This document shows, piece after piece, positions 1 to 64,000 of a DNA stretch of 64,000 nt. Origin of the DNA: Polyangiales bacterium (GTDB lineage Bacteria > Myxococcota_A > Polyangia > Polyangiales > Ga0077539); NCBI GenBank assembly GCA_044229975.1, contig JBGARZ010000010.1:160001-224000 (forward strand), read 5' to 3'. A model generated the notes under the pieces. The model saw only the letters and a program-made list of their open reading frames with translations, searched no databases and was not told the origin of the DNA. Within the stretch, counting starts at the first letter, position 1. Each line of letters starts with the position of its first letter. Made by a program: the position numbers and the translations under genes.

Positions 1-380
1 ATCGGGTGGGCCTCGCGCAGTCGCTGTCGATGGCGTCGACGTCGGTGCGGCTCACGCTCGGGTCGGGCGACGTGGATTGTGTCTCGGTCGAGGCGATCGA
101 GGGGGGAAGGCTCGTGGCGCGCGCGGTCGGGGTCAACGGGACGTGTCCGAGCAGCACCCTGACGCTCGACCTGTTTGACCCGGGCGGGCGGTTGCTCACG
201 ACGGTCAGCGCCAACGGTGCGGGCAACTGCCCCATCATCGACGGGACGCTCCCGGACAGCCCGGCGTTTAGCGTCGCGCGGGGGTTGCGGGCGGGTCGCT
301 ATGTGGTGTGCGAGCGCAGCGCGACGAGCGCCGACGTCGGCGAAAACGTCCTCGACGTGGACGTCACCGCGGCGCCATGA
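1..380 (+). CDS. 3' part of a secreted Cys-containing protein (PPC-like C-terminal domain), truncated by window start
   Basis: Open frame running in from the window edge with GC3-biased codons; ends ...ENVLDVDVTAAP; stop overlaps next ATG (ATGA 377-380). Confidence 0.6.
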   Translation, partial: RVGLAQSLSMASTSVRLTLGSGDVDCVSVEAIEGGRLVARAVGVNGTCPSSTLTLDLFDPGGRLLTTVSANGAGNCPIIDGTLPDSPAFSVARGLRAGRYVVCERSATSADVGENVLDVDVTAAP

Positions 381-604
381 GCGAGTCCGCGGCGACGGAC
401 GACCCGACCGACGGCGTGCTGGTGGTGCGCCGCGGACCGGGCGCCAACTGCTCCTCCATCGGGAGCGCCGTGGAGATGCTCTTCCTCTCGGCGACGGTGG
501 GGACGGCCATCCTCGCGGCGGTGGCCGCCTCGCTCGACCCGAAGGACGACGAGCCCGACGAGGACGAGCCGACGCCGCCGCCAGCGCCGACGGAAGGGCA
601 GTGA
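377..604 (+). CDS. Small protein (75 aa) with RRGPGANCSSIGS motif, hydrophobic helix and acidic/Pro tail; candidate radical SAM substrate
   Basis: ATGA overlap upstream and GTGA overlap with the radical SAM gene downstream. Confidence 0.7.
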   Translation: MSESAATDDPTDGVLVVRRGPGANCSSIGSAVEMLFLSATVGTAILAAVAASLDPKDDEPDEDEPTPPPAPTEGQ

Positions 605-1728
605 GCAGCCCCGTCACCCGCGTTCGGCCGGAGCCCTTCGGGGCGTGGGTTCGCCTCCACGACGACACCCTCGTCGCGATCGACCATCGACGCGCGGCGC
701 GCCTCGGCGTCGAGCCCGGGGTGTTTGGGGAGGGCCATGTGTCGGCGCCCCTGGAGGTGCACGTCGCCGTCACCGCGCGTTGCCCGGTCGACTGCGCCGG
801 GTGCTACCAGTCGGCTTCGACGGACGGGGCGCATGTTCCATTGCAGCAGCTCCGGGAGACGCTCGCGCAACTGAGCAGGGATGGGGTGTTCACGGTTGCG
901 TTTGGTGGAGGAGAGCCGCTGCTGCGGGACGACCTCGGGGTGTTGGGTGACGAGGCGCGCGCGCTGGGTCTCACGCCCGTGGTGACCACGAGCGGGTACG
1001 GGCTCACGGCGTCGCGGGCGCGGGCGCTGCGGTCGTTCGCGCAGGTCAACGTGTCGCATGACGGCGTGAAGGGCGGGTACGAGGCGGTGCGCGGCTTCGA
1101 TGGTGTGGCGGTGGCCGAGCGGGCCATCGCGGTGCTGCGCGGGGAGGGCATCGCGGTGGGCATCAACCACGTGCTCACGAGCGCCAACGTCGACGGCGTC
1201 GCGGCGATGATCGACCACGCGCGAACGCTCGGCGCGAGGGAGCTGCAACTCCTGCGGTACAAGCCGGCGGGGCGCGCGGCGTCGCTGGAGTACCTCGCGC
1301 GGCGGTTGACGCCGGCGCAGTGTGACGCGCTCGGTGAGACGCTGCGCACGACGGCAGAGACGCTGGGCGAGGGGTTCTCGGTGCGGGTGGATTGCGCGTT
1401 GGTTCCGCTGGTGTCGCGGGCGCTACCGGATGCGGCGATGCTGGCGCGCTTCGGGGTGTTTGGCTGCGAGGCGGGCGGTCATCTCGGGTCGGTGCGACGC
1501 GACGGTAGCGCGGGCGGATGCAGCTTCGACGACGCGCCCGGCGCGGAGGGCATCGCGGGGTTTCGGGCGTTTGTCGCGGCGCCGCCGGAGCCGTGCGCGT
1601 CGTGCGCGTTGCGCAGCGTGTGTCGCGGCGGATGCAAGGTGGTGAGCCGACACCTGGGGCAGGGGTTTGCGCCCGACCCGGAGTGCCCGCGGGTGATCGA
1701 ACATCGCGCGGCGGTGCGAGCGACGTGA
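601..1728 (+). CDS. Radical SAM/SPASM domain protein
   Basis: CPVDCAGC (CxxxCxxC), FGGGEPLL, C-terminal GCEAG...GCS...CASCALRSVCRGGC...C SPASM-type cysteines; GTG start at 601. Confidence 0.9.
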   Translation: MSSPVTRVRPEPFGAWVRLHDDTLVAIDHRRAARLGVEPGVFGEGHVSAPLEVHVAVTARCPVDCAGCYQSASTDGAHVPLQQLRETLAQLSRDGVFTVAFGGGEPLLRDDLGVLGDEARALGLTPVVTTSGYGLTASRARALRSFAQVNVSHDGVKGGYEAVRGFDGVAVAERAIAVLRGEGIAVGINHVLTSANVDGVAAMIDHARTLGARELQLLRYKPAGRAASLEYLARRLTPAQCDALGETLRTTAETLGEGFSVRVDCALVPLVSRALPDAAMLARFGVFGCEAGGHLGSVRRDGSAGGCSFDDAPGAEGIAGFRAFVAAPPEPCASCALRSVCRGGCKVVSRHLGQGFAPDPECPRVIEHRAAVRAT

Positions 1729-2036
1729 GCGCAGAGATGCGGCCGTGGCGGGCGGGCGTATCGCTGTCGTTGGCGCTGGCGCCGCTGACGTGGGCGCTGG
1801 TGTTGCTGGTGGAGCGCGCGACGCGACCGGAGCCCGACCCGGTGGCGGTGGTGTGGGCCGAGCGGTCGCCGTTCATCGGGCGCGCGCTGGTGGCGGCCTA
1901 CGTGAGCGTGGCCCTCGCGACGATGCTGACGGCCGCGGCGGGACGGTGGCGGGTGATGCGCGGCGAGCGGTCGTGGGACGTGGCGCTGACACTGGGCGCG
2001 GTCGGGGCGTTGGTGCAGGTGGTGGCGTGGCGGTGA
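1725..2036 (+). CDS. Small membrane protein (about 3 TM)
   Basis: GTGA overlap with radical SAM stop; hydrophobic segments. Confidence 0.6.
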   Translation: MSAEMRPWRAGVSLSLALAPLTWALVLLVERATRPEPDPVAVVWAERSPFIGRALVAAYVSVALATMLTAAAGRWRVMRGERSWDVALTLGAVGALVQVVAWR

Positions 2037-2365
2037 TTCCGGCGGGGCCCGCGGCGGCGGTGCTGCTCGCGGCGATCGTGGGCGCGGTCGTGAGCGCGCG
2101 GTGGGCGCGCGGGGCGGCGGGCGCGGTGGCGCTGGGTGCGCTGGGCTGGGTGCTGGCGACGCGGGCGCTGTGGGAGGCCGACGTGCGGCGCGGGGTGTAC
2201 ATCGCGTCGCGGGCGCGTGGGCTGTGGCTCGACCGCGGCGTGGCATTGGCGGTAGCCGCGAGCATGGTGGCGATGGCGGCGGGGCTGCGCGGGTCGCGGG
2301 CGGGGTTCGGGGTGGCAGCGGGGATGGCAGCGGGGGCGATGGCGTGCGCGTGGGCGGCGGGGTGA
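2033..2365 (+). CDS. Small membrane protein (Ala/Gly-rich, about 4 TM)
   Basis: GTGA overlap with previous stop; hydrophobic throughout. Confidence 0.55.
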   Translation: MIPAGPAAAVLLAAIVGAVVSARWARGAAGAVALGALGWVLATRALWEADVRRGVYIASRARGLWLDRGVALAVAASMVAMAAGLRGSRAGFGVAAGMAAGAMACAWAAG

Positions 2366-2549
2366 TGGAGGGTCGGGCTCGCGTCGGTCTGATCAGGGAC
2401 GCTGAGGTGTGGATACGAGCAACGCGAAGACTCACGTCGCCACGGGCCGCCACCTCCGCCGCCACCCCCGCCGCCACCCGCCGCCACCTCGCTCACGCTT
2501 GAATCTTCGCTATTTCGCGCTGGCACGCGCCACGCTCTGTGGTCGCTCC

Positions 2550-3479
2550 GTGTCGTCGCCATTCGACCGCTTCGCCAAGGACGTCCTCGACCTGCTGCTC
2601 TCCGACTACGGGCGACTGGAGACCGAGGTCGAAGCTCCGCCGCTCTCGTCACAGCGCTCGGACCTGTTCTTCGTTCCTGACCCTGTGCTGGAGGCGGCGC
2701 GGCGATCGTTGGGGACGCTCGGTCGGATGACGGAGGTGAGCTGTCTGTTGGAGCCGATGCGCGAGGCGCCCGGCTTGATGGACGTGGGCGAGTGCCTCCG
2801 CAAGCTGCTCAACCACCGCCACGCCCGCGTGCTCGGCAAGCGCCCCGCCGCGGAGCGCTCGTGGCTGCTCTGCGGTGGGCGCCCCGACCGCGCGCTGGTG
2901 GCGATGCGGTTCCGTCCCTCGTTCGGGTGGCCACGGGGGTTCTACGATTTGGGCGAGGCGCTTTCGTTGTCCATCGTGGTGTTGTCCGAACTGGAGAGAA
3001 CCGGAGACACCCTGGCGCTGCGGTTGATGGGCGCCAGAGCGACGCTACGCGGCGCGCTGGAAGACCTCGCAAACACGCCGCCCGGAGCGGTGCGCGACGC
3101 CCTGGTGAAGCTGGTGGTAGAACAGCAGATGTTCCGGCGTGCCGGTAGTGCGACTGGTCCAGCGCCGCAGAGTGAGGAGGAGAGGGAGATCATGAAGAGC
3201 ATGCCGTTCGTGGAAGAGCTCGAACGTCGCTGTCGCGAGGAGGGCCGCACCGAGGGCCGCACCGAGGGCCGCACCGAGGGCCGCACCGAGGGCCGCACCG
3301 AGGGCGTGCTGCGGTCGGTCGCGCGCGTCGTCGAGCGCCGACTCGGACGTGAACTCCTGAGCCCCGAGCTCGCGTCGCTCCGTCAGCACGTCGCCCGTGG
3401 CGGGGAGAGCACCCTCGATCAGGCGCTCGACCTCGACCCCGCCGCGCTCGCCGCGTGGCTCGTCGATCGCGCCGACTGA
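2550..3479 (+). CDS. Rpn/YhgA-like (PD-(D/E)xK-derived, DUF4351-type) protein
   Basis: N-terminal PFDRFAK, RSDLFF, LLEPMR; C-terminal EGRT repeats followed by VERRLG helical tail typical of Rpn-like proteins. Confidence 0.7.
   Translation: MSSPFDRFAKDVLDLLLSDYGRLETEVEAPPLSSQRSDLFFVPDPVLEAARRSLGTLGRMTEVSCLLEPMREAPGLMDVGECLRKLLNHRHARVLGKRPAAERSWLLCGGRPDRALVAMRFRPSFGWPRGFYDLGEALSLSIVVLSELERTGDTLALRLMGARATLRGALEDLANTPPGAVRDALVKLVVEQQMFRRAGSATGPAPQSEEEREIMKSMPFVEELERRCREEGRTEGRTEGRTEGRTEGRTEGVLRSVARVVERRLGRELLSPELASLRQHVARGGESTLDQALDLDPAALAAWLVDRAD
3240..3305 (+). repeat. 12-bp tandem repeat GAGGGCCGCACC x5.5 encoding (EGRT)n
   Basis: Direct reading of sequence. Confidence 0.95.
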
Positions 3480-3534
3480 TCCACTCACCCGTCGCCCCGC
3501 CATCCGTCACGGTCGCTGCTACTGTGCGGTTGCG

Positions 3535-5565
3535 ATGAGTTCGTTTCCTCTCAACGCCGCGCAGCTCGCGGCGGTGGCCCACGGCGCCGGGCCCGCCCTC
3601 GTGCTCGCCGGCGCGGGCTCTGGCAAGACCCGCGTCATCACGCAGCGCATCGCGCGGCTCATCGAGGCGGGCAACCTGCCGCGCACCATCGCCGCCGTGA
3701 CCTTCACCAACAAGGCCGCCGAGGAGATGCAGGAGCGCCTCTTCGGCGTCGTCGGCCCCGCCGCCAAGGACGTGTGGATCTCCACCTTCCACTCGCTCGG
3801 CGGCGAGATCGTCCGCCGCGAGATGCCCCGCGGCAGCCCCTTCGTCGTCTACGACGGCGCCGACAGCGCGGGCCTCATCAAGGAACTCCTCCGCGACCGC
3901 CCCAACGAGATCGACGGCAAGCGCCTCGACACCGGCGCCATCCTCTCGCGCATCTCCCACGCGAAAAACGCCATGTGCTCCCCCGAGGAGCTCGTGCCCG
4001 AGAGCGAAGCCAACGCCTACGACGAGATCGCCGCGTGGGTGTATCCGCGCTACCAGGCAGCCCTCCAAAGACTGAAGGCGCTCGACTTCGACGACCTCAT
4101 TTTGTGGCCGCTCCAGAAGCTCACCGAGGACGAGCAGGTGCGCGACAAGTGGCGCGCCCGCATGCGCTACCTGCTGGTCGACGAATTCCAGGACACCAAC
4201 CGCGCGCAGCTGTTGTTGGTGAAGCAGCTCTCGGGGGAGAGCGGCAACGTGTTTTGCGTGGGCGACGACGACCAGTCCATCTACGGGTGGCGCGGGGCCG
4301 ACATCGCCAACGTCATCGATTTCGCGACGCACTTCCCCGGCGCCAAGAAGCTCGCCCTCGAACAGAACTACCGCTCCCGCAAGCCCGTCCTCGACGTCGC
4401 CAACGCCATCATGGAGGGCCAGGTGCGGGCCTTCCCCAAGCGGCTCTTCACCGACCGCGAGGGCGGCGCCACCGTGAAGGTCGTGCACGCCGACTCGGCC
4501 GAAGGGGAGGTGAAGTTCGTCGGCGCGACGATCACGAAGCTGCTCTCCAAGGGGTACAAGAAGAAGGAGATCGGGGTGCTCTACCGCTCCAACCTCCTGT
4601 CGCGCGGCGTCGAGGAGTTTCTCCGGCTCAACAACATCCCCTACCGGATGATCGGCGGTAACTCCGTCTACGAGCGCCGCGAGGTGAAGGACCTCATCGC
4701 CTACCTCCGCCTCGCCGTGTATCCGAGCGATGAGATCTCGTTTCGTCGGGTGGTGAACTACCCCGCGCGGGGCATCGGCGACGCGACGCTGCTGCGGCTG
4801 GAGAAGTACGGCCTCGCGAAGGGCGTGTCGCTGCTGGTGGCGGCCGAGCAGTGCGCGGCCATCGCCGACATCGCGCAGAACACCAAGGACGCGCTGATGG
4901 CCTTCGCGCGCATCGTGCGCATCACGCGGTCGCAGTTCGAGAAGGGCGTCGGGCTGAGCACCGTGGCGGCGCAGGTGGCGCGCACCATCAAGCTCAAGGA
5001 GGACATCTTCGAGGCGGGTCCGTCGGCGATCGTGGCGGGCAAGCGCTGGGGCAACATCGAGCGGCTGCTCAAGACCATGGACAAGGCCGACGCGAAGGAC
5101 ATCGGCGAGGTGGGGGTGGTGCTGCAACGCCTCACGCTGCACTTCGCCGAAGACGACGAGGGGGTGAAGGACGAGGTCACGCTCAGCACGCTCCACGGGT
5201 CGAAGGGGCTGGAGTTCGGGACGGTGTTCTTCATGGGTTGTGAGGAGGGGATCATTCCTCATGCGCGAACGGACAACCCGAAGGCGACGGACATCGCGTC
5301 GACCATCGACGCGGGCGAGGAGCGGCGGCTCTTCTACGTGGGTGTGACGCGCGCGAAGGAGCAGTTGTATCTGATGAGGGCGCGCAAGCGCTCCAACCGC
5401 GGGCCCGCGCGGCCGACGCTGCCGACGCGCTTTCTCACGCTGCCCGCGCTGGCGAAGGGGGTGTTGGAGGACGTGACGTTCAACTCCGAGGCACCGTTGC
5501 AGGTGGACGACATCGTCGCGCAGGCCAAGAGCTTCCGGGAGAAGCTGCTCGCGAAGAAGGGTTAG
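3535..5565 (+). CDS. uvrD: UvrD/Rep/PcrA superfamily 1 DNA helicase
   Basis: LAGAGSGKT, TFTNKAA, VDEFQDTN, GDDDQSIYGWRGA, NYRS, STLHGSKGLEF, EERRLFYVGVTRAK. Confidence 0.93.
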   Translation: MSSFPLNAAQLAAVAHGAGPALVLAGAGSGKTRVITQRIARLIEAGNLPRTIAAVTFTNKAAEEMQERLFGVVGPAAKDVWISTFHSLGGEIVRREMPRGSPFVVYDGADSAGLIKELLRDRPNEIDGKRLDTGAILSRISHAKNAMCSPEELVPESEANAYDEIAAWVYPRYQAALQRLKALDFDDLILWPLQKLTEDEQVRDKWRARMRYLLVDEFQDTNRAQLLLVKQLSGESGNVFCVGDDDQSIYGWRGADIANVIDFATHFPGAKKLALEQNYRSRKPVLDVANAIMEGQVRAFPKRLFTDREGGATVKVVHADSAEGEVKFVGATITKLLSKGYKKKEIGVLYRSNLLSRGVEEFLRLNNIPYRMIGGNSVYERREVKDLIAYLRLAVYPSDEISFRRVVNYPARGIGDATLLRLEKYGLAKGVSLLVAAEQCAAIADIAQNTKDALMAFARIVRITRSQFEKGVGLSTVAAQVARTIKLKEDIFEAGPSAIVAGKRWGNIERLLKTMDKADAKDIGEVGVVLQRLTLHFAEDDEGVKDEVTLSTLHGSKGLEFGTVFFMGCEEGIIPHARTDNPKATDIASTIDAGEERRLFYVGVTRAKEQLYLMRARKRSNRGPARPTLPTRFLTLPALAKGVLEDVTFNSEAPLQVDDIVAQAKSFREKLLAKKG

Positions 5566-5610
5566 ACGCGCCCGCGCGGCGTGTGCTCTCTTCCGCCGCG
5601 GAGAGAGACC

Positions 5611-6081
5611 ATGCGCATCGCCGTCGTCGCCTTCAGCCTCCTGCTCGCGCGTGCGAGCTGCTCCGACCGGGCCCACCCCGTGACCACACCCGTCGGGGAC
5701 AACGCGAACGGCGAGGTGGAGGTCGCCACCGCCGCCGACGGTGGGCGCTCGCGACCGCGCGAGATCACCGCGCGTCACATCCTGGTGATGTACGCCGGCA
5801 GCGAACGGGCGCCTGAGGACATCACCCGCAACCAGCAGGCCGCGCGAACCCGCGCCGAAGAGGCCCTGCGACGGGCGCGCGCGGGCGAGGACTTCGCCAC
5901 GCTGGCGCGCGAGTTCTCCGATGAGCCGGGCGCCGCGGAGCGCGGCGGATCACTGGGTCACTTCGGTCGCGGCCGGATGGTGCGCGCCTTCGAGGAGGCG
6001 GCCTTCGCGCTGGAGGTCAACGAGATCTCCGGCCTGGTGGAGACGCCCTTCGGCTATCACGTCATCCAGCGCACGCAGTAA
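5611..6081 (+). CDS. Parvulin-type peptidyl-prolyl isomerase, exported
   Basis: Signal-like N-terminus; [41 protein letters not shown]. Confidence 0.92.
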
Positions 6082-6257
6082 CCTCGATTGGGGCCTCGCG
6101 CCTGACGTTGATGTCGCGTTCGGCAAACCGGCGGCCGCAAGGACGCCTGGCCTGAGGGGGACAACGGCACGATCCAATGAGGCCCCCCCGTCCCGGCGTC
6201 CTTGCGGCCGCCCGTTTGTCGAAGGCAGGCGCGACGCCCTCCCGCGACGCCCTCCCG

Positions 6258-6470
6258 CAGGGCGACGGTGCCAAAAACGCTTGATTCACCGTGCCGCAGG
6301 TTGAAACCCACGGCAACGATGGGCTCTTTTCCCAAAGACCATGCAAGTCCGCAGCGGACTCTTCAATCGCAGTCCGCTGCGGACTTTCAGCGTTGGCCAC
6401 GGCCCACATCGTTGCCGTGGGTTTCAACCCGCGGCACGGTGAAACAAGCGATTTTGGCACCGTCGCCCTG
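6258..6470. repeat. Long imperfect palindrome (REP/MITE-like) between convergent genes, flanked by 13-bp GCGACGCCCTCCC tandem repeats (6231-6257 and 6471-6533)
   Basis: Arms CAGGGCGACGGTGCCAAAA...GGTTGAAACCCACGGCAACGATG and CATCGTTGCCGTGGGTTTCAACC...TTTTGGCACCGTCGCCCTG; inner pair AGTCCGCAGCGGACT / AGTCCGCTGCGGACT. Confidence 0.85.
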
Positions 6471-6560
6471 CCCCCTCCCGTGACGCCCTCCCGTGACGCC
6501 CTCCCGCGACCCCCTCCCGCGACGCCCTCCCGCGGCGACGGGCGCGACGTCTCCCGCGCT

Positions 6561-9404
6561 CTACCGAAACTGCCCGCACACGTCCGGGTCGAACGCCCCG
6601 CCGATGCGTGACGGCACCGGCACCTCCATCGTCCGGTCGTCGATGCTCAGCAGAAACGCGATCACCTGCCGCAGCCGCATCACCCCGCCCGCGCCCTCGA
6701 ACATCCCCGTCGGCGCGTACACGTCACGGTGCGTCGCGAACCTCGCGCCGAGCGCCTCTTCCAGCGTTCGCGCGTTGCCCGCGTGGAAGTACGGCGCCCC
6801 GTGCGCCACGCCCGCCAGCGGCGGCGGGTTGAACCCCGTCGCGCCCTGTGACGCCGCGCTCATGTTGGCGCGCACCTCCAGCACGTCCACGCCCGACGGC
6901 GCCACGCCCGCGCCCATCGCCCACGTTCCCACGTTGCGCAGCGCGCACGCGAGCTGATCGTTGGCCGCATCAAACGGCGACAACCGATACGTCCCGCCCT
7001 CCGTGAAGAGACCCGTCGGTGACCCCGATGGGCGCGTCCAGCGTCGTGTGATGAGCGCTCCCGTCATCCGATCGTTGTTGGCCGCGCTCGGCACATAGAA
7101 CCGCCGCGACAGGCTCCAATGCGCCCCGCCGTGGCACCCGTCGCAGCCGGCCTGCGCGAAGACCATGCGGCCCTCCGCGATGTCCGCGGCGCTCCCTACC
7201 TCCGGGCCACGCGGCGTGCGAATCGCCCGCACGTATTGCCCGATCAGCGTCCAGTCTTCCAACACCCCGCGCGGCGTCCCCATGCCCGTCGGTGTCGCGA
7301 TGGAGTCGATGGAACCCGACAGTCCGTCCTGCCGATCGCTGGTGGCCTGTTGCGGCCCGGCGGGCGTCGTCCCATCGAAGACGATGCGGTCTCCATTGGA
7401 CAACCGCGGCGGCATCGCGCCGTCGTTGACCCGGTGAACCACGGCGCCGACGCCACCCGAATTGCCGCGTGCATTGAGCTCGAAATCCGCCAGCTCATCG
7501 AACACCGCCGTCCAGTTCATGATGCGGGGAGCGCCCGTCGCGTCGAGCGTCGCGTCGAGCGAGATCGTCTGCCGCGGGCCGCGCCCGAAGAACCACGTCA
7601 CGTTGTCCGTCAGCCCGTCGGGGTGACAGGACTCACATGAGTTCCAGCCTTGTCCCTTGAGCGACCAGCGGCCGAGGCCCGTGACGAAGAGCCGTCGACC
7701 GTCCGCCGCCTGCGCCGCCGCGCCCGTCGGGGCTGCGCTCGACTCCACCACCGCGGTGACCTTCTGCGACGTTCCTGGTCCGCCGCCGCTCAGGGTGACC
7801 ACCGCCACGTTGCGCGTGTGCTCCTGCACCGTGACCGCCGTCGCGCCCGCCGAGGTCATCGCGATGCCGTAGGGCAGCCGCGCGGCAGAGAGCGTCGCGC
7901 CCATTGGATTCACCGGCGCGCCCAGGTCGACGAAGGGTGGCAGCACCGGCATCGCCATCGCGGGGTTGCCCACCTCGGCGAGTGCCCCGGAGGCCGTGAA
8001 GCGCACCCGGAAGAGCGCGTCGCTGCCTTCGCCGACCACCCACGCCACCGTCGACCCCGCCGTGCTTCCACCGACGAGCGGTTGGAAGGCGATGTCGACG
8101 GGCAGCAAGGGATAGCGCCGCGTGGCGTCGTCGGGCGTGCCGCGACCCTCGTAGAGCGCGAAGAAGCGCGCGTTGAGCAGAACCCGCTGCGACGCGAGCT
8201 CGCTGCCGTTGTTGGCGTCGAGGACGAAGATCGCGCCGGTGTGCTGCGTGCGGAAGTTGAGCAGCGTCGGGTCGAGCGGCGGGACCATCGGCGCACCGCC
8301 GTCATCAGGCACCGCGGCATCGACGGGTGCGACCCCACCGTCGGTGGGAGCGGGCGGCGCGGCGGGGCCGACGGGGCCGCGCGGTGACTCGCAGAGGGCC
8401 GTCACGTAGACGCGACCGAAGGCCACGGCGACGGACGAGAGCTGGTTGGGGAAACACCCCGCGACGGAGCCATCCGCGCTGCGAAAGCCGAGATCGGCCG
8501 CGGCGGAGATGGTGGTCGCATCGAGCATGCGGGTGTTGAGCGGATAGCGGTACACGACGCCGACGCGGTCTTGATCGAAGCGCTCGACTCCCGCCGGACC
8601 AGGCGTGGTGCGGCGCTGCGCGAAGTACTCGGTGACGTAGAGCGTCTCGTCGGACTCGTCCTCGTCGCCGTCGTTGGTGACGACGAGGGCGCGCGGGTGG
8701 GCGAGGCCGTGGCGGCTCGCGGCGTCGGCGCCGAGGAAGCCGCCGCGCACGAGCGTCGCGTTGAGGTCGAGCGTGTCGCTCACGGCGAGGGTGGCGGCGT
8801 CGAGGATGGAGACGGTTCCTTCGCCCCAGTTGGCGACGAAGATGCGGCGGCCGTTGGGGCTGAGCGCGACGCCCGTCGGCTCGGCGCCCACGCGCGTACG
8901 GGTCGCGGAGAGCGAGGGCGTGCCGCGGAGGTCGTCGATGCGGGCGAGCTGTCCTTCGCGGCGCAGCGCGACGTACGCGGTGTTGCCGTCGGGGGAGATG
9001 GCGACGGACCACGGCTCGCTGCCCTCGCCGGTGCTCACCTCGGCGGTGCGCGTCGCGGTGGCGGGCGGGCCCGCGGTGAGCGCGAAGATCGAGACGCTGT
9101 GGGCGCTGCGGTTGGCGACGACGGCGAGGTGATCGTCGCCGGAGATGGCGACGGCGGACGATCGGCTGGGGCCCGCGAGCAGCGTGCGCGAGGGCGGGAC
9201 GTCCGCGGGCAGAACATCGACGCCGCTGTCGACGGGGGAGGGGATGTCGATGAACTGCGTGTCGACGGTGACGTCCCGAACGACGTCGGTGATGGGGAGA
9301 TCGTCGGCGGCGTCGGGGGGTGCTCCGACGACGGACTGCCCGAGCGAACAACCGAGCGCACCGACGAGGAGGCCGAGACCGAGGACACGCGTCACGCACC
9401 GCAA
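6561..9404 (-). CDS. Lipoprotein with YncE/YVTN-type beta-propeller and di-heme cytochrome c (MauG/CCP-like) domain
   Basis: Lipobox ALGC; propeller repeats (EPWSVAISPDG, EPTGVALSPNG); two CxxCH (CESCH, CDGCH); APYFHAGNARTLEE. Confidence 0.82.
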   Translation of the reverse strand: MRCVTRVLGLGLLVGALGCSLGQSVVGAPPDAADDLPITDVVRDVTVDTQFIDIPSPVDSGVDVLPADVPPSRTLLAGPSRSSAVAISGDDHLAVVANRSAHSVSIFALTAGPPATATRTAEVSTGEGSEPWSVAISPDGNTAYVALRREGQLARIDDLRGTPSLSATRTRVGAEPTGVALSPNGRRIFVANWGEGTVSILDAATLAVSDTLDLNATLVRGGFLGADAASRHGLAHPRALVVTNDGDEDESDETLYVTEYFAQRRTTPGPAGVERFDQDRVGVVYRYPLNTRMLDATTISAAADLGFRSADGSVAGCFPNQLSSVAVAFGRVYVTALCESPRGPVGPAAPPAPTDGGVAPVDAAVPDDGGAPMVPPLDPTLLNFRTQHTGAIFVLDANNGSELASQRVLLNARFFALYEGRGTPDDATRRYPLLPVDIAFQPLVGGSTAGSTVAWVVGEGSDALFRVRFTASGALAEVGNPAMAMPVLPPFVDLGAPVNPMGATLSAARLPYGIAMTSAGATAVTVQEHTRNVAVVTLSGGGPGTSQKVTAVVESSAAPTGAAAQAADGRRLFVTGLGRWSLKGQGWNSCESCHPDGLTDNVTWFFGRGPRQTISLDATLDATGAPRIMNWTAVFDELADFELNARGNSGGVGAVVHRVNDGAMPPRLSNGDRIVFDGTTPAGPQQATSDRQDGLSGSIDSIATPTGMGTPRGVLEDWTLIGQYVRAIRTPRGPEVGSAADIAEGRMVFAQAGCDGCHGGAHWSLSRRFYVPSAANNDRMTGALITRRWTRPSGSPTGLFTEGGTYRLSPFDAANDQLACALRNVGTWAMGAGVAPSGVDVLEVRANMSAASQGATGFNPPPLAGVAHGAPYFHAGNARTLEEALGARFATHRDVYAPTGMFEGAGGVMRLRQVIAFLLSIDDRTMEVPVPSRIGGAFDPDVCGQFR

Positions 9405-9444
9405 GGTATCCCGCCGCGCGTGGCCGCTGCTAGAACACGGTCAT

Positions 9445-10020
9445 ATGGCCATCCGGAAGATCGCCCACATCGGTCACCCCATCCTCCGCCAGCGCGCGCG
9501 GGAGGTGAGCCTCGACGAGCTGCGGAGCACAGGGTTTCAGCGCCTCATCGATGACCTCGTGGAGACCATGCGCGACGCCAACGGTGCGGGCCTCGCGGCG
9601 ACGCAGATCTACGAGCCGGTGCGGGTGTGCGCGCTCGAGGTCAACAACAACCCGCGGTACCCGTACAAGCCGAAGATCCCGCTGACGGTGCTGGTCAACC
9701 CGGTGATCGAGCTGCGCACCGACGAGCGCTTCGACAACTACGAGGGGTGCCTGTCGGTTCCGGGCTTTCGGGGTGTGGCGCCGCGCGCGACGGAGATTCG
9801 CGTGACGGCCCTGGACCGTGAGGGCAACCCCATCGACCGCATCGTGCGGGGACTGACGGCGGGGACGTACCAGCACGAGGTCGACCACCTCGACGGGCTG
9901 CTCTTCGTCGATCGCATGGTCGACCCGAAGACCTTCACGACGTGGGGGGAGTTCGAGCGCTACCACCAGGCGGCCTTCGTCGAGCGGGCGAAGGCGCTGG
10001 TGGCCCGCTACGGGGAGTGA
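9445..10020 (+). CDS. def: Peptide deformylase
   Basis: GAGLAATQ, EGCLS, QHEVDHLDG motifs. Confidence 0.95.
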   Translation: MAIRKIAHIGHPILRQRAREVSLDELRSTGFQRLIDDLVETMRDANGAGLAATQIYEPVRVCALEVNNNPRYPYKPKIPLTVLVNPVIELRTDERFDNYEGCLSVPGFRGVAPRATEIRVTALDREGNPIDRIVRGLTAGTYQHEVDHLDGLLFVDRMVDPKTFTTWGEFERYHQAAFVERAKALVARYGE

Positions 10021-10026
10021 GGCGCT

Positions 10027-11199
10027 CTACCGCTGCGTGAAGGCCGCGCGCGTCGCGCCCCGCAGCGCCTCGTCGGTCAGGAACTCCGCGCCCGTCCTCG
10101 CCATCGCGCGGGCGGCGGTGAGCATGGTGTCCAGGCCCCGCTCGGCGCAGGCCGCGCGCGCAAACGCGTGCTGGTGGCAGAGCGTCTCGCCCACGTCGCA
10201 GATGGCCAGCCACGGGTGGATGGACGGAACCGCGTGCGAGATGTCGCCCATGTCCGTGCTGCCCATGCCGACGCGGTCATCGGTCTCGGCCGCGGGGCGA
10301 CCGAGGTCGGCCATGTGCGCGGCGAAGGCACGGGCGAGGGGGAGGTTGGTGACGAGGTCGCGGTAGCCCTTGCGGGCGTTGATGCCCACCTCGACGCCAG
10401 CGGCCATGGCACCCGCGCGGGCGCAGCGCTCGACGATGGCCCGCACCCGCGCGAGCTCGTCGAGGCTCCTGGCGCGCACCGAGAACTCACACGCCGCGCG
10501 CTCGGGGATGATGTTCACGGCCTGGCCGCCGTCGGTGATGTAGCCGTGGACACGAACGCCGTCGCGGAAGTGGACCCGCTGCGAGTCGACGAGGTGGAAG
10601 GTCTGGAGGCACGCGGTGAGGGCGCTGCTGCCGTCCCATGGGGCGACCGCGGCGTGGGAGGGGACGCCGGTGAAGGTCATCTCCAGCCAGAGGTTGGCGA
10701 GCGTTCCGTGGGCGACGAGGTCGCGGTCGAAGGGGTGGAACATCATCGCCGCGTCGACCCCCGCGAAGACGCCGGCATCGAGGAGCAGGGCCTTGCCGCC
10801 GCCGCCTTCTTCGGCGGGCGTTCCGACGAGGTCGACGGTGAAGCCGTGGGCCTCGGCCTGCGGGGCGAGCGCGAGAAACGCACCGACGGCGCCCGCCGCG
10901 ATGAGGTTGTGCCCGCAGGCGTGGCCGATCTCCGGGAGCGCGTCGTACTCGGCCAGGATGGCGAGGCGCGGACCGCCGCGACCCGCGCGTGCGCGGAGGG
11001 CCGTGGGGAGGCCGCCGAGGGGGCGCTCGACGGTGTGGCCGCGATGCGTGAGGACGTCGGCGATCCAGGAGGCGGCGCGGTGCTCCTCGAAGCGCAGCTC
11101 GGGGTGCGCGTGGATCTTCAGCGCGAGCTCGCGCAGCGAGGGGGAGTCCGCGTCGACGGCGCGGTCGAGGGCCTCGGCCAGGGTCGCGGGCAAGGTCAT
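10027..11199 (-). CDS. M20 family amidohydrolase (ACY1L2/PM20D2-like)
   Basis: HPELRFEE, AEYDALP..GHACGHN, GTPAEEGGGGK, GSTDMGDIS. Confidence 0.9.
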   Translation of the reverse strand: MTLPATLAEALDRAVDADSPSLRELALKIHAHPELRFEEHRAASWIADVLTHRGHTVERPLGGLPTALRARAGRGGPRLAILAEYDALPEIGHACGHNLIAAGAVGAFLALAPQAEAHGFTVDLVGTPAEEGGGGKALLLDAGVFAGVDAAMMFHPFDRDLVAHGTLANLWLEMTFTGVPSHAAVAPWDGSSALTACLQTFHLVDSQRVHFRDGVRVHGYITDGGQAVNIIPERAACEFSVRARSLDELARVRAIVERCARAGAMAAGVEVGINARKGYRDLVTNLPLARAFAAHMADLGRPAAETDDRVGMGSTDMGDISHAVPSIHPWLAICDVGETLCHQHAFARAACAERGLDTMLTAARAMARTGAEFLTDEALRGATRAAFTQR

Positions 11200-11266
11200 G
11201 GTGCTTGCGTACACCAGCGGACGGGCGGTTGGCCATCGGGGCACGGAGGTGAGACCGTCCCCACCC

Positions 11267-12925
11267 GTGGGACTGCTCGACCCGACGCCTCCCCCCTACG
11301 ACGCGCTCGACTGGGTGCGAAAACCCCTTGGCGAGCGCGGCCGCATGGTCTGCGAAGCCTGGGCCCTCCAGGGCTACGGAACGCCCCCCGGCGTCTTCGC
11401 CTTCTACGCCCTCAAGCTCGCGATCTACATCGGCGCCTGGGTCTACTTCTGCTCGTTCTCCCCGTCGCTCGGTGGTCCCTCCACCATCGCCACCTGGGCG
11501 CTCTCCCCCGTGGCCTTCCAGAAGGCCATCACCTGGAGCCTCCTCTTCGAGGTGCTCGGCTTCGGCTGCGGCAGCGGTCCCCTCTCCGGCCGCTACCTCC
11601 CGCCCGTCGGCGGCTTCCTCTACTTCCTGCGTCGCAACACCACCAAGCTCCCGCTCTTCCCCGGTGCCCCCATCATCGGCGCGCCCACCCGCTCGCTCCT
11701 CGACGTCGCGCTCTACCTCGCGCTCGTCGTCGCCTCCATCCGCGCGCTCGTGGCGCCGCTGCCCGATGCCTCCCACTTCGCGCCCATCATCGTCCTCCTC
11801 GCGGCGCTCGGTGTGCTCGACAAGACCATCTTCCTCGCCGCCCGCGCCGAGCACTACTGGGTCACCCTCGTCTGCTTCGTCGCCTCACCCCTCCACTGGA
11901 TCGCCGGTGCCAAGGCGGTGCAGCTCGCGCTGTGGTTCTGGGCGGGCGTCTCCAAGCTCAACCACCACTTTCCCACCGTCGTCTGCGTGATGACCAGCAA
12001 CGGCCCGCTCACCCGCTTTCCCGCGCTGCGCCGTCGCATGTACCGCGCGTATCCCCACGACCTCCGCCCGTCGCGCCTCGCCACCCTCATGGGCCACGCC
12101 GGCACCGCGCTCGAACTCACCGTCCCCCTCGCCTTCCTCCTCACCCCGCTCGGAACTTCCCCCGTCGTCGCGGTGCTGCTCATGCTGGCACTGCACGCGT
12201 ACATCACCAGCCACGTCCCCATGGGCGTCCCCATCGAGTGGAACTTCCTCGTCGTCTATGGCGCCCTCGCGCTCTTCTGGGCGCACCCCGACGTGTCCGT
12301 TCTGTCCGTCGGTCTCTCTCCGCTCGCGGCCTTCCTCGCCGTCTGCCTCGTCGCGCTTCCCCTCGCGGGAAACCTCTTCCCGTCGCGCGTGTCGTTCCTG
12401 TTGGCGATGCGCTACTACGCGGGCAACTGGGCGTGGTCGATCTGGCTCTTCCGCGGTGAGTCCTACCGCAAGCTCGCGAAGCTCACCGTCAGCACCCCGT
12501 GGGTCTACGACCAGCTCGCGCGCTTCTACGACCGCGCCACCGCCGTCGGTCTCGTGGGCAAGGTCATGGGCTTCCGCATGATGCACCTGCACGGCCGCGC
12601 GCTACCCCACCTCGTGCCGCGCGCCGTCGACCGCCTCGAAGACTACGAGTGGCTCGACGGTGAAATCGTTGCGGGGTTGAGCCTCGGCTGGAACTTCGGC
12701 GAAGGCCACCTCCACCACGAGCAGCTCCTCGCGGCGATTCAAGCGCAGTGCGGCTTCGATGACGGTGAGCTCCGCTGCATCTTCGTCGAGTCACAGGCCC
12801 TCGGCGGCGACTCGCTCGCCTATCGCATCGTCGACGCGAAGACCGGCCCCATCGAGGCAGGCGAGCTACCCATCACCGATCTCAGGTCGGCCCAACCGTG
12901 GGCGACCGTGGTGTCTCCGCCGTGA
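11267..12925 (+). CDS. DUF3556-like polytopic membrane protein
   Basis: MGLLDP start, GFGCGSGPL, DKTIFLAARAEHY, SKLNHHFP, PMGVPIEWN, MRYYAGNW, GWNFGEGHLH, recalled as DUF3556 signatures. Confidence 0.75.
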   Translation: MGLLDPTPPPYDALDWVRKPLGERGRMVCEAWALQGYGTPPGVFAFYALKLAIYIGAWVYFCSFSPSLGGPSTIATWALSPVAFQKAITWSLLFEVLGFGCGSGPLSGRYLPPVGGFLYFLRRNTTKLPLFPGAPIIGAPTRSLLDVALYLALVVASIRALVAPLPDASHFAPIIVLLAALGVLDKTIFLAARAEHYWVTLVCFVASPLHWIAGAKAVQLALWFWAGVSKLNHHFPTVVCVMTSNGPLTRFPALRRRMYRAYPHDLRPSRLATLMGHAGTALELTVPLAFLLTPLGTSPVVAVLLMLALHAYITSHVPMGVPIEWNFLVVYGALALFWAHPDVSVLSVGLSPLAAFLAVCLVALPLAGNLFPSRVSFLLAMRYYAGNWAWSIWLFRGESYRKLAKLTVSTPWVYDQLARFYDRATAVGLVGKVMGFRMMHLHGRALPHLVPRAVDRLEDYEWLDGEIVAGLSLGWNFGEGHLHHEQLLAAIQAQCGFDDGELRCIFVESQALGGDSLAYRIVDAKTGPIEAGELPITDLRSAQPWATVVSPP

Positions 12926-12965
12926 CAGCCCCGGGGGGAGGCCGCTACCATCTCGCCCAATCCCC

Positions 12966-13658
12966 GTGCTGAAGACCATCGAGAAGCTGAGGATCTGGTT
13001 CGTCGTTCGCTTCATCTGGTCGTCGCGGCAACGGATGGCCGATGCGATCCGCGGCTTTCAGGCGACCGAGGCCGACGGCGTCTGGCACCTGCACCGCGGG
13101 CTCAAGCGCATCAGCGACCCCAAGCAGCGCGCCATCGTCTTCACGCACAGCATCGAGGAAGAGTCGCACGCCGAGGAGTTCGCGCGCGTCTACCGCACCT
13201 ACTCCGACCGCGTGATGACCGCCGCGACCTACGAGCGCGAAGACCTCCAGCGGCCCACCGACGCGCTCTGGAAGACCTTCGCGTACGTCCACGTCGGCGA
13301 GGAAGACGCCACCGAGCGCTTCCGCCACCTGCGCGACGCCCTCGACGACGGCGAGCTCAAGTCCGCCCTCGGGCGCATCGTCGCCGACGAGGACACGCAC
13401 GTCGACCTCACCCACGACATGCTCATCGCCATGGGCGCCACCGACCCGGAGATTCGCCGCGAGGTGCTCAAGGTGCGCGTCTCGCGCCTCTGGGAGACGT
13501 GGCTGCGCTCGGGCAAGCGCGTCGTCGACGTCGTGGCCACTGGCCTGCTCAGCGCGGCGTACGTGGTGCTCGGTGTCTTCCTTGCCGAGCCCGCGCGGCG
13601 GAGGCTCAACAGCCGCGTGGTGGAGTTCGACAACAACCAGCTCAAGAGACTCGGATGA
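12966..13658 (+). CDS. Ferritin-like (diiron four-helix bundle) protein
   Basis: E...EESH...E...DEDTH ligand pattern; stop overlaps carbamoyltransferase ATG. Confidence 0.7.
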   Translation: MLKTIEKLRIWFVVRFIWSSRQRMADAIRGFQATEADGVWHLHRGLKRISDPKQRAIVFTHSIEEESHAEEFARVYRTYSDRVMTAATYEREDLQRPTDALWKTFAYVHVGEEDATERFRHLRDALDDGELKSALGRIVADEDTHVDLTHDMLIAMGATDPEIRREVLKVRVSRLWETWLRSGKRVVDVVATGLLSAAYVVLGVFLAEPARRRLNSRVVEFDNNQLKRLG

Positions 13659-15484
13659 AGGTGCTCGGCGTCTCCTACGGCTATCACGACGCCTCGGCGT
13701 GCCTGGTGGTCGACGGCGCCGTCGTCGCGGCGGCCGCGGAGGAGCGCTTCACCCGCCAGAAGCACGACGCCAACTTCCCCACCTACGCCATCGAGGACTG
13801 CCTCGCGCGCGCCGGGCTCACCACCGCCGACCTCGATCAGGTCGTCTTCCACGAAGACCCGCACGCCAAGTTCTCGCGCGTGCTCTGCGCGGGCCTCGCC
13901 CCATTCCCCGGGTCACGCCGCGAGTTCGTCAACTCCACCAAGGCGTGGCTGGGACGGAAGCTCTGGTCGCTCAGCGCCATCTCGTCGCGCCTCGACCTCG
14001 ACCCCGACAAGGTCCGCTACCTCAGCCACCACTTCAGCCACGCCGTCCAGGCCTTCATGGGATCGGGCCACCACGAGGCCGCCGTGCTCGTCGTCGACGC
14101 CGTCGGCGACTGGGCCTGCTCTGCCCTCTTCTCGGGCAGGTGGGTCGACGGGGTTCCGCGCGTCGAGCGCGTGCTGGAGATCGCCTACCCCAACTCGCTC
14201 GGCCTCGTGTACTCGGCCTTCACCGCGTACCTCGGGTTCTCTCCCAACGACAGCGAGTGCAGCACCATGGCGCTCGCGGCCTTCGGCGAGCCCCGCTACG
14301 CCGATCAGGTGCGCGCCATCATCCGCGACGCCGAGGACACCTCGTACGAGGTCGACCAGCGCTACTTCCACTTCGCCAACTTCTACCAAGGGGCCGTCTC
14401 CAAGCGCTTCATCGAGGTGTTCGGCAAGCCGCGCGACTTCCGCGACCCGCTCCCCTTCGACGCCATCAACGGCGGCGGCGAGCACTCCGCCGACGCGCAG
14501 CGCTACGCCGACATCGCCGCGAGCCTCCAGCTCGTGCTCGAAGAGCAGGTGCTGCGGCTCTGCAAGATGCTGCACGAGAAGGTTCCGTCGGAGCACCTCT
14601 GCTACGCGGGCGGCGTGAGCCTCAACTGCGTCGCCAACCGTCGCATCCTGACGGAGACGCCCTTCAAGACGGTGTTCATTCCGCCCGACCCGGGTGACGG
14701 CGGAACCTCCGTCGGCAGCGCCCTCTACGCCGCCGCGTTGGGCGGTGGACTCTCGCCCGAGGCGACGCGCTACGGCGCCTACGTGGGCCCCGAGTACGAC
14801 CCGACCGACGACGTCGCGATGCTCGAACACATCAAGCCCGACCACATCCGCCGCTACCTCAAGCGCGGCGTGACGCGACCGAAGGGCATGACGTGGCGCC
14901 ACCGCCGCTACGACGACCCCGCGGCGCTGAGCGCAGACGTCGCGCATCGGCTCATGGGCAGGCAGATCGTGGGCTGGTTCCAGGGGCGCGCGGAGCTGGG
15001 GCCGAGGGCGCTGGGCAACCGGTCGATCCTCATCCGACCCGACGATCGCGCGCTCGCCGCGAGGCTCAGCCGGCACGTGAAGGACCGCGCGTCGTTTCGC
15101 CCCTACGCGCTCTCGATGCAGGCCGAGGCCGCGGCGGAGATTCTCGATCTCGCGGGGTCGGCGCCCGAGTCGTACCGGTGGATGCAGTTCGCGTCGCCGG
15201 TGCGCGCGGAGGTGCGCGAGCGGGTGGCGGCGGGCATCCACGTCGACGGAACCACGCGCCCGCAGGTGTGCCGCGCCGAGGACAACCCGGCGTACCACCG
15301 GCTGCTGGGGGCCTTCGGGGCGGAGTTCGGGCTGCCGACGCTGCTCAACACGAGCTTCAACCCGGCGGGCTATCCCATCGTGTCGACGCCGTCCGAGGCG
15401 CTGGTGATGTTCGCGCGCACGGACATGGACGCGCTGGTGCTCAACGACACGGTGATCTGGAAGGACGAAGGGGACGCGTCATGA
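13655..15484 (+). CDS. O-carbamoyltransferase (NodU/CmcH/TobZ family)
   Basis: YHDASA, EERFTRQKH, HHFSHA, GGVSLNCVAN, ELGPRALGNRSI, HVDGTTRPQ, LNTSFN. Confidence 0.93.
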   Translation: MKVLGVSYGYHDASACLVVDGAVVAAAAEERFTRQKHDANFPTYAIEDCLARAGLTTADLDQVVFHEDPHAKFSRVLCAGLAPFPGSRREFVNSTKAWLGRKLWSLSAISSRLDLDPDKVRYLSHHFSHAVQAFMGSGHHEAAVLVVDAVGDWACSALFSGRWVDGVPRVERVLEIAYPNSLGLVYSAFTAYLGFSPNDSECSTMALAAFGEPRYADQVRAIIRDAEDTSYEVDQRYFHFANFYQGAVSKRFIEVFGKPRDFRDPLPFDAINGGGEHSADAQRYADIAASLQLVLEEQVLRLCKMLHEKVPSEHLCYAGGVSLNCVANRRILTETPFKTVFIPPDPGDGGTSVGSALYAAALGGGLSPEATRYGAYVGPEYDPTDDVAMLEHIKPDHIRRYLKRGVTRPKGMTWRHRRYDDPAALSADVAHRLMGRQIVGWFQGRAELGPRALGNRSILIRPDDRALAARLSRHVKDRASFRPYALSMQAEAAAEILDLAGSAPESYRWMQFASPVRAEVRERVAAGIHVDGTTRPQVCRAEDNPAYHRLLGAFGAEFGLPTLLNTSFNPAGYPIVSTPSEALVMFARTDMDALVLNDTVIWKDEGDAS

Positions 15485-15666
15485 AGCGCTGGTTCCATGG
15501 CGCGCAGGTGATCCTGCGGACGGTGGCGCGGACCTTCGGGACGCTGGTGTCGCAGCAGCTCGGGATGTTCGTGCCCTTCGTGGGCTTCCTGTTCCTGCTG
15601 GCGGGCGTGCTGTGGGTCATCAACGTGATCGCGCCGCTCGCGCCGTTTGTGTACTCGCTGTTTTGA
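15481..15666 (+). CDS. DUF5989 (SxtK-like) small membrane protein
   Basis: 61 aa ending APFVYSLF; ATGA overlap with carbamoyltransferase. Confidence 0.8.
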   Translation: MKRWFHGAQVILRTVARTFGTLVSQQLGMFVPFVGFLFLLAGVLWVINVIAPLAPFVYSLF

Positions 15667-15671
15667 CGGTG

Positions 15672-16820
15672 TCAGCGCGGTGAGCTCGGCGCCCCGATGC
15701 CCCGCCGCACCGCCTCGTTGAGCACCGCTGCGATGCGCTGGTGACCCGTCGCGTTGGGGTGCGCGAAGTCCATGCGCGCGTTGGTCTTCATGTAGCGCTC
15801 GAAGCGCTCGCCGCGAAACGCGTCGACCACCCGGATGGACTCCATGCCCGACTCGCGCGCGGTGCGGGCCACCTGGTCGTAGATGCGGTTGCACTGCGGG
15901 TCGGCGAAGTCCTCCAGCACAGGCAACACGGCCACCAGTGTTCCGAAGTGGTGCTGCTGACCGAGCAGCCGCAGCCGCTCGAAGGAGTTACGCACGATGA
16001 GGTCGAACGAGTACGCGTCATGAAAAGGAACAAACAGCGAGCACAGCGACCCCGTCGTCGCGACCTCCAGCATCGGTAGATAACGAAAGAGGTAGTAGCT
16101 GTCGCCGATGCGGCGGTAGGCGCCGTTTTGCAGCGTCGCGCTGGTGAGCATGTACGCCAGCACCACGAAGTCGGGCTCGTACTGCAACCCCACCTGCTCG
16201 AACAGCCTCACCTGCTGAACGGTGCTGTACCCCTCGCACGACACGTTGATGACCTCGACGCGCCGGCCGCCCGCGGCGCCCTGGAGCAGGCGCTCCAGCA
16301 CCTCGTGGAAGCGCGACTCGTACGGGATCGCACCATCGTTGGCGATGGAGCCCGTCAGCACCACCACGCGGTAGACGTCCGCGGGCTTCGGGATGGCGTG
16401 CTCGCGGTCCCACAGCCCGAGGTGGTTGATGGGCATCTGCCGGTGCGACCGGCGGTCGGCCTCGACCATCGCCCCCGGGCGGTACTGGTAGCGCAGCAGC
16501 CGGTCGCGCGTGACCATGATGCGGTCGCTCTCGTCGACGGGGCCGAACCGCGCACGCGCCTCCAGCAACAGCACCGCCACCACCACCGCCGACAACAACG
16601 CGCGAAGCCCGGTGCGCGCTCGCGGCCACCGCACGAAGCCGCTCAGCACGAAGAGCAGCGTCACCCCCACCGCGAACGGTCGAAACACGTCGGGCAGATA
16701 GAAGTCCGGGTCCGTCGCGGAGATGGCCCAGGCGTCGAGCGAGAGCAGCAACGCCAGCAGCAGGGCCGTCGTGCGGCCGCCGAAGTGCCAGAGCGGTGGT
16801 CGCGGGGCGGGCTCGGTCAT
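15672..16820 (-). CDS. Membrane-anchored SGNH/GDSL hydrolase-like protein
   Basis: N-terminal TMs; RVVVLTGSIA (block I variant), EVINVSCEGYST, PDFVVL, DFAHPNATGH. Confidence 0.8.
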   Translation of the reverse strand: MTEPAPRPPLWHFGGRTTALLLALLLSLDAWAISATDPDFYLPDVFRPFAVGVTLLFVLSGFVRWPRARTGLRALLSAVVVAVLLLEARARFGPVDESDRIMVTRDRLLRYQYRPGAMVEADRRSHRQMPINHLGLWDREHAIPKPADVYRVVVLTGSIANDGAIPYESRFHEVLERLLQGAAGGRRVEVINVSCEGYSTVQQVRLFEQVGLQYEPDFVVLAYMLTSATLQNGAYRRIGDSYYLFRYLPMLEVATTGSLCSLFVPFHDAYSFDLIVRNSFERLRLLGQQHHFGTLVAVLPVLEDFADPQCNRIYDQVARTARESGMESIRVVDAFRGERFERYMKTNARMDFAHPNATGHQRIAAVLNEAVRRGIGAPSSPR

Positions 16821-16902
16821 CGGGTCACCACCCCAGAGGTCATACCGCGACGGTAGACGGCGAGGGTAGGTCCCGTGTAGCCCCGAAAGCCAACACCCGA
16901 CG

Positions 16903-18636
16903 ATGGCATCTCCCTCCGCCGACCTCTCCGCGCGCGCCTCCTGGATCGTTCTCGGGCTCGCCCTCATCGCCTACCTCGGACTCGCCTGGCGGCAAAGCGA
17001 CGCCTTCATGGCCTGGGACGAGGAGACCATGGTCCACAGCGTGACCGCGCCGCGGGTGCTCGCCGGTCGCCCCGGTCCCGACGGTCGCCCCCACCTCGAA
17101 CCCTCCTGCGCCGACGCCCACGCCCCCACCTTCGTCCTCTCCGCGGGTCGTCCCCGCCTCGGCGTCTGCGCCGGTGGTCGCCTCTGGCCCCTGATGATCG
17201 CCCCGTACTTCTCCGGGGTCTTCTACTGGCCCTTCGGCCTGCTCGCGCCGATCCATCACGACAACGTCTTCGTCCTCCGCAAGTTCACCCTGCTCCTCGG
17301 GGCCGTCACGCTGGCGCTCACCTTCCTGCTGGTGCGCCGCTTCGCCGGGCGTCGCGCGGCCGCCGTCGCCGCCGTCGCCACCGCCGTCTCCCCGTGCTTC
17401 GTGTTGACGCACTCCATCCTGGTGCACTTCGAGACGCTGCCGTGGATGTGGCTCACCGCCGCCATGCTCGTCTTCGCCGGGCGCGCTCCCAGCGAGACCC
17501 CGCCGTCGTCACGACGCCTCGCCCTGGGCGGCTTCTTCGTCGGCCTCGCGGTGCTCGCCAACCTGAAGACCGTCGCGCTCATCGCGCCGCTCGCCCTCGT
17601 CGCGTGGCGCCTCGATCCGCGCTGGCGACAGCTCCCGCGCGCGCGCTGGATCACCCCCGCCGTGGCCGCGGCGCTGCCGCTGCTGCCGATGGTCATCGTC
17701 TACCTGCTGCCCTCAGGCGGTTATGGAGACAAGAGCCAGGGGTGGTCACGCGCGCTCCTCGCTCACCTGTTGCAACCGCAGAGGCTTGTTCCCAGCACGC
17801 GCGACCTGCTGCTGTGGTGGTCCAACGTCGCGTACTACTTCCGCGACTTCGTGGGCTCGGCGCCGCTCAACGTCGCCGCCCTCGTCGTCGCCGTCGCCGC
17901 CCTCGCCTTCGTCCTCCGCGACGCCGCGCGCACCCTCTGGCGCCGCGAGGGGGACGCCGTCGCAGCCGCCTGCGGGGCGTCGCTCGCCGCGTACGTTGCG
18001 ATGGTCGCGCTCCTCTACGAGAGCTTCCCGGTCAACTACACCCCGCTGCACACGGTCTTCGGTGTCACGCTCGCGGTGGCCGTCGATCGCGCCTCGCGGT
18101 TTGTTGCCGGTCGCGTGGGCCGTCCGTCGCTCGCGCTGCCCCTCGCGCTCGTGGCGCTCGCGCCCTTTCTGCACAACACGCTCCAGACCACCGAGGCGTC
18201 GCGCGGGTTTCGGCTGCGAACCAACCCCATCACCGAGCGCGCCCTCGTGGCGTACCTGCGCGCGCACCCGGCGCCGGGCGCCAGCATCGTCACCGTGGAC
18301 GACCGCATGGCCGGCGTGGTCGATTCGCTCTCCAACGGCGAGCTCACCACCACGCAGGCGGGCGGGTACTTCCGGAGCTGCGATCCGCACACGAGCAACC
18401 CCCGCGCGCAGGAGTGCCTCTACGAGCGCTGGCGGGCGCTGCTGTCGGCGACGCCGGGGTCCCTGCGGGTGGTGATGCCGCTGGACGTTCTGACGTGGCG
18501 CAGCGGGTACGTGAGCCTGGCGCCCTCGCTCGAACGAGCCGCGCGCGAGCTCGGACGAGAGGTGGCCGTGGAGCAGCGCTTCGTGACGGCGGGGGGACTG
18601 CCCGCGGTGGCGCTGCATCGGGTTGGTGGGCGGTAG
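16903..18636 (+). CDS. GT-C fold membrane glycosyltransferase (ArnT/PMT-like)
   Basis: WDEE acidic motif after TM1, many TM helices, soluble C-terminal domain. Confidence 0.65.
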   Translation: MASPSADLSARASWIVLGLALIAYLGLAWRQSDAFMAWDEETMVHSVTAPRVLAGRPGPDGRPHLEPSCADAHAPTFVLSAGRPRLGVCAGGRLWPLMIAPYFSGVFYWPFGLLAPIHHDNVFVLRKFTLLLGAVTLALTFLLVRRFAGRRAAAVAAVATAVSPCFVLTHSILVHFETLPWMWLTAAMLVFAGRAPSETPPSSRRLALGGFFVGLAVLANLKTVALIAPLALVAWRLDPRWRQLPRARWITPAVAAALPLLPMVIVYLLPSGGYGDKSQGWSRALLAHLLQPQRLVPSTRDLLLWWSNVAYYFRDFVGSAPLNVAALVVAVAALAFVLRDAARTLWRREGDAVAAACGASLAAYVAMVALLYESFPVNYTPLHTVFGVTLAVAVDRASRFVAGRVGRPSLALPLALVALAPFLHNTLQTTEASRGFRLRTNPITERALVAYLRAHPAPGASIVTVDDRMAGVVDSLSNGELTTTQAGGYFRSCDPHTSNPRAQECLYERWRALLSATPGSLRVVMPLDVLTWRSGYVSLAPSLERAARELGREVAVEQRFVTAGGLPAVALHRVGGR

Positions 18637-18646
18637 CTGTCGTTGC

Positions 18647-19793
18647 CTACCCCCGACTTGATCGGCGGCGAGGTTTTGGAGGCGTTGCCACTGATGGCGG
18701 GTCCTTCAGCTCATCTTCGATCTGCTCAATCGTGGGCAGGGTCGTTCCGAGCTGCGCGGGCAACGCCTGAACGAGCTGGTACTCCGCTACGCCGATGGGC
18801 TTGTTCGCGTCGCGGAGCGCGTACTCCGCAATCACGCGGTTGCGGGTCTTGCAGTGCAGGATGCCGATCGTTGGATTGTCCTGGTCGGACTTGATCAATG
18901 AGTCGACGGCGCTCAGGTAGAAGTTGAGCTTCCCTGCGTGCTCGGGCTTGAACCCTCCAGCCTTCAACTCCACCACGACGTAGCATCGGAGCTTGAGGTG
19001 GTAGAAGAGCAGGTCGAGATAGAAGTCCTCGTCCCCGACCTCGACGTGCACCTGCCTCCCAACGAAGGCGAAGCCCGCGCCCAACTCAAGAAGGAAGCGG
19101 GTGACGTGAGCCATCAACGCTTCCTCGACCTCCCGCTCCTGGGCCGCTTCCGCGAGACCGAGGAAGTCGAAGCGGTACGGGTCCTTCAAGGACTCGCGCG
19201 CAAGGTCGGACTGCGAGGACGGGAGTCTCTCCGCGAAGTTGGTGACCGCGCGCCCGGAGCGCTCTCGCGCCTGCGTCTCGATCTGCATGACCAGGACGTT
19301 GCGCGACCAGCCGTGCTCGACCGCCTTCTCCATGTAGCAGGCCCGCTCCTCCGGCGCGTCCAGCTTGTCGAGCAGGGTGCACAGATGGAACCCAGGGCAG
19401 TCGTGCAGCAGCTTGCTGCACAAACTCGCCGTCGGGCCATGCGTCGGCGAACGACCGCATGTAGCTGAGGTTTCGCGGCGAGAAACCCTTCATCTCCGGA
19501 AACGCCGCATGCAGGTCGTGGGCGAGGCGTTCGATCACCTTCGTGCCCCAGCCTTGCCGCGCCTGTCGCTCAAGGATGTCCCGGCCGATCTGCCAATAGA
19601 GGCTGACGAGTTCGCGGTTTACGGCGAGTGAGGCCCGAAGTTGGGCGCTGCGAATGCGGTCCTTCAGCTCGCCGAGCCACTCTCCGTAGTCGGCCGGAGT
19701 CGGAGCGATCGATGGCGGTGTCGCGTCCGATGACTTTGAGGGTGTCTCTGTGCGGCCCGACGAGCGCCGAGGTGGGGTGGACTTCTTGGTCAT
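18647..19793 (-). pseudogene. yhcG: YhcG/DUF1016 PD-(D/E)xK nuclease, frameshifted by one extra base near 19391-19393
   Basis: N-half (LYWQIG, WGTKVI, GFSPRNL) and C-half (KDPYRFDFL, FLLELGAGFAFVGRQ, DLLFYH, ELK) lie in different frames; removing one G from TGGGTTC restores LPWFHLC. Confidence 0.85.
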
Positions 19794-19981
19794 GCCGATC
19801 GAGGTGCTCGCTGGGAGACGGTGTCATGGCTCCGTGCGCTCATTGCCTCCCCCGCGAACTCATCCGGAGAAGACATTCCGTGCCTCCGAAAATGCCCGAA
19901 ATCGTCATCCCTGGGGAACCCTGTCACAACCCCGCCGCGCATCTCGTCTCATGGGCACACGAGAGGAGAGCGAACACCAAT

Positions 19982-20167
19982 GACGCGCGGCTCGCGGAGG
20001 TCAACGGCGCGACGGCGCTGGTGATCCGCGAGGGGGGTGTGGTGACCAGCGTGATCCAGTTTGGTTGGAGCGAAGGAGCGGAGGGCCCGCGGGTGTCGGC
20101 GGTGTACATGACGCGCAACCCGGACAAGCTGCGCGCGCTCGATGTGGCGCTGCGGGATGGAGCGTGA
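19982..20167 (+). pseudogene. 3' remnant of an ECF41/SigJ-type sigma factor (SnoaL-like extension)
   Basis: EVNGATAL...VYMTRNPDKLR; NPDKL is the ECF41 C-terminal motif; no sigma regions 2 or 4 upstream. Confidence 0.75.
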
Positions 20168-20433
20168 GCGTCGCTCCTCTCAAGGTCGCTGTCCCCGAGC
20201 GGGGACCACGACCTTGAAAGCGGTTTCGCCGCAAATGAGGTGGCCTGACGGTCACGCGAGGCGCGCGAGCAGCCAGCGGACCATCGCGTCGCTGTGCAGC
20301 CAGTCCGGTGCGATGTTGCACCCGCATGCGCCGAAGACCGACGTCTGCGTGAGCGTCTCGTTTACCCGGTTGGGTAAGTCTGGAAGAGGGTCTCTTCCCC
20401 GCCCCTTTCCACTGCCGTCTTATGCCAGAGACG

Positions 20434-20452
20434 GGGGATTGCGGCAAGACCG
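20434..20452 (+). promoter_or_regulatory. Rifamycin-associated-element (RAE)-like palindrome
   Basis: GGGGATTGCGGCAAGACCG with core TTGC-G-GCAA, 23 bp before the monooxygenase ATG; resembles the actinobacterial RAE as recalled. Confidence 0.55.
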
Positions 20453-20475
20453 GGGCCCTGCCGCACAGTGTTCCC

Positions 20476-21942
20476 ATGAGGACAAACCATGCCGTGGTCA
20501 TCGCCGGCGGAGGACCCACCGGGTTGATGCTCGCCGCCGAGCTCGCGCTCGCACACGTCGACGTCGCCATCGTCGAGCGACGCGCCACCCAGGACCTCCC
20601 CGGATCGCGCGCGGGCGGCCTGCACTCGCGCACCATCGAGGTGCTCGATCAGCGCGGCGTCGCGGAGCGCTTTCTCTCGCAGGGGAAGGTCATGCAGATC
20701 GTGGGCTTCGCGACGACCCCGCTCGACATCAGCGACTTCCCGACGCGCCACCCCTACGGCCTCGCGCTGTGGCAGGAGCCCATCGAGCGCACCCTCGCCG
20801 CCTGGGTCGACGAGCTCGCGGTGCCGACCTATCGCGAGCGCGAGGTGACGGGCTTCGCGCAGGACGACGACGGCGTCGACATCGAGCTGTCCGACGGTCG
20901 TGCGTTGCGGGCGCGGTACCTCGTCGGGTGTGACGGCGGGCGCAGCGTGGTGCGCAAGGCGGCGGGCATCGAGTTCCCCGGGTGGGACGCGTCGGTCAGC
21001 TACCTCATCGCCGAGGTCACGATGGCCGACGAGCCGGAGTGGGGCATGCGCCACGGTGAGAAGGGCATCAACGGCATCGGCAAGCTCGGCGAGGGAAAGC
21101 GAGCGCGCGTGGTGTTGATCGAGGCGCAGGTGAGGCAGGGCGCGGCCACGCTGGACGACCTGCGCGAGGCGCTCGTCGCCGTGTATGGGACGGACTACGG
21201 CGTGCACGACGTGACGTGGCTGTCGAGGTTCAGCGACGCGGCGCGGCAGGCGGAGGTGTACCGGAAGGGGCGGGTGTTGCTGGCGGGCGACGCGGCGCAC
21301 GTGCACGCGCCCAACGGCGGACAGGGGCTCAACATCGGCGTGCAGGACGCCGTGAACCTCGGATGGAAGCTCGCCCAGGTGATCCACGGAACGTCACCCG
21401 AGAGCCTGCTCGACACCTATCAGACCGAGCGGCATCCGATCGGCGCGCGGGTGCTCAAGCACACCATGGCGCAGACGGCGCTCAACCGCGGCGACGAGCG
21501 GACGAAGGCCCTGCGCGAGAGCCTCGCCGAGCTGATGACGATGGACGCGCCGCGCAGGCGATACGCCGGGATGCTGTCGGGGCTCGACGTCCACTACGAC
21601 CTCGGCGCGGGACACCCGCTGCTCGGGCGGCGCATGCCCGATCTCGACGTGGTCACCGCCGATGGCCCGCGGCGGGTGTTTGCGCTGCTGCACGACGCGC
21701 GACCGGTGGTGCTCAACCTTGGTGTTGCTGGCGCGCTCGACATCGCTCCATGGAGTGATCGGGTGCGGCGCGTCGACGCGCGATACGCGGGCGCGTGGGA
21801 GCTGCCGGTGCTCGGTGTGGTCACGGCTCCTGCGGCCGTGTTGATACGCCCCGACGGGTACGTCGCGTGGGTCGGAGACGGCACCGACCACGGCCTTCGC
21901 GACGCGTTGAGCAAGTGGTTTGGGATGCCCGATCGCGGCTGA
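20476..21942 (+). CDS. FAD-dependent monooxygenase (group A, Rox/PgaE-like)
   Basis: GGGPTG, GCDGGRS, LAGDAAHVH..GGQGLN, C-terminal GHPLLGRRMPD and LIRPDGYVAWVG. Confidence 0.9.
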   Translation: MRTNHAVVIAGGGPTGLMLAAELALAHVDVAIVERRATQDLPGSRAGGLHSRTIEVLDQRGVAERFLSQGKVMQIVGFATTPLDISDFPTRHPYGLALWQEPIERTLAAWVDELAVPTYREREVTGFAQDDDGVDIELSDGRALRARYLVGCDGGRSVVRKAAGIEFPGWDASVSYLIAEVTMADEPEWGMRHGEKGINGIGKLGEGKRARVVLIEAQVRQGAATLDDLREALVAVYGTDYGVHDVTWLSRFSDAARQAEVYRKGRVLLAGDAAHVHAPNGGQGLNIGVQDAVNLGWKLAQVIHGTSPESLLDTYQTERHPIGARVLKHTMAQTALNRGDERTKALRESLAELMTMDAPRRRYAGMLSGLDVHYDLGAGHPLLGRRMPDLDVVTADGPRRVFALLHDARPVVLNLGVAGALDIAPWSDRVRRVDARYAGAWELPVLGVVTAPAAVLIRPDGYVAWVGDGTDHGLRDALSKWFGMPDRG

Positions 21943-21970
21943 TGGCGACGGGTGTAGCGTCGCCGTCACG

Positions 21971-24900
21971 ATGCCCGACGAGACCGCGCCTTCCCGCACC
22001 GAGGCCGAGCTCGCCGAAGCGCGCCGACGCATCGCCGACCTCGAAGCCCAGCTCGCGCAGCTCTCGCCCGCGATCAGCACGCTGGAGCTGACCGTCCAGT
22101 CGACCACCACGGCCGGCACCTACCGCGTGAAGGCCGAGTGGAACCGCCCCGGCGACCCCGTCGCCCGCGAGCGCCGCTTCACCCTCAACGACGAAGACCT
22201 CTTCGCCGCCACGAGCGCCGCCGAGTACGGCGCCGTGCTCGGCCGCGCCCTCTTCGCCGACGACGTGCTCACCCTCTTCGCCCTGGCGCGCGGCGACAAC
22301 ACCCCCGTCCGCGTCCTGCTCGCCGTCGAGTCCGAGGACCTCCAGCGCTGGCGCTGGGAGCGCCTCTGCGCCCCCGGAGAAAACGGCGCGTGGCGGCCGC
22401 TGCGCCCCGACCAGCTCACGCCCTTCTCGCTCTACATCCCCACCACCAGCGAGCGGCGCTACCCCGCCTTCCGCCAGAGCGAGCTGCGCGCCCTCGTCGT
22501 CGTGGCCTCGCCCGAGCCCGGCCACCCGACGCTCTCGGCCTTCGACGAAGAGCTCGCGCTCCGCACCGTGCTCGATGGCCTCGACGACATCCCCCGCGTG
22601 GTTCTCTCCCACGTCGCTGGAATCTCGGCGGGACCGCCGACGCTACAGCAGATCTGCGCGCGTCTCTCCGCCGAGCCCTTCACCCTCCTGCACGTCGTCT
22701 GTCACGGCGCGGTCGGGCGCGACGGCGCGAGCTCCATCTTCCTCGACGCCGACGACGCGCTCCCCCTCCAGGTCGAGCGCAACGGGCGCACCGCGCGGGT
22801 GCCCGCCGCCGTCTTCGTCGACTGCCTCCGACGCCTTGGGCCCGAGCACGCGCTGCCACACTTCGCGTTCTTGTCGGTGTGCGAGAGCGCGGTCGCGGCG
22901 GCCGAACCCCCGCCCGATGCGCGCGACTGGCGCGATGCCCTTCGAGGGCTCGGGCAGCTCCTCGTGCGCGACCTCGGGATGAAGTCCGTCCTCGCCATGA
23001 CCGACAAGATCACCCAGAGCACCGCGCTCGCGCTGGGACGGGCGTTCTACCCGGCGCTCCAGCGCCGCGGGGAGGTCGACCTCGCGCTCGCCGAGGCGTG
23101 CATCGCCGTGCGCGATCGGCCCGACCTCACCACCCCCGCGCTCTTCAGCCGCGTCGTCGGTCGGCGCCTCTTCTCGCCCGCGACCGGGGCGCCCACGCTC
23201 ACCCGCCGCGAGGTCGATGAGGGCGTGCGTCGGTTGGTTCCGCTCTTCGCAGAGCGTGCGCCCGTGCTCGTGCCGACGGTGCTGCCGCGCATCGTCGCGC
23301 GCCTCGCCGACGAGGCCGACCGCCGCGCCGCCCTCGACGAGCTCGAACCCCTCTGCGACGAGGTGCTGGAGACCTCCTTCGCCGACCTCGCCCGCGGCGC
23401 GGCGCCATCGCGCTACGAAGCGGAGTGCCCCTTCCCGGGCCTGCGTGCGTTCACGTCGGAGCAGCGACGGTTCTTCCGCGGCCGCGATGCGCTCGTCACG
23501 ACGGTCGTCGAGAAGCTGATGCTCCAGTCCTTCGTGTGCGTGCTCGGCGGCTCCGGCAGCGGCAAGTCGTCGCTGGTGGCGGCCGGGGTGATCCCCGCGC
23601 TGCGCGATCGATCGGGCAGCCTCGCGGTCGCTCGCCTCACGCCGGGTCGCGACCCCGAAGCGGCGCTCACGTCAGCGCGCGCGTCGCTCGGTGACGCGGC
23701 CGACACGCTGCTCTTCGTCGACCAGTTCGAGGAGCTGTTCACGCTCTGCGACGACGCGGCGGCGCGGGCGCGCTTCCTCGATGATCTCGTCGGGTCGGCG
23801 CGGCCCGAGCGGCGGGTCGTCCTGACGATGCGGGCCGACTTCCTCGGCGACTGCGCCGCGCACGCGGGGCTGCGGCGGATGGTGCAGCGGCAGCCGGAGC
23901 TGGTTCCGCCGATGACGGCCGACGAGCTGCGGGGCGCCGTCGAGGCGCAGGCGAAGGAGGCGGGGCTGCGCTTGGAGACGGGACTCTCGGAGTCGCTGCT
24001 GCCAGAGCTGGTGCGCGAGCCCGGCGCGATGCCGCTGCTCCAGCACGCGCTCGCCGAGCTGTGGGCGCGGCGGCACGGGCGCTGGCTGCGGCGCGACGCG
24101 TGGGAGCGAGACATCGGCGGCGTCGCCGGCGCCATCGAGCGCACGGCCGAGGACGTGTGGGCCAGGCTCGACGAGGGCGATCGCACGCTGCTGCCCAGCG
24201 TGATGACGCGCCTCACGCGCGTGGGCGGCACCGATGGTGGTCCACAGCGGGACACCCGGCAGCGGGTGGCGTTGCGCGAGCTGGCGGCATCGGGAGACGG
24301 GGCTCGGGTGCGTCGGCTGGTCACCGGGCTCGCGGGCGCCGGGGCCCGACTGCTGGTGGTGAGCGGCGACGATGATGGAGCCGTGGTGGAGGTCGCCCAC
24401 GAGGCGCTGCTGCGACACTGGAAGCGGTTGCGCGGATGGATCGATGCCGCCCGCGACGTGTCCCTGATGCGGCAGGAGCTGCGGGCGTCGGCGCAGGCGT
24501 GGATCGACGCGCGCAAGGCCGACGACGCGTGGCTGGAGCACCGGGGGACGCGCGCCGAGGCGGTGCGGTCGCGGCTGGCGCAGGGCGGCGCGACGCTCGA
24601 CGAGACGGAGCTGCGCGCGGCGGGTGATGCGACGGTGACGGGATCGGTGGCGGAGTACTTCGCGGCCTGCGTGGCGTGCGACCGCGCGGAGGCCGAGCGG
24701 CGCGAGGAGGCGGCGCGTCGGCTCAAGCTCCAACTGGCTGCGTGGTACGAGGAGAAGGGCGCGGCGTTGGTGACGGCGGGCGACGGGCCGCGGGCGATGG
24801 TGTGGCTCGTCGAAGCGTTGAAGCTCGGGGCCGACAGCGGGCCGCTGCGGTTTCGACTCGCCCGCGCCGCGGAGCGCTCGATCGACCAGGAGGTGGCGCG

Positions 24901-27163
24901 CATCGCCGGGCACACGACGGTCGCCGTCGAGGGGATGCTGAGCCCCGACGAGACGCGCGCGCTGGTGCGTTACGAGGACGGTAGTGCGCGGGTCTGGGAC
25001 GCGGCGACGGGCGCCCTCGTGGCGGCGGTGGGCGGGGGCGTCGGCCGGCTCAACGCCGTGACGGCGCGCTTCAGCGCCGACGGCGCGGAGATCGTCACGC
25101 GCGGAGGACAAGGCAACGTCGGTCGGTGGAGCGCGACGACGGGCGAGTGGTCGGCGACGCGCGACGTGACGCGCACCGTCAGCATGCTCGGCGGCGTCGA
25201 GGTGGTGGAGGAGTCGAGCATCGCGATCTACCACTCGATGGCGCCGGCGGCGGAGGAGGACACGGCCACAGCCACGGCGACGATCAACGCGACGCGCGCG
25301 ATCGAGGTGCGCGAGGGACACGCCGTGGTGGTCGACGCCCGCTCGCGCGCTGCCCTGGTCGCGCTGCCCGAGACGCCCATCGCGATGGAGGCGGCGGAGT
25401 TCGACGCGACCGGAACGCGCGTGCTCACCCGGGCCACGGGCGACGCATCTGCGAAGGTGTGGGAAGCCCTCACCGGCGCGCTCGTCGTGACGCTCGTCGG
25501 GCACACCGGACCGCTGCTGGGCGCGACGTTTGCCGCCGACGGCGCGCGGGCGCTGACCTTCGGCGAGGACGGCACCGCGCGGGTCTGGAACGCCCTCACC
25601 GGCGCGGCCGTCTCCCTTCACTCGCACGAATTCGCCGTGCTCTCGGCGGTCTTTGATCGCGACGGGGCGTGGGTCGTCTCGGCGGACTACGGTGGCTGCG
25701 CCTGCGTCTGGGACGCGGTCACCGGCGCGGTCGCGGTCGAGCGTTCGATCGAGGGGCGGCTTCTCGCCGTGGCCTTCACCCCGGCGGGCGCGTGCGCGCT
25801 TTCGGTGCATGACGACTACTCCGTCTCCCTCTGGAACCTCGCGACCGGCAAGGAAATCGCGCGGCTGAAGGCGCACGAGGGCGACGTCCACCAACCGAGC
25901 TTCAGCGCCGACGGTTCTCGCGTGGTCACGTCGAGCGCCGACGGCTCGGCGCGCCTCTGGGACACGGTCACCGGGCGGCCTCTCGGCATGGTCCAGATCG
26001 GCCGCGGTGTCAGCGCAAGCGTGCGCCTCAGCCCGGGGGGCGAGCGCTTCGTGACATGGACGTCGGAGGCGATGCGCCTCTGGGACGCCGGGACCGAGCG
26101 ACCCTTGACCGCGCCGGGGCAGTACGACCCGGCGACGGTGGCGTTCAGCGCGGACGGTAAGCGCCTGGTGGTGCCCTGGTCGTGGGGAGGCGCCATCGTG
26201 TGGGACCTGTGGCGGTGCGTGCCCATCGCCTGGCTGACGGGTCGCGATGCTCGCTTCCGCGACGGGCGCTTCAGCGCGGACGGTCGGCGCGTGGTGACGG
26301 CCAGTGAAGACGGCAGCGCGCGCCTCTGGGACGTCGCCCCGCGCGTCGAGGTCGTCCCACCGCGCGAGGCCCTCGGTCGCCTCCTCCACGGCGTGATCAG
26401 CGCGGACGGGAGAAGGGCCGCGGGCTGCGATGGCCGCAGGGTGCGGGTGTGGGACGCCGCCACGGGCGCCACGGTCGCGACCTTCGAGCGATTGGTCTGG
26501 GGAGTGAGGTGCCTCGCGATCGGCGCGGACGGCGTGCGCGTGATCACCGGTGACTCCGTCGGCGTGGTGAGGGTGTACGCCGAAGGACAGGTCGGCGACC
26601 CACTGACCCTGCCGGGCCACACCATGGAGATCGAGTCGGTGGCCTTCGACCCCGAGGGCCGACGCGCCGTGAGCGCGACCTCCTCCGATGGCGTTCGGGT
26701 GTGGGACCTCGCTACGGTCCGCGAGGTCGCCCATCTCGACCCGCGCCGGGGGGCGTACCGCGCCGCCTTCGACGGAGACTCCGACCACGTGGTGACCTGG
26801 GGCAGGGACGAAGCCTGGCGTTGGGACATGGTCACCGGCGAGGTGATCGGGCTTCCTGCTGGTGCGGCTGCGCGGTGGTCCGACGCGGCGACGGGCACCA
26901 CGACGGCGGTCACCTTCGATCGCAACGGCGCGCTGCTCCTCCGCGATCTGGGAACCGACGAAGTGATCACGGAGGTCGGGTCCGACGAGTCGGCCACTTG
27001 CGCGGCCCGCTTCAGCGCCGACGGCCGACGCCTCACGCTGCTGGGCGTCGACGGCTGCCTTCGCACCGTCGCCGTGTCCCTCGAAGCCCGCACGCTCGCC
27101 GAGCTCGACGGCCTCGTGTCCGCCCGCGTCCCCCATCGCCTCGTCGACGGCAAGCTCCGCTAG
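21971..27163 (+). CDS. CHAT (caspase-like) protease - STAND NTPase (nSTAND1-like) - WD40 repeat protein
   Basis: WRWERL, LLHVVCHG and FLSVCES dyad; CPFPGL, GGSGSGKSS, LFVDQFEE, TMRADF, PLLQHAL, EVAHEAL; many ARLWD/VWD WD40 repeats. Confidence 0.9.
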   Translation: MPDETAPSRTEAELAEARRRIADLEAQLAQLSPAISTLELTVQSTTTAGTYRVKAEWNRPGDPVARERRFTLNDEDLFAATSAAEYGAVLGRALFADDVLTLFALARGDNTPVRVLLAVESEDLQRWRWERLCAPGENGAWRPLRPDQLTPFSLYIPTTSERRYPAFRQSELRALVVVASPEPGHPTLSAFDEELALRTVLDGLDDIPRVVLSHVAGISAGPPTLQQICARLSAEPFTLLHVVCHGAVGRDGASSIFLDADDALPLQVERNGRTARVPAAVFVDCLRRLGPEHALPHFAFLSVCESAVAAAEPPPDARDWRDALRGLGQLLVRDLGMKSVLAMTDKITQSTALALGRAFYPALQRRGEVDLALAEACIAVRDRPDLTTPALFSRVVGRRLFSPATGAPTLTRREVDEGVRRLVPLFAERAPVLVPTVLPRIVARLADEADRRAALDELEPLCDEVLETSFADLARGAAPSRYEAECPFPGLRAFTSEQRRFFRGRDALVTTVVEKLMLQSFVCVLGGSGSGKSSLVAAGVIPALRDRSGSLAVARLTPGRDPEAALTSARASLGDAADTLLFVDQFEELFTLCDDAAARARFLDDLVGSARPERRVVLTMRADFLGDCAAHAGLRRMVQRQPELVPPMTADELRGAVEAQAKEAGLRLETGLSESLLPELVREPGAMPLLQHALAELWARRHGRWLRRDAWERDIGGVAGAIERTAEDVWARLDEGDRTLLPSVMTRLTRVGGTDGGPQRDTRQRVALRELAASGDGARVRRLVTGLAGAGARLLVVSGDDDGAVVEVAHEALLRHWKRLRGWIDAARDVSLMRQELRASAQAWIDARKADDAWLEHRGTRAEAVRSRLAQGGATLDETELRAAGDATVTGSVAEYFAACVACDRAEAERREEAARRLKLQLAAWYEEKGAALVTAGDGPRAMVWLVEALKLGADSGPLRFRLARAAERSIDQEVARIAGHTTVAVEGMLSPDETRALVRYEDGSARVWDAATGALVAAVGGGVGRLNAVTARFSADGAEIVTRGGQGNVGRWSATTGEWSATRDVTRTVSMLGGVEVVEESSIAIYHSMAPAAEEDTATATATINATRAIEVREGHAVVVDARSRAALVALPETPIAMEAAEFDATGTRVLTRATGDASAKVWEALTGALVVTLVGHTGPLLGATFAADGARALTFGEDGTARVWNALTGAAVSLHSHEFAVLSAVFDRDGAWVVSADYGGCACVWDAVTGAVAVERSIEGRLLAVAFTPAGACALSVHDDYSVSLWNLATGKEIARLKAHEGDVHQPSFSADGSRVVTSSADGSARLWDTVTGRPLGMVQIGRGVSASVRLSPGGERFVTWTSEAMRLWDAGTERPLTAPGQYDPATVAFSADGKRLVVPWSWGGAIVWDLWRCVPIAWLTGRDARFRDGRFSADGRRVVTASEDGSARLWDVAPRVEVVPPREALGRLLHGVISADGRRAAGCDGRRVRVWDAATGATVATFERLVWGVRCLAIGADGVRVITGDSVGVVRVYAEGQVGDPLTLPGHTMEIESVAFDPEGRRAVSATSSDGVRVWDLATVREVAHLDPRRGAYRAAFDGDSDHVVTWGRDEAWRWDMVTGEVIGLPAGAAARWSDAATGTTTAVTFDRNGALLLRDLGTDEVITEVGSDESATCAARFSADGRRLTLLGVDGCLRTVAVSLEARTLAELDGLVSARVPHRLVDGKLR

Positions 27164-27210
27164 ACGCGACCCCATGTCCCGCCATCTCCACCTGAAGGTC
27201 TCTTCCCCCA

Positions 27211-28686
27211 ATGACGACAACTGGTCTCTTCTACGGCGACGGCATCCACGCAGGCACCGGCCGGCGGCTCAACGCCCCGCTCTCCGCCGCGGCCATGTCC
27301 GACCTCGCCGCGGGTGGGGCTGCGGGCAAGAACACCGGCGAGAGCGACCTGCTCCGACGCCGCGTCGAGCGGGGCGGCGGCGAGGTCAGCGCCGAGGCCC
27401 ACTACGGCGTGGCCGACGACATCGACCCCAGCGATCTCTCGCAGACCGGCTGGGCCGTGATCTTCCCGCAGGCTCTCCCCGGCACTCCCGAGGCCGCCCG
27501 GCAGGATGCCATCCGCGCCGCGCTCGCCCCGCTGCTCCAGCATCGTCAGGCGCAGGCGGCGAAGATCGATGCGCGCTGGTACCAGGAGTTCAGCGGCGCG
27601 CGCGGGGTGCGGCCGGGCGACACCAACCAGCGCTTCCTCGGTCGTTTGAAGGTCGACGCGGGCGCCCCGGCTGATCCGCGCTCCATGCCCTACTACCTCC
27701 TGCTGGTGGGGTCGCCGGTGGAGATCCCCTTCTCCTTCCAGGTTCAGCTCGACATCACCTACGCGGTGGGTCGCATCCATTTCGAGACCGACGAGGAGTA
27801 CGCGAACTACGCCCGCAACGTCGTCGAGGCCGAGACCCATCCCCCCGCGCGCTCGCGCACCGCGGCCTTCTTCGGCGTGCTCAACCCCTTCGACGAAGCG
27901 ACCGAGCTCTCGCGTCAGCAGCTCGTGGTTCCGCTCGCCGACGCCCTCACCAACAAGCGCCTCCCCGGCTGGACCCTCACCCGCCACCTCGATGCGCAGG
28001 CCAGCAAGTCCACGCTGACGACGCTGCTCGGCGGCGCGGCGACACCCGCCCTGCTCTTCACGGCCAGCCACGGCGTCGGCTTCGACGCGACCGACGTCCG
28101 CCAGCGACACCACCAGGGCGCTCTCCTGTGCAGCGACTGGCAGAACCCCGACCCGGCCGTCCCCCTCGCCGAGTCGCTCTACGTGTCGCGCGACGACATC
28201 ACTGCCGAAGCGCGCCTGCGCGGGCTCATCGCGTTCAACTTCGCGTGCTACGGGGCGGGCACCCCGGCGATGGCCCAGTACCCCATCCCCGACGCCGAAC
28301 CGGGCGACCTCCGCCTCGCCCCGGAGCCCTTCGTCTCGGGGCTCCACCAGCGCCTGCTCGGTCACCCGCAAGGCGCCCTCGCCGCGATCGGTCACATCGA
28401 GCGCGTGTGGAGCGAGTCGCTCCCCGTCGACGAGGCGCCCAACCGCATCACGGTCTTCGAGAGCGCCCTCGCGCGTCTGATGAAGGGCTTGCCCGTCGGC
28501 TGGGCGATGGAGCCCTTCAACGCCCGCTACGCGCAGTTTGGCGCCGACCTCGCCGCGCGCCTCGCCGACCTCGACGCGACGCCGGGCGAGGTCCTCCAGC
28601 GCGAGGTGGCGCAGCGCTGGATCGCCCACAACGACGCGCGCGACTACGTCGTCACGGGCGACCCCGCGGTGCGTCTGTCGTTCTGA
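27211..28686 (+). CDS. Caspase-fold cysteine peptidase (C25/gingipain-like)
   Basis: PYYLLLVG, VGRIHF, LLFTASHG (His), FACYGAG (Cys), terminal GDPAVRL. Confidence 0.8.
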   Translation: MTTTGLFYGDGIHAGTGRRLNAPLSAAAMSDLAAGGAAGKNTGESDLLRRRVERGGGEVSAEAHYGVADDIDPSDLSQTGWAVIFPQALPGTPEAARQDAIRAALAPLLQHRQAQAAKIDARWYQEFSGARGVRPGDTNQRFLGRLKVDAGAPADPRSMPYYLLLVGSPVEIPFSFQVQLDITYAVGRIHFETDEEYANYARNVVEAETHPPARSRTAAFFGVLNPFDEATELSRQQLVVPLADALTNKRLPGWTLTRHLDAQASKSTLTTLLGGAATPALLFTASHGVGFDATDVRQRHHQGALLCSDWQNPDPAVPLAESLYVSRDDITAEARLRGLIAFNFACYGAGTPAMAQYPIPDAEPGDLRLAPEPFVSGLHQRLLGHPQGALAAIGHIERVWSESLPVDEAPNRITVFESALARLMKGLPVGWAMEPFNARYAQFGADLAARLADLDATPGEVLQREVAQRWIAHNDARDYVVTGDPAVRLSF

Positions 28687-28699
28687 TCTGGACGGGGCC

Positions 28700-29905
28700 T
28701 CACCCCCCGTCGAGAAAGCGCTGCGCGAGCCGGTCGGCGGTGACCTGTCGGCGACGCACCGACGGATCGCCCGCCGCGAAGCTCACCGGGTTGGCCGTGG
28801 CCTCCGCGAGGTACGCCGTCATCGCCGCGTCGCCCGCGGCCACGAGGCGCTCGCGTCGCGCTTCGGCCAGGTCGAACTCCGTGGTGCCGATGCCCTTCGC
28901 CGGCAGCCGCACCACGAGCTTCGCGAACTCGTCGATCACCAGCCCGTCACGCGCGCTCAGCGTCGTGTCGACGAGGCCCGACAGGCGCCGCTCGGTGGGC
29001 AGCAGGTCGGCCCGAACGCCCGTCGGCGCCGTCTCGGTGACCTCGATGCCCGGCACCGGCTCCGCCTCGTCGATGAGCAGCCCGATGAGGTTCTTGCCCG
29101 TGCGCGGACCCATCAGCGCGATGATGCCGTCGAGCTTCGAGGTGAACAGCTCCAGCGGGAAGTTGGACAGCAGCCCGCCGTCGACGATGGCGTGTCCCTC
29201 CATGGGCTTGCCGCGGTAGGCGCCCCACGCGGGCAGCCAGCTCACCTCCGGCCAGATGAGCGGGATGTTCATCGACATACGAACGGCCCACACCACCGGC
29301 AGGTCGGGTGTCGTCACATGGTTGAGGATCAACATCCGTCGCGCCGTGAGGTCGGACGCGATGAGCGTGAGGTTGGCGCCAGTGGCTTCGTGGAAGCCCG
29401 CGAGCGTGAGCCCGCTCAACGCGCGCGGCGCGCCGCTCGGGGTGCTCCGGTCGAGGCAGCGCGCGAGCCACGTGTTGAAGCGGTCGGCGGTGTACAGACC
29501 GCCGCTCTCCAGAAACGCGACGACGTGGCGCAGCCGCGAGCTGGAGGCCATCCACCCCGCGATCTGGTCGTCGACGTGCGACTCGATGAACTCCGGCACC
29601 AGCGGCAGGTTGATGTCGCGCAGCACCGCGCGCAGCACGCTCCTGGCGATGGCGGTCTTGTCCATCGGCCTGGGCTCGCCGAGGAAGCCCGCGAACACCG
29701 AGCGGTCGCCTTCGCGCTCCAGCAGCGCCGCGCCCATCTCCGCCGCGGTGTACCCGGCCGCCAGCAGCGTCGCCGCGATGGCGCCTGCGGAGGTTCCCAG
29801 GAGGCGCCCCGGCGTGTGCTCCGCCCGCTCGAAGGCGGCCAGCGCCCCCACGAAGGCCATGCCCTTCGCCCCGCCCCCCTCGAAGACCAGGTCGTACTGC
29901 GTCAT
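28700..29905 (-). CDS. Patatin-like phospholipase
   Basis: EGGGAKG, GTSAG, VDGGLLSNFP. Confidence 0.92.
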   Translation of the reverse strand: MTQYDLVFEGGGAKGMAFVGALAAFERAEHTPGRLLGTSAGAIAATLLAAGYTAAEMGAALLEREGDRSVFAGFLGEPRPMDKTAIARSVLRAVLRDINLPLVPEFIESHVDDQIAGWMASSSRLRHVVAFLESGGLYTADRFNTWLARCLDRSTPSGAPRALSGLTLAGFHEATGANLTLIASDLTARRMLILNHVTTPDLPVVWAVRMSMNIPLIWPEVSWLPAWGAYRGKPMEGHAIVDGGLLSNFPLELFTSKLDGIIALMGPRTGKNLIGLLIDEAEPVPGIEVTETAPTGVRADLLPTERRLSGLVDTTLSARDGLVIDEFAKLVVRLPAKGIGTTEFDLAEARRERLVAAGDAAMTAYLAEATANPVSFAAGDPSVRRRQVTADRLAQRFLDGG

Positions 29906-29945
29906 GCGCGGACAGTACCGCGCGCGCGACGACGCGCGCGGCAGA

Positions 29946-31526
29946 TCACCGCCTCCACGCGCGGACGCGCGCACAGTCGAGGAGCGGCCGCCCGTTGGGG
30001 TTGCGGTACGGCGCGACGCAGGTGCCGAGCAGCAGCGCGAGGTCCTTGACGTCGATGCCCGGGCCGCCGGGCTCGAACACGTAGTCGCCCTCCGGCGGAA
30101 CCGCGTCGAACACATGCCACTCGGGCCCGCTCGTGTCGTACCCGGCGAAGGCGATCTCGATCTGCGCGTGCAGCCAGCGCACCTCGCGCGACGTGAGCGG
30201 CACGCCCAGGTTGGCCGCCTCGACCATCAACTGAACGATGTCCTGCGGCTGCGCGTTGGCCGGCGACATCCCCGACTCGTAGACGTCGAGGATCATCTCG
30301 ATGCGCGCGGCGAGACCTTCGACCATCGTCCGCGCCACCGCGTTGCGGCCGGTGACCAGCGCCAGCGCCGCCGCGGCCTCGTGGTGCGTGCGAACGATCT
30401 GCATCGCGGAGCTGTTGATGCCCGGCGTCGGGTCGCCGCTCACGCCCGTCGGCGTCGGACAGCGCGCCCCGAGCGGATCGAACTGCCACAGCAGCCGTAT
30501 CGCGATCTGCGCGTGGCACTCGATGCCGGCCGTGACGAAGTAGTTGGCGAGCTGCCCCGTGGGGATGACCACCGCGAGGCTCGGGTCGAGGGTGGCGATG
30601 CGGAAACCGTCGTTCTCGACCCGCATCGCCCACTGTTGATAGAGCTGACGCATCTGGACGAGGTCCTGCTGGGCGCCGGGCTCCGTCAGCATGCCGTCAC
30701 ACGCGTCGAGCGCCGCGACGCCCCGCATGATGTGACCCATGTCGTCCTTGCTGCGCGGGTTCTGTATCCACAGGTCGCCCCAGGTCGGGTTGTCGGGAAG
30801 ATGAACGAAGCGCGACGCGCCGCCGTCGACGCCGGGACGGTTGGGCGCGTAGTTGATGTCGATGTTGCGCGCGACGTCGCGGACGCTGGCCGGGTAGGAC
30901 GCGCGCGTGAGCAGGCCCACTTCGAGATCACCGGGGCGGCGCACCGTCGCGAGGCGCCACGACGACATGCCCCGCATCAACCGGCGCACGAGGTGCTGGT
31001 CGTTTGCGTTGCGATAGAGCAGCCACGCGTAGCAGGCGCCTTCGAGGAGCTGCGGCGTGCGGAGCCCGTTGTTCTCGGCGCCGACGTCGACGTGCTGGAA
31101 GGTGCGACGGCCGCCTGAGACGGAGATGCCGGTGCCGCTCCACCACGTGGCGTACCAGTAGCGCCCGCCAGGGGCGGACTCCGGCCAGCCGTGCACGCGC
31201 GCGTCGACGTAGTCGAACCAGCGGGTGCGTTCGAGGAGCGCGAGGTAGTGGTCGGTCACGGTCGCGAGCTCCGCCGCGGTCACGGGGCGGCCAACGTCGG
31301 TGCGCCGATAGTCGAAGGGCAGCGCTCGCAGGTGCGGCGGGAAGGTTCCGTTGGGTGGGGCTGGCGGCGTCGCGTCGGGCGCGGGCGCAGGGGCGTCGTC
31401 GGCGACGGTGGCGGCGTCGATGGGCGCGTCCGCGACGTGGGCGTCGGTGGCGACGTCGGGCGTGGTGGAGTCGGTGCAGGCGATCCACCCGAGTGACGCG
31501 AGTCCCAATGTGGCGAGCGACTTCAT
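29946..31526 (-). CDS. Hypothetical lipoprotein
   Basis: Signal peptide with IAC lipobox, Asp/Ala/Pro linker, GC3-biased codons. Confidence 0.75.
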   Translation of the reverse strand: MKSLATLGLASLGWIACTDSTTPDVATDAHVADAPIDAATVADDAPAPAPDATPPAPPNGTFPPHLRALPFDYRRTDVGRPVTAAELATVTDHYLALLERTRWFDYVDARVHGWPESAPGGRYWYATWWSGTGISVSGGRRTFQHVDVGAENNGLRTPQLLEGACYAWLLYRNANDQHLVRRLMRGMSSWRLATVRRPGDLEVGLLTRASYPASVRDVARNIDINYAPNRPGVDGGASRFVHLPDNPTWGDLWIQNPRSKDDMGHIMRGVAALDACDGMLTEPGAQQDLVQMRQLYQQWAMRVENDGFRIATLDPSLAVVIPTGQLANYFVTAGIECHAQIAIRLLWQFDPLGARCPTPTGVSGDPTPGINSSAMQIVRTHHEAAAALALVTGRNAVARTMVEGLAARIEMILDVYESGMSPANAQPQDIVQLMVEAANLGVPLTSREVRWLHAQIEIAFAGYDTSGPEWHVFDAVPPEGDYVFEPGGPGIDVKDLALLLGTCVAPYRNPNGRPLLDCARVRAWRR

Positions 31527-31634
31527 CGCGTCGGCCGATCATGCGCGCGCTCGAAGCAGGCGACTACCTCGACGTGGCATCGCCTGGGTGGGGCAGACGC
31601 GTTACGGCGGGTGTGCCGAGGAGCACGGAATCGA

Positions 31635-32060
31635 TCAGCCGCCGATGCGGAGGCGATGGCGGGGGACGACCTCGTTCCACATCTCGTCGTAGCCCGTGTA
31701 GTGGATGCGGACGTTGTCCCCTTCGACGGCGATGACCTGCGCGTCGAACCAGCTCGCGCCCCACTGCGCACGCACGGCCTGACCCACGCGAAGGCGTGTG
31801 TCTCCCATCACGAGGATGCCGTGCTCGTCACGCTGCACCACGGGCGCGGGCCGCACGAAGACCGGCGCGGGCCGCACGAACACGGGAGCAGGTTGGACGA
31901 ACACCGGCGCGGGTTGGACGAACACCGGCGTCGGCCGAGCGAAGCCCCGCCCACGGAAGCGGTGCTGCGCCGAGGCGTCGTGGCCGAGCAGGACGCTGGC
32001 CCCGAAGGTGGCGAGGGTGACGATCACGAGGCCGAAGGAGCGAGAGAGGGAGTGGGTCAT
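31635..32060 (-). CDS. Secreted protein with PAPVFV(Q/R) repeats and C-terminal Tudor/Agenet-like domain
   Basis: Signal peptide; 21-bp repeats about 31839-31934; GQAVRAQWGASWFDAQVIAVEGDNVRIHYTGYDEMWNEVV; RBS GAAAGGA. Confidence 0.75.
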   Translation of the reverse strand: MTHSLSRSFGLVIVTLATFGASVLLGHDASAQHRFRGRGFARPTPVFVQPAPVFVQPAPVFVRPAPVFVRPAPVVQRDEHGILVMGDTRLRVGQAVRAQWGASWFDAQVIAVEGDNVRIHYTGYDEMWNEVVPRHRLRIGG

Positions 32061-32115
32061 GGCGACGTTCCTTTCGGGTCGCGGCGGCGTTGCGTCGCGT
32101 CCCGGGAACCTCTTG

Positions 32116-32131
32116 AGCAGCCCTCGTACCA
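32116..32131 (-). promoter_or_regulatory. Putative sigma-54 (-24/-12) promoter
   Basis: Minus strand TGGTACGAGGGCTGCT has GG-N10-GC spacing, 55 bp upstream of the ATG at 32060. Confidence 0.5.
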
Positions 32132-32220
32132 GGCAGGAATCTTCGAGAAACCAAGCGTCTGGTGGGGGTGCCGATGCGTGGCGTCGGCGCCCCGTGGGTG
32201 GCGTCGACGCGTCCGCCCGC

Positions 32221-33549
32221 CTACTGCGCTCTCGTCGGCGGAACCAGGCTCGTCGCCGTCGTCAGCGTCTGGATCGACAGGTTCTGCAACGACGTCCGCA
32301 GCCTCGCTGCCAGCGTCGCCTGCGCGGGCGCCCGCGGCGCCGACGCGTACGTGCCCGCTTCGAGCTCGCCGATTACCCGCTGCACCTCCTCCACAAACGG
32401 AACCGTCGCGATCGACGGCACCCGCCCCGGCGGCGGCGCCATCCCCGATGCGGGCGCGGGCACCACCGCGTACCCGCCCGGAATCGCATCCGCGGGCCGC
32501 GCACCCGGCATCACGGGGATGCCTTCGAGCTTGATGACCGACGCGGGCGTGGGCCTCGTCCCCGGGTTGGCGCGCAGCGCGGCCGACCAGTCGTCATACA
32601 TGACCAGGTACTTGCTCGACACCACCAGGTAGGGGATCTCCTCCTTGTTGGGGGCCGCCTCCCAGCGCTCGCGGAAGTCCTTCTTGTAGCGATCCGAGGC
32701 GGGCGCGTGCGCGAGCACCGTGCAGCCCGTCGACCAGTTCTTCACCTTCCCGGCGTCGCCGTAGTCCATCGACCAGTGGATGTGGATGGTGGTGTTCTGC
32801 TCGTCGGTGCAGAACAACCAGTTCTGGTCGCCGTTCTTGTCGTGGCCGCCGATGGTCGCGTCTTCGATGTTGGTGAAGGTGTTCCTGGTCTTCGTCGCCT
32901 CGCGCGCGAGTCGCACCGTGGGCGCCGTCCCGGAGTACACCTGCAACGCCCCAGCGGTTCCCTTGTGGTTCGTCGGCTTCGCCTTGTAGGGGTAGCCCTC
33001 CAACAACAGCGGCGTGCCCGTGGTGCTCGCCTCGTTGAAGCCCGGGTCGATGGTGCAGCGAAACACCTCCACCTGCTGGTCGAGCTCCTGACCCTCGTTG
33101 GTCCACACCATGTAGAGCAGGTCGTTGAAGCGGACGATGGAGTTGTTCTTGTCGCCCGACTGCGCGACGCCCTCGTCGTCACGCGTGAAGCGGTCGGCGT
33201 TGCGCTCTGGCGCCGAGAGGTCTTGCGTCGCCGCGGTGTCGCTCACCGTGCGCCCCGCCGCGCGCTCGCGCGCCAGCATCTGCGCCGCGTCGGCCCCGGC
33301 TCCGTCCGCGAAGGTCGACTCCCGCACCGCGAGCAGCGCCACGTCCTTCAGCCCGGCCGGAACGGTCCGCCCGAACGCCCGATACACCAGCTCGACCCAG
33401 TTGTAGACCGAGTGCTCCACCACGGCGCGCGCGTTGCCGTTGGGCGCGCCCTGAAACGCCCCGTTGGTCTCCTGCCCGCTGCGCGCGGCCGGCGTCACCA
33501 CGTGGTCGGGTCGGCGCCTGGGCCTCGGAGGTGTCTGACCGTCGTTCAT
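32221..33549 (-). CDS. Putative T6SS cargo effector with L,D-transpeptidase-like His/Cys motif
   Basis: 11 bp downstream of PAAR; no signal peptide; IHIHWS...NWSTGCTV. Confidence 0.6.
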   Translation of the reverse strand: MNDGQTPPRPRRRPDHVVTPAARSGQETNGAFQGAPNGNARAVVEHSVYNWVELVYRAFGRTVPAGLKDVALLAVRESTFADGAGADAAQMLARERAAGRTVSDTAATQDLSAPERNADRFTRDDEGVAQSGDKNNSIVRFNDLLYMVWTNEGQELDQQVEVFRCTIDPGFNEASTTGTPLLLEGYPYKAKPTNHKGTAGALQVYSGTAPTVRLAREATKTRNTFTNIEDATIGGHDKNGDQNWLFCTDEQNTTIHIHWSMDYGDAGKVKNWSTGCTVLAHAPASDRYKKDFRERWEAAPNKEEIPYLVVSSKYLVMYDDWSAALRANPGTRPTPASVIKLEGIPVMPGARPADAIPGGYAVVPAPASGMAPPPGRVPSIATVPFVEEVQRVIGELEAGTYASAPRAPAQATLAARLRTSLQNLSIQTLTTATSLVPPTRAQ

Positions 33550-33560
33550 CGCGCTCCGCC

Positions 33561-34100
33561 TCAGTCCGACTTGTATTTCTGCAGCGGCTTGAGCACCAGC
33601 ACCGCCGCGTCCTTACACAACCCCGTAACCGTCGTCGACCCGCTGAACTCCCGGTCGACCCACTTCCTGTGCGGACACACCACGTGCACGGTGGCCTTCC
33701 CGATGGCCCGTCCCATCGCGTCCGTGTAGTCGATGTCCATCGTCTGGTCGTGCGCCACCGCCACGCTGCTGCCGCTCGCGAGGTCGCCAATGAGGACGTT
33801 GCCGCTCCCGCTCACGAGCTCGCCGTCGCCGCCGCAGTGCGCCACCGCGTCGCCCACCCGGTGCGCCTTCTGCCCGTTGATGAACACCGCGGGCGCCCCG
33901 CCCACCGCCTGCCACTGGTTGGGCCCGCAGCACGCGCCGTGCGCCCCGCGATCGCCCACCCGCAACGCCTCGCGCCCGTTGATCTTCACGTCGGGCGAGC
34001 CCTCCACCGCGCCGCCGATCACGTCGTGCGGACACGCCGGGCAGCCGTGCGAGTCCGCGGGGCAGTGGGCGTCATCGCCCTTCCTTCCGGCCTTTGCCAT
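33561..34100 (-). CDS. PAAR-domain spike tip protein with C-terminal extension
   Basis: HGCPACPH, GSPDVKINGREALRVGD, VFINGQKAHRVGD, GSGNVLIG. Confidence 0.9.
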   Translation of the reverse strand: MAKAGRKGDDAHCPADSHGCPACPHDVIGGAVEGSPDVKINGREALRVGDRGAHGACCGPNQWQAVGGAPAVFINGQKAHRVGDAVAHCGGDGELVSGSGNVLIGDLASGSSVAVAHDQTMDIDYTDAMGRAIGKATVHVVCPHRKWVDREFSGSTTVTGLCKDAAVLVLKPLQKYKSD

Positions 34101-34117
34101 CGGGTGCCTCCGTCCCC

Positions 34118-36130
34118 TCAGTTGATCTTCACGACGCCGCCGCGGATGACCACCTCCTGCTCGCCCAGCACCGTGATGGTCTGCGACGACAGGGTGATGG
34201 AGTCCGGCGTCATCACGATGGTGCTCCCGCCGCACTCCAGCACGATGCGACCGTCGGCGCGCACGTAGCAGGTCTCGTCCACCTGCGTGCTCATGCCGCG
34301 CGAGCCGTGCACCGTGATGTCGAGGTTGTCGGTCACCTCCAGCGAGTCGTTGGCCTTCACCTGCGTCGTGCGGTTCTTGTCGATGGTGTTCTTCTCGTTG
34401 CCCTTCACCGCCTTGGTGCGGTGCTTGCCGACGGTGAGCGCCTGGTTGTTGTCGACCTTGGTGCTCTGGTCGTGCAGCACCCACTCGTTGAGGTCCTTCT
34501 GCGCGCGGAGGTAGATCTCCTCCTGGTCGGCGAGGTCTTCGAAGCGCAGCTCGTTGTAGCCGTTGCCGCCGGGCGTGCTCCGCGTCTTGATGACGCTCTT
34601 GCTCTTCTCGCCGGGCAGTCCGTACGGCGTGTGGTTCTCGCCGTTGTAGGCGCAGCCCGTGACGAGCGGCCGGTCGGGGTCGCCATCGAGGAAGGTCACG
34701 ATGACCTCCATCCCGATGCGCGGCGTGAACACGAAGCCCCAGTTGGGCCCCGCCCACGCCTGCGCGACACGCACCCAGCACGACGAGTGCTCGTCCTCCT
34801 TGCCGAGGCGGTCCCAGTGAAACTGCACCTTGATGCGCCCGTGGAAGTCGGTGTGGATCTCCTCGCCGGGAGGGCCCACCACGCGCGCCGTCTGCGACCC
34901 GCTCACCACCGGCCGCGCCGTCACCTTCGCCGGCCGAAACGGGACCGCCGCCGGGATGCACTCGAAGGTGTTCACGTAGCGCCGCACCTGCTGCCGCTCG
35001 TTGGAAGAAACCCCCGCGTCCTTCAGCGCACCGAGCAGGTGCTCGCTCGCGCGGACGTCTTCGGGCAGATCGCTCCACGCCTGCACGACGTGCTCGACGC
35101 GCGTGATGAGGTAGCGCCCGTCGCCGTCGGCGCGGTGGTGGCCCGCCACCTCGAATACACCGCCCGGTAAGAACCCGGTGACGTTGCCCGCGCCGCGTCC
35201 GGTGCGCGTCGCGAGGTGCTCGCCCTCGTGACGAACGCGCGCCTGCCGCACGCCGTCGTGGGCCTCGTGGGTGTTGGAGCTTTCGTTGTACTGGTAGATG
35301 TCGAGCCGCGACGGGTGGTCGTAGACGGGGCGCTCGCCCTTCGGGCCGGGGTGCTGCACCGTGAGCGAGAGCATCGCGCGCGGCTTGGTGAAGTCGTAGT
35401 CGCGCACCGTGCGACTCGTGGACTGCATCGCGGCGCAGCGATCGAACCACTGCACGCTCTCGCCGCGGTGGAGCTGGGCGCCTGCGTCGGTGACCGCGAA
35501 GGCTCCGCCGTCGATGGGCGCGACGTCGTCCCAGCGCGCCTGGTCTTCGGCAAGAACAAGCGTCTCACCGCCGTCGCCGTCGTGGCGGAAGTGGAAGGGG
35601 ATGCCCTCTTCCTGGAGGAGCCGCAGCACGAAGTCGAGGTCGGTCTCGTGGTGTTGCAGGCAGTAGATGCGCGGCGGGAGCGCGTCGAGCGAACCCGGAA
35701 TCACCGCGCCTCCGTCGCCCTGATAGACCCCGGCCGTCTGGAGCACCTTGCGGACGATGGCGGCGATCGGGAGGTCCTGGAAGATTCGGCTGTCGACGCG
35801 CTGCGAGAGCGTCCAGAGCGCGGGCACCATGACGACGCGGACGTAGCGATGCGTGGCGGTGGTGCCGAGGTCTTCCACCTGGCGGACGACGCCCTGCACC
35901 TTGCGCGAGCGGTGGCCGCGGCGGATGTCGAAGACGGCGTTGGCGCCGAGCAGCCCGTCGGGCTCGTTGCCGGGCGTCGGGAGCGTGAGGACGAGGGAGC
36001 ACTCGTAGGGCTCCGAGAGGGCCTCGCGCAGTCGGGCGTAGACGACGATCCACGGGAGGCCGTCGGCGCCGGTGAAGTCCAGCGACACCTCGGGGAGGAT
36101 CGCGTCGGAGAGCAGGTCGGGAAGGTCCAT
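34118..36130 (-). CDS. vgrG: Type VI secretion spike protein VgrG
   Basis: SRIFQD, ETDLDFVLRLLQEEGI, GRIKVQFHWDR, SCWVRVAQAWAG, PRIGMEVIVTFLDGDPDRP, NELRFED. Confidence 0.96.
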   Translation of the reverse strand: MDLPDLLSDAILPEVSLDFTGADGLPWIVVYARLREALSEPYECSLVLTLPTPGNEPDGLLGANAVFDIRRGHRSRKVQGVVRQVEDLGTTATHRYVRVVMVPALWTLSQRVDSRIFQDLPIAAIVRKVLQTAGVYQGDGGAVIPGSLDALPPRIYCLQHHETDLDFVLRLLQEEGIPFHFRHDGDGGETLVLAEDQARWDDVAPIDGGAFAVTDAGAQLHRGESVQWFDRCAAMQSTSRTVRDYDFTKPRAMLSLTVQHPGPKGERPVYDHPSRLDIYQYNESSNTHEAHDGVRQARVRHEGEHLATRTGRGAGNVTGFLPGGVFEVAGHHRADGDGRYLITRVEHVVQAWSDLPEDVRASEHLLGALKDAGVSSNERQQVRRYVNTFECIPAAVPFRPAKVTARPVVSGSQTARVVGPPGEEIHTDFHGRIKVQFHWDRLGKEDEHSSCWVRVAQAWAGPNWGFVFTPRIGMEVIVTFLDGDPDRPLVTGCAYNGENHTPYGLPGEKSKSVIKTRSTPGGNGYNELRFEDLADQEEIYLRAQKDLNEWVLHDQSTKVDNNQALTVGKHRTKAVKGNEKNTIDKNRTTQVKANDSLEVTDNLDITVHGSRGMSTQVDETCYVRADGRIVLECGGSTIVMTPDSITLSSQTITVLGEQEVVIRGGVVKIN

Positions 36131-36237
36131 CGTCGCTCCAACGGGCCGCATCGGTGCGGCGGGGAGCGCGATGCTACGCGCAGGTCAGGGGCGTGGTCGT
36201 GGGAGATGAGACGGGGGGACGGATTTGGTGCCGCGGG

Positions 36238-36513
36238 TCAGTGACCGCCGCAGCCGCCGCCTTCGGGCGCGGCCGGGGCCGGAGCGCCGCAGCCACCGCC
36301 TTCGGGCGCGGGCGCCGGAGCGCCGCAACCACCGCCGCCACCGTTGGTGGGCATCTGCGCGGCGTTGAGCGTGTCGCCGTGCACGACGGCCGCCGGGGCG
36401 GGCGCCACGACGGTCTCGGCGGCGGGGCCCTCGACGGGCTCTTCGGTACGGTTGAGGGAGGCCCCCGCGAGGACGAGGGAGAGAGCGCCTGCGTAGCCGA
36501 TCCAGGTCATCAT
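36238..36513 (-). CDS. Small secreted peptide (91 aa) with three C-terminal GGGCG repeats
   Basis: Signal-like N-terminus MMTWIGYAGALSLVLAGA; tail GGGGGCGAPAPAPEGGGCGAPAPAAPEGGGCGGH. Confidence 0.6.
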   Translation of the reverse strand: MMTWIGYAGALSLVLAGASLNRTEEPVEGPAAETVVAPAPAAVVHGDTLNAAQMPTNGGGGGCGAPAPAPEGGGCGAPAPAAPEGGGCGGH

Positions 36514-36621
36514 GACTTGATGGGATACCCGCTCGGAGGGTCTGGCGTCCAGCCGAGGCGCGCAGGGGGTGACCGCCGCCGCTCCCATCGGAGACCAGAC
36601 CTGCGGTATGAGCCGTGCGCC

Positions 36622-38508
36622 ATGAACGCCCGCCGTATCCTCCTCGCCGCGAGCCTCGTCGTCGCCGGTTGCGCCACGGAGATCACCGCCGTCCCGACCC
36701 GTGATGCTGCCTTCGTGGAGGAGATCGTCCCGCCCGACATCGGCTTCGACGTGGGCTTCGATGTGCCCTCGGTCGACGTCGCGCCTGAGGCCGCGGTCGA
36801 TGTTCCTGCGGACGTCGTGGTGCCGCGCGATGCGCCCCCGGACGACGTCGACCCGGTCTGCGCCAACGGCGCGACCGACCGCTGCCTCTCCACTCCACCC
36901 GGTCCGTGCGCCGACCTCTCCGATGGGCGCGAGCACGTCGTTCGCTTCACGGGCTTCATGCAGGACCATGCGCCGAGCTGCGCTGGTGCCATGACGGGCG
37001 CGGGGCCCGACGCCGTGCTCCCGCTCACCATCACCCAGACCAGCGACGTGAACATCGCGGCCATGCCCGGCAGCACCGACGCCGTCGTGGTCGCGCTGCA
37101 CCGCGCCGACGGGTGCGGCGACCCGCGGCAGGAGATTCTCTGCGTCAACGGCAGCAACGCCATCGGCGCCATCGCGACCGCTCGTGCGAGCTCGCTCCCG
37201 CCCGGCCGCTACACGCTCACCATCGCGACGGCGCGCGGCTCCGACGTGCGCGTGCAGACCCAGGTGACCCCGGCGAGGGCGCGCCAGCCCGGCGACCTGT
37301 GCCCCGGCGTCGCGGTGGTTCCGGATGGTGAGCCCGTCGTCGTCGACACCAGCGGCTTCACCACCTCCTCGGACTACGGAACCACCTGCGGCTACTTCTC
37401 GACGCGCGCGCTCGGCTGGGCCGACGCCGTGTTTCGCTACACGCTGACCGAGGCGCGCGACGTCAACATCGACGTCTCCGGAACCACCGAAGAGCCCCTC
37501 TTCCTCGAAGTGTCGCCGGTGTGCGGATCGACCTCACAGGCCGTCCCCGGCTGCGACACGGGCGAGCCCAGCGCACCGGTGCATCGCACGCTCCGCAACC
37601 AGCGCCCCGGGACGTACTACTTCACCGTCGAGCACCACTTCGAGCGACGTCCCACGCACGTGCTCACGGCGCGCGTGACGACGGCGCCGCCGACGCTGCC
37701 GGGTCCGCGTTCGCGCTGCCCGGGTGAGCCGGTCGCGGCCGAGTCGGTGGCGAGCGCCGTGGACATCGACGTGCTCACCGCGGGTGACGCCATCGCGTGC
37801 CTGCCGCGGCAGCGGGCGAGCGGCTTCTGGACGCTGACGGCCCCGGCGGGTGGCGGCGATCTGCTCATCAACATGGCGACGTCGGCGGTGCGCGGCGACG
37901 CGGCGCTCCAGGTGCGCGACGCATGTGAAGGCGAGCCGGGGTTTGCGTGCGTGGGTCCTGAAGACCGGGCGGCGCGCTCGGTGTGGACGCGGCTCGCGGG
38001 CATCGCGGAGGGTCGCCGGCTCATCCTGCACGGCGGGACGAATGCGTCAGGCGGCGAGCTCGCGGCGCGGTGGTATCGGGTTCCGACATCGAGCCCGGTG
38101 GAGGTGACGGGCAACACGACCTGCGACATGGCGCGGACGATCCCCGAGAGCGGCGGGCTCTTCACCGGGAGCACCGCGACGGCGACGGCCATCTCGATGC
38201 CGCCGTGCGCGACGACGATGTCCGGCTGCAACGGAGCGCGCGGCGTGATGTACCGCCTCGTGCTGGCGGCGCGGCGTCGGGTGGTGGTCATCGAGCGCAG
38301 CGGGGCGTTCGACACGCTGCTGGCGATCCAGTCGGGCCCCACCTGCCCGGGGCGGGGGTTCTCGTCGATCTGCAACGACGACTGGTACAGCACCGACTCG
38401 CAGGTGGAGGCCGTGCTCGATCCGGGGACGTACTGGGTCTACGTCGCGGGCTGCGGCGCCTCGCAGGTGGGGCAGTACAGCCTCGACGTGGCGGTGCTGC
38501 CTCCGTGA
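36622..38508 (+). CDS. Cys-rich surface lipoprotein with repeated PPC-like beta-sandwich domains
   Basis: VAGC lipobox; GPDAV, DAVFRYTL, FDTLL, CNDD, LDPGTYWVYV. Confidence 0.8.
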   Translation: MNARRILLAASLVVAGCATEITAVPTRDAAFVEEIVPPDIGFDVGFDVPSVDVAPEAAVDVPADVVVPRDAPPDDVDPVCANGATDRCLSTPPGPCADLSDGREHVVRFTGFMQDHAPSCAGAMTGAGPDAVLPLTITQTSDVNIAAMPGSTDAVVVALHRADGCGDPRQEILCVNGSNAIGAIATARASSLPPGRYTLTIATARGSDVRVQTQVTPARARQPGDLCPGVAVVPDGEPVVVDTSGFTTSSDYGTTCGYFSTRALGWADAVFRYTLTEARDVNIDVSGTTEEPLFLEVSPVCGSTSQAVPGCDTGEPSAPVHRTLRNQRPGTYYFTVEHHFERRPTHVLTARVTTAPPTLPGPRSRCPGEPVAAESVASAVDIDVLTAGDAIACLPRQRASGFWTLTAPAGGGDLLINMATSAVRGDAALQVRDACEGEPGFACVGPEDRAARSVWTRLAGIAEGRRLILHGGTNASGGELAARWYRVPTSSPVEVTGNTTCDMARTIPESGGLFTGSTATATAISMPPCATTMSGCNGARGVMYRLVLAARRRVVVIERSGAFDTLLAIQSGPTCPGRGFSSICNDDWYSTDSQVEAVLDPGTYWVYVAGCGASQVGQYSLDVAVLPP

Positions 38509-38797
38509 CGTGGGGCCGGGGTTCACGGTGCAGGCTCCGCGTCTGTCGCGTTCCGTTCGCTCCGGTCAATGGTAGGGGGTCACCCCGTCGCTGCGCGACG
38601 GGGTTGCAGGGAACACCACCTCGATCCCTGTGGAAGATGGAGTTCGAAAAGAACTCAATCCTGCAACCCCGTCGCGCAGCGACGGGGTGACCCCCTACCC
38701 ACGCGATGTGCATCAGCCGGCGCCAACCTGTTGATTGCGCGAGCGAACTCCCGGCAGCCACGGGAACATCGGAGCTCCTACACACACGAGGTGCCCA

Positions 38798-40902
38798 ATG
38801 ACTGCCGAGAGCCCGAACGATATCTCTGTCGCGTCCGTGGTGGCCAGTTCGCAGCCGGATCCGCTGGTTCCCGCGGGACTCGCCGAGTGCGCGATCTGGG
38901 CGCGCCACTTCTGGAACACCTGGCAGCTTCTCCCGATCTGCACGATGGTCACGGTCCCGATGCGTCGCGTTGGCGACTACGCCTTCGTCGACATCCTCCT
39001 GGTGCTGCTCGCTCATGCTTGCAGCGGCAATCGCTCTCTCGGGGAGACCTCTTGCCGGTTCCGGCCCGTCGCGCCCGCGCTCATGTCGCTGTGGGGTCGC
39101 GACGCGATGCCCTCCGCGTCGCAGATCGGTCGATGGCTGGCTCGCATCGATGAGTGGTCGATGGAGGCGTGGCGATCCCTTTTTTTCACGACCTCTGTCA
39201 GCACGGGGTGCGCGGATCACGCCTGGGCGGCGTCTTCGGCGCGGACGGTCGCCGCTCGTTGATCTTTGACGCCGATGGCACTCGCGTCGCCGTGCGCCAG
39301 CGTGCGGTGCCGGAGGATGAGTCACGGCCGCCGGTGTTCCGTCGCGTGAGCCCGTCGGCCGCGGCGCCAGGTCACACGGGACGCAAGCGCGGCGAGATGG
39401 TTCGAACGCGCATGACGGTGCAGCTGCGGCACACCAGCGAGTGGCTCGGCACCTTTGGCGAGCCCGGCAACGGCGACGCGAATGCGGCGGTCGAGCGCGT
39501 GTGTCAGGTCGTCACCGCCTACCTCAAGGCCCACGACCTGCCGCTCGCCCTCGGCGTCGTGCGCCTGGACGGTGAGCACGGCTGGCTGCACCGCATCGCG
39601 CGCATCGTCGACCACGGCCTGGGCTATCTGGTGCGGTGCTGCGACTACAAGATCCTCAAGAGCCCGATCCTCGCGGCGGCGCTGGCAGCCGGTGCGATCG
39701 CTCGCATGACCCACGAAGACACGGGGGTCGTGCGCGAGCTGTTTGATCTGCCGGCCTACCCCTGGAAGACGCTTCGCGGCGGCGTCCGGAGTACGCGGCT
39801 CGTCGTCGCGCGGCGGCGGGTCCCGATGGACGTCAAGGTGACGGTTGGCAAGCGGGTGGGCGAGTGGGTCTACGAGATGATCGCGACGGACCGTACGGCC
39901 TCCGAGTGGGACGCCGCCCAGGTCTTCGCGCTCTACCTGGAACGTGGCGCGTTTGAGCGCACGCTCGGCGAGGAAGACCGGGAGCTGCCGACCGATCGCT
40001 GGGTGAGCTACCGCGAGAACGGGGAGGAGGTCTGGCAGATCCTCTGTCAATGGATCTGGAACCTCCGACTGTGGCGAGGCGTGGAGGCGCTGGGGGCGGT
40101 GCCTGATCGAGACGTCGTGGACACGCTCGCGGAGGCGATCGAAGGGGAGTCCGTCACGCTCTCGGAGACCGAGCTGGTCTTCGTCAGTGACGCGATCGTG
40201 GAGCCTGCGGTCGAGGCGTCGGTGGAGCCTGCGGTCGAGGCGTCGGTGGAGCCTGCGGTCGAGGCGTCGGTGGAGCCTGCGGTCGAGGCTCAGGTCGTGG
40301 CAGTGCCGTTTGGATCGGGTGCCTTTCGACAACGAAGCGCGTTGCTGGTGGTCTGCCCGTCAGGCGTCGAGATGCACGCCTCGGAGCGGGTCCATCTCGC
40401 GAAGGAATCCCGGATTCGGTATGCCGCTCCTGGGGCCAAGTGTGCGGAGTGCGAGTGGTCCATGGCCTGCCGCGGGTCGACCGCGAAGGAGGCGCGGGGT
40501 CGTCGGATCACGATGCGCGACGGGTCGAGTGCGGCGCCCCCCTTGGCCTCGCAGCCATCCGCCGATCCGGTGATGTCGTCGGCGCACGCGCGGGATGTGG
40601 CGCCCCGCTGGGAAGCACGTTGGGAAGCGACGCCGCTCTGGCATGAGACGTTGAGGGGCGCCGCGCTGCGGCGGTACCTCCCGAAACTGCTGGCGGGCCA
40701 GCGAGTCCGTTGTGACGTGATCGAACGCCCATCTCAACCGCCACCACCGTCCCGACGGAGTCAGCGAGCGAAGCGAAGGACACGCTGGCACGAACGCTGG
40801 AGCCGGAACCTCCTGACCACTCGCGTCTGCACCATCACGCTCCCCGGGATCCACGCGGAACTCGCAAAAGTCGTGGACTTACCGACAGTCCGCGCCGGCT
40901 GA
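38798..40902 (+). pseudogene. DDE transposase split by a -1 frameshift at the T7 run 39180-39186
   Basis: GAGGTG RBS and ATG 38798; frame 1 ...WRSLFF, frame 2 FFHDL...FDADGT, RLDGEHG, YLERGAFE; stop lies inside the right TIR. Confidence 0.8.
40198..40289 (+). repeat. 24-bp tandem repeat x3.8 encoding VEPAVEAS inside the transposase
   Basis: GTGGAGCCTGCGGTCGAGGCGTCG repeated. Confidence 0.95.
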
Positions 40903-41013
40903 TGCACATCGCGTGGGCCTACCATTGACCGGGGCGAACGGAGCGCGACGGACGCGGAGCCTGCACCGTGAACCCCGGCCCGCCGCGACGAGGCCTCAGA
41001 ATCAGCCGCTGCC

Positions 41014-41868
41014 CTACCGAATCACCCCCACAAACACCACCGCCCCCAACGCCAGCGCCGCGTAGCGATACCGCAGCCGCACCGCGCGCAACCCCCGCCG
41101 CTCGCCCCGTCGCACCAGCGCTACGATCGTCGCCAGCCACCACGCCGCGAAGGCCGCCGTCGCTCCCGCGAGCGCCCACCGCCCCGCGACGCCGCGCGCG
41201 AGCCACCACGTCACCACCGGCAGCGCCGCGAGCCCGATGGACGCCGCGAGCAGCGCACCGCGCACGCCCGTCACCACGGCCACGGTGAACACTTCACCCG
41301 CCAGATCGTCGTCGCGGTCTTCGGCTTCGTGCAGGAGCTGGCTCACCACCAGGAGCAGCGCGAAGAGCGCGACGAGCAGGCGCAGCGGAGCGCTGGGTGA
41401 GCGCGGCGTGTCGGCCAGGAAGAGGCCGGGGAGGGCGATGACGACGTTCCAGAGCGTGCCGAGGACGGGGACGCGCTTGAGGCGCGGCGGCGCGGAGTAC
41501 ACCGTGGCGGCGACGAGCAGCAGCAGCGTCGGGACGAGGCCCGCGGGCGAGAGCCACGCCGACAGCGCGACCGAGAGCAGCGCCGGCGGAACGGAGAGCA
41601 GCAGGGCCTCGCGGCGACCGAAGCGGAGGCCGACGGGGTTCTTTCCGGCGCGCTGATCGAGGCGATCATCGAAGGCCTGGTTGACCGCCGACATGAAGGC
41701 GAGGGCCATGGTCCAGGCGGCGAGCCCGCCGACGAGGGAGCGCACGCTGCGGGTGTCGCCCGCGCACCAACCGGCCAGCGGGAGCGGGAGGAAGTGCACC
41801 CAGTCGAGCACGCGATAGAGGCGCGCGAGGTCAGCCACGCTGAGCGGTGCGGCGCGGGTTCCGATCAC
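41014..41868 (-). CDS. UbiA superfamily prenyltransferase
   Basis: NQAFDDRLD...KNP, YSAPPRLK, HEAEDRDDD; multiple TMs; GTGA overlap with radical SAM stop. Confidence 0.85.
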   Translation of the reverse strand: MIGTRAAPLSVADLARLYRVLDWVHFLPLPLAGWCAGDTRSVRSLVGGLAAWTMALAFMSAVNQAFDDRLDQRAGKNPVGLRFGRREALLLSVPPALLSVALSAWLSPAGLVPTLLLLVAATVYSAPPRLKRVPVLGTLWNVVIALPGLFLADTPRSPSAPLRLLVALFALLLVVSQLLHEAEDRDDDLAGEVFTVAVVTGVRGALLAASIGLAALPVVTWWLARGVAGRWALAGATAAFAAWWLATIVALVRRGERRGLRAVRLRYRYAALALGAVVFVGVIR

Positions 41869-42887
41869 GGCGCGGAGGTCCCGAGGGCGACGTCGACGGC
41901 GGAGAGGAGGAGGCGCACGTCGAGGTCGAGGATGCGGTTGACCTCGTACGACGGAACGCACGCGCAGCCGGGCCCGGTGGGCGGTGCGAGCTCGTCGAAG
42001 GCGCGGGTGAAGCCGCGCGCGCGGCCGTTGCCGGGCGTGACCTGGGCGCGGGTGAGGAGGCAGTGGGAGACGGTTCCGTCGCTGAAGACGTAGCCGTAGT
42101 AGGTGCCCGCCCAGCAGTGGTCGCAGTCGAGCAGGTAGCGCTGCCCCTCCTGGCGGGCGAGGGAGGCGTCGGAGTTGCCGACGGGCGCGCCCTCGCGCTT
42201 CCGGGCGCGGAGGTGACGCGCGAGCGAGGCGATGCGCTCGTGGCGGATGGACGGGGCGATGGGGCGCAGGACGTCCATGGCGGCGTCGTGTTCGAGCTGG
42301 AAGAAGGCGCGGATGCCGTGGGCGCGCGCGACATCGAGGACGTGGTCGACGTGATCGACGCCGGCCGCGGTGAGCACGGTCATGGTGACGACGGCGACGT
42401 CGCGCGAGCGGAGCGTGTCGATGGCGCGCAACACGCGGGCGTACGAACCAGCATGGCGCTGGCGGTCGTGGAGGCTCTCGGGGCCATCGAGGGTGACGCA
42501 CGCGAGGTCGAGCCCGGCGAGCTCATCGATGCGATCGGGGACGAGCCAGCCGTTGGTGTTCATCGACGCATGAACGCCGCGCTGCTTGAGGTGACGGAGC
42601 ACGTCGGCGAGGCCGCGGTAGAGGAGGGGTTCACCGCCGATGAGGCTGGCGCGGCCCATGCCGCCGGCGTGGAGGTCGTCGATGGCCGCGATCCATTCGG
42701 AGGGCGACATCTCCTCGATGCGCTGAAGCGGGATGTGGCAATAGTCGCAGCGGAAATTGCAGCGGTTGGTGAGCGAGAGCGTCACCTGGAAGGGGCTCTT
42801 GCGGCGCGTGACACGGCGGGCTCCGAGCTGGAGAAGCGGGAGCGCCCGGCGGGCGATGGAGTGCAGCGTGGTGGGTTCGCTGCTCAT
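41865..42887 (-). CDS. Radical SAM protein with Twitch/SPASM-like C-terminus
   Basis: CNFRCDYC, GGEPLL, MNTNG, CWAG...DGTVSHC...CAC. Confidence 0.9.
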   Translation of the reverse strand: MSSEPTTLHSIARRALPLLQLGARRVTRRKSPFQVTLSLTNRCNFRCDYCHIPLQRIEEMSPSEWIAAIDDLHAGGMGRASLIGGEPLLYRGLADVLRHLKQRGVHASMNTNGWLVPDRIDELAGLDLACVTLDGPESLHDRQRHAGSYARVLRAIDTLRSRDVAVVTMTVLTAAGVDHVDHVLDVARAHGIRAFFQLEHDAAMDVLRPIAPSIRHERIASLARHLRARKREGAPVGNSDASLARQEGQRYLLDCDHCWAGTYYGYVFSDGTVSHCLLTRAQVTPGNGRARGFTRAFDELAPPTGPGCACVPSYEVNRILDLDVRLLLSAVDVALGTSAP

Positions 42888-42954
42888 CGCCGGGCGACGC
42901 TAGCAACGCGCCGCGCGGAGGGTCAAGGCGCGTACCATCGCGGCATCTCACCCG

Positions 42955-44244
42955 ATGCCCCTCTTCCCTCGTCGCCTGCCCCGCGGTCAGCTCTACTTCG
43001 AGCCGCTAGGCGTCCTCGCCGACGCCGTCCGCCGGCTCGGACCGACGCCTCCCGCGGGCTCCGTCGTCCGCCGCTTCGAGCGCGCCTTCGCCGATGAGCT
43101 CGACGCCCCCGCGGCCGTGGCGCTACCCCACGCGCGCGTGGCGCTCCACTACCTCCTGCAGGTGCTCGCGCTGCCGCGCGGCAGTGAAGTCGCGATGACC
43201 CCGGTGACCATCCCCGAGATCGTCTCGGTCGTGCTCATGGCGGGCCTCGTCCCGGTCTTCGTCGACCTCGCGCCGTACACCTGCAACATCGACTGCGACG
43301 ACCTCGCGCGGAAGATCACACCCCGCACCCGCCTCCTCCTCCTCACCCACCTCGGCGGCCTCCCCTCCGAGATGGACTGCGTGATGGCCCTCGCCGCGCA
43401 ACACAACCTGGAGGTGCTGGAGGACTGCTCGCAGGTTCCGGCCACGCGCTATCGCGGCCGTGCGCTCGGTCTCTTCGGTCGCGCGGGCTTCATGAGCCTC
43501 ACGCCGCTCAAGCCGGTCTCCACCTTCCACGGCGGCATGACCATCACCCACGACCGCGCCCTCGAACGCGAGCTCCGCCGCCTCGTCGACGGGTCGCCGC
43601 CGCCGCTGCCGCCGCGCGAGATGCTGCGGCTGCTCGTGCGCGACCAGGTGCTGCACGCGACGACGCACCCGACGGTGTTCTCGCGACTCACCTGGTACGG
43701 GGTGCGCGCGGGCGAGGCGCTGCGCCCGGAGGTGGTGCGCGAGTTTCAGCGGGGCAATCTGTTCAACGACCCGGCGCGGCGACGACGGGTGGTGCGGCTC
43801 GACCGGCTGCCCGATCGGATGCTGGCGCGCTACTCGGACCTGCAAGCGGCCATGGGGCTGCGCGGGCTGCGCACGCTCGCGGCGGGCAACGTGCGTCGGC
43901 GGGAGCTGTCACTGCTGCTATTGGGGCTGCTGCGCGACGCGGGTATTGCGGGGCTCGTGCGCATCCCGGTGGATGAGGGCGACTGCACGTTCTGGCGCTT
44001 CCCGCTGTGGGTGGAGGAGGCATCGCGCATCCCGGCGCTGCGACGGCGACTGCTCGCGCGCGGGGTTGATACGTCGCCGACGAACCTGGAGTGCTGCTCG
44101 CGCGAGGCGGCCTTCGTGGAGCGCAACGCCGACACGCCTGAAGCGCGGAAGTATGTGGATGGGATGATCTTCCTGCCGATGCACCCGGCGCTCACCGAGG
44201 CGGACGTCCGCCGCATCGCGCGCGAGGTGGCCGAGGTCACGTAG
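42955..44244 (+). CDS. DegT/DnrJ/EryC1/StrS PLP-dependent aminotransferase
   Basis: FERAFA, PVFVD, LEDCSQ, SLTPLKP (Schiff-base Lys), FLPMHPAL. Confidence 0.88.
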   Translation: MPLFPRRLPRGQLYFEPLGVLADAVRRLGPTPPAGSVVRRFERAFADELDAPAAVALPHARVALHYLLQVLALPRGSEVAMTPVTIPEIVSVVLMAGLVPVFVDLAPYTCNIDCDDLARKITPRTRLLLLTHLGGLPSEMDCVMALAAQHNLEVLEDCSQVPATRYRGRALGLFGRAGFMSLTPLKPVSTFHGGMTITHDRALERELRRLVDGSPPPLPPREMLRLLVRDQVLHATTHPTVFSRLTWYGVRAGEALRPEVVREFQRGNLFNDPARRRRVVRLDRLPDRMLARYSDLQAAMGLRGLRTLAAGNVRRRELSLLLLGLLRDAGIAGLVRIPVDEGDCTFWRFPLWVEEASRIPALRRRLLARGVDTSPTNLECCSREAAFVERNADTPEARKYVDGMIFLPMHPALTEADVRRIAREVAEVT

Positions 44245-44272
44245 TACTTCGCCACAGGGGACCTGGAGGGTC

Positions 44273-44390
44273 GGAGAAGGACCGCAAGGGTCGCAAGGGT
44301 CGCAAGGGTCAGAGGGATGGATACGAGGTGAAGGTCTCTCGCTCGAACGGCTCTTCCCTTGCGTCCCTTGCGCGCTGGCGGCCCTTCTCC
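44273..44390. repeat. REP-like imperfect hairpin built from CGCAAGGG / CCCTTGCG units
   Basis: GGAGAAGG..(CGCAAGGGT)x3 ... CCCTTGCGTCCCTTGCG..CCTTCTCC. Confidence 0.6.
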
Positions 44391-44501
44391 GAACACGCGT
44401 CGCCCGTCGCTCCGCGACGGTGAGGGGCGTTGGGCTGACGTGAGCGGGTGCTCCGATCGTTCGCGCACTCCCGCTCCCCTATGGCATCGTCGCGCCCCGC
44501 C

Positions 44502-46325
44502 GTGCGACCCCTTCAGCTCCGCTCGCTTCTCCCCCTGCTCCTCGCCCTCGGCTGCGCCGCGCCCGCGGCCTTCGCTCCCGCCGACGCGGGCGCTCGCCGC
44601 GATGGCACCGCCCTCGATGGCAACGCCGCCTGTGGCCTCTGCGCGGGCCGCTCGTACACGCCCTGCAACGCCGACGGAACACCCGGCCTGCCCGTCGGCT
44701 GCCCCGGCGCGTGCTCGCCCGGCCGCGGGTGTGCGACGTGCGTCCCGGGCCAGTCGGTGTGCGTCGGCAACGACGTGCATCGCTGCGGCGACGACGGTGA
44801 GCCCGGCGCCGTCACCGAGTCCTGCGACGTCGCCAACGCCATGCTCTGCCGCAACGGCGCGTGCGTGTCGGCCTGTCAGACAGCGGAGAACCAGCCTTCC
44901 AACGTCGGCTGCGAGTTCTGGGCGGTCGACCTCGACCAGCAGGACGCCCTCAACGACCCGGCGAGCGCACCGTGGGGCGTCGCCCTCTCCAACGTCGGCG
45001 AGTCGCCCGCGCGTGTCACCGTCGAGATCAACACCGCGCCCGTGGGACAGCCCATCCAGACCACGGTCATCGCCCAGGAGACGGTGAACCCCGGCAGCCT
45101 CCGCCCGCTCGTCCTCCCGACGCGTGAGCTCGACTGCGGCGCGCGACCCAACGACTACGCCGCGCCCGGCACCTGCCTGTCGTCCAACGCGTTTCGCATC
45201 CGGTCGACGTCGCCGATCATCGTCTATCAGTTCAACACCTTCTCCAATTCGTTCTCCAACGACGCGTCGCTGCTGCTGCCCGCCAACTCCCTCGGCCGCG
45301 TGTACCGCGCCATCGGGTGGTCGGCCGGGCACCCGATCCCGCTGCTGGGCATCATCGATCGCGCGTACGTCACGGTGGTCGGCGTGCGACCCAACACCCG
45401 CGTCACGGTGCGGCCGACGTGGCGAATCCGCGGCAACGCCCCGATCATGGCGACCATGCCGGGCGGCGAGATCGTCGCGACCCTCGGGCCCTTCGACGTG
45501 CTCAACCTGGAGACCGCCGACGGCGCCTTCGGCGACGACCTCACCACCATCGCCGACCTCAGCGGAACCTCCGTCGTCACCACCGAACCCGTCGCCGTCT
45601 TCTCCGGGACGGAGTCGTCCATCGCGCCCGGCGGCGCGCTGGAGGTGCCGCGACCCCCGGGCAAGCCCGGTCAGACGTGCTGCCTCGATCACCTCGAAGA
45701 GCAGATGTTTCCGGTGGAGTCCATCGGCACGCGCTACGTGATCCCGCGCAGCGCGGTGCGGTCGACCTCCAGCTTCCGCGAGCCCGACGTCCTGCGCTTC
45801 GTCGGCGCCGCCGAAAACGCGACCGTCACCACCACGCTGCCGGCGCCCTTCGACTCGTTCACGCTGCGCCCCGGCGAGGTGCGCACCACCTGGACGCAAG
45901 ACAACGTCATCGTCTCCTCCGACCGGCCCATCGTCGTGGGGCAGATCCTCGTGAGCAACGGCTACGTCGACGGGCCCTCCATCGGCGACCCGTCGCTCAC
46001 CGTGTTTCCCCCGGTGGATCAGTTTCGCGCGGACTACATCATCCTGACGCCTCCCGGGTGGACGCAGAGCTGGGGCGTCGTCGTCGCCGAGGTCGGCGCC
46101 GAGGTGACCATCGACGGGCGCGCCCCCACCGGGTGCATCGTCGAGCCCGCGGGCCCCCTTGGTGGGGTCACGTACGAATCGCGGCGGTGCCCGCTCAGCG
46201 ACGGCGTGCACCGGCTCGCGGGCGACCGTCCGTTTGGCGTGGTGGTGTACGGCTACGGCGGCGCCGGGTCGTACGCCTTCGTGGGCGGGGCCGACGTGCG
46301 GCGCATCTACGACCCGCCCGGCTGA
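44502..46325 (+). CDS. Lipoprotein with IgGFc-binding protein N-terminal domain
   Basis: ALGC lipobox; SNVGCEFWAVDLD, VYQFN, SNDASLLLP, DHLEEQMFP, GDPSL, YGYG...SYAFVGG (alternative start 44481). Confidence 0.85.
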   Translation: MRPLQLRSLLPLLLALGCAAPAAFAPADAGARRDGTALDGNAACGLCAGRSYTPCNADGTPGLPVGCPGACSPGRGCATCVPGQSVCVGNDVHRCGDDGEPGAVTESCDVANAMLCRNGACVSACQTAENQPSNVGCEFWAVDLDQQDALNDPASAPWGVALSNVGESPARVTVEINTAPVGQPIQTTVIAQETVNPGSLRPLVLPTRELDCGARPNDYAAPGTCLSSNAFRIRSTSPIIVYQFNTFSNSFSNDASLLLPANSLGRVYRAIGWSAGHPIPLLGIIDRAYVTVVGVRPNTRVTVRPTWRIRGNAPIMATMPGGEIVATLGPFDVLNLETADGAFGDDLTTIADLSGTSVVTTEPVAVFSGTESSIAPGGALEVPRPPGKPGQTCCLDHLEEQMFPVESIGTRYVIPRSAVRSTSSFREPDVLRFVGAAENATVTTTLPAPFDSFTLRPGEVRTTWTQDNVIVSSDRPIVVGQILVSNGYVDGPSIGDPSLTVFPPVDQFRADYIILTPPGWTQSWGVVVAEVGAEVTIDGRAPTGCIVEPAGPLGGVTYESRRCPLSDGVHRLAGDRPFGVVVYGYGGAGSYAFVGGADVRRIYDPPG

Positions 46326-46361
46326 GTTACTGTCGCGTCCGCTCCGACGGAGGGCCCGCGC

Positions 46362-47744
46362 ATGGCTGACCAACACGACGAACCCGACAACCCCAACGTC
46401 CCCGGTCACGAGTGGTTCGGGCCGCTCTCGCTGCAACCGCTCAAGCAGTTGGGGAAGTTCGTCAACGAGTGCGACGACTTCACCAAGGAGCTGCGCGTCG
46501 AGAGCCGGTCGTCGGTCTTCAAGGCCCACCCCGGCATCAAGAGCACCTTCATCACCGACATGGCGGGCCTGGAGTTCGTCTTCGACGCGAAGCCCGAAGA
46601 GCTCGACCGACTCAAGGACGAGCACCCGGGCTTCGGCGGCCTGGCGTTCAACCCCCAGATGCTCGGCGACGTGGTGCCCGCGCTCATGACCCACGCGGGC
46701 AATCACGCTCCGGCGCGCAAGCTCATCCTGGAGGTGCTGAAGCTGCGCCGCGCGTCCTTCAAGCCCGCCTGCGAGAAGGTGCTCCACTACGGCATCCCGA
46801 TGCTGCGCGAGGCGCCCCGCGGCACCCCGGTGAACTTCCAGCACGCGATGCACCACGCGGCCATCAGCATCTGCTTCGAGTGGCTCTTCGACCTCACCCT
46901 CGACTCCCCGACCGCGGGCGCCGACGCCGAGAGCTGGATCAAGGGGTGTTTCAGCCTGAGGTCCGATCAGCCCATCGCCAACGCGCTCGCCCGCCTCGTG
47001 GGCCGACTCAAGAACGGCCCCAACGCCAGACAGCGCGACTACGGCGCCAGGACGATGGACGCCATCCGCGGCAGCGCGCCGTACTCGTCCTTCGTCGAGG
47101 TCGCGCGCCAGGTGGGGGTGCCCGAGAACGACGTCGCGGCGCACCTGATGTTCGCGGCCAGCTTCAACGCCACCGGCGGCGCGTGGTCGACGCTGCACCC
47201 GGCCCTCGCGCAGCTCTCCGTCGACGCCGTCACGCGCGCCCGGCTGGCGAAAGAACTCCTCGCGTTTCGCGGCACCGTCTACGAGCTCGACAAGCTCCCG
47301 CACCTCCACGATTTCTTCCTGGAGTCGATGCGCCTCTTCGGCCGTCCGCGTCACTACTACCGCCGCGCGAAGGTCGACCTCGACATCCCCGTGAGCGTCG
47401 GCCCGTCGGTTCACGTCAAGGCAGGCACCACGCTCTGCCTGGTCGCCACCAGCGCCCGCCAGGACCGCACCGTGTGGGGCGACGACGCTGCCATCTTCGA
47501 CCCCGAGCGCTACGCCCGCAAGCCCGAGCTGCGCGCCCGCGTCCACCCCTTCGGCCCGTCACCGAGCTCGCCCAGCCAGTACGGCTGCGCGGGCATGGAA
47601 GACCACGTCGCGGCGATTCTCTGGAAGACGCTCGCCGCCGCGCTCGGCCGCTCCGTCGACTGGAAGCTGTCGCCCTGGCCCGAGCCCGACGTCGACGCCT
47701 TCGCCGGCGTGCGCCCCGCCGAGTTCAAGTGGGTGCGCGAGTAG
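46362..47744 (+). CDS. Cytochrome P450 of the CYP74 clan (allene oxide synthase/hydroperoxide lyase-like)
   Basis: I-helix AHLMFAASFNATGG; ESMR (ExxR); RAKVDLDI; FDPERY; extended heme loop HPFGPSPSSPSQYGCAG; RBS GGAGG. Confidence 0.85.
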   Translation: MADQHDEPDNPNVPGHEWFGPLSLQPLKQLGKFVNECDDFTKELRVESRSSVFKAHPGIKSTFITDMAGLEFVFDAKPEELDRLKDEHPGFGGLAFNPQMLGDVVPALMTHAGNHAPARKLILEVLKLRRASFKPACEKVLHYGIPMLREAPRGTPVNFQHAMHHAAISICFEWLFDLTLDSPTAGADAESWIKGCFSLRSDQPIANALARLVGRLKNGPNARQRDYGARTMDAIRGSAPYSSFVEVARQVGVPENDVAAHLMFAASFNATGGAWSTLHPALAQLSVDAVTRARLAKELLAFRGTVYELDKLPHLHDFFLESMRLFGRPRHYYRRAKVDLDIPVSVGPSVHVKAGTTLCLVATSARQDRTVWGDDAAIFDPERYARKPELRARVHPFGPSPSSPSQYGCAGMEDHVAAILWKTLAAALGRSVDWKLSPWPEPDVDAFAGVRPAEFKWVRE

Positions 47745-47753
47745 GCGCGGGCG

Positions 47754-47977
47754 CCGGAGTTCGCGTGCCCCCATGAGCCGGGGTGCAGTCGCTCACTCCG
47801 GGCTATTTCACGTGCTCACCTCGCGGCGCGAGGTTGCGGTAGCTCGGGGTTGCCGATGAACGGTCAATGGGTCGTCCATTGAGGTCAGTGCTGCAACCCC
47901 GCGCCGCGGGGTGACAACCTGAAATAGCCCGGAGTGAGCGACTGCACCCCGGCTCATGGGAGGCACGCGAACTCCGG
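47754..47977. repeat. Long palindrome between convergent P450 and lipoxygenase genes (REP/MITE-like; possible bidirectional terminator)
   Basis: CCGGAGTTCGCGTGCC..CCATGAGCCGGGGTGCAGTCGCTCACTCCGGGCTATTTCA pairs with TGAAATAGCCCGGAGTGAGCGACTGCACCCCGGCTCATGG..GGCACGCGAACTCCGG. Confidence 0.88.
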
Positions 47978-48006
47978 GGCCCACCGCGCGCTCGGATGAG
48001 CCCCGA

Positions 48007-49647
48007 TCAGATGGAGACGCCGGTCTCCAGGTAGCGCGGGTTGAAGGTCTCGCACGGCCACGGGCGCTCCGGGTCGGCCTTGCGGCGGACGTTGGCGGCG
48101 TCGATGTCGGCGGACAGCGCCGCGAGGGCGTCGTGGAAGCGCGCGAAGGCGGCGCGGCCGAGGTGGTCGGCGTCGAAGACCCCGGCGGCGTCGCCGAGGT
48201 CCATGAGCTGGGGCATCTGGAGGCCCGTGAGCGCCATCACGAGCAGCGCCTGCATCGACGCCTGGATGTCGGACATCTCCTGCCCCGCGCGAATCTTGGT
48301 GCCCATGAACGTCGGGTCGAGCACGTACTCGTGCACGGTGCCGACGGCCTCGTGCAGCCCCGTCACGCTCCAGATGAACTGCGCGAGCACGTCGATGAGC
48401 GACTCCCGCGAACGCCCCGGAAACTTCACCGTGGCGGGCGCGGTGTTGAGGTGGTTCCAGAAGCCGATGACGGCGAGGTCGTCCATGACGGCCTTCTCGT
48501 CCTTCGCATACTGGCCGATGTAATCGACCACGAACGCGTGGATCACCTCGTACAGCTTCAGCGCGTCGGTGGCCCACGGAAACCGGTCGCCCATCCCCGC
48601 GGCCTTCTTGTGCTCGATGAGCTGCGGCACCGTGTAGAAGCGCATGAGCCCGACCGCGTCGCCGAAGGCGTGCGTGAGGGCGTCGTATTCGAGCGCGCTC
48701 GACCGGTGCACGAACCCGCGCTCGGGGCACAGCGTGTCGCACGCCCCGGCGTTGATGGTGATGGTCCGCCAGGTGAAGGGCTTGAGCAGCAGCCGCAGGT
48801 AGTGCGTGGGCGGCAGCTTGATGCGCGCCGCGGTGGTCACGTAGTTGGCGATGATCCAGTGCACGCCGACGAGGTGATCGACCACCGTGGTGCCGACCAT
48901 CAACGAGCACCGCCAGGCCCACTTCGCGTGCTCCCACTCCCGGTTGATCGGCTGCCCCGGCTTCGGGGGATGGACCCACCGCTTCCCTTCGCTCCAGAAG
49001 ATCGCGATGGGCTTCTGGTCGGCGTCGAAGACCGCGCGCGCCCCGTAGTGCTCGAAGCCGTCGCGAACCTTGTACCGCGAGAGGAAGGTCAGGTCGTGCT
49101 GCCACGTCGCGCCGACGAGCTCCCTGGCGGGGTCGTCCGTGGCCTGCTTGTAGGGCAGCAGTCGCAGCGCGGCGAGCCCGGCAAACGCGAGCCGCGACAT
49201 GGCGGCGTCGGACTGCATCTCGTCCCAGTGGTGGTACGGCCGGGCCATGTACGAGCCGAGCGGCAGAACCTTCTGGAAGGTGTCGCGCGCCTCTTCCGCG
49301 CTCCCCCACCGCTCCTTCGGGTCGGTCACCGGGAAGAAGTAGTTGTTGCGCAGCAGCCACAGGAAGGCGCGCCGCTTCCAGTCGGCCGCGGGCCAGTCCT
49401 CATCCTCCTTGGGGAGTTGCAGCCGGTTGTCGTCGCTGCCGAAGGGCATCGGCAGGAGATCGGTCTTGCCCGACAGGCGCGGCGGCCGGACCTTGTCGAC
49501 CGTGGGCAGGTCGCTCTTCCACTGCTTGATCGCCCCTTTGATCATCTTGAGGAACAGCCGCGTGTGGCGGTCGAGCTTCTTCACGCGAACCGACGCGGCG
49601 CCGTAGGTGATGGCGGCGTCCGTGGTGGCGAGGGCGGCGGTGGACAT
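48007..49647 (-). CDS. Lipoxygenase (atypical)
   Basis: WEHAK, DHLVGVH, LLKPFTWRTITINAGA, VTGLHEAVG, C-terminal GVSI ending in the Ile metal ligand. Confidence 0.85.
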   Translation of the reverse strand: MSTAALATTDAAITYGAASVRVKKLDRHTRLFLKMIKGAIKQWKSDLPTVDKVRPPRLSGKTDLLPMPFGSDDNRLQLPKEDEDWPAADWKRRAFLWLLRNNYFFPVTDPKERWGSAEEARDTFQKVLPLGSYMARPYHHWDEMQSDAAMSRLAFAGLAALRLLPYKQATDDPARELVGATWQHDLTFLSRYKVRDGFEHYGARAVFDADQKPIAIFWSEGKRWVHPPKPGQPINREWEHAKWAWRCSLMVGTTVVDHLVGVHWIIANYVTTAARIKLPPTHYLRLLLKPFTWRTITINAGACDTLCPERGFVHRSSALEYDALTHAFGDAVGLMRFYTVPQLIEHKKAAGMGDRFPWATDALKLYEVIHAFVVDYIGQYAKDEKAVMDDLAVIGFWNHLNTAPATVKFPGRSRESLIDVLAQFIWSVTGLHEAVGTVHEYVLDPTFMGTKIRAGQEMSDIQASMQALLVMALTGLQMPQLMDLGDAAGVFDADHLGRAAFARFHDALAALSADIDAANVRRKADPERPWPCETFNPRYLETGVSI

Positions 49648-49670
49648 ACCGCCCACTGTATCAAAGGTCG

Positions 49671-51536
49671 CTACCGCACCAGCACCTGCGGGTGCGCGAA
49701 CAACGCCACCCCGTCCACCCGCACCGTGACCTGGTGCAGTCCCGCGGCGAGCCCGCGCGCCGTCGCGGTGTATGTGCCGTTGCCCTCGTCGCTCACCGTC
49801 AGCGCCACGTCACCGGGCGCCATCGTCACCGCGACCCGGTGTCCCCCGCCCAGCAGTCCACCGTCGGGTCGCGCGGGCCGCACCGTCACCCGCGCATCAC
49901 CGCCCGCCGCCACCATCGGCGGCTCCACCGTCAGCCAACGGGGCTCTTCCACCACGACCTCGGCGCCCGCCAGCACGGGCCCGGAGCGCTGCACATAGCC
50001 GTCGGGCCAGCGCACCTCCACGGACTCTGCGCGGGGCCAGCCCGCGAGCCCGTACACCAGCCGGTGCTCGCCGTAGCCCCACGGCGCGCCGCCGCTCTGC
50101 ATCTCCTGCACGAGCAGCCGCGACCCGACGCGCGCGCTCACCTTCGCGCCGACGCCTTCGGAGTTGGAGACGGTTCCGCGCAGGCGCACCGCGAACGATC
50201 GCCCGCCCACCACCTCGTTGCGCAGGAGGCGCGGGGCCATGCTGGTTCCGCCCATCCAGTAGTCGGTGCGGCCGTCGCGATCGAGGTCGCTGCCAGTCAC
50301 CCAGAAGCTCGTGTACGTGCCCACCTGATGCAGCAGCGGCGTCGCCTCGGTGAACACCCCGTCGCCGCGGTTGTGCCGCAGAAACGCCGTCGGTGGTGTG
50401 TAGAACCCGTCGGTTACGCCGACGGCGACGACGAGGTCGGGCCAGGTGTCGTTGTCGTAGTCGGCGAAGCTCGCCCCGAAGGCCACGGTCTCGGCCTCGG
50501 AGGGGTGCAGCATCGGGAGGTCGATGCCCGCCTGCGCCGCGACGTCCACGCGTCCACCGCGGTGCGTGTAGAGGTGCTGCGGACCGATATCCAACAGGTA
50601 CAGGTCGAGCTTCGCGTCGCCGTCGACGTCGGCGGAGGCCGCGCCCATGAGGGCCGCGGGGTTGTACTCGGGGCCGAAGTAGAGCCGGTCGAAGGTCTCC
50701 TCGACGTAGGGCCGCGACGACGACGACGAGGTGCGATGCAGGTAGCGCGCGGGCGGCCCGAGCTGCTCGTCGAAGAGCAGGAAGAGGTCGGTCAGCCCGT
50801 CGTCATCGACGTCCATGAAGAAGTTGGACCAGCTCGCGCCCAGCGTCTCGCCGAAGGTCTCGGTCATGGATTCGACCCAGGTTCCGTCCGGGCGGCTCAG
50901 GTACATCCGCACGGGCGCGTCGGCGTCGAGCACGTGGCGCGTGACGAGGTCGAGGCGGCCGTCGAGGTTGATGTCCGAGAGGTCGACGCCGGAGAACATC
51001 GCGCCGCGCGTGGCGTTCCACGGACCGAAGCCCCACGCGACGCTGACGTCCTCGAAGCGGCAGTTGCCCTGGTTGCGATACACCCGCAGCTCGGGGCGAA
51101 ACGGGCCCATTCCCCCCATCTGCGCGCGGACGAACTCCGACGCGCTGATGGACACGATGAGGTCGGGTCGTCCGTCGTTGTCGAGGTCGCCGAAGGCCGC
51201 GGCGGTCGGTCCCTCGCGGTCGGCGCCGGGCAGCGCTCCGAGAGACTCGAAGTGGAAGTTGCCGGTGTTGCGCCAGAGCACGCCGCGGCTGCTCCACCCG
51301 AAGACGTAGGCGTCGGGGAGGCCGTCGGCGTCGCAGTCCCCGATGGCCGCGGCGTTGACGGCGCCCATGCGGGGGAAGGGCCATCCGCCGATCTCGTCGA
51401 GGCGCACACCCGACGTGGCGAACTGGTCGACGAAGCCGCGCGAGTCGTCGTAGCGAACCGTCGGCGGGGCCATCGTGGCGGGCGCGTCGGAGCAGCCCGC
51501 GAGGGCGGCGAGCAGGAGGGCGGACCTACGCCTCAT
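49671..51536 (-). CDS. CRTAC1-like FG-GAP repeat / ASPIC-UnbV lipoprotein
   Basis: LAGC lipobox; repeated DxDxDGxxD; LRNE, SNSEGVGAKV, VEVRWPDG. Confidence 0.88.
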   Translation of the reverse strand: MRRRSALLLAALAGCSDAPATMAPPTVRYDDSRGFVDQFATSGVRLDEIGGWPFPRMGAVNAAAIGDCDADGLPDAYVFGWSSRGVLWRNTGNFHFESLGALPGADREGPTAAAFGDLDNDGRPDLIVSISASEFVRAQMGGMGPFRPELRVYRNQGNCRFEDVSVAWGFGPWNATRGAMFSGVDLSDINLDGRLDLVTRHVLDADAPVRMYLSRPDGTWVESMTETFGETLGASWSNFFMDVDDDGLTDLFLLFDEQLGPPARYLHRTSSSSSRPYVEETFDRLYFGPEYNPAALMGAASADVDGDAKLDLYLLDIGPQHLYTHRGGRVDVAAQAGIDLPMLHPSEAETVAFGASFADYDNDTWPDLVVAVGVTDGFYTPPTAFLRHNRGDGVFTEATPLLHQVGTYTSFWVTGSDLDRDGRTDYWMGGTSMAPRLLRNEVVGGRSFAVRLRGTVSNSEGVGAKVSARVGSRLLVQEMQSGGAPWGYGEHRLVYGLAGWPRAESVEVRWPDGYVQRSGPVLAGAEVVVEEPRWLTVEPPMVAAGGDARVTVRPARPDGGLLGGGHRVAVTMAPGDVALTVSDEGNGTYTATARGLAAGLHQVTVRVDGVALFAHPQVLVR

Positions 51537-52512
51537 GCGCGACGGCTCCGGGCGTGAGCGGGAGCTTGCGGAAGTACGCCACGAGGAAGCCCAGGTAGCT
51601 GCGTCGCACCTCCACGTCGGGTCGTCCCGCGAGCAGGGGTTGGAGTCGGGGGAGGTTGTAGTAGGGCACGTACGGCCACAGGTGGTGCTCCGCGTGGAGG
51701 TTGAGATGGTAGGGCGAGAACAGCGCCCGCTCGACGGCTCCCGGCGCGAAGGTGATGAGGCGCAGCGGGTCGGCCGCCGCGTCGGGCAGCACCGGCACCG
51801 CGTGCTCGCAAAACATCCTGATCTTGTGCGGAACAAACACCAGCGGATAGACCGGCGCGATCCAGAACGCGAGGTAGTACCAGGCCGGGAAGCGCGACCA
51901 GATGGCGAGGAAGATCATCGCCTGCGCCGCGAGCGTTGCACCTCGCCGTCGAACGAATCCCTTGAGCGCCTCGGCGAAGGGCGTCGGAGTCGAGGGACCG
52001 GCGCCGCCGTGGAGGGCCTTGTGTAGAGCGCGCGGAAACATGGTGAGCCCGGTGAGGAAGAGCACGAAGTCGAGGCGCGTGGACTTGTCGACGACCGAGT
52101 AGAGGTAGCGGTCGGGGTCGTCCTCGGTGGCGAGGAGCTGGTGGTGACGCCCGTGGTTCTTGCGCTCGCCGTGGAAGTCGACGCCGACCGGGGCGCAGAG
52201 CGCAGCCTGGGCGAAGAGGTCGTTGGTGCGGCGGCGCGCGAAGAGCGTGCGGTGGTCGCCCTCGTGGGTGAGCACCGACAGCGCGTACTGCCGGTTGCCG
52301 ATGACGAGGAAGGCGACGACGGCGCTCCACCACGTCGGCGCGCGAGCGAGCAGGACGAAGGCGAGGAGGATGGTCGCGTAGCAGAGGGCGGTGTCGGCGA
52401 CGACGCGCCACGGGCGATGCTGGAGCACCTCGCGGAGGAGAGGACTGCCCGGTGGGAGCAGCCGTCGGCCGAGGGCCTCGGGGTCGAGCACCGCAGGTGG
52501 CAATCGGCTCAC
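51526..52512 (-). CDS. Membrane fatty acid desaturase family protein
   Basis: His boxes HEGDH, HGRHH, EH, HAEHHLWP.VPYYNLP; GTGA overlap with radical SAM stop. Confidence 0.9.
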   Translation of the reverse strand: MSRLPPAVLDPEALGRRLLPPGSPLLREVLQHRPWRVVADTALCYATILLAFVLLARAPTWWSAVVAFLVIGNRQYALSVLTHEGDHRTLFARRRTNDLFAQAALCAPVGVDFHGERKNHGRHHQLLATEDDPDRYLYSVVDKSTRLDFVLFLTGLTMFPRALHKALHGGAGPSTPTPFAEALKGFVRRRGATLAAQAMIFLAIWSRFPAWYYLAFWIAPVYPLVFVPHKIRMFCEHAVPVLPDAAADPLRLITFAPGAVERALFSPYHLNLHAEHHLWPYVPYYNLPRLQPLLAGRPDVEVRRSYLGFLVAYFRKLPLTPGAVAHEA

Positions 52513-53633
52513 GAGTGCCGCCCGAGCAGCGCCCCGACGCGCCCGGTGAAGGAGTCGTAGAGGCGGCTCATCTCGACGAGGTCGAGGTTGCGCGCGTACG
52601 ACGACTCCCAGCACATGCAGCCGTAGTCGCGGGACTGCATGTGCTCGCGCGCTTCGTTCGCGCGGTGGGCCCGCCAGAGGTCGTCGAGCTCGGCGTCGAC
52701 GAGGCTCCCGATGTGCGAGTCGGCGCGGCCGTGGCAGAGCTTCACCGCGCCGTTGGCCTCCACCACCGCCGTCGTCGCCGGAACCAACAGACACCGGAAC
52801 CCGATGTCCTTCTGGAGCGCCTCGCGCTCGAAGACGTAGCGCGGCAGCAGGTCGTAGTAGCGGCCCGCGAGGAAGGGGTGGCGCGCGCGCAGCGCGGCGT
52901 AGGCGCGCTCGAACTCCGGGCGGTCTTCGGGGCGGAAGAGGCAGCTCCGGTCGCGCACCTGATGGAGCCCGTTGTCCTGGATGATCTGGAAGAGAACGTT
53001 GTCCGCGTGCTCGCTCCAGTGGTCGATGAAGGCGTCGAGATCGCGGTAGTTGTGGCGGTTGATGGTGCAGCGCACCTGCACCCGCGGCCCGTCGGTCGTG
53101 CGTCGCGCGCGCAGCTCGTCGGCGGCCTTCTCGACGCGGTCGAAGAGCCCGGCGCGCCCGCGGAAGGCGTCGTGCTTCGCGGCCTCGGCGGCGTCGACGC
53201 TGAGGGTCACCACGTCGATGCCCGCGTCGAGCACGGCGTCGACGTGGCGCCCGAGGCGGTCGCCGCTGGTTCCGATGAAGACGCGCTTGCCGCCGTCCTT
53301 CAAGGTGCGCGCGAGCTCGAACACTCCATCGACCAGGAGCGGTTCGCCGCCGATGAGGGACACGCCCCAGGCGTCGCTCGCGGCCAGCTTGCGGGCGACG
53401 GTGAGACGTTGCGCGCGGGTGAGCTCGTCGGGGAGCGGGCGGTTCATGGAGCAGTGGGCGCAGGCGAGGTTGCACGCCTCGGTGACGGCCCAGCTCAGGA
53501 AGACGGGGTTCTTCGCGCGCAGCACCGGCAGCGCGGTGCTGGCGATGTTGCGGGCCAGCGGAACAAGCGCTGGACCGAGGTCGCCGAGGGTGACGCCCGT
53601 GGTCGTGGGGGTGGTTCTCTGGCGGGGCGACAT
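52509..53633 (-). CDS. Radical SAM protein with Twitch/SPASM-like C-terminus
   Basis: CNLACAHC, GGEPLL, HDAFRG, C...NGAVKLC...IGSL...CMC. Confidence 0.9.
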   Translation of the reverse strand: MSPRQRTTPTTTGVTLGDLGPALVPLARNIASTALPVLRAKNPVFLSWAVTEACNLACAHCSMNRPLPDELTRAQRLTVARKLAASDAWGVSLIGGEPLLVDGVFELARTLKDGGKRVFIGTSGDRLGRHVDAVLDAGIDVVTLSVDAAEAAKHDAFRGRAGLFDRVEKAADELRARRTTDGPRVQVRCTINRHNYRDLDAFIDHWSEHADNVLFQIIQDNGLHQVRDRSCLFRPEDRPEFERAYAALRARHPFLAGRYYDLLPRYVFEREALQKDIGFRCLLVPATTAVVEANGAVKLCHGRADSHIGSLVDAELDDLWRAHRANEAREHMQSRDYGCMCWESSYARNLDLVEMSRLYDSFTGRVGALLGRHS

Positions 53634-53723
53634 CGGGGGTGCTTCTGCCGGAGTCTCGACGCTCGCACGCATCGGGGCGGCGAGGCAACGACCGCCGTGG
53701 GCGTAGCTGCGCTGACGCGGTCC

Positions 53724-54527
53724 ATGGGAGACTCCGCGGCGCCCATGCGCGAGATGACCCCCGTCGAGCGGATCAAGCCGCCGTCCCCGGAGGAGTTCGA
53801 GGAGCGCTACGTGCGCCCGTCCCGTCCGGTGATCTTGCGCGGCGCCATCGACCACTGGCCTGCGCTGCGGTGCTGGTCGCGCGACTACTTCAAGCGCCGC
53901 TTCGGCGACCGCAGCGTGCCGGTCATCCGCAAGAAGGGCGGAGCGATGTACGACGCCAGCGCGGGGCTCTTCTACGAGCGCATGCGCGTGGCGGACTACG
54001 TCGACCAGCTCACCGAGGCGCGGCCGAGCGACCTGTACATGGTGTTTCGGGTGCACGAGGTGCTGCCGGAGATCTTCGACGACATCGCGCGCCCGGCGTA
54101 CTGCCATGACGCGAGCTGGTACCGCGCGCGGTTCTGGTTTGCGGCGCCCGACACCAAGGGGCCGCTGCACCGCGACCTGCCCGAAAACCTCTACGCGCAG
54201 GTGTCGGGTCACAAGCAGTTCGTGATGATCGACCGTCGGCTCACACGGATGGTGCACCGTCATGCGTTCTACTCGGGCGTTCCCAACTACAGCCCGGTGG
54301 ACGCCGAGGAGCCCGACCTGCTGCGCCACCCGCGCTTCCGTGACGCTCCGCGGATGCTGGCCACGCTGGAGCCCGGCGACCTCTTCTACATCCCGAGCAT
54401 GTGGTGGCACCAGGCGCACTCCCTCGACCTGAGCCTCTCGGTGAACCTCTGGTGGGCCCGCGGCTGGATGGTGCCGGTGGTGAGGGCGGCGGAGGCGTTC
54501 ATGAAGGTGCGCGACCTGAAGCTGTGA
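53724..54527 (+). CDS. JmjC/cupin_8 Fe(II)/2-oxoglutarate dioxygenase
   Basis: RPVILRG, LHRD, NLYAQVSGHK, LEPGDLFYIPSMWWH, SVNLW. Confidence 0.9.
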   Translation: MGDSAAPMREMTPVERIKPPSPEEFEERYVRPSRPVILRGAIDHWPALRCWSRDYFKRRFGDRSVPVIRKKGGAMYDASAGLFYERMRVADYVDQLTEARPSDLYMVFRVHEVLPEIFDDIARPAYCHDASWYRARFWFAAPDTKGPLHRDLPENLYAQVSGHKQFVMIDRRLTRMVHRHAFYSGVPNYSPVDAEEPDLLRHPRFRDAPRMLATLEPGDLFYIPSMWWHQAHSLDLSLSVNLWWARGWMVPVVRAAEAFMKVRDLKL

Positions 54528-55306
54528 GGTCCGCGACGCTGATCCCCCGCACCGCCGCCCCCACCGCGGAGCGCTTCGAGCGCGACCACCGCGCGCCTGG
54601 CCGCCCGGTGGTGCTCACCGACCTCCTCGACGGCGTGGCCCTCCGCGGCGCCCTCGACCTCGCCCGACTGCGCGAGCAACACGGTGCGTCTGCGGTTCCC
54701 GTTGCGCGCATGCGCGGCGATGACCTCGTCGTCGACCCGGCCCGCGGCATCGCGCAGGACCCCGTCGCGCTCGGTGACTTCCTCGACGGCCTCGCCGCCG
54801 GCGCCTCGCGCGGCTACCTCATGGCGCGCGCCGAACAGCTCCCACCCGCGCTCCGTCGCGAGCTCGTGGCGCCGCGGTATTGCGACGGCGCTCCGTGGGT
54901 CGTCTCCAAGCTCTGGGTGGCCTCCGCGGACACCGTGTCGGCGCTCCACCGCGACCTCGCCGACAACCTCCATACGGTGGTCGATGGCGAGAAGCTCTTC
55001 ACCCTCGTCTCGCCCTCACAGGACGATCGGGTGTATCCGCACGGCCTGCTCGCGGGGCTGCCCAACGCGGCGCGCGTCGACCTCGATCGGCCCGACTACG
55101 AGCGCCATCCCCGCTCGCGCGCCATCGAGACGGTGACGGCGCGGCTCTCTCCCGGCGAGACCATCTTCATCCCGCACGGGTGGTGGCACCACGTCCGGAC
55201 GGTGCGCGGCAGCGTCTCCATCAACACCTGGTGGGCGCGCGGAACCCGCCTCCCCATCGTGGCGCTCGCCGACTGGTTCAAGCGGGTGCGCGGGCTCAGC
55301 CGCTAG
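54524..55306 (+). CDS. Second JmjC/cupin_8 dioxygenase (paralog)
   Basis: GTGA overlap; LHRD, GEKLF, PGETIFIPHGWWHHV, SINTWW. Confidence 0.9.
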   Translation: MRSATLIPRTAAPTAERFERDHRAPGRPVVLTDLLDGVALRGALDLARLREQHGASAVPVARMRGDDLVVDPARGIAQDPVALGDFLDGLAAGASRGYLMARAEQLPPALRRELVAPRYCDGAPWVVSKLWVASADTVSALHRDLADNLHTVVDGEKLFTLVSPSQDDRVYPHGLLAGLPNAARVDLDRPDYERHPRSRAIETVTARLSPGETIFIPHGWWHHVRTVRGSVSINTWWARGTRLPIVALADWFKRVRGLSR

Positions 55307-56337
55307 CGCTGTGCTGCTCGCGCGACGGTGAGCTCGCGCTGGACGGCGTCGATCATCTCGGAGGTGGTGAGCTCGGCGCCGCGGCGGCTCCAGTGGCGAT
55401 CGCGGTCGACGAAGTAGCTGTTGGGCCCGCGCGGCGTCCAGATGCGCTCGACCGGGACGCCCCGCTGCCGGAGCTGCTCCATGAGATAGGGGTAGGCCTC
55501 GCAGCCCGGGGTTGCGTCGTCCAGCAGGAAGAACAGCGACCGCACGTTGGTCGCCTGCATGTTGCGCAGGTACTGGTCGACCTTGGCGATGAGCTGCGCG
55601 CGCGGCACCGGCGGCGACTCCCCGCGCTCGCGGTTGTGCACATAGAACATCAGCCGCGCCAGGTTGGAGCGGTCGATGAGCCACTTCCACACGCGGCTGC
55701 GCGGCACGAGCACGCGGGTGTAGTCGAACTGCTCGGTGAGGTGCCACGGGCGCACGAGCATCACCATGAGCCGCGGCTGCTTCACCGGTCGCACGAGCTC
55801 TGCGGTGCGAAAGGTCTGCACGATGTGCTGCCCGATCACCCCGCAGTTGCCCACGCTGATGCCCGCGAACCCCCTCGCGCGGAGCTGCGTCTGCAACATC
55901 GCCGAGACGGTGTCTTCGGCCGGGACGAGCATGCCGAAGCCCTGCGAGCTGCCGAGCACGACGACCTCGGAGGTCTCGGGAATCGGGCCCGTGGAGGGCG
56001 CGCGGCAACCCGCCTCGTCGATGCGATAGAGCGTGTACCCGGGGGGCGGAGGCGCCGTGACCGGGCGCGTCGGGTCGCCGAGGTGGATGAGGTCGAGCAC
56101 CACGTAGAGGGGCGCGCGCCAGACGTCGGCCTTGGCGTGTCCGAGCCACGTCCCGGGGGTGCTCTCGTAGACGAGCTCGCGGTCGCGGGAGGGCCGCAGG
56201 ATGCGGTTGGGCCGCGCGACGAACTGCCCCGCCAGCACCTCCAGCACCACCAGCATCGCGAGGAGCGACAGGGGCCAGCGCAGCCTGCGTCGCCAGCTCT
56301 TGGGTCGGGGGGCGGTGGCCTCGGCGGTCGACGACAC
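55303..56337 (-). CDS. Membrane-anchored SGNH-like protein
   Basis: Single N-terminal TM; VVVLGSSQGFG, NCGVIG, DRHWS..G; start uncertain (56337 or 56373). Confidence 0.65.
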   Translation of the reverse strand: MSSTAEATAPRPKSWRRRLRWPLSLLAMLVVLEVLAGQFVARPNRILRPSRDRELVYESTPGTWLGHAKADVWRAPLYVVLDLIHLGDPTRPVTAPPPPGYTLYRIDEAGCRAPSTGPIPETSEVVVLGSSQGFGMLVPAEDTVSAMLQTQLRARGFAGISVGNCGVIGQHIVQTFRTAELVRPVKQPRLMVMLVRPWHLTEQFDYTRVLVPRSRVWKWLIDRSNLARLMFYVHNRERGESPPVPRAQLIAKVDQYLRNMQATNVRSLFFLLDDATPGCEAYPYLMEQLRQRGVPVERIWTPRGPNSYFVDRDRHWSRRGAELTTSEMIDAVQRELTVARAAQR

Positions 56338-56407
56338 CCGGCGTTGGTAGCCCGCGGGTCGAGAGACGGTCAATCACGCGGAGAGTTGCGGTAGAGTCCG
56401 CGCCATC

Positions 56408-57816
<1,409 letters not shown>

Positions 57817-57820
<4 letters not shown>

Positions 57821-58515
57821 CGCGGTGGGCTCCACTGGGCGCCGCGCTGTGGCTGCTGACGGCCTGCGAGAAGAACGACCCTCCGCGACCCTCCACTCCG
57901 ACGCCACCCGCACCGACCGTCGCCCGCGACGCGGGCTCTGCGCGCGTCGACGCGGGTGCACCCGACGCGGGCTCGACCGAGCGCGTGGTGGCGCGCATTC
58001 GCATCAAGAACGTCGACACCCTTCCCCTGCACATCCTCACCAACCCGGACATCAACGAGATGCTGCACGCGCACCGGGTGCGGGCTTCGTCCGACCGGGC
58101 GGCGCTCTACGCGGGAGGCCCGCGCGTCGACCGGGTGAAGGCCTTCGCGGTGGGTCAGATGGCGCTCTGCACGGCCGACGCGGGCGTCGGGTACGGCGGC
58201 CTCGGTCAGCCGGGGGAGATCACCCTGGCGCCGGGCGACAGCTTCGAGGCGGGGCGCTGGGACGGCATCCTGCGCGAAGAGATCAACGACCCGCTGCGGG
58301 GCGTGTGCGCGCGGGAGTTCGCGCCGGTGCCGGCGTTCTACCGCTTCCAGCTCGATCAGCCGCAGTTGGAGGGCGCGCCGAGCTGCGTGCCTGCGGTGAC
58401 GGCGTGGCCCATCCCCGACGATGCCGGGGTACCGGTGCTGGAAATCCGTTGTCGCAACGCGCCGCGTGACGCGGGCGTGCGCGCCGCACCGAGGGTGGCC
58501 CCGACGGCGCCCTGA
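57817..58515 (+). CDS. Hypothetical lipoprotein
   Basis: LTAC lipobox; GTGA overlap with regulator stop. Confidence 0.7.
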
Positions 58516-58599
58516 CCGGGGGTGTCGCTGCCTGACGGCGCTCTGCCCTGTCGCAAAGCAGCGCTCCCATTCGAACGACGTTCGGGCACTATCCGGCGC

Positions 58600-61287
<2,688 letters not shown>

Positions 61288-61293
61288 CGGGCC

Positions 61294-61365
61294 GGGGACG
61301 GTTTCAGCTTTTCACGTTTCCCCGAACTCGATCGGGTGGATGGGTGAAAAGCTGAAACCGTCCCC
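61294..61365. repeat. 22-bp perfect inverted repeat (REP-like or terminator)
   Basis: GGGGACGGTTTCAGCTTTTCAC ... GTGAAAAGCTGAAACCGTCCCC just after a stop codon. Confidence 0.85.
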
Positions 61366-61416
61366 ACGTCTCCTCCGCTCGGGTGTACGCCTTCGGGTCG
61401 AAGGGAGAGTTCACCA

Positions 61417-61809
61417 ATGCAGGTCGAGACGCGTCGTCGGGTGCTTCGTGGGTTGCTGGGTGTCGTGCTGGTCGGGGGGATGTCGCTGGCGGGGAGCGCC
61501 GAGGCGCAGGACACCCTCCAGGTCGGTGGCATCTACGGCGCGCAGTGGGGCGCCGGGGCCATCAACCTCTCGCTCCAGCAGACCGGGGTCTGGGTCAACG
61601 GCATCTACACGGGCGGCAACGGCGTGCAGCCCGGCGCGATGGCCGGCCGCCTGACGGGCAACACGCTCGTCGGACGGTGGACCGACGCCAACAGCAGCGG
61701 CGGGTTTACGCTGGTGTTCTCGCCCGACGGCCGGGCCTTCGCGGGGACGTGGGGGCGCAGCGTCGCGTCCAACACCGACGGCGGGCCGTGGAGCGGTCGC
61801 CGCCGCTGA
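61417..61809 (+). CDS. Small secreted beta-rich hypothetical protein
   Basis: Signal peptide ending AEA; RBS GGGAGAG; GRWTD, FAGTWG, WSGRR. Confidence 0.75.
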   Translation: MQVETRRRVLRGLLGVVLVGGMSLAGSAEAQDTLQVGGIYGAQWGAGAINLSLQQTGVWVNGIYTGGNGVQPGAMAGRLTGNTLVGRWTDANSSGGFTLVFSPDGRAFAGTWGRSVASNTDGGPWSGRRR

Positions 61810-61889
61810 CGGCTCTCGCGTGGCGCGCGCGGGCGTCGTGGTAGGGTGCGGCTCCGCGGCGATTGCCCGGCGGAGGTACACCACAACCG

Positions 61890-63002
61890 ATGGCGCTCAA
61901 GATCGACCAGGACCACGCGCGCTTCCGCGACATCGTGAAGGGTCGCATCCGCGACAACCTCAAGCGCTACATCAGTCACGGTGATCTGGTTGCCCGGCAG
62001 GGCAAGGACACGGTGACCATCCCGGTGCCGCAGATCGACCTGCCGCGCTTCCGCTTCGGCGAGAAGCAGTCGGGCGGCGTCGGTCGCGGCAAGGGCGAGC
62101 CCGGCGACCCGATGGACGGGGGCGAGGAGGGCGAGGGGGACGGCAAGGGCAAGGCGGGCAAGGACGCCGGCGAGCACGCGCTCGAAGTGGAGGTGGCGCT
62201 CGACGACCTGGCGAAGATCCTCGGCGAAGAACTCCAGCTCCCGCGCATCGAGCCCAAGGGCAAGGCGCGCATCGTCGCCGACAAGGACAAGTACACGGGC
62301 ATCCAGCGGCAGGGCCCGGAGTCGCTCCGTCACTTCCGTCGCACGTACCGCGAGGCGCTCAAGCGGCAGATCTCGGCGGGCGGCTACAACCCCTCGAAGC
62401 CCGCCATCATCCCCATCCGCGAAGACCGCCGGTATCGCGGCACGAGCACCAGCGTTCAGCCCGTCGCCAACGCCGTCATCGTCTACATGATGGACGTCTC
62501 CGGCTCGATGGGTGATGAGCAGAAGGAGATCGTCCGCATCGAGAGCTTCTGGCTCGATACGTGGCTGCGCTCCCAGTATCAGGGGTTGGAGTCGGTCTAC
62601 ATCATCCACGACGCGGTGGCGCGCGAGGTCGACCGCGACACCTTCTTCCACACACGGGAGTCGGGCGGAACGATGATCTCTTCGGCGTACAAGCTGTGCG
62701 CGGACATCCTGGGCAAGCGCTATCCCTCCTCCGACTGGAACGTCTATCCGTTTCACTTCAGCGACGGTGACAACTGGTCGGTGGACGACACGTTGCAGTG
62801 CGTCGATCTGTTGAAGACGAAGATCCTGCCGGGGTCGAACATGTTCTGTTACGGGCAGGTGGAGAGCCCGTACGGGTCGGGGCAGTTCGTGAAGGACCTG
62901 CGCGAGCACCTGGGGAAGGACGAGCGCGTGGTGACCTCGGAGATTCGCGACAAGGACGCCATCATGGAGTCGATCAAGGAATTCCTGGGGAAGGGACGCT
63001 AA
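61890..63002 (+). CDS. yeaH: YeaH/YhbH (DUF444, vWA-like) protein
   Basis: [34 protein letters not shown]. Confidence 0.92.
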
Positions 63003-63007
63003 GGCAC

Positions 63008-64000
63008 ATGGAGTCGACGGGCCTGCGGGCGGAGCTTCCCGAGTACCTTCGCGAGTGGCAGGAGAAGATCGAGGCGTACGCGCGGCGCAGCGGGCTCGAT
63101 TTCTTCCCACAGGTCTTCGAGGTGCTCAGCTTCGACGAGATGAACGAGGTGGCGGCGTTTGGGGGGTTTCCCACGCGCTATCCCCACTGGCGCTGGGGGA
63201 TGGACTACGAGCGGCTGAAGAAGTCGAGTGAGTACGGGCTGTCACGCATCTACGAGATGGTGATCAACAACAACCCGTGCGTGGCCTATCTGTTGGAGGG
63301 CAATTCGCTCACCGACCAGAAGCTGGTGATGTCGCACGTGTGCGGTCACAACGACTTCTTCAAGAACAACTACGCCTTCAAGGTGACCGACCAGGATCGG
63401 CGGCCGCCCGAGCGCGCCGAGGACATGGTGGTGTCGCGCATCGACCGGCTGCCCACGCGGCGCTGGATCGACACCTTCGCCAACCACGCCTCGCGCATCC
63501 GTCGCCACATGGACCGCTACGGGGTGAGCCCGGTGGAGGAGTTCATCGACGTCTGCCATTCATTGGAGAACCTCATCGACCCGCCGGGGCGCATGTTGGA
63601 GGGTCGTGCGCGGGAGCCGGAGCGGGACGAGAACGCGCCGGCGGAGGAGGTTCCGCGGTTGAAGTCGAGCGGGTACATGGACTCGTTCATCAACCCGAAG
63701 GAGTACCTCGACGCGCAGCGCAAGAAGATGGACGCCGAAGCCCAGAAGGCGCGGCGCTTTCCCGAGAAGCCCGTGCGGGACGTGCTGTGGTTCCTGTTGG
63801 AAAACGCCCCACTGGAGAAGTGGGAGCGCGACGTGCTGGAGGTGATTCGCGAGGAGGCGTATTACTTCTGGCCACAAGCGCAGACCAAGGTGATGAACGA
63901 AGGGTGGGCCTGCCTGCACCCCGACAGCATGGTGTTTACGCGTTCGGGCGTGATCACGATGCGCGAGCTGGTCGAGGGCGGCAGTGACACGGTCTTCGAC
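63008..64000 (+). CDS. spoVR: SpoVR/YcgB family protein, intein-interrupted, truncated by window end
   Basis: Manual translation: [48 protein letters not shown]; absent from ORF track because it has no stop in the window. Confidence 0.92.
63911..64000 (+). mobile_element. N-terminus of an intein in SpoVR
   Basis: After NEGWA the expected S-Y/F-W-H is replaced by [21 protein letters not shown] (Hint block A). Confidence 0.85.

Follow-up and report, generated by a model that had tools for sequence, protein, structure and literature searches.

A conserved lipoxygenase–cytochrome P450 gene pair in uncultured myxobacteria and its probable role in oxylipin synthesis

In uncultured myxobacteria, a divergent lipoxygenase (LOX) and an atypical cytochrome P450 travel as a conserved gene pair. 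We consider it probable that the two enzymes form a two-step oxylipin pathway, in which the P450 needs no O2, NADPH or redox partner to rearrange the LOX hydroperoxide, and it is likely that the pair makes a bacterial oxylipin nobody has isolated. By its sequence, the P450 falls outside plant CYP74 and the classical clan and belongs on the CYP5164/CYP50918 branch.

Results

Organization of the gene pair

Both genes lie in the window, the whole stretch of 64,000 nucleotides that was analyzed. The P450 gene (P0001, 46362..47744, + strand, 460 aa) has a GGAGG ribosome-binding-like site immediately 5' of it. The LOX gene (P0002, 48007..49647, - strand) encodes 546 aa from its ATG, comprising the catalytic domain only, and an alternative GTG start is located 9 nt upstream. 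Both open reading frames are intact and convergent, in agreement with the tail-to-tail arrangement reported in the initial annotation, and this orientation implies that there is no shared transcript. Pfam assigned P0001 to p450, just passing the cut-off (E 2e-5), and P0002 to Lipoxygenase (6e-14), and NCBIfam provided a name for neither. A scan of the pair locus gave neither a sigma-70-like promoter nor a terminator above the level expected by chance. A palindromic repeat with 68-nt arms that are 93% complementary occupies the space between the stop codons (47749..47982). It occurs in 38 copies genome-wide and was placed outside the LOX-P450 system, since the genes at other tail-to-tail loci are mostly less than 60 nt apart. 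In the sequencing-run search, DNA contigs of four runs covered both genes, in pieces, and no RNA run was among those listed with the pair. Neither the 2Fe-2S ferredoxin domain PF00111 nor the ferredoxin PF13370 was found on the 382-kb contig, as expected from the earlier remark that no ferredoxin is nearby, but this is weak evidence because the conventional P450s of the same contig also lack one.

Conservation and distribution of the pair

The synteny search showed that an orthologous LOX adjoins the P450 in 15 of the 16 fetched family loci (11 of 12 without near-copies), comprising 10/11 GTDB loci and 5/5 metagenome loci, so that the pairing proposed from a single locus holds across the family. 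Thirteen pairs are tail-to-tail and two are head-to-head. The flanks of these loci are unrelated and, apart from the LOX, no gene of the window recurs among them; the IgGFc-binding and FG-GAP/ASPIC flanks as well as the window's desaturase, radical-SAM and cupin genes were accordingly dropped as candidate parts of the system. Among 41 related genomes, the same three of eight congeners have both genes, adjacent to each other, and the remaining five have neither. Over 12 loci, pairwise P450 identity rises with pairwise LOX identity (rho 0.96), which shows co-inheritance only, as kin share history.

The distribution of the pair family is patchy, with 3 or 4 carriers among 401 genomes, 116 of which have PfaD. 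No family member was detected in the viral contigs searched, and none at useful coverage in the plasmids searched. Beside an intact LOX, the P450 is broken in three of the 11 GTDB loci (frameshift in L002, stop in L003, deletion in L008), and a LOX is present without a family P450 in genome G427 (93% complete), indicating that some lineages manage without the P450.

Active-site motifs of the P450

The usual (A/G)GxxT oxygen-activation motif had been described as missing from the P450, and this was confirmed: the I-helix reads AHLMFAASFNATGG (residues 260-273, 47139..47180, + strand) and contains neither (A/G)G(D/E)T nor an acid-Thr pair. In the I-helix groove, the O2-activating pair is replaced by Asn269 (codon 47166-47168), a CYP74-like feature in the wide sense. 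All 26 aligned relatives have this Asn, and it aligns to the FN of AtAOS (FAASFNATGG versus FATCFNTWGG). The ExxR triad and the cysteinyl haem ligand are retained, with E321, R324 and C409 invariant. The K-helix motif (E321-R324, 47322..47333, + strand) continues as ESMRLFGRPR and not with the plant PPV, which is also missing in CYP50918A1.

The haem loop HPFGPSPSSPSQYGCAG (residues 395-411, 47544..47594, + strand; Cys409 codon 47586-47588) is remodelled to QYGC, without GxRxC or the canonical FxxGxRxC, and the signature [FYW]GC is common to the P450 family, CYP50918A1 and the brown-algal sequence. The claim of a lengthened loop could be upheld in part. By motif alignment the loop is 5-7 residues longer, but it stays below nine inserted residues, two short of the plant (AtAOS) insert, and the PERF Arg-to-Cys distance of 26 residues does not exceed that of two conventional controls (26 and 29; classical clan, 28-31). 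In the family alignment, P0019 has an insertion ahead of the Cys, and a Tyr at the Cys position of locus L015 is probably due to an alignment shift at the insertion. The family also has an invariant Phe91 within the SRS-1 region. The F/L toggle of SRS-1 is Phe in allene oxide synthases (AOS) and some epoxyalcohol synthases (EAS) and Leu in hydroperoxide lyases (HPL) and divinyl ether synthases (DES). Phe91 lies one column off the conserved Leu of plant CYP74B that we take to be the toggle, at a place where the profile alignment is of low confidence.

Phylogenetic and structural placement of the P450

Membership of the P450 in the CYP74 clan was not supported by phylogeny. The family grouped with CYP50918A1 and brown-algal sequences in a 24-row branch (support 100/98), and in another tree with a CYP5164-type branch of 48 rows (SH-aLRT 98); it forms a side branch of the CYP5164 group and is not nested among the eukaryotes. 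A 2024 review assigns the Plasmodiophora CYP50918A1/brown-algal branch to clan CYP5164. The plant and animal CYP74 rows and bacterial FNAWxG-type rows (15 in all) formed a separate branch (100/99), and a grouping of the family with this classical clan was rejected (p-AU 0.002), in a set where the plants are CYP74B only and metagenomic FNAWxG-type sequences are taken to represent the Methylobacterium group in place of the Methylobacterium protein. The split from 11 conventional P450s was equally well supported (100/99), and joining the family to this outgroup, which is limited to hits of the family's own profile, was also rejected (p-AU 0.031).

The profile search reached CYP50918A1 at E 3.5e-42, and whole-length alignments gave 25% identity to this enzyme (E 1e-30) and 27% to the brown-algal protein P0104 (E 3e-39). 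In profile-profile comparisons, the CYP50918/brown-algal set scored best (3e-52), followed by conventional P450s (2e-30, a value biased because that set was picked from the family's own hits) and plant CYP74B (8e-13). CYP family nomenclature requires more than 40% sequence identity to members (PMC10813956). The P450 shares 17-18% with AOS structures and 17% with guava HPL and is therefore no CYP74 family member; as it also remains below 40% to CYP50918A1 and the brown-algal sequences, it represents a new family.

The best PDB match of the family profile was AtAOS (1.2e-7), a link that requires the profile, since the single-sequence search returned weak BM3 matches alone. For the structural model (pLDDT 86.7), AOS were the top six matches in both Foldseek and VIA (Z 31.6, rmsd 3.2, 417 residues aligned; next family 29.2), a small margin of about 2 Z over ordinary P450s. 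This match cannot choose the product, because AOS were the sole CYP74-like structures appearing in the searches. The ESM Atlas gave, as leads only, LOX clusters and generic P450 clusters, one of which bears the name allene oxide synthase. The designation as CYP74-like thus stands for Asn269, the missing acid-Thr pair and the nearest structures, but not for sequence identity or clan.

A lipoxygenase with an altered iron site

The LOX model (pLDDT 92.9) has the catalytic fold: all 50 of the 50 matches listed in VIA are LOX, the best with Z 31.7 and rmsd 3.0 over 449 aligned residues. Three His iron ligands (H258, H263, H432) are present in all 47 aligned family members, and the protein ends in VSI with Ile546 as the C-terminal ligand. 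The initial annotation of the neighbour as carrying lipoxygenase motifs thus agrees with the Pfam match, the fold and these four residues, but not with the remaining ligand: HEAVG (H432-G436, 48340..48354, - strand) stands where HAAVN is expected, and the position four after the third His, canonically Asn (or His/Ser), is Gly436 in 47/47. Moreover, Thr occupies the first His position of the His-rich motif throughout the family. Without these two residues, dioxygenase activity is not assured. A soybean LOX mutant carrying Asn694Gly reportedly retained reduced activity. Ala302 is found at the stereo-determining site, and the three His, the C-terminal Ile and Ala302 are kept across 37-86% identity. 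Three further LOX genes are encoded by the host and could also feed the P450.

Fusions, neighbours and host lipid supply

In the wider P450 branch, we found five P450-ACBP-LOX fusions, one P450-LOX, one patatin-P450 and one peroxidase-P450 fusion. In two close relatives of the P450, the fusion partner is a domain for which the 11 best PDB matches are all epoxide hydrolases. Beside the pair, the relatives' loci carry cNMP-patatin lipases and giant kinase-GAF-cyclases. Apparent P450 fusions upstream in L013-L015 were discarded, as their long open frames are shadows on the antisense strand of the kinase-cyclase gene, and a P450-kinase fusion in G397 turned out to be two genes in different frames. 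Cyanobacterial plasmid P450s were found with P0126, and no LOX was present among the annotated neighbours in the one region viewed. The host encodes pfa1-pfa2-pfa3 with a terminal acyltransferase domain, an arrangement given as the myxobacterial PUFA synthase architecture (PMC6731297). PfaA-like matches (E<=1e-190) were obtained in 14/14 family-carrying genomes versus 64/201 in the phylum sample, and the host probably makes its own polyunsaturated fatty acid.

Discussion

In the proposed pathway, the LOX would add O2 to a PUFA probably supplied by the host, presumably with S-specificity as suggested by Ala302. The P450 haem would then split the O-O bond by homolysis and isomerize the hydroperoxide, with an epoxy-alcohol or a bicyclic epoxide as the most likely product. 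That the P450 acts after the LOX, as suggested earlier, is well supported at the level of sequence and model by synteny, co-divergence, the wider-branch fusions and structure. More loosely, the kinase-GAF-cyclase and cNMP-patatin genes that neighbour the pair in relatives might read or trigger the product, which would then serve as a signal. If the P450 is active, an epoxyalcohol synthase would be the leading candidate at a little short of an even chance, a hydroperoxide bicyclase (HPB) would be distinctly less likely, an AOS somewhat less so again, and an HPL or any other activity improbable to the same degree.

The characterized CYP5164-branch members are EAS and HPB, and because the family groups with them, an epoxide product is likelier than jasmonates or green-leaf volatiles. 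The analogy drawn earlier with the synthesis of these plant compounds thus survives for the order of LOX and P450, but hardly for the product class, the P450 being outside the classical clan. A plant-like AOS or HPL, with the pair leading to jasmonate-like cyclopentenones or volatile aldehydes, seems unlikely. It would fit the I-helix close to AtAOS, the AOS structures as top matches and Phe91, and few substitutions suffice to switch the product in clan enzymes (PMC10813956). However, identity of 17-18%, the rejected classical-clan grouping (p=0.002), structures uninformative on the product, the EAS and HPB of the nearer branch and the epoxide-hydrolase fusions in two relatives speak against it.

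It is quite improbable that the pair serves to dispose of or remodel lipid peroxides rather than to signal, with the P450 clearing host PUFA hydroperoxides and the Gly-for-Asn LOX being mainly a hydroperoxide isomerase or of low activity. The family-wide loss of the Asn ligand, the isomerase activity known for some bacterial LOXs (PMC13319228) and the PUFA synthases of carrier genomes would be in line with such a role, but the three His, Ile and Ala302 are conserved despite wide divergence, and the patchy distribution relative to PfaD together with the kinase-cyclase neighbours fits a specialized signal better than housekeeping. Least likely of all, and very doubtful, is a peroxygenase or reductase-dependent monooxygenase on another substrate, with the hydroperoxide as oxidant or unused, which would agree with the profile similarity to conventional P450s, the BM3-only single-sequence hits and a haem loop no longer than in controls, but is opposed by the missing acid-Thr pair with invariant Asn269, the tree and AU test, and the near-obligate LOX neighbour.

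An extension of the two-step pathway, decidedly speculative and unlikely as a whole, is that myxobacteria hold a complete, self-supplied eicosanoid-like signalling circuit making bicyclic oxylipins, and that the eukaryotic hydroperoxide bicyclases derive from the largely uncultured bacterial branch described here. Its parts would be the PUFA synthase, a cNMP-regulated patatin lipase, the Gly-ligand LOX, the CYP5164-branch P450, an epoxide hydrolase and a kinase-GAF-cyclase receptor. Bicyclic oxylipins of this kind have so far come from brown algae and Plasmodiophora alone.

To our knowledge, hydroperoxide-rearranging P450s have been regarded as enzymes of plants, animals and algae, a few proteobacterial exceptions apart. 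The accessible literature describes the CYP5164 branch from brown algae and Plasmodiophora only and contains no bacterial LOX-CYP74/CYP5164 pair; subscription articles on CYP50918A1, CYP5164A3, stramenopile P450s and the 2008 CYP74 structure may mention bacterial homologues. A bacterial CYP5164-branch family with its own LOX offers a two-enzyme system suited to expression in E. coli, with assays a matter of weeks. Such a system would reveal the fate of bacterial lipoxygenase products, P0002 would test whether a lipoxygenase works with Gly replacing the Asn ligand, and the family would bear on the origin of oxylipin enzymes. The pair might also be of use as a source of biocatalysts that make epoxy-alcohols or cyclopentane oxylipins without a cofactor.

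Comparison with known systems

The nearest known enzymes are those of the CYP5164 clan, namely the HPB CYP50918A1 of Plasmodiophora brassicae and, in Ectocarpus, the EAS CYP5164B1 and the HPB CYP5164A3; the brown-algal P0104 carries no CYP name and appears to be a CYP5164. Beyond the tree branch, LDR..FG in SRS-1, ExxR..PR and [FYW]GC are common to both, and CYP50918A1 has FN in the I-helix as in the bacterial P450. In contrast, the bacterial PERF Arg-to-Cys distance is 26 residues versus 32-33, and the bacterial family is genetically tied to a LOX. Plant CYP74 enzymes (AOS, HPL, DES, EAS) resemble the P450 in the I-helix Asn, the lack of an acid-Thr pair, the GP...C haem loop and the top structural match, and, by analogy, probably carry out the same type of reaction on hydroperoxides supplied by a LOX, whereas the bacterial P450 has no PPV, an insert under nine residues, YGC for KQC and a separate branch. 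Methylobacterium nodulans HPL, a bacterial CYP74-clan member (PMC10813956), is likewise a bacterial hydroperoxide-using P450, but the metagenomic FNAWxG-type sequences taken as stand-ins for its group branch with plants and animals.

Genetic coupling of a hydroperoxide maker with a rearranging enzyme is also seen in the catalase-type AOS/HPL-LOX fusions of corals and cyanobacteria and in fungal dioxygenase-P450 fusions; here, an iron-type LOX comes first and a P450 second, on separate convergent genes. The LOX shares three His, the C-terminal Ile and the fold (Z 28-32, rmsd about 3, 440-460 residues aligned) with the bacterial LOXs of Pseudomonas aeruginosa, Cyanothece (CspLOX2), Enhygromyxa salina and Myxococcus, but differs from the characterized enzymes in its identity of 17-20%, Gly for Asn, Thr at the first His and the lack of a PLAT domain.

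Organization of the P450 and lipoxygenase genes

The P450 open reading frame (46362-47744, forward strand) is intact and encodes 460 amino acids with a Pfam p450 match (E 2e-5). The lipoxygenase (LOX) frame on the reverse strand (48007-49647), likewise intact, encodes 546 amino acids with a Pfam Lipoxygenase match (E 6e-14). The two frames lie tail-to-tail, 262 nt from stop to stop, and a 230-nt MITE/REP-like palindromic repeat with 68-nt arms (47749-47982) is located between both stop codons. This element occurs in 38 copies across the host genome, and the gap is below 60 nt at most other tail-to-tail loci. The P450 motifs quoted in the initial annotation were found in the frame. The annotation had also reported that no ferredoxin is nearby; indeed, PF00111 and PF13370 matches are absent from the contig, but the conventional P450s of the same contig are also without one.

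On either side of the pair (41014-44244 and 51526-56373) are genes for a UbiA prenyltransferase, a DegT aminotransferase, a radical SAM/SPASM protein, a fatty-acid desaturase and two JmjC/cupin-8 oxygenases; these clusters are not conserved with the pair. A transposase-like frame with a tandem VEPAVEAS repeat was observed at 39154-40902; it is flanked by repeated DNA near 38570-38690 and 38870-38990.

Placement of the P450

A word-indexed search yielded 28 relatives of the P450 (51-86% identity), and F91, N269, G273, E321, R324, G398-P399 and G408-C409 are invariant across 26 aligned sequences. A single-sequence PDB search returned BM3 alone, as a weak match, and the family profile matched Arabidopsis allene oxide synthase (AOS) best (1.2e-7), with FN of the I-helix and the GP...C loop aligned and the haem loop two residues shorter than in the plant enzyme. 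The lengthened haem-Cys loop noted initially falls short of the nine-residue CYP74 insert, and the PPV motif is absent from the query P450. In the region of the F/L toggle, where the profile alignment is of low confidence, the invariant F91 lies one column away from the Leu conserved in plant CYP74B. With the AlphaFold model (pLDDT 86.7), the top six matches were AOS entries, 16-18% identical, both in Foldseek (TM 0.74-0.76) and in VIA (Z 31.6-30.2; next family 29.2).

The family profile was run against 1.84 billion representatives, giving 45 matches below 1e-30. The 30 matches looked up include the Plasmodiophora hydroperoxide bicyclase CYP50918A1 (E 3.5e-42), brown-algal, chytrid and euglenid sequences and a Tectomicrobia MAG, together with far weaker matches from lancelet, Trichoplax, Hydractinia and a strawberry fragment, by means of which the plant CYP74B rows for the trees were obtained. 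A quick tree of 100 rows (18 of 118 candidates, mostly conventional P450s, were left out) and a careful tree of 50 rows agree on two branches. One (100/99) unites plant CYP74B, animal and FNAWxG-type sequences; the other (100/98) holds the query family (100/100), CYP50918A1, a brown-algal sequence and many metagenomic proteins. Eleven conventional P450s are separate from both (100/99), and the AU test rejected the query family joining them (p=0.031). Profile-profile comparison gave E values of 3e-52 for the CYP50918/brown-algal set, 8e-13 for plant CYP74B and 2e-30 for conventional P450s, a set chosen among the query profile's own matches. In the accessible text of a 2024 review, CYP5164B1 and the hydroperoxide bicyclases are joined as a separate clan, CYP5164 (PMC10813956). 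Taken together, these comparisons place the P450 on the CYP5164 side, in a new family of bacterial enzymes that likely act as CYP74 enzymes do. The original description as CYP74-like holds for the likely mode of action but not for membership of the classical clan, which the AU test rejected (p=0.002).

P450s encoded on plasmids of the cyanobacteria Picosynechococcus, Acaryochloris, Nostoc and Synechocystis have weak similarity (23-28%) to one metagenomic protein of the CYP74-clan type; that of PCC 7002 (NC_010474.1, L043) adjoins siderophore uptake genes.

The lipoxygenase

The LOX has 51 relatives (35-85% identity). H258, H263 and H432 are invariant in 47 aligned sequences, the C-terminus is VSI, and all 47 have Gly436 at the position of the Asn ligand; two of the host's other LOX genes have the canonical HAAVN. 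By alignment numbering, Ala302 corresponds to the Ala that confers S-specificity on the Pseudomonas LOX. All 50 matches listed for the model (pLDDT 92.9) are lipoxygenases (best Z 31.7). A truncated second copy (C-terminal 186 amino acids, 65% identity) lies in the host genome at G000:C24:51669-52226 (locus L026) with no P450 nearby.

Conservation of the pair

The synteny search suggested at the outset supports the pairing: a LOX orthologue adjoins the family P450 at 10 of 11 GTDB loci and all five metagenome loci, or at 11 of 12 loci after removal of near-copies (>90% identity). At the sole exception among the GTDB loci, L009, the sequence begins within the P450. Thirteen pairs are tail-to-tail and two head-to-head, their flanking genes differ, and P450 and LOX protein identities correlate across loci (rho 0.96). 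Among 401 genomes of the phylum, three contain a close P450 and four a close LOX, the fourth LOX locus stopping at a contig edge. Within 41 related genomes, both genes occur in the same three of eight congeners (records already within the locus counts) and neither in the other five. As an indirect sign of linkage, longest contigs are equal in size for 11 of the 28 P450 relatives and a LOX relative. By their labels, the related records are mostly Myxococcota or Deltaproteobacteria; one Klebsiella and one Alphaproteobacteria label may be wrong.

Two observations count against the pairing. One genome (G427) has the LOX and no family P450. At three GTDB loci (L002, L003, L008) the LOX is intact but the P450 next to it is broken, each time at a different place, reflecting either decay or assembly error; the neighbourhood common to L003 and L008 suggests decay in that lineage.

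A patatin/P450-like/LOX layout recurs with a different P450 at L084 (G425:C9, 7248-11113), where a more distant LOX of the subfamily lies tail-to-tail with P0370, preceded by patatin. P0370 is an atypical P450-like protein, unrelated to the query family, with no Pfam match and no acid-Thr pair.

Accessory genes and probable PUFA supply

In two close P450 relatives the N-terminal part is an alpha/beta hydrolase, and its 11 best PDB matches are epoxide hydrolases (best 3e-26). Among selected ORFs, a kinase-AAA-GAF-cyclase gene of 1,750 aa stands next to the P450 or the pair at least at L004/L013/L015, L014, L009, L010 and in genome G397; a lone cyclase lies between the P450 and LOX genes at L006, and patatin or cNMP-patatin genes are adjacent at least at L011 and in G397. 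In G189 such a gene also lies upstream of a more distant P450, and in P0111 it is fused. P450-ACBP-LOX fusions account for 5 of 39 long profile matches scanned (P0089, P0091, P0107, P0124, P0151). No epoxide hydrolase, kinase-cyclase, patatin or ACBP fusion is present within the window. Elsewhere in the host, a 1757-aa kinase-AAA-GAF-cyclase gene is immediately preceded by two other LOX genes in tandem, one with an altered His motif and C-terminal HV (L063:1271-10902, contig G000:C32).

The five triple fusions fall on the query P450's branch; one is a chytrid record, and ENA contigs of 8-13 kb carry two others.

The host also carries a pfa1-pfa2-pfa3 cluster with an acyltransferase domain at its end (L062:1581-18437, contig G000:C10). 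PfaA-like matches (E<=1e-190) were found in all 14 genomes that carry a P450 or LOX of the family, kin that are not independent, versus 64 of 201 genomes sampled from the phylum; PfaD-family genes scored over the threshold in 116 of the 401 genomes in the phylum sample.

Proposed chemistry and known systems

Literature searches, subscription papers aside, turned up no account of bacterial CYP5164-branch members or of a bacterial LOX-CYP74/CYP5164 gene pair; such a pair is unmentioned in the accessible parts of a 2026 bacterial LOX review (PMC13319228) and a bioinformatics preprint on LOX (10.1101/2022.06.21.497025). As described in the available text of PMC10813956 and PMC8124189, the haem of CYP74-like enzymes splits the O-O bond, assisted by the I-helix Asn, and the resulting epoxyallylic radical yields an allene oxide, epoxy-alcohol, hemiacetal or divinyl ether; neither O2 nor a reductase takes part. 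Characterised CYP5164-branch members (PMC12843491, PMC10864609) are one epoxyalcohol synthase and two bicyclases, with 13S-HPOT and 15S-HPEPE as substrates. Given these characterised members and the fusion of two close relatives to an epoxide hydrolase, our best guess is that the query P450 would produce an epoxide, all catalytic steps being putative.

Haem-peroxidase (dioxygenase)-P450 fusions were also encountered (P0144, P0148, P0173, P0190, P0215, P0120); five are metagenomic proteins with a CYP74-clan-type P450 domain. They resemble the fungal dioxygenase-P450 fusions.

The host PUFA cluster has the same layout, including the terminal acyltransferase, as the myxobacterial PUFA synthases in the accessible text of PMC6731297. 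The P450-LOX pair is real and conserved, and the pathway that it would form is a variant of a type already known.
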